Shown piece by piece: positions 1 through 14,988 of a DNA stretch of 14,988 bases. The stretch spans positions 1-14,988 of the forward strand of contig JBGSTX010000374.1 in the NCBI GenBank assembly GCA_041736305.1, read 5' to 3'. Source of the stretch: Oligoflexus sp. (GTDB lineage Bacteria; Bdellovibrionota_B; Oligoflexia; Oligoflexales; Oligoflexaceae). The position numbers and the translations under genes are program-made. Every line of letters begins with the position of its first letter. The stretch's first letter is position 1. A model generated the notes under the pieces. The model ran no database searches. It was not told where the DNA came from and saw only the letters and a program-made list of their open reading frames with translations.

Positions 1-89
1 GAGCGCTCCGCCCAATCCTGATAGGATGTCCAGCGCTCCTTCAGAGCGGGAACTATCTCCTCGATTGGCAATGTTCCGAAATATGCCAT
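1..89 (-). CDS. 5' end of a phage gene, probably portal protein (runs off the window)
   Basis: ATG at 89 with AAGGA RBS, 18 bp after the terL stop. Open frame MAYFGTLPIEEIVPALKERWTSYQDWAER to the window edge. The portal call is from position after terL only. Confidence 0.5.
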   Translation of the reverse strand, partial: MAYFGTLPIEEIVPALKERWTSYQDWAER

Positions 90-107
90 GTCTATTTATC
101 CTTACGT

Positions 108-1538
108 TTAAGCTAGAGCATTGAACAGCTGCTTTGCAAAACCGGATTGGTCTTCGAATACGATCGCGTTAGTTTTGCTCAGTTGTGGCCTATTATCTGT
201 CGAAGTGTCAATATGTCTTAAGCCATAGACCAGTGCCATCGCCGCATCACAGTGCCCTAAGACTTCCGACCGCTGAAAGTCCGACCTTGATTCGGTGAGG
301 AGTCCTCCTTCGAGCGTTTGTATGAGCATTTTGCACTGGGGATGTATCAACACCCTATTTTGGAAAATCTGATTTCTCAGGAACGTTAAGGTCGAATGAA
401 ACTCGGTTTTCGTTGGAGTCGTTATAGGGTATTCGTGCTCCGCGACGAAATCCACTTTCGTTTGACCTGCTGTATCGATAAATCGATTCACATTCTCCTC
501 TTCGATCTCTTTAAATCGTTTTACGATCACAGAGCTCGGCGTCCACGGCGGGAGGAATACCTCATTCCACACATGAATAAGGCCCGTATCATGGTCGAAA
601 GCCATCGAATAGCCCGCATAGTGATCTTTTACGCCTCCAAGATCTCCAGAAAAGATCCAATTGGCAAACTCCGGAAGCTTTGCAAAAGCCTGGACGTGTC
701 GCTCGGCGTCAAACGTAGGGCATATAGCGAGCCCCGGAGGCACTATCCACTCGCAGTAAAACTCTCGCTTCACATTTTCGGATTCGCGCCCGCCCACTTC
801 GAAAAATAGACGCTCCTTCTCTTCTTCATCTATATCGCTTAGCTCGTCTATCGTCTTTTTATGATAGAAACCGTTATTCTGTATCTTCGCCTTCTGCAGG
901 AGCTGATAACAAAAGTGAAGTTTCCCATCCCTCGAGGGAGTCGAGATAATGATGATCTTGATTTTCTTTTGCCTAGCCGTCGCTGGAATAATGACCGATC
1001 TATAGATGTACTCGAGCTTCGCAACAAAGCCAGCTTCATCGATAACGATGATCGAGACATCATTACCCCGAAGGCCATCGGGATTTTTATCGAGACCTAC
1101 GAGCTCAATGATTGAGCCTCGTTTAAAGGTGAAGATCTTTTTCGAAGGTGACCACTTCGGCCTCAAATCTTCGGGACAGTCCTCGATTATCTTATTAAAG
1201 GTCGGAATAATAAATCTTTCGAGATCAGTCTTAAACGCAGTGCCAAACTTTATAGTCTGCTTAAACCTAATGGCCTGCTCGATGCAGTAAACCACTGCCG
1301 AATAGCTCTTTCCGCCTCTTCGCGTCCAGTCACCATAGACGAGATGAATCTCGGGCCTAACGATACCCTCGTATAGCTCTCGCTGCTCAGGTTTTAATTT
1401 CCACTTGAGCCTCCCAAGGAGCCAAGCTTCCCGGACTTTCTTCGCCCGCTCACGGGCCTTCCGGATCTTTTCCCGCTCCTCCCTTACGTGTCTCTGCTGT
1501 TCCTCCCGACTCGGATACGTCAAAGCTAGAGAGCTCAT
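108..1538 (-). CDS. terL: Phage terminase large subunit
   Basis: 476 aa. Walker A-like TRRGGKS, Walker B IIVIDEAG preceded by LRG, coupling motif ISTP, nuclease acidic motifs SGDLG and HCDAAMAL. Confidence 0.92.
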   Translation of the reverse strand: MSSLALTYPSREEQQRHVREEREKIRKARERAKKVREAWLLGRLKWKLKPEQRELYEGIVRPEIHLVYGDWTRRGGKSYSAVVYCIEQAIRFKQTIKFGTAFKTDLERFIIPTFNKIIEDCPEDLRPKWSPSKKIFTFKRGSIIELVGLDKNPDGLRGNDVSIIVIDEAGFVAKLEYIYRSVIIPATARQKKIKIIIISTPSRDGKLHFCYQLLQKAKIQNNGFYHKKTIDELSDIDEEEKERLFFEVGGRESENVKREFYCEWIVPPGLAICPTFDAERHVQAFAKLPEFANWIFSGDLGGVKDHYAGYSMAFDHDTGLIHVWNEVFLPPWTPSSVIVKRFKEIEEENVNRFIDTAGQTKVDFVAEHEYPITTPTKTEFHSTLTFLRNQIFQNRVLIHPQCKMLIQTLEGGLLTESRSDFQRSEVLGHCDAAMALVYGLRHIDTSTDNRPQLSKTNAIVFEDQSGFAKQLFNALA

Positions 1539-1800
1539 CGAAGTCCTCGTCCTCGATATCTTCTCCGCCCGCGTATATCATTTCCTCTTCGGGCTTTGGC
1601 TTGCTTTGTGTCCATTCGGTAAACCATTGGAGCACCCTAAGTTTGAATTCAGGCGTTGAGCTCGGATCTCTCAATAGCGATTTAGTTTCCTCAGCTATTG
1701 ATAGCTCGGCAGCAATCATCTGATCGCATATTCGCCGCTTTGTACGCTTTTTCTTGCGCCGTCCAGAGCCCTCGGGCCTTACCCCTTTTTCGAAAGGCAT
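1450..1800 (-). CDS. terS: Probable terminase small subunit
   Basis: Immediately upstream of and overlapping terL. N-terminus MPFEKGVRPEGSGRRK resembles the F-x-KG...GR motif common in TerS-like proteins; acidic C-terminal tail. Confidence 0.65.
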   Translation of the reverse strand: MPFEKGVRPEGSGRRKKKRTKRRICDQMIAAELSIAEETKSLLRDPSSTPEFKLRVLQWFTEWTQSKPKPEEEMIYAGGEDIEDEDFDELSSFDVSESGGTAETRKGGAGKDPEGP

Positions 1801-1803
1801 GCC

Positions 1804-2115
1804 TCATCTCAGGCTTTGCTGGATATTGATAACCTGCAGAGCTTTTTCCACATCTCGCCGAATCTCTTCAACTTCAGAACTAAGCTCACGCTTTGTCTTC
1901 TCGCCAAGGCCAATGTTTCCGAGCACGGTCATTTCCCTTTTAAAGCTTAAATAGCGCCGAAAATTATAGGATAGAAAGGCCAAGAGAAAGGCAAGGAAGG
2001 CATAGAGGTTAGGGCTCGAAGATAGGACGATCAGCGTGACGAGAAACGACAGACTTGTGAGGCTGAGCCTTTGCCGATCGTTCAGAAGTGAAAGACTTCC
2101 CAGAAAGGCTTTCAT
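1804..2115 (-). CDS. Small 2-TM membrane protein with C-terminal coiled coil (holin-like)
   Basis: Hydrophobic segments LSLTSLSFLVTLIVLS and LYAFLAFLLAFLSY followed by a charged tail. ATGA overlap with the upstream ORF; 3 bp before terS. Confidence 0.5.
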   Translation of the reverse strand: MKAFLGSLSLLNDRQRLSLTSLSFLVTLIVLSSSPNLYAFLAFLLAFLSYNFRRYLSFKREMTVLGNIGLGEKTKRELSSEVEEIRRDVEKALQVINIQQSLR

Positions 2116-2357
2116 ACTCTCTGCCCCGTCCGGGCTATATCAAGCAGGTTATTGATCGCCCGGCTCATCACTATCGCTTGCAGATCCGGCGAGTCCGTTA
2201 TCGCTACAAGCTCGATACCTCCGTCCGCAAATTTCAGGCGAAACGCTTTGTATAGCCCTGATTCCGATCTTACGAGCGTGACAGCATCGGGCAATTTTGA
2301 TAGGTCTTCTTTCGAAAGCAAATTCCGACCGGACTTTTCCGCCGTATCTTTTGGCAT
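2112..2357 (-). CDS. Phage hypothetical protein (81 aa, start reassigned to MPKDTAEK)
   Basis: GGGGAG RBS before the ATG at 2357; stop coupled to the next ATG. Confidence 0.6.
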   Translation of the reverse strand: MPKDTAEKSGRNLLSKEDLSKLPDAVTLVRSESGLYKAFRLKFADGGIELVAITDSPDLQAIVMSRAINNLLDIARTGQRV

Positions 2358-2699
2358 TAAGCTGTTCTCCCCTGGATTTAGGGTAAAATAGCGCGTCTTT
2401 TTTGTATTTGGCAAGCCCTTGAGGAACCGAGCTATGGAAATGATCGATACCTTCTCCCCTGAAAACCAAGACGCATGCGGCTGCAAGGCACTTGGAATAA
2501 GCAGCTGTAGGCATGCAATCCTTAACGCTTACTTCTTTCCGGGCTTCCGTCGCTTCGAAGCCCTCGAGCGGCCCTGCGTCTATCATCTTTTCAAGGCGAG
2601 CGGGATCTCAAGTGATGACACAGCAAGGGCCGCCGAAGATTTCGAGCGCTGTGGCTTTGCAGTCGTAACCACACTAGAGCCAAAACGGCTCTATGTGTT

Positions 2700-2876
2700 C
2701 TATGAGCCCCTGAGCTCCTGAAGCAGATCCTCTATTCTACGGTTCGCCCATTGGATCGCCGAGAGCCAATAGTTGGCCGTCCGCTTATCATGATCACCTG
2801 CCGATGCGTGGTAGCGTTCGAACATTTTCGTTCGAGCATCTACCACGACGATAAATTCCGAGAAAATATCAGTCAT
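2700..2876 (-). CDS. Phage hypothetical protein, 58 aa (not in the ORF track)
   Basis: ATG at 2876, 2 bp after the upstream TAG. Translates MTDIFSEFIVVVDARTKMFERYHASAGDHDKRTANYWLSAIQWANRRIEDLLQELRGS*. Confidence 0.55.
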   Translation of the reverse strand: MTDIFSEFIVVVDARTKMFERYHASAGDHDKRTANYWLSAIQWANRRIEDLLQELRGS

Positions 2877-2878
2877 GT

Positions 2879-3115
2879 CTAGCGCTCGAAAGTCGCGCGG
2901 ATCTTCAGCTTCTCTTCGAGCACTCGCTCTATTGCTGCATCGAGCCGCTTGATATCATCCTCACGTCTTCTTTTGCTCACTTCAGCCTTCACTCCACATA
3001 TAAAACCAAAGCCAAAAAGAGACATACCAAGAGCAAGGCATACAAGGCCTAGATCGTACTTTGCAAACTCAGCCAGCGTCATCGATGAGATTGAAGCTCC
3101 GCTCGAAATTTCCAT
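2879..3115 (-). CDS. Small single-TM phage protein
   Basis: Hydrophobic LGLVCLALGMSLFGFGFICGV then a charged helix. GGAGG upstream; the true start may be the internal MTLAEF. Confidence 0.55.
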   Translation of the reverse strand: MEISSGASISSMTLAEFAKYDLGLVCLALGMSLFGFGFICGVKAEVSKRRREDDIKRLDAAIERVLEEKLKIRATFER

Positions 3116-3371
3116 GGCTCATTACCTCCAGTATTCCATCAGGCCCTTTGATCAACCAATGACCTTTCGGCAGTCCTTGCGTGAGATCCCCGACTCTTAA
3201 CACCCAATACTTTTCATCCGCAGAGCAAACAATGTTCCCTCCAAGTAGCGCACGCTTTGTCATGTGAGCTCTGAAGACTGTCGGAAGGCCTCGCATCTTC
3301 CCTTCCCACCGAAACGCTTCGCACATTTCACCCGAATCTCTCTTTCGATATCGCCTTGACTCAATCCGCAT
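3069..3371 (-). CDS. Conserved phage hypothetical protein
   Basis: YRKR...EAFRWEG...KGHWLIKGPDG...FERSF resembles the widespread phage family RKKP..EA.QW...GDWII.G..GE.......F...Y. Confidence 0.6.
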   Translation of the reverse strand: MRIESRRYRKRDSGEMCEAFRWEGKMRGLPTVFRAHMTKRALLGGNIVCSADEKYWVLRVGDLTQGLPKGHWLIKGPDGILEVMSHGNFERSFNLIDDAG

Positions 3372-3510
3372 CCAGACAGCCCTCGCTGCATGTTTTCACG
3401 CAGCATCGGTATGCAGTAATCGCTTACCATTTAAGTAAACTTATCTCATTTAGACTCATGAATGCGCCTTATTGCCATCATGCATAAACATCTGAAATAA
3501 GCACATGAGG

Positions 3511-3576
3511 TGTCAACCGTTTCCACTTCCAATGCGTTTTTAATCAAACCGACTATGCCTTTAATCAAATTGATTA
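3511..3576 (-). promoter_or_regulatory. Candidate regulated promoter of the downstream (packaging) operon
   Basis: Minus-strand TTGACA at 3511-3516 with no good -10. Direct repeat TTTAATCAAA at 3539 and 3560; palindrome TAATCAA-A-TTGATTA at 3562-3576; lies in an AT-rich intergenic gap. Confidence 0.4.
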
Positions 3577-3723
3577 GTCTCTTTGGCCTATTAGTGCCGT
3601 TTTTAGCAGAACAAATGGTATCCGTCCGGACGGCGAGTACTCATTTCGCATTCAAGCCTCATTCAAACTTTTCCTTTTTCCATGCAGTACGCTTTATATA
3701 AAAATCTTTTCTATGCGCATTTA

Positions 3724-3951
3724 TTAACACCAGACGATCCGCTTTTTTTCGAGCTCCAAAAAAAACGAGTACTCGAGGATTGACGACACTACCCCCGAGT
3801 ATCCGACACCGCTTGGCGATACCAGAATCAGCTCTGGGCCCGCACGATACGGCGTTGAAAACCGCACCCTCAAAAGCGAGTCCGTTTCTGATCGCTCCAT
3901 TTTTACTGGCCAGGGAAGATGGGATGCCAAATTACTAAGGTCTAGCGCCAT
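3724..3951 (-). CDS. Phage hypothetical protein
   Basis: 75 aa; ATG 1 bp after the upstream stop, with GAGGGG RBS. Confidence 0.55.
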   Translation of the reverse strand: MALDLSNLASHLPWPVKMERSETDSLLRVRFSTPYRAGPELILVSPSGVGYSGVVSSILEYSFFLELEKKRIVWC

Positions 3952-3952
3952 A

Positions 3953-4150
3953 TTAAACCCCTCTGTCTGCCATTTCTGCTTTCTCTTTCGCTTTCATCGA
4001 TCGCAGCAGCAGAGCGCTATCGATCGGATCCGCTTCAGATTCCAAAATCATGCCCCTGCGCTTTCGAAGGGCTCTCACCCTATGCAGAGCTAGGGCAACA
4101 ACAAAGTACGCTACGAGGGCCCAAAGCGTTTGTTTAATCAGCTGCATCAC
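3953..4150 (-). CDS. Small N-terminally membrane-anchored phage protein
   Basis: TLWALVAYFVVALAL followed by a basic patch; tightly packed between neighbours. Confidence 0.55.
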   Translation of the reverse strand: MMQLIKQTLWALVAYFVVALALHRVRALRKRRGMILESEADPIDSALLLRSMKAKEKAEMADRGV

Positions 4151-4157
4151 TTTTACC

Positions 4158-4496
4158 TTAGTTTCCGAGTACAGTTTGACTTAGATACACAGACCGCACT
4201 CCTTCCCGGAGCTCCTCCCTGCTCGGATCGTGGACTTTCAAATGCCCCGCTTTCTCTAGACTCCGCAAAGTGCGTAAAGCTGTGCGATGCGTTACACACC
4301 CGATATCTCCAAGCGTCTTTAGATCGACAAAGAGCGGCCGATGGGGATGACCGCGCACCTCTTCGAGAGACACTAGTGCGACGAGCGTTAGTTTCTCGCC
4401 CGGATTCAGACCTTTGAAACTCAGCACTCTATCAACCAATGCTTCGAGCTTTGGCTTTGACCGCACCCACTCCTGATCGACTCTTCCGTAATTCAT
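4158..4496 (-). CDS. Winged helix-turn-helix DNA-binding protein
   Basis: LNPGEKLTLVAL...LKTLGDIGCVTHRTALRTLRSLEKAGHLKV fits the wHTH pattern. ATG at 4496 follows a purine-rich RBS (the ORF track uses 4514). Confidence 0.7.
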   Translation of the reverse strand: MNYGRVDQEWVRSKPKLEALVDRVLSFKGLNPGEKLTLVALVSLEEVRGHPHRPLFVDLKTLGDIGCVTHRTALRTLRSLEKAGHLKVHDPSREELREGVRSVYLSQTVLGN

Positions 4497-4569
4497 CCCT
4501 TTCCCTTCCCCCACATATAAAAAGCCGATACCACCAAAAGCCCTAGTAGCACCCCGATTAGGAAAGCGG

Positions 4570-4845
4570 TCACGTCTTATCCTCCCGCCCGATCTTCTTG
4601 CCTCGTTTGAAAGCCAGCTCTAGGCTCCGCTCCACATTTTCAATAGAGAGACTGTCCCACACGTTCCCGGCAACTTGCTTGATCCACATGCACTCCTCGG
4701 ACGTCAGGGGCATACCAAAATGGGAAAGATCGGTGCCAAGAGGATGATACTCCTCGAGCACTTCGCGCATCGTTCTCCACTCCCTCGAATCTTCAGACCA
4801 CACAAAAGAAACCGACCTTTGATCGTTAATCATTTGGATCTCCAT
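4570..4845 (-). CDS. Phage hypothetical protein
   Basis: 91 aa ORF directly downstream of the rep gene, same strand. Confidence 0.55.
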   Translation of the reverse strand: MEIQMINDQRSVSFVWSEDSREWRTMREVLEEYHPLGTDLSHFGMPLTSEECMWIKQVAGNVWDSLSIENVERSLELAFKRGKKIGREDKT

Positions 4846-4872
4846 GCTCTGCCCACGTTTTGATTTCCTTCG

Positions 4873-6012
4873 TTAAATCGGGAACCAGTCCATTGGCGGT
4901 AATGGTAATTCCGCTTCTTTTGATTTCTCTTCGTGAGCTGGCTCGCAATTTAGAGCGTCAAGAAAGGTCTTTTGAAATCTGTCCCAGATCTGACTCCAAA
5001 AACCATCGTTACAATTGACGAGATTGTCGTACCTTTGCGCTCTCATGTATTTATCTGCCCAAGTCACAAAAGCTTTTCCCATCCTTGGGCCGCCTCCCGC
5101 CTCGGCGAATTCTTTTAGCCAAGCAAGCCCATCGTTATACGATACGGTCATATTGACTTCTTTAGGGTATCGCTCGAATATTCGAGCTAGTGGCATGCGC
5201 TCACCGATCGGATTATTGCCCCATTCATCATCTTTGAATGATGAATGTAAAACACCCGTTATAGATATGGACCTTTTGGGCTCCGAGCTACTGACAACGT
5301 CAGTAGCTTGCCCACTCATAACTCCTTCCAAGCTACTGACGTTGTCAGTAGATCCTTTTGACGAGCTATTGAAGCTGTCAGTAGCTTTTTCAGTGCTTTT
5401 TTCAAAGCTACTGACATCGTCAGTAGGTATCGTACAACCCTTGTCCTGCATGCCTTCGGAGGATATGACGTGCTCTGCATTGCCGTCCATATGGCCATCT
5501 TTTATGCACTCAGAGGCTTGTCTCGGTACTTCTTGAAGACCTCGATGCTTCGATAGCTCTGCTACCAGCTTTGGATGGAGGTAGCGTAATGTTTTTGGGC
5601 CCTTAGCATTGTAAGAGAGAAGATCGAGATCGCGGAGAGTCGCAAGGCTATAGGATAGGTTCTGAAGGTTCTTACTACTTGGATTCTTGTCCAACAAAAC
5701 ACATATATCTGTCTTTTTGGCGTCAAAAACATCTCGAGCATTTGAAAAGTCTCCTCTCCTTTCGAGATTCGCCAGAAACATATAAAAAAAGCCCGCTGCC
5801 CAGCCCTGGAGCTGGTTTTCAATCACAATGCTCACGCCAAACTTCAGCAAATCTGAAGTGCGCACCCAAAACTTGTTATCGGGAGGCTGAGTCTTTTCTT
5901 CTTTGCGTGGCGGAGAACCCTTGCGGCCCTTACGACTGGGGACTTTCTTTTGAGAAGCAGATCGTTCCGAAACAGAATACAGCTTGCGTTTAGTATCGAC
6001 CATGATACACAC
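4873..6012 (-). CDS. Phage replication initiator (lambda O / replisome organizer-like)
   Basis: HTH-like N-terminal domain (DICVLLDK...NLSYSLATLRDLDLLSY), low-complexity linker encoded by the iterons, C-terminal IFERYPK...AW motif. The start may be ATG 6003. Confidence 0.7.
   Translation of the reverse strand: MCIMVDTKRKLYSVSERSASQKKVPSRKGRKGSPPRKEEKTQPPDNKFWVRTSDLLKFGVSIVIENQLQGWAAGFFYMFLANLERRGDFSNARDVFDAKKTDICVLLDKNPSSKNLQNLSYSLATLRDLDLLSYNAKGPKTLRYLHPKLVAELSKHRGLQEVPRQASECIKDGHMDGNAEHVISSEGMQDKGCTIPTDDVSSFEKSTEKATDSFNSSSKGSTDNVSSLEGVMSGQATDVVSSSEPKRSISITGVLHSSFKDDEWGNNPIGERMPLARIFERYPKEVNMTVSYNDGLAWLKEFAEAGGGPRMGKAFVTWADKYMRAQRYDNLVNCNDGFWSQIWDRFQKTFLDALNCEPAHEEKSKEAELPLPPMDWFPI
5286..5428. 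repeat. Four 23-bp palindromic iterons (putative replication origin)
   Basis: Consensus AGCTACTGAC-N3-GTCAGTAGCT at 5286-5308 (perfect), 5331-5353, 5364-5386 and 5406-5428. Confidence 0.85.
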
Positions 6013-6058
6013 TAACCTTACGTTGTTATTGTTTTTGAAAGGGCCTCAAAGCCCGACC

Positions 6059-6093
6059 AAAACCAGCTCTCGCCAAAAGAGCTGGTTTTTTTT
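6059..6093 (+). terminator. Intrinsic terminator, possibly bidirectional
   Basis: AAAACCAGCTCT-CGCCAAA-AGAGCTGGTTTT stem; T8 tail on +, T4 on -. Confidence 0.75.
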
Positions 6094-6308
6094 CGCCTTC
6101 AGTCGGTCATCCCGAATCCACAGCATTCCCTCTTTGTTTTTCTGTACATTTTTCAGGCATATAGTCGCTTTGTGTGCAGCAAAGCCAGGCTGGACGTGTT
6201 TTCCGTGGGTTTCGGTGATCATAAAACCCCACATATATTGTATCCCGCCGATATCCCAAGATATTTCCGGGTATCGCGCATAGACAATAATCAGGTGTTA
6301 TTTGATCA

Positions 6309-6327
6309 TGCCGGAGGGGGGATTTGA
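6309..6327 (-). other. tRNA-Leu-like 3' fragment, candidate attachment site
   Basis: Minus strand TCAAAT-CCCCC-CTCCGGC-A = T-loop, 5-nt T-stem strand, 7-nt acceptor strand and discriminator A. Sits at the phage/host boundary; no 5' half of a tRNA upstream. Confidence 0.6.
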
Positions 6328-6540
6328 GATTCTAAACTGAGATGCTTATATTACGTGCAGAGCCGATTATTTCATATACAACAGCACTACCACTTCCGCT
6401 GTTACTGTATAACTTCAATGCCGCAGCAATATTTTTGTTGTGTGGGGGATACGCTTTTCGATATTTCATTCCGCTCTGATGAGAAATAAAGCACTTCTTG
6501 ATACATTCGGCTCTAACCGCAGTGAAGAGATAAAAATCGC

Positions 6541-7836
6541 ATGGACGAGAGCTCAAAAAATCTACAGAAAACAGCCAGGCCCGTAGCCGAAGATCTTGGA
6601 AATCTACCTGACCAAAGGTTGATGCAGGCGCAGAAGGCCATGCGCTGGCTCGAAGAAGCCGGTTTCCAGGCGCGGCTAGCCGGAGGTTGCGTCCGCGACC
6701 GCCTCCTTGGTATTAGGCCGAAGGATTATGACATCGCATCTGACGCCCTGCCTGAGCAAGTAAGCTTAATTTTTAAGCAGAAAGGCGCTAAGGTCGTGCC
6801 CACAGGCATCGACCATGGCACGGTCACCGTCGTCCTAGGCGGGCAGGGGATAGAAATTACTAGCCTTCGAAAGGATGTGAGTACTGATGGCAGGCGCGCC
6901 CTCGTCTCCTTCGGATCGTCGTTCGAGGAAGATGCCGAGCGCCGAGATTTTACTATGAATGCACTTTATGAAGACCTCGCCGGGCAGGTCTACGACTACT
7001 TCGATGGTCAGGCCGATATGAAGCGGGGAGTCCTCCGCTTCGTAGGCAGCCCCGAGCAGCGCATCCGTGAAGATTACCTGCGCATTCTAAGGCTCTTTCG
7101 CTTCTGGGCCCGCTTCGGCTTTAGGCCCGAAACTCAAACTCTAGACGCCGTCAAACGCGAAGTAGGGGGCCTCAAGCAAATTAGCCAGGAGCGCTGCACC
7201 TCAGAAATCCTTGCACTTCTGAGCGAAGAAGATATCGACGAGGTACTGCAGGCGATGCAGCAGACTCAGGTCTTCACAGAGACTCTCGAGTTTCGCGAGC
7301 CCATAGACCTCGGGAAACTGAGTGCCCACAAAAGCATCAGAAAAACCGAGCGCGCCCTCACCCGGCTCGCCGCATTGCTCCTCGATAAGCGCCAAGCAGC
7401 CGAAATCCCCGGCTACCTGGAGCAACTTCGGCTTTCTAAAAAACAAATGCTACAGATCCTGAGCCTTATTACGCCGCCAGCAATAGAACGAAGCTCAGAG
7501 CATGACGTGGCGAAGCAGATGGATATCCTCGACCAGCTCGAGAAAGTCTGGGGTCTCGACGGCATTCTTCTCGCCGCGCTACCCGCATTGAAGCTGATGC
7601 ACCCGGGCAGAGCCTCCCTGTGGGAGTATCTGCAGCGCACAGAGGAGCGCTCGGGCCCCCGCCGCCGCAGCCCCTTACCCATTAATGGTCAGGACCTCAT
7701 AGAGCGCCTGGGCATTAGTTCGGGACCAAAGCTAGGAACGATCGTTCTCTATCTGAAGGAATCTTTTCGGCGAGGTGAGTGGAGCGAGCCTGAAGAAGGC
7801 TTCAAACTCGCGAACAAATTCTTACAAAGCCCCTGA
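6541..7836 (+). CDS. cca: CCA tRNA nucleotidyltransferase (class II)
   Basis: GGCVRD...DYDIA, RRDFTMNAL, EDYLRILR, ISQER motifs. Flexible loop present; poly(A) polymerase G[RK]RF signature absent (PTGIDHGT); no HD domain evident. Confidence 0.9.
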   Translation: MDESSKNLQKTARPVAEDLGNLPDQRLMQAQKAMRWLEEAGFQARLAGGCVRDRLLGIRPKDYDIASDALPEQVSLIFKQKGAKVVPTGIDHGTVTVVLGGQGIEITSLRKDVSTDGRRALVSFGSSFEEDAERRDFTMNALYEDLAGQVYDYFDGQADMKRGVLRFVGSPEQRIREDYLRILRLFRFWARFGFRPETQTLDAVKREVGGLKQISQERCTSEILALLSEEDIDEVLQAMQQTQVFTETLEFREPIDLGKLSAHKSIRKTERALTRLAALLLDKRQAAEIPGYLEQLRLSKKQMLQILSLITPPAIERSSEHDVAKQMDILDQLEKVWGLDGILLAALPALKLMHPGRASLWEYLQRTEERSGPRRRSPLPINGQDLIERLGISSGPKLGTIVLYLKESFRRGEWSEPEEGFKLANKFLQSP

Positions 7837-8568
7837 TGCGATCGCCTTACGGCAGCGGGCATTGTAGCGTGTGCTAAGCGCTCTCGACTCCAGTTTCTTG
7901 GACTGCTTCAACTCGTGGACGAGCTCGGTCGTGCGATTCAGTAACTTGACCCGCTTGTACTCAATGTCGCCCTCTTCACGCGCAATGTAGTTGTACATAA
8001 CGCCGCAAGCGGACGCGATGTCGGTCGTCAGAAAAGCAGGAAGTTCTTGGAAACTCTTGACCAGACGACTCTTATCAAATTCTGCGGTACGACCCGAAAA
8101 GTCGAAATACGCCGAACCTGCCTTCGTTTCTGTCGTGTACTGCCCGGCAGGCAAGTTCTTGTCGATCCAGGCGGAAAGACGTAGAGGACTCTTTTCAAAG
8201 GCAGGATCCAATACCCAAGGCTCGTTGTTATCCACCTTCAAAAGTGGCGCGACGTGGTAGCTCCAAGCCGTCCCAGGCACAGGACGCAATGAACCATAAA
8301 TGTACTGGGCAGAACTGGGAATTTTCTCAGAAGCCAACTCCATCGACATGTAAAGTTCACGAGCGTAGCAGCCATCTTTAATGTAATTGAAAGGCAGGTA
8401 GTCGATATCATAGACGATATCGAAGGCCTTCCCCGCTTGGCTTGCAGATACGTAGGCACTGATATCACTTGGACTCTCCTCGGAGCTACCGCCGCCACAA
8501 GCAGCGATCGTACTCAGAAGAAAAGGAGCTAAGAATCTCGCCTCGGAAAATCGTTTGAGGGTAAGCAT
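7822..8568 (-). CDS. Protein-glutamine glutaminase-like lipoprotein
   Basis: Lipobox IAAC24. Catalytic triad motifs DGC67YAR, WSYH105VAP and VLD121P, as in Chryseobacterium protein glutaminase. Confidence 0.8.
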   Translation of the reverse strand: MLTLKRFSEARFLAPFLLSTIAACGGGSSEESPSDISAYVSASQAGKAFDIVYDIDYLPFNYIKDGCYARELYMSMELASEKIPSSAQYIYGSLRPVPGTAWSYHVAPLLKVDNNEPWVLDPAFEKSPLRLSAWIDKNLPAGQYTTETKAGSAYFDFSGRTAEFDKSRLVKSFQELPAFLTTDIASACGVMYNYIAREEGDIEYKRVKLLNRTTELVHELKQSKKLESRALSTRYNARCRKAIASGAL

Positions 8569-8845
8569 GTATCGACCTTTCTTGCTGGCACCCGATAATT
8601 TTCAGATAAGGTAAAAACCTGCCTCTCGCTTTGATAGCTTATCTTTGCAGCGGCTTCTAATAATTTCCTTACCGAAGAAAGAGTTTCGACCCGGGCAGCG
8701 TCGATCCAGCCGGATTCAGGGGAATACTAACAGTCCCCTTTGTAAAACTATAGTAAAATCAGGCCACAAGGTATAGGAAAGACTGCGGAACTTCCCTATG
8801 ATAGCCGATAAGAAGTGAGAGTGTTCCACTCGAGGAGGTAAATCG

Positions 8846-9766
8846 ATGAGCATGCAGGCAACGGCTGAATCTATGATGGAAGTCCAAATCGCTGAGAAAG
8901 AAAAGGATAAAGACCGTATCAATCCCACCGGAGCGGTTCCCTTCGTCCTGGTACATATCGCCGGCCTTGCAGCCTTTTTCTTCGAATTCAATATGACGAT
9001 GTTTTGGCTTTGCCTCTTCAGCTATTACATTCGTATGGTTGGCGTTACTGCGGGCTATCACCGCTACTTTTCGCATAGAACTTTCAAGACTTCTCGCGCC
9101 TTCCAATTTATCTTAGCTTTCCTGGCCCAGACTTCTGCACAAAAAGGAGCTCTTTGGTGGGCAGCCCATCATCGTCATCATCATAAGTATTCCGATACAG
9201 AAGCTGATCTGCATTCACCAAAACATAAAGGTTTTTGGTGGGCACAATTTGGTTGGGTGTTGAGCAAAAGCTCCAACGGGACTGATATGCGCTACATTCA
9301 AGATTTCGCTAAGTACCCCGAGCTGCGCTGGTTGAATAAATATTTTCTTGTTCCACCAACTCTCTATGCAGTTGCCATCTGGTTGATCTGGGGAACACCC
9401 GGTCTTTTCTGGGGCTTTTTCTTCTCAACTGTTTTGCTGTACCATGGAACTTTCTTTATTAATTCGCTGACGCACGTCTTTGGTAAAGTTCGTTATAAGT
9501 CGGGCGACGACAGCAAAAACAGCATGATTCTTGCACTGATTACCTGCGGTGAAGGTTGGCACAACAACCACCACCATTACCAAGCTACAGCTAATCAAGG
9601 TTGGTTCTGGTGGGAAATTGACCTTTCGTACTATGTGATCAAAGCACTTTCTTGGGTTGGAATAACTTGGGATCTGCGCTTGCCACCGCCTCACATAAAA
9701 GCCCGTACTATTGCCGCAGAAATGCAGCAGCAGAAGCAAGCGACTCAGAAGAGCAGTGCCGCCTGA
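8846..9766 (+). CDS. Membrane fatty acid (acyl-CoA, delta-9-type) desaturase
   Basis: His boxes HRYFSH, HHRHHH and GEGWHNNHH, plus INSLTH and TM segments. GAGGAGG RBS. Confidence 0.92.
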   Translation: MSMQATAESMMEVQIAEKEKDKDRINPTGAVPFVLVHIAGLAAFFFEFNMTMFWLCLFSYYIRMVGVTAGYHRYFSHRTFKTSRAFQFILAFLAQTSAQKGALWWAAHHRHHHKYSDTEADLHSPKHKGFWWAQFGWVLSKSSNGTDMRYIQDFAKYPELRWLNKYFLVPPTLYAVAIWLIWGTPGLFWGFFFSTVLLYHGTFFINSLTHVFGKVRYKSGDDSKNSMILALITCGEGWHNNHHHYQATANQGWFWWEIDLSYYVIKALSWVGITWDLRLPPPHIKARTIAAEMQQQKQATQKSSAA

Positions 9767-9801
9767 AATAAGCTCAAAAGATTCACCTGATTTATATTGA
9801 T

Positions 9802-9831
9802 CAGCCTGGGTAACCAGGCTGTTTTTTTTTT
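9802..9831 (+). terminator. Intrinsic terminator after the desaturase
   Basis: CAGCCTGG-GTAA-CCAGGCTG followed by T10. Confidence 0.9.
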
Positions 9832-9968
9832 GCCCGAGGTCGGCGGCTTAGGTTTATCGCAGCTTAAGCTTTCATGCTATCTTAGCAAATATTACTAAGT
9901 AACCAGCAGCAATGACATATTTAAACTAAATTTTGTGGGTATCCGTTGCGTCGCGAGGAGTAGATTTA

Positions 9969-12464
9969 ATGTTAGAATTTTTCGCCAATCTATTCTCCAG
10001 CAAGAATTTTATGCCACATGGTCACTGCTACCTATGGCGACCTGAAATACTCTGGCTTCATGTTATTTCGGACGCAATCATTGCTCTCGCCTATGCCTCT
10101 ATACCATTTGCTTTAGGCTATTTGGTCCGCAAGAGAAAAGATTTGGCCTTCAACTGGGTCTTCGTCATGTTTGGGCTCTTTATTTTGGCCTGTGGAGCGA
10201 CGCATCTGATCAGTATTTGGACCGTCTGGGAACCGATCTATCGCCTCGACGGTCTTATCAAAGCTGTTACAGCGATGGCTTCCATAGGTACCGCCGTAGC
10301 TTTATGGCCTTTAATACCCAAGGTCATCGTGATGCCCAGCTCTTCGCAGTTGGAAGAAGCAAATCGAGGTCTGCATTTGGAGATAGTCGAACGTAAACGG
10401 GCCGAAAAGCAGCTAGAAGCTCGGAATATTGCTCTGCGCGAGGCCGAGCGCCTGAAAAGCGATTTCATCGCTAATGTTTCCCATGAACTCCGCACACCTC
10501 TCACCTTGATCCTCTCGCCCCTAGAGAGTTTACTCAACCAGCATAGATTGAAGGGCGGACCTTCCCCGGCATGGAAAGAGTCTGACATTGAACTCCTCGG
10601 ACTGGCACACAACAACGCTATCAGGCTCTTGCAGATGATCAATGGGCTACTCGATTTTTCCAAGCTGGAAGCCAAGAAAACCGAAGTCAAGCGCGAAGCT
10701 ATCGACTTTCCCAAGCTGGTGGCGCGGATCAATGCGGATTTTGCTCCCGTGATGGAGGCTAAAGATATTGCTCTTGAGGCGGAGCTCGACCTTGAGGACC
10801 CGGTGCGTGAACTAGATGCCTATCTCTTCGAAAGAATACTTTTCAATCTGCTTTCCAATGCCGCAAAGTTCACCCCCGCCGGGGGTAAGGTACACGTTTC
10901 TCTCAGTCAAGCTGGAGATGAACGAATCATCATTAAGGTCAAAGACAGCGGAGTCGGAATCTCGGCCGACGATCGGCCGCATCTCTTTGAAAAGTTTCGC
11001 CAGCTCGAGGGTTCTTCAACACGGCGTTTCGAAGGTACAGGCCTCGGCCTGGCTCTGGTCAAGGAGTTCAGTGAACTACTCGGCGGCAGGGTCACAGTCG
11101 AAAGCCAGCCTGGTGAGGGGAGCACTTTCATTGTGAATCTCCTAGCTCCCGCAGCGGCGAGAGAAGCTTCCTCAGAGGTCATCTTAGGCCCTTCACGCTC
11201 ACAGATACTCTATCCCGTACCCGAGCATGCGTCTCAAGGGTTGAGCCACGATGCAGATTCATCCAAAGAGAATCTCCCACTAGTCCTCATTGCAGAAGAC
11301 AATGCTGATCTAGCTAGCTATATCGCAGCCACCTTGAGTGGCATCTGCCGCACGGCTATCGCCGCTGATGGAGTTGAAGCTCTCCAGTTGGCTAAGCATC
11401 TGCAGCCGCAACTGGTGATGAGCGATGTGATGATGCCCAACATGGACGGCTACAGTCTGTGTGTGGCCCTTAAGCAGAACGAAGCGACTCTTAGCACTCC
11501 CGTATTGATGCTGACGGCTTTAACGCATAGGGAAGCTTTGTTGAGGGGCTGGGAGGTAGGCGCCGACGAATATCTCTTCAAACCTTTCCACCCAACGGAG
11601 CTCCTGACCCGGGTTAAATCGCTGCTGAAAAGCATTGAGATTCGCGAAAAGGCCGAGGCGAGGCGCGAAGAGCTAGCTGCAGTCAACGCGCAAAAGGCTG
11701 CAGTAGAGGCCCATGTTGAGAAGCTGAGCGCCTCTGAGGCCGAACTCAAGCGTCTCAACCGCATCAAAGACGAGTTCCTGGCTACGGTATCGCACGAGCT
11801 CCGCACACCGATGGTAGCGATCCTCGGCTGGTCTGAATTGTTAGCCGCTAATGAGATAGAGCCTGAAGAGTTTAACGACGCCTTCGAAACGATCTATAGG
11901 AACGCTAAGTCTCAGGTTCGCATCATAGACGATCTCCTCGACATTTCACGCATGATGAATGGGCATTTCGTGATCGAATTGGAACCTGTGCAGATGAAGG
12001 AAGTGATCCGTGGCGCTATAGCAACCGTCCAAAACGCGGCAGCAGTGAAGAACATATCCCTCGTCCTCCAATTGGAGGACGTCGGTCCCGTCGCCGGCGA
12101 TGCCGATCGCCTGAAGCAGCTGATTTGGAACCTGCTCTCGAATGCCATCAAGTTCAGTCCCACGGGCAAGCAGGTTGAAGTTTTCTTGCGTGAAGACGCC
12201 GGGCAGGTGCACTTCATAGTAAAAGACCACGGCAAGGGTATCACCTCCGAGTTTTTACCCCATGTGTTCGAAAGATTTCTGCAAGAAGACCAGTCGTCCA
12301 CGCGACGTCAGGGCGGGCTCGGCCTTGGGCTTTCGATCGTAAAACATATCACCGAGCTTCACGGCGGTACCATCGAAGCTATCAGCGCCGGACGGGATCA
12401 AGGTTCAACTTTCATCTTGCACCTGCCTCTGCGGAAGCTGAGAAGCATCGAATCTAGGGCATAA
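9969..12464 (+). CDS. Hybrid sensor kinase: ETR1-like ethylene-binding domain - HisKA/HATPase - REC - HisKA/HATPase
   Basis: SDAIIALAYASIP and FILACGATHL in three TM helices; two SHELRTP H-boxes, each with N/G boxes; receiver AEDN...SDVMMP...KPF. GAGGAG RBS before ATG 9969 (the ORF track starts at 9933). Confidence 0.9.
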   Translation: MLEFFANLFSSKNFMPHGHCYLWRPEILWLHVISDAIIALAYASIPFALGYLVRKRKDLAFNWVFVMFGLFILACGATHLISIWTVWEPIYRLDGLIKAVTAMASIGTAVALWPLIPKVIVMPSSSQLEEANRGLHLEIVERKRAEKQLEARNIALREAERLKSDFIANVSHELRTPLTLILSPLESLLNQHRLKGGPSPAWKESDIELLGLAHNNAIRLLQMINGLLDFSKLEAKKTEVKREAIDFPKLVARINADFAPVMEAKDIALEAELDLEDPVRELDAYLFERILFNLLSNAAKFTPAGGKVHVSLSQAGDERIIIKVKDSGVGISADDRPHLFEKFRQLEGSSTRRFEGTGLGLALVKEFSELLGGRVTVESQPGEGSTFIVNLLAPAAAREASSEVILGPSRSQILYPVPEHASQGLSHDADSSKENLPLVLIAEDNADLASYIAATLSGICRTAIAADGVEALQLAKHLQPQLVMSDVMMPNMDGYSLCVALKQNEATLSTPVLMLTALTHREALLRGWEVGADEYLFKPFHPTELLTRVKSLLKSIEIREKAEARREELAAVNAQKAAVEAHVEKLSASEAELKRLNRIKDEFLATVSHELRTPMVAILGWSELLAANEIEPEEFNDAFETIYRNAKSQVRIIDDLLDISRMMNGHFVIELEPVQMKEVIRGAIATVQNAAAVKNISLVLQLEDVGPVAGDADRLKQLIWNLLSNAIKFSPTGKQVEVFLREDAGQVHFIVKDHGKGITSEFLPHVFERFLQEDQSSTRRQGGLGLGLSIVKHITELHGGTIEAISAGRDQGSTFILHLPLRKLRSIESRA

Positions 12465-13146
12465 GCCAGGCAAACATATAACTTGCCCCAGGATATCGAC
12501 TAAAGGGATAGTTCCCCTTATATTCGAACTCGGCTGGCTTCGCTGTGAGTAGGCATTTGAAATGGTCTCCTCGCAGGAGTTTTTCGAGCTTTCGGAAGCG
12601 CTTAACTATCGCCCTGTTGGTAACCTTTGCATAGCCACCTCGATAGCCCCTCGCCTTAAGATATGGGTACTGATGAAGTATCATCATCAAAAGGACGGGA
12701 GAGTTCTTCACCTTCCTTGCAACAGCAGCCAGACCACAATGGTAAATCTCCCCTCTTTGCCTGGGGACCCATTCACTAGGCAACTTAAGCTGGTCTAGAT
12801 AGCTTCCGATCGTTGCCAGTCCTTCGCTAAGCTCGCCATTAGGTTCATAGAGATCAAAGTGATCTTCGATAGTAACAACTCCGAGCAGCTGATTTTGGCG
12901 ATCCAGCGTCACAGCGCCTAGACCAGATTCAGCAACTTTTTCCACCAAGCCCCTGAAAAACGGCTGAATTTCGCCGAGGTTCATGCCGAGCTGTCGACAG
13001 AGAGGTTCACGTTCGCAAAACTCCTGGCTGAGGAGCGAAGCTGCAGCTTCAACATGCGGGGGGCCCAGTTGCTCAATGCGAAACGAGGGATGCCGCAAGC
13101 GAAAAAAAGCCTTAATAATGCCTGCCATGGCTCTTGTGTAGTTCAT
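12454..13146 (-). CDS. GNAT-fold protein, arylalkylamine N-acetyltransferase-like
   Basis: AASLLSQEFCEREPL resembles F..DEPL of insect AANAT/Dat; LLGVVTIED strand; GY...AKVTN motif. The CoA-binding loop is non-canonical. Confidence 0.55.
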   Translation of the reverse strand: MNYTRAMAGIIKAFFRLRHPSFRIEQLGPPHVEAAASLLSQEFCEREPLCRQLGMNLGEIQPFFRGLVEKVAESGLGAVTLDRQNQLLGVVTIEDHFDLYEPNGELSEGLATIGSYLDQLKLPSEWVPRQRGEIYHCGLAAVARKVKNSPVLLMMILHQYPYLKARGYRGGYAKVTNRAIVKRFRKLEKLLRGDHFKCLLTAKPAEFEYKGNYPFSRYPGASYMFAWLMP

Positions 13147-13161
13147 AGATCAGGCTTCTCC

Positions 13162-14343
13162 CTACAATGCTGCAATCTGCCGGGGTAGACGATAGAGCTG
13201 AACCATACGCCGCTCACTAAGCTTGTCAGGGGTCAGACGTGCGACGCAGTCCCTGATATAACTAGCCCATACGCTTCGTGGCTGAAACGCGACATTCATA
13301 CCGTTAGCCAGGTTCATCATCTGTTTGGCCCTCTTCAGACGCCACTCATCGATGGCCGCTTCATCCGCAGGCGAGGAAACTTCCATTCTTTCAGCTAGCC
13401 GCGCCACCAGCCAATGGGCATCTTCGAGAGCCAAAGACGCGCCCTGCCCCATATTCGGCGGCATTCCATGGGCGGCGTCGCCAATGAGAGTTACGACGCC
13501 TTTCGAATAGCTCTTGAGACCCCTGACAACCCCGAAATTGCTGCGATGCACGCTGCCTTCTACAATGAAATCGAGGAGGGTGAGAATATCGGGGTGAAAA
13601 TTCTGGTAGAGCTTTTTGAGTCTGCTGTGCAGATCTTCTGGCAAAGGAGCCCTATTGGGCGTGTACTCGCTGGCCCTCTCTATAGCGCTCCAGTAAGCTG
13701 TCTTCCCATCGAGCGAGGTCAGAACAAAACGTGATCCTTGACCCCAGATCTCTAGGGTTCTGCCCACAAAATTTGCGGCAAGAGGATGCCGGCTCTGGCC
13801 GAGATAGGTGCGGAGACCCTGATAGTGAACCTCGCTCTCTGGAAAAAGCTGGGTTCGGCTCAGAGAGCCGATGCCATCGGCTGCAATAACGCGCTTGGCA
13901 AGGATTTGCTGCTGATTCTTGAAGCGCACTATCGCGTGATCAAACCTGAGCTCGAAAGCCTCCAGTTCTTGGCCGAAATGAATTTTTCCACCCTGCGCTT
14001 GAAACCTCTTCATCAAAATCTGATAAAGTTCACGGCGACGAATCGCCAGAATCGGCTGTCCGAGCCGACTGACCAAGCCCTTTGCTTTCAGCTGCATCAG
14101 AGGCTTGAGGTCGCGGGCAGCGAAAATCATACTCTCCTGGGCCTTGCCGGCGCTCTGGACTTCACTCAGGCAGCCGAGGCGCTCTATCAAGGTGAGTCCG
14201 TTCGGAGCCAGCCAGAGCAGGTTATCCTCACAGGCTAAATTCGCGCCCTTTTCGTAGATGGGAAAGTCCAGGCCACGAGTCTGAGCAAAGAGCCCGGCGC
14301 CTAGACCAGCGATGCCTCCTCCTATGATAACAGCGTCCTTCAT
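13162..14343 (-). CDS. FAD-dependent monooxygenase (class A aromatic hydroxylase type)
   Basis: GGGIAG, AADGIGS and LIGDAAHGMPPNMGQGA fingerprints; single Rossmann motif. Confidence 0.9.
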   Translation of the reverse strand: MKDAVIIGGGIAGLGAGLFAQTRGLDFPIYEKGANLACEDNLLWLAPNGLTLIERLGCLSEVQSAGKAQESMIFAARDLKPLMQLKAKGLVSRLGQPILAIRRRELYQILMKRFQAQGGKIHFGQELEAFELRFDHAIVRFKNQQQILAKRVIAADGIGSLSRTQLFPESEVHYQGLRTYLGQSRHPLAANFVGRTLEIWGQGSRFVLTSLDGKTAYWSAIERASEYTPNRAPLPEDLHSRLKKLYQNFHPDILTLLDFIVEGSVHRSNFGVVRGLKSYSKGVVTLIGDAAHGMPPNMGQGASLALEDAHWLVARLAERMEVSSPADEAAIDEWRLKRAKQMMNLANGMNVAFQPRSVWASYIRDCVARLTPDKLSERRMVQLYRLPRQIAAL

Positions 14344-14988
14344 ACTGCAGTCTCCGACGCAATGAGATCAATCAACTGGTCGATCATGCTGAGATGGGTT
14401 CGGAATGACAGAATCGCAATGCGAATGATAAAGACATCGTCAATCTGCGTCGAACTTAGAAAAGTCAGCCCGTGCGCATTGAGCCTCTGCAGAAGCTGGC
14501 GAGTCAGGGTGTTTGCACTTTCTTTTGAAGCATCGCTACCCACCTGAAAACCCAAGATAGAAAGATCCGAGGCTGCGAACATGCGGATAGTACCCAGTTT
14601 CTCCAAACGAGCGCGGCAGTATCGAGCCAGCTCAAGTTTCTCCTGCAGTGCGCTCTTAAAGAGGGCTTCGCCATGTAGTTTCAAACTTAACCAGATGCGC
14701 AGCGAGCGAAAAGGGCGAGTTAACTCAAGAGAATAGTCCATAGGGGACTTCTGCCCAGATCCACTGCGATCCTGGAGATAGCTGGCTGTTCCGGCTAAAG
14801 CTTCCCGTAGGAGTTCCCCATTTTTAAAGAGAACTGCACCGCAGCCATAAGGCAGGAACATACCCTTGTGCGGATCGAGCACCAGCGAATCCGCTTTCTC
14901 GATCCCTCTTAAGATTTCCTTGCCTTCGTCGGTCAGTACAAAAAATCCACCACAAGCCGCATCCACATGAAACCAGAGTCCATACGAT
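14340..14988 (-). CDS. Group II PLP-dependent decarboxylase, aromatic-L-amino-acid decarboxylase-like (5' end outside the window)
   Basis: Frame open to the window edge: WFHVDAACGG, DSLVLDPHK (PLP lysine), ASYL loop, ELTRPFRSLRIW. Confidence 0.88.
   Translation of the reverse strand, partial: SYGLWFHVDAACGGFFVLTDEGKEILRGIEKADSLVLDPHKGMFLPYGCGAVLFKNGELLREALAGTASYLQDRSGSGQKSPMDYSLELTRPFRSLRIWLSLKLHGEALFKSALQEKLELARYCRARLEKLGTIRMFAASDLSILGFQVGSDASKESANTLTRQLLQRLNAHGLTFLSSTQIDDVFIIRIAILSFRTHLSMIDQLIDLIASETAV

Follow-up and report, generated by a model that had tools for sequence, protein, structure and literature searches.

A candidate bacterial operon for hydroxylated, N-acylated aromatic amines in Oligoflexus

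The window, a stretch of 14,988 nucleotides, is the entire contig G000:C354:1-14988 of an Oligoflexus sp. assembly, and at one end it carries a decarboxylase gene, a flavin monooxygenase (FMO) gene and a 230-aa open reading frame, all three co-oriented on the minus strand. A preliminary description of this DNA had named a decarboxylase, a flavin hydroxylase and a GNAT acyltransferase, co-oriented and tightly packed, and open reading frames, Pfam matches and fold and profile comparisons confirm all of this; the ATGA overlap and 15-bp gap that it reported were read directly. The features are listed below, together with two located on a second contig of the same genome (G000:C220).

12454..13146, minus strand: GNAT-fold protein, 230 aa, of the insect-type arylalkylamine N-acetyltransferase/Ebony C-domain kind, assigned by fold and profile
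13000..13008, minus strand: E47-P48-L49, counterpart of EPL in the DEPLN motif of insect enzymes, assigned by alignment and conservation
13147..13161, minus strand: 15-nt spacer from the monooxygenase stop to the GNAT-like start, ggagaagcctgatct, with GGAG within
13162..14343, minus strand: class A (single-component) FAD-dependent aromatic monooxygenase, 393 aa, PF01494
13420..13482, minus strand: GDAAHGMPPNMGQGASLALED motif, FMO residues 288-308, invariant across 9 orthologues
14305..14322, minus strand: GGGIAG dinucleotide-binding motif, FMO residues 8-13, read in translation
14340..14343, minus strand: ATGA overlap of decarboxylase stop and monooxygenase start
14340..14987, minus strand: group II PLP aromatic-type amino acid decarboxylase, C-terminal 215 aa, PF00282
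14778..14780, minus strand: catalytic-loop Tyr codon (TASYLQ), the PLP Lys lying 29 residues before
14865..14867, minus strand: PLP-binding Lys codon (DPHK), in one alignment column with the 'sphK'/'dahK' Lys of aromatic decarboxylases of known structure
C220:3632-4663, plus strand: pterin-dependent aromatic amino acid hydroxylase (AAAH), PF00351 match
C220:4650-5393, plus strand: N-terminal half of the decarboxylase, 248 aa, PF00282 profile positions 26-207

The decarboxylase frame is open to the window end, and because the window is a complete contig, the gene is cut by the assembly, a point that the preliminary description did not mention. Its PF00282 match (5.4e-26, 91.6 bits against a cut-off of 27) covers profile positions 227-372 of 375, so only the C-terminal ~45% of the enzyme is encoded here. 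Both halves align to a single 493-aa relative, P0008, at residues 1-248 (69% identity) and 268-480 (72%), with ~19 residues missing between C220 and C354. The AAAH gene is directly upstream of the decarboxylase on C220 and overlaps its start at 4650. The two contigs are predicted from these alignments to be adjacent, and the window trio would then make up three-quarters, at the 3' end, of a compact operon of four genes that the assembly divides between C220 and C354. Its genes run in the order pterin/iron AAAH, group II PLP decarboxylase, flavin monooxygenase of class A, insect-AANAT-like GNAT. No bacterial operon of such composition is described in the literature searched, and the proteins of the window and of C220 all miss the NCBIfam equivalog cut-offs widely.

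The best solved relative of P0008 is 4obu (3.5e-59), which we take to be the Ruminococcus gnavus tryptophan decarboxylase, followed by 7xin, a DOPA decarboxylase (7.7e-46); the joint-best solved relatives of the window fragment are presumably tryptophan decarboxylases. The catalytic Lys and Tyr and an 'ELTRP' segment are common to the fragment and 4obu, but the match is just 85.8 bits and specificity is not readable from the sequence. As the preliminary description had claimed, the catalytic-loop Tyr is kept: it aligns with Tyr in 4obu, 6eew, 6eei and 7xin, the column being Tyr348 (chain numbering) in 6eew ('npeYlknk'), whereas it is Phe in 6eeq ('eanFlk'), named 4-hydroxyphenylacetaldehyde synthase by its depositors. 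What sets this gene apart from those of the gut-bacterial tryptophan decarboxylase and of aromatic amino acid decarboxylases in plants is its place within a hydroxylase operon.

The FMO matches PF01494 (FAD_binding_3) at 3.5e-26 and 92.7 bits (cut-off 22), with no NCBIfam match above cut-off, the best being PRK06753 (165 bits, cut-off 365) and HpxO (135 bits, cut-off 500). Residues G8, G10 and G13 of the dinucleotide-binding motif are invariant across 9 orthologues, and GDAAHGMPPNMGQGASLALED is presumably the class A 'GD' FAD/ribityl-contact motif. The best solved relatives are tropone 2-monooxygenase (8rqh, 2.7e-21) and 6-hydroxynicotinate 3-monooxygenase (2.7e-20), further ones including the flavoprotein monooxygenase 3rp6 and MHPC oxygenase, and all of the nearest hydroxylate hydroxy- or oxo-substituted (hetero)aromatic rings. 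The FMO has its PF01494 architecture in common with HpxO and the first two of these enzymes, along with the motifs GxGxxG and GD; it differs from class A flavoprotein aromatic hydroxylases in reaching no equivalog cut-off and in its partners, which are new here and include a natural fusion to a GNAT-like domain.

No Pfam or NCBIfam model matches the 230-aa protein, and its description as an AANAT-like GNAT, which these family libraries could not confirm, is borne out by the predicted fold and a profile comparison. Its AlphaFold2 model (pLDDT 92.0, pTM 0.87) finds the Ebony C-domain 6dym as top Foldseek match (1.2e-11, TM 0.73), with the PBCV-1 polyamine acetyltransferase 3qb8 (A654L), Drosophila dopamine N-acetyltransferase (Dat/AANATA) and Aedes aaNATs among the other top matches. 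TM-scores are ~0.64-0.73 for this group against ~0.45-0.55 for generic GNATs, and the family profile A3 matches the same chains over its full length at 1.7e-27 to 2.1e-12, the next GNAT following at 1.3e-6. Identity to these proteins is only 12-16%, and unlike them the window protein is bacterial, operon-encoded and lacks a Pfam GNAT model match. The Glu-Pro-Leu of DEPLN is kept, aligning with 'fadEPLnk' of Aedes aaNAT2 (chain 4fd5); the bacterial protein reads REPLC. All 7 close relatives compared share E47, P48, L49 and C50, and across 81 family members the Glu47 equivalent is Glu in 75 and the Pro is kept in 79. The Glu of the insect motif is the amine-binding general base, according to the available text of PMC6070697. 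The Gly residues of GNAT motif A are absent (RKVKNS, against R/Q-x-x-G-x-A/G in many family members), and therefore use of acyl-CoA is uncertain. We consider the protein a probable amine N-acyltransferase.

The AAAH matches PF00351 at 1.7e-26 and 93.5 bits (cut-off 22.7). As a whole it is closest to bacterial phenylalanine hydroxylase (PAH), with NF008877 its best NCBIfam match (1.4e-36) at 125.9 bits, below the equivalog cut-off of 247, and a match to the Chromobacterium violaceum PAH chain 1ltu at 1.2e-21. Like this PhhA enzyme it is a monomeric-type AAAH with the same iron site, its His-x4-His and Glu aligning with H138, H143 and E184, but an insertion of ~43 residues (query 188-246 against chain 161-176) separates its His motif from the Glu, and Phe250 replaces Trp180. 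Human TPH1 chains also have Phe at this position ('cyFftvEFGL'), and the C-terminal 104 aa match 11 TPH1/TPH2 sequences ahead of any PAH. The Phe is found in all 10 cassette AAAHs compared and in 46 of 48 clade members, whereas Trp is retained in the second AAAH that this genome encodes; Tyr occupies the L101-equivalent position in 30 of the 48, with Leu in the Oligoflexus AAAH itself. In the portion of PMC4029321 available, W180F and L101Y were used to shift C. violaceum PAH towards tryptophan, and CtAAAH W192F is an engineered tryptophan-hydroxylating variant (PMC5856393). The natural clade already has these residues, its activity being putative, and the Oligoflexus enzyme has the Phe only. 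A Phe at the W180 position enlarges the pocket, which is no proof that tryptophan is the preferred substrate. Unlike in the phhABC operon, the gene is linked not to a carbinolamine dehydratase and aminotransferase but to decarboxylase, monooxygenase and GNAT genes, and no Pterin_4a (carbinolamine dehydratase) match is present in the Oligoflexus genome, which is 92.7% complete.

After de-duplication, 13 distinct loci had readable context, with the AAAH and GNAT-like genes in 13/13, the FMO in 10/13, the decarboxylase (DC) in 8/13 and all four in 5/13, arranged as follows.

AAAH-DC-FMO-GNAT: 5 loci (own genome, L006, L007, L024, L025)
AAAH-FMO-GNAT: 5 loci (L008, L033, L010, L026, L031)
AAAH-DC-GNAT: 3 loci (L009, L027, L044; a 49-aa FMO remnant is retained in L044)

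Since the arrangement is kept although the flanking genes are unrelated between loci, it is more than chance. Conservation of the trio holds for the five complete loci and fails where the decarboxylase (5/13) or FMO (3/13) is missing, and no methyltransferase or halogenase, both raised earlier as a question about the upstream genes, is conserved near the cassette. Flank comparison likewise revealed no conserved ring-cleavage dioxygenase, aminotransferase, transporter or regulator, and the cassette contains no carrier protein or adenylating enzyme among the C220 genes and flanks compared. Domain fusions connect the same families: FMO and GNAT are a single 647-aa frame in L025, and 10 long members of the GNAT-like family include three FAD_binding_3-GNAT and three Pyridoxal_deC-GNAT proteins. 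In another member, P0227, the GNAT-like part follows an adenylation domain and a carrier domain, and in L028 and L029 distant GNAT relatives adjoin decarboxylases. Three genomes with decarboxylase-less cassettes (G044 and G033 at 96% completeness, G013 at 72%) have only 25-31% identical decarboxylase paralogues elsewhere, and an amine may therefore not be the obligatory acceptor.

Given these gene families, catalytic residues, fusions and the conserved layout, we infer a substrate, step order, second hydroxyl position, acyl donor and biological role as follows. The AAAH would hydroxylate an aromatic amino acid on its unactivated ring; tryptophan is the most likely substrate and 5-hydroxytryptophan the product. 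The decarboxylase, predicted to decarboxylate in the strict sense rather than to act as an aldehyde synthase, would form serotonin. Class A flavin monooxygenases normally require an already activated ring, and because the FMO needs an electron-rich, phenol-type ring, it would add a second hydroxyl beside the first to give dihydroxytryptamine. Finally, the GNAT-like enzyme would N-acylate the side-chain amine, probably from acyl-CoA with Glu47 as general base, yielding an N-acyl (di)hydroxy-arylalkylamine. We judge this route from tryptophan somewhat better than an even prospect. The earlier idea of a ring-hydroxylated, N-acylated arylalkylamine gains support, also from the two kinds of fusion, but a flavin enzyme does not take the place of a pterin hydroxylase, as the AAAH sits directly upstream; its decarboxylate-hydroxylate-acylate scheme is thus partly supported.

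The same four-enzyme logic could be applied to phenylalanine and tyrosine (Phe to Tyr to tyramine to dopamine to N-acyl-dopamine), with the FMO as a phenol ortho-hydroxylase, and the four enzymes would then parallel, in bacteria, the route by which insects make N-acetyldopamine; both proposals are possible, though unlikely. The overall PAH-like score of the AAAH (NF008877, 1ltu) and its Leu at the L101 equivalent fit such substrates, as do the DOPA decarboxylase 7xin as second-best solved relative, the Drosophila dopamine N-acetyltransferase among the closest GNAT folds, and the fact that phenol ortho-hydroxylation is classic class A flavin chemistry. However, the near-universal Phe of the clade against the Trp of the same-genome paralogue, the TPH-like C-terminal half of the AAAH and the best decarboxylase relatives, presumably tryptophan decarboxylases, point to tryptophan. 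We doubt more strongly that the amino acid is the core substrate, the AAAH and FMO making a (di)hydroxy aromatic amino acid and the decarboxylase being an optional product diversifier, and equally that the GNAT-like enzyme acylates the alpha-amine or condenses it with another thioester like the Ebony C-domain. The constancy of AAAH and GNAT beside a decarboxylase in only 8/13 loci, the decarboxylase-less genomes without an orthologue elsewhere, the condensation domain 6dym as top fold match, the architecture of P0227 and the missing motif A glycines would agree with this, but the Pyridoxal_deC-GNAT fusions and the L028 and L029 neighbors tie the family to amines, the cassette lacks a carrier protein or adenylating enzyme, and the EPL Glu binds the amine in insect enzymes (PMC6070697, in the part available).

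The scheme first put forward for the window, in which tryptophan passes to tryptamine and the FMO as sole ring hydroxylase makes serotonin before N-acetylation, is very unlikely. Every readable locus has a dedicated pterin-dependent hydroxylase as the first gene of the operon, which makes the FMO more likely a second hydroxylase, cassettes without an FMO exist (L009, L027, L044), and the ring of tryptamine would lack the activation that class A enzymes normally need. In its favor are the window gene order (DC, FMO, GNAT) and the plant route, which passes through tryptamine according to the accessible part of PMC9048412. Finally, that the cassette builds no product and instead serves uptake and inactivation of aromatic amino acids or amines from the environment or a host is the most improbable reading: enzymes that degrade 6-hydroxynicotinate, MHPC and salicylate are among the FMO relatives, and insects inactivate amines by N-acetylation (PMC6070697, as far as its text was available), but no ring-cleavage, aminotransferase, transport or regulatory gene is conserved with the cassette, and decarboxylation with subsequent acyl transfer leads to amides and not into central metabolism.

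The proposed route from tryptophan to an N-acyl (di)hydroxytryptamine shares three enzyme families, and the order in which they act, with the animal serotonin/N-acetylserotonin pathway, a likeness that extends to the TPH-type Phe of the AAAH, the catalytic Tyr of the PLP decarboxylase and the amine-N-acetyltransferase-like GNAT. In contrast to animals, the genes are joined in a single bacterial operon in which stop and start codons overlap. The AAAH (288 aa from its likely start) has neither the regulatory nor the tetramerisation domain of its eukaryotic relatives, the GNAT resembles the insect and not the vertebrate type, an FMO is inserted, and there is no O-methyltransferase. The cassette looks to be built for hydroxylation, decarboxylation, a second hydroxylation and N-acylation, in a manner similar to the way serotonin derivatives arise in animals.

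Three genes on the minus strand of the window had been described as co-oriented and tightly packed, and this arrangement is borne out: the reading frames lie as given, the ATGA overlap at 14340-14343 is present, and a 15-nt spacer containing GGAG (13147-13161) precedes the GNAT-like gene. The first of the three was placed and classed correctly as a group II PLP decarboxylase by its Pfam match (PF00282), but only a fragment of it lies in the window, its frame (14340-14987) being open to the contig end. The window spans the whole of contig C354 (1-14988). The assembly is fragmented into 392 contigs (5.02 Mb, 92.7% complete, 2.7% contamination); a search for sequencing runs listed 5, and no holder of RNA data among them. 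In the assembly, a genome-wide PF00282 search revealed a second open reading frame ending at a contig edge, C220:4650-5393(+), on another contig of the same genome.

Genes of the proposed operon, in the window and on contig C220
C220:3632-4663, plus strand, likely start 3797: Biopterin_H aromatic amino acid hydroxylase (AAAH); PF00351, 1.7e-26, 93.5 bits against a cut-off of 22.7
C220:4650-5393, plus strand: N-terminal half of the decarboxylase; PF00282 profile positions about 25-207, 51.5 bits
14340-14987, minus strand: C-terminal fragment of the decarboxylase, 215 aa; PF00282, 5.4e-26, 91.6 bits, profile positions 227-372 of 375
13162-14343, minus strand: flavin monooxygenase, 393 aa; PF01494, 3.5e-26
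12454-13146, minus strand: GNAT-like protein, 230 aa; open reading frame call, 0 Pfam and 0 NCBIfam families

The C220 piece aligns with residues 1-248 of the 493-aa related decarboxylase P0008 (69% identity) and the window piece with residues 268-480 (72% identity). Because of these complementary alignments, the two pieces are probably halves of one gene, the two contigs being adjacent by this reading, with about 19 residues (249-267 of P0008) missing from the assembly between them. Retrieval of the upstream genes, as the preliminary description had suggested, yielded a Biopterin_H AAAH gene directly ahead of the decarboxylase on C220, overlapping its start by 14 nt. Across the presumed join of C220 to the window, the predicted operon order is AAAH, decarboxylase, flavin monooxygenase and GNAT-like gene. 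Beyond the AAAH gene, on its upstream side, C220 encodes a divergent Hpt-receiver protein and a TonB-dependent receptor. Scans for promoters and terminators, run ahead of the AAAH gene and around the end of the GNAT-like gene, gave counts within shuffle expectation and so carry no information.

The AAAH carries an iron site, HDIFGH and FEFGL, that aligns with H138, H143 and E184 in chain 1ltu, the C. violaceum enzyme (CviPAH), and the ligands are invariant in 48 clade members. Phe250 (343-aa frame) occupies the position of CviPAH Trp180, a column in which human TPH1 chains also have Phe; the same residue is found there in 10 of 10 cassette AAAHs and 46 of 48 members of the wider clade. At the CviPAH L101 position the protein has Leu (VEGLAPPW) and not Tyr, and the clade (n=48) shows Tyr in 30, Leu in 13 including this protein, Phe in 4 and a gap in one. 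The substitutions L101Y and W180F, designed from a comparison with human tryptophan hydroxylase, are described as raising tryptophan hydroxylation (part of PMC4029321), and W192F gave a like gain for the Cupriavidus enzyme (part of PMC5856393). When the C-terminal 104 residues were searched, eleven TPH1/TPH2 sequences (5.4e-9 to 2.8e-6) ranked ahead of the first phenylalanine hydroxylase (2e-5), and the full protein scores 125.9 bits with the phenylalanine 4-monooxygenase equivalog NF008877, below its cut-off of 247. A second, long AAAH in the genome (contig C280, about 5636-6436, minus strand, in a 607-aa open frame) keeps Trp at the W180 position. A search of the genome for Pterin_4a gave no match, which is weak evidence in a 92.7%-complete assembly. 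A maximum likelihood tree of 12 AAAHs left 8 of its 9 inner branches unresolved.

In the decarboxylase, both the PLP-binding Lys (in DPHK) and the Tyr (in ASYL) line up with their counterparts in solved enzymes. The proposal that this is a true decarboxylase rather than an aldehyde synthase is supported, as the catalytic Tyr is present and the aldehyde synthase chain 6eeq has Phe there. A second candidate for this residue, the Tyr of a "DY" ahead of the FRSL segment, was dropped, since alignments put the Tyr/Phe switch in the xxY/FLK segment. Among solved relatives the ranking is headed by 4obu, which we take to be the Ruminococcus gnavus tryptophan decarboxylase, and continues with DOPA, tyrosine and tryptophan decarboxylases. 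For the relative P0008, 4obu is the best match at 3.5e-59 with the next at 7.7e-46; for the window fragment it ties, at about 3e-23, with 6eew, presumably the Catharanthus tryptophan decarboxylase.

The monooxygenase scores 92.7 bits with PF01494 against a cut-off of 22, and its N-terminal GxGxxG and GD motifs are invariant in 9 orthologues. It falls below the cut-off of every named flavin hydroxylase equivalog listed, HpxO and 3-hydroxybenzoate 6-monooxygenase among them; the best labelled match is HpxO (134.7 bits against 500), and the other 24 NCBIfam matches listed also stay below theirs. Its nearest solved relatives are tropone 2-monooxygenase, 6-hydroxynicotinate 3-monooxygenase, 3rp6 (a "flavoprotein monooxygenase") and MHPC oxygenase, and an ESM Atlas search returned generic "FAD-dependent oxidoreductase" clusters only. 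Prediction of a complex between the monooxygenase and the GNAT-like protein scored 0.00 (mark 0.32), which gives no verdict.

The GNAT-like protein is rare, with seven relatives found by a word-indexed search of 5.8 billion proteins, and no Pfam GNAT model matches it. An AlphaFold2 model built from A1, an alignment of its close relatives, has a pLDDT of 92.0 and a pTM of 0.87. Foldseek comparison of the model with the PDB gave 324 matches at E <= 0.001, and almost all among the matches listed were GNATs. The C-terminal condensation domain of Ebony (6dym) ranked first (1.2e-11, TM 0.73), with the PBCV-1 polyamine acetyltransferase 3qb8, Drosophila dopamine N-acetyltransferase and Aedes arylalkylamine N-acetyltransferases in the other top ranks. 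TM scores were 0.64-0.73 for the Ebony, PBCV-1 and insect chains as against about 0.45-0.55 for ordinary GNATs. A HMMER scan of 1.84 billion cluster representatives with A1 recovered 393 proteins at E <= 0.001 (17 at <= 1e-30), which shows that the family, bacterial or metagenomic, is a large one with kinship to insect AANATs and Ebony. In A3, a profile of 81 members of this wider family, 28 match PF00583 at E <= 0.01. The A3 profile aligns at full length with 14 insect, viral and Ebony sequences (1.7e-27 to 2.1e-12), and the next GNAT follows at 1.3e-6; the distant members of A3 were fetched by A1, so this sequence evidence is transitive but real.

E47-P48-L49 is invariant in A1, and its counterpart in Aedes aaNAT2 (4fd5) is the EPL within "fadEPLnk"; of the 81 members of A3, 75 retain the Glu and 79 the Pro. 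In the insect DEPLN motif this Glu is described as the general base, which also helps amine binding (part of PMC6070697). The acyl-CoA pyrophosphate-loop pattern R/Q-x-x-G-x-G/A is absent: the window protein has RKVKNS, its close relatives also lack the glycines, and distant A3 members keep forms such as Q-G-A-G-I-A. The glycine-less loop would count against simple use of acetyl-CoA. The earlier designation as an AANAT-like GNAT thus finds no Pfam or NCBIfam match, but it agrees with the GNAT fold of the model and with the A3 profile to insect-type AANATs. From sequence and model, the protein appears to belong with the insect-type AANAT, Ebony C-terminal and A654L proteins, as a putative amine N-acyltransferase.

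Related loci were gathered with A1 and the AAAH alignment A2 from searches of genomes, metagenomes and kin genomes, and duplicates were dropped by blastn. Searching with the single GNAT-like protein found no related locus, whereas the A1 query did. Thirteen distinct loci had readable context, in addition to three (L011, L032 and L034) that are cut by contig ends.

Gene content of the 13 loci with readable context
AAAH, decarboxylase, monooxygenase, GNAT: 5 loci (the present genome, L006, L007, L024, L025)
AAAH, monooxygenase, GNAT: 5 loci (L008, L033, L010, L026, L031)
AAAH, decarboxylase, GNAT: 3 loci (L009, L027, L044)

The trio of the preliminary description is therefore conserved together in 5 of 13 loci, but the decarboxylase is absent from 5 and the monooxygenase from 3. 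L006 and L007 share 93% DNA identity, and L033 is a 92.6% relative of L008. In L044, a remnant of the monooxygenase N-terminus (49 residues, 58% identity, 7e-12) lies at 9320-9469 between the decarboxylase and GNAT genes; it is a gene-loss footprint, so at least this three-gene form arose by deletion. An in-frame deletion in the cassette AAAH of L009 (788-1471) takes out about 70 residues, the His-x4-His iron motif among them, which means that the copy is either decaying or misassembled. An apparent frameshift in the GNAT gene of L027 was rejected, as the split sits at a run of 10 N.

A1 matches occur in 11 of 61 kin genomes (the present one included; 8 of these strong), and among the 13 other genomes in the genus a single one has a match, which makes the cassette accessory and patchy. 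Flanking genes differ among loci and are common only to the near-identical L006 and L007. Titled records that bear the cassette are metagenome-assembled genomes assigned to Oligoflexaceae, Oligoflexales, Pseudobdellovibrionaceae and Bdellovibrio sp., and further ones are labelled "uncultured proteobacterium", "Proteobacteria bacterium" or "bacterium". In the cultured myxobacterium Sorangium sp. So ce1128, whose chromosome is complete, the AAAH-decarboxylase pair occurs alone (locus L043, 6971-9284), with an AAAH of the Phe type and an rve-family transposase after the pair; no monooxygenase or GNAT gene was found near it. Many further relatives of the AAAH and of the decarboxylase lie on contigs that agree in length, a hint that the pair may be commoner than the complete cassette. 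Eukaryotic contamination was considered and rejected, given the bacterial-style gene overlaps and the recurrence in many bacterial assemblies, among them, for the first two genes, the complete Sorangium chromosome. At two other loci, L028 and L029, distant GNAT-like relatives (E of 6.6e-15 and 1.7e-12 to A1) adjoin group II decarboxylases that are likewise distant, with 26-27% identity to the one in the window, so the pairing of decarboxylase and GNAT predates the cassette.

At the other end of the window, a 476-aa frame (108-1538, minus strand) matches a terminase large subunit N-terminal domain (PF03237, 1.5e-7) and is followed, up to about 6000, by many short frames and a 379-aa frame without a family; this end of the contig may be a prophage or phage remnant. 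There follow a CCA-adding/poly(A) polymerase family gene (6541-7836, plus strand), a Gln_deamidase_2-like putative lipoprotein (7822-8568, minus strand) and a fatty acid desaturase (8846-9766, plus strand), none of which is tied to the cassette elsewhere; they are ordinary neighbours. An 843-aa hybrid histidine kinase (9933-12464, plus strand) is convergent with the GNAT-like gene, the 3' coding ends overlapping by 11 bp. The kinase combines an ethylene-receptor-like N-terminus (PF25487 ETR1_N, 3.9e-40) with two HisKA/HATPase sets and a receiver domain. Its position beside the cassette is not conserved in other loci.

Ten long members of the GNAT-like family (P0137, P0145, P0146, P0150, P0166, P0194, P0182, P0217, P0227 and P0162) were scanned with Pfam.

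Domains found together with the GNAT-like domain in ten long family members
FAD_binding_3: 3 of 10
Pyridoxal_deC: 3 of 10
EAL: 2 of 10
Alpha/beta hydrolase: 1 of 10
Luciferase-like, adenylation and carrier protein, with the GNAT-like domain terminal: 1 of 10 (P0227, metagenomic)

The layout of P0227, with adenylation, carrier and a domain at the end, is like that of Ebony. In L025 the monooxygenase and GNAT share one 647-aa stop-free frame, in a record that holds ambiguous bases. Because such natural fusions exist, they offer independent support that the GNAT-like domain works with the decarboxylase and the monooxygenase.

We lean, by a modest degree, towards an operon that makes an N-acylated, ring-hydroxylated arylalkylamine, most likely from tryptophan. 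The main ground for preferring tryptophan as the AAAH substrate is an inference from two positions, those of L101 and W180, read against the results with engineered variants. The main rival, which we hold to be clearly less likely, is a version that begins with phenylalanine or tyrosine and ends in N-acyl-dopamine. Class A flavin monooxygenases act on rings that a hydroxyl or amino group has already activated, and this preference fits a second ring hydroxylation, which the flavin enzyme would perform after the AAAH step. The preliminary description instead passed the decarboxylated amine to the flavin enzyme as the sole ring hydroxylase, followed by AANAT-like N-acylation; with a Biopterin_H AAAH heading the operon, that scheme is now very unlikely.

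A version in which acylation or condensation takes place on the amino acid itself is also conceivable, if rather improbable. That some cassettes have the decarboxylase and others do not speaks for this, and in three genomes with the decarboxylase-less form (G044, G033 and G013) the decarboxylase paralogues found elsewhere are only 25-31% identical; the Pyridoxal_deC fusions favour joint action of decarboxylase and GNAT-like domain. A catabolic role has little support and seems the most improbable of these readings. Returning to the favoured N-acylated, hydroxylated amine, a bolder form of it is possible, although we hold it only tentatively: that Oligoflexia-type bacteria have a dedicated, mobile, animal-like monoamine pathway, comprising a natural pterin-dependent tryptophan hydroxylase, a 5-hydroxytryptophan decarboxylase, an insect-type amine N-acyltransferase and a flavin step to a redox-active dihydroxy-indolamine, with its first two genes also in a cultured Sorangium.

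Each cassette enzyme is a member of a known superfamily. Their combination resembles the animal TPH-AADC-AANAT route, from which it departs in its operon form, its insect-type GNAT, its extra flavin step and its want of a methyltransferase gene. Passages of a 2022 review describe a bacterial tryptophan hydroxylase gene as not yet reported, and AAAH and AAAD genes as seldom occurring in one strain (PMC9048412); the bacterial tryptophan hydroxylases treated in sections of another paper are heme-dependent only (PMC13091554). Our full-text literature search, which covered papers largely from outside the subscription journals, found no description of such an operon. The cassette brings a TPH-like pterin hydroxylase together with an aromatic decarboxylase and an AANAT-like acyltransferase in a single operon, which makes it directly testable whether bacteria synthesize serotonin-type indolamines from their own genes. 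The cassette may also supply natural tryptophan-hydroxylating AAAHs, which are now obtained by engineering. If the monoamine pathway is real, its genes would be the first in bacteria to be genetically defined for making serotonin and N-acylserotonin-type molecules, and eukaryotic hosts or prey might meet its products as signals or toxins. In that case the bacterial GNAT family would be kin to the insect AANAT/Ebony family, and possibly its source or recipient by gene transfer.
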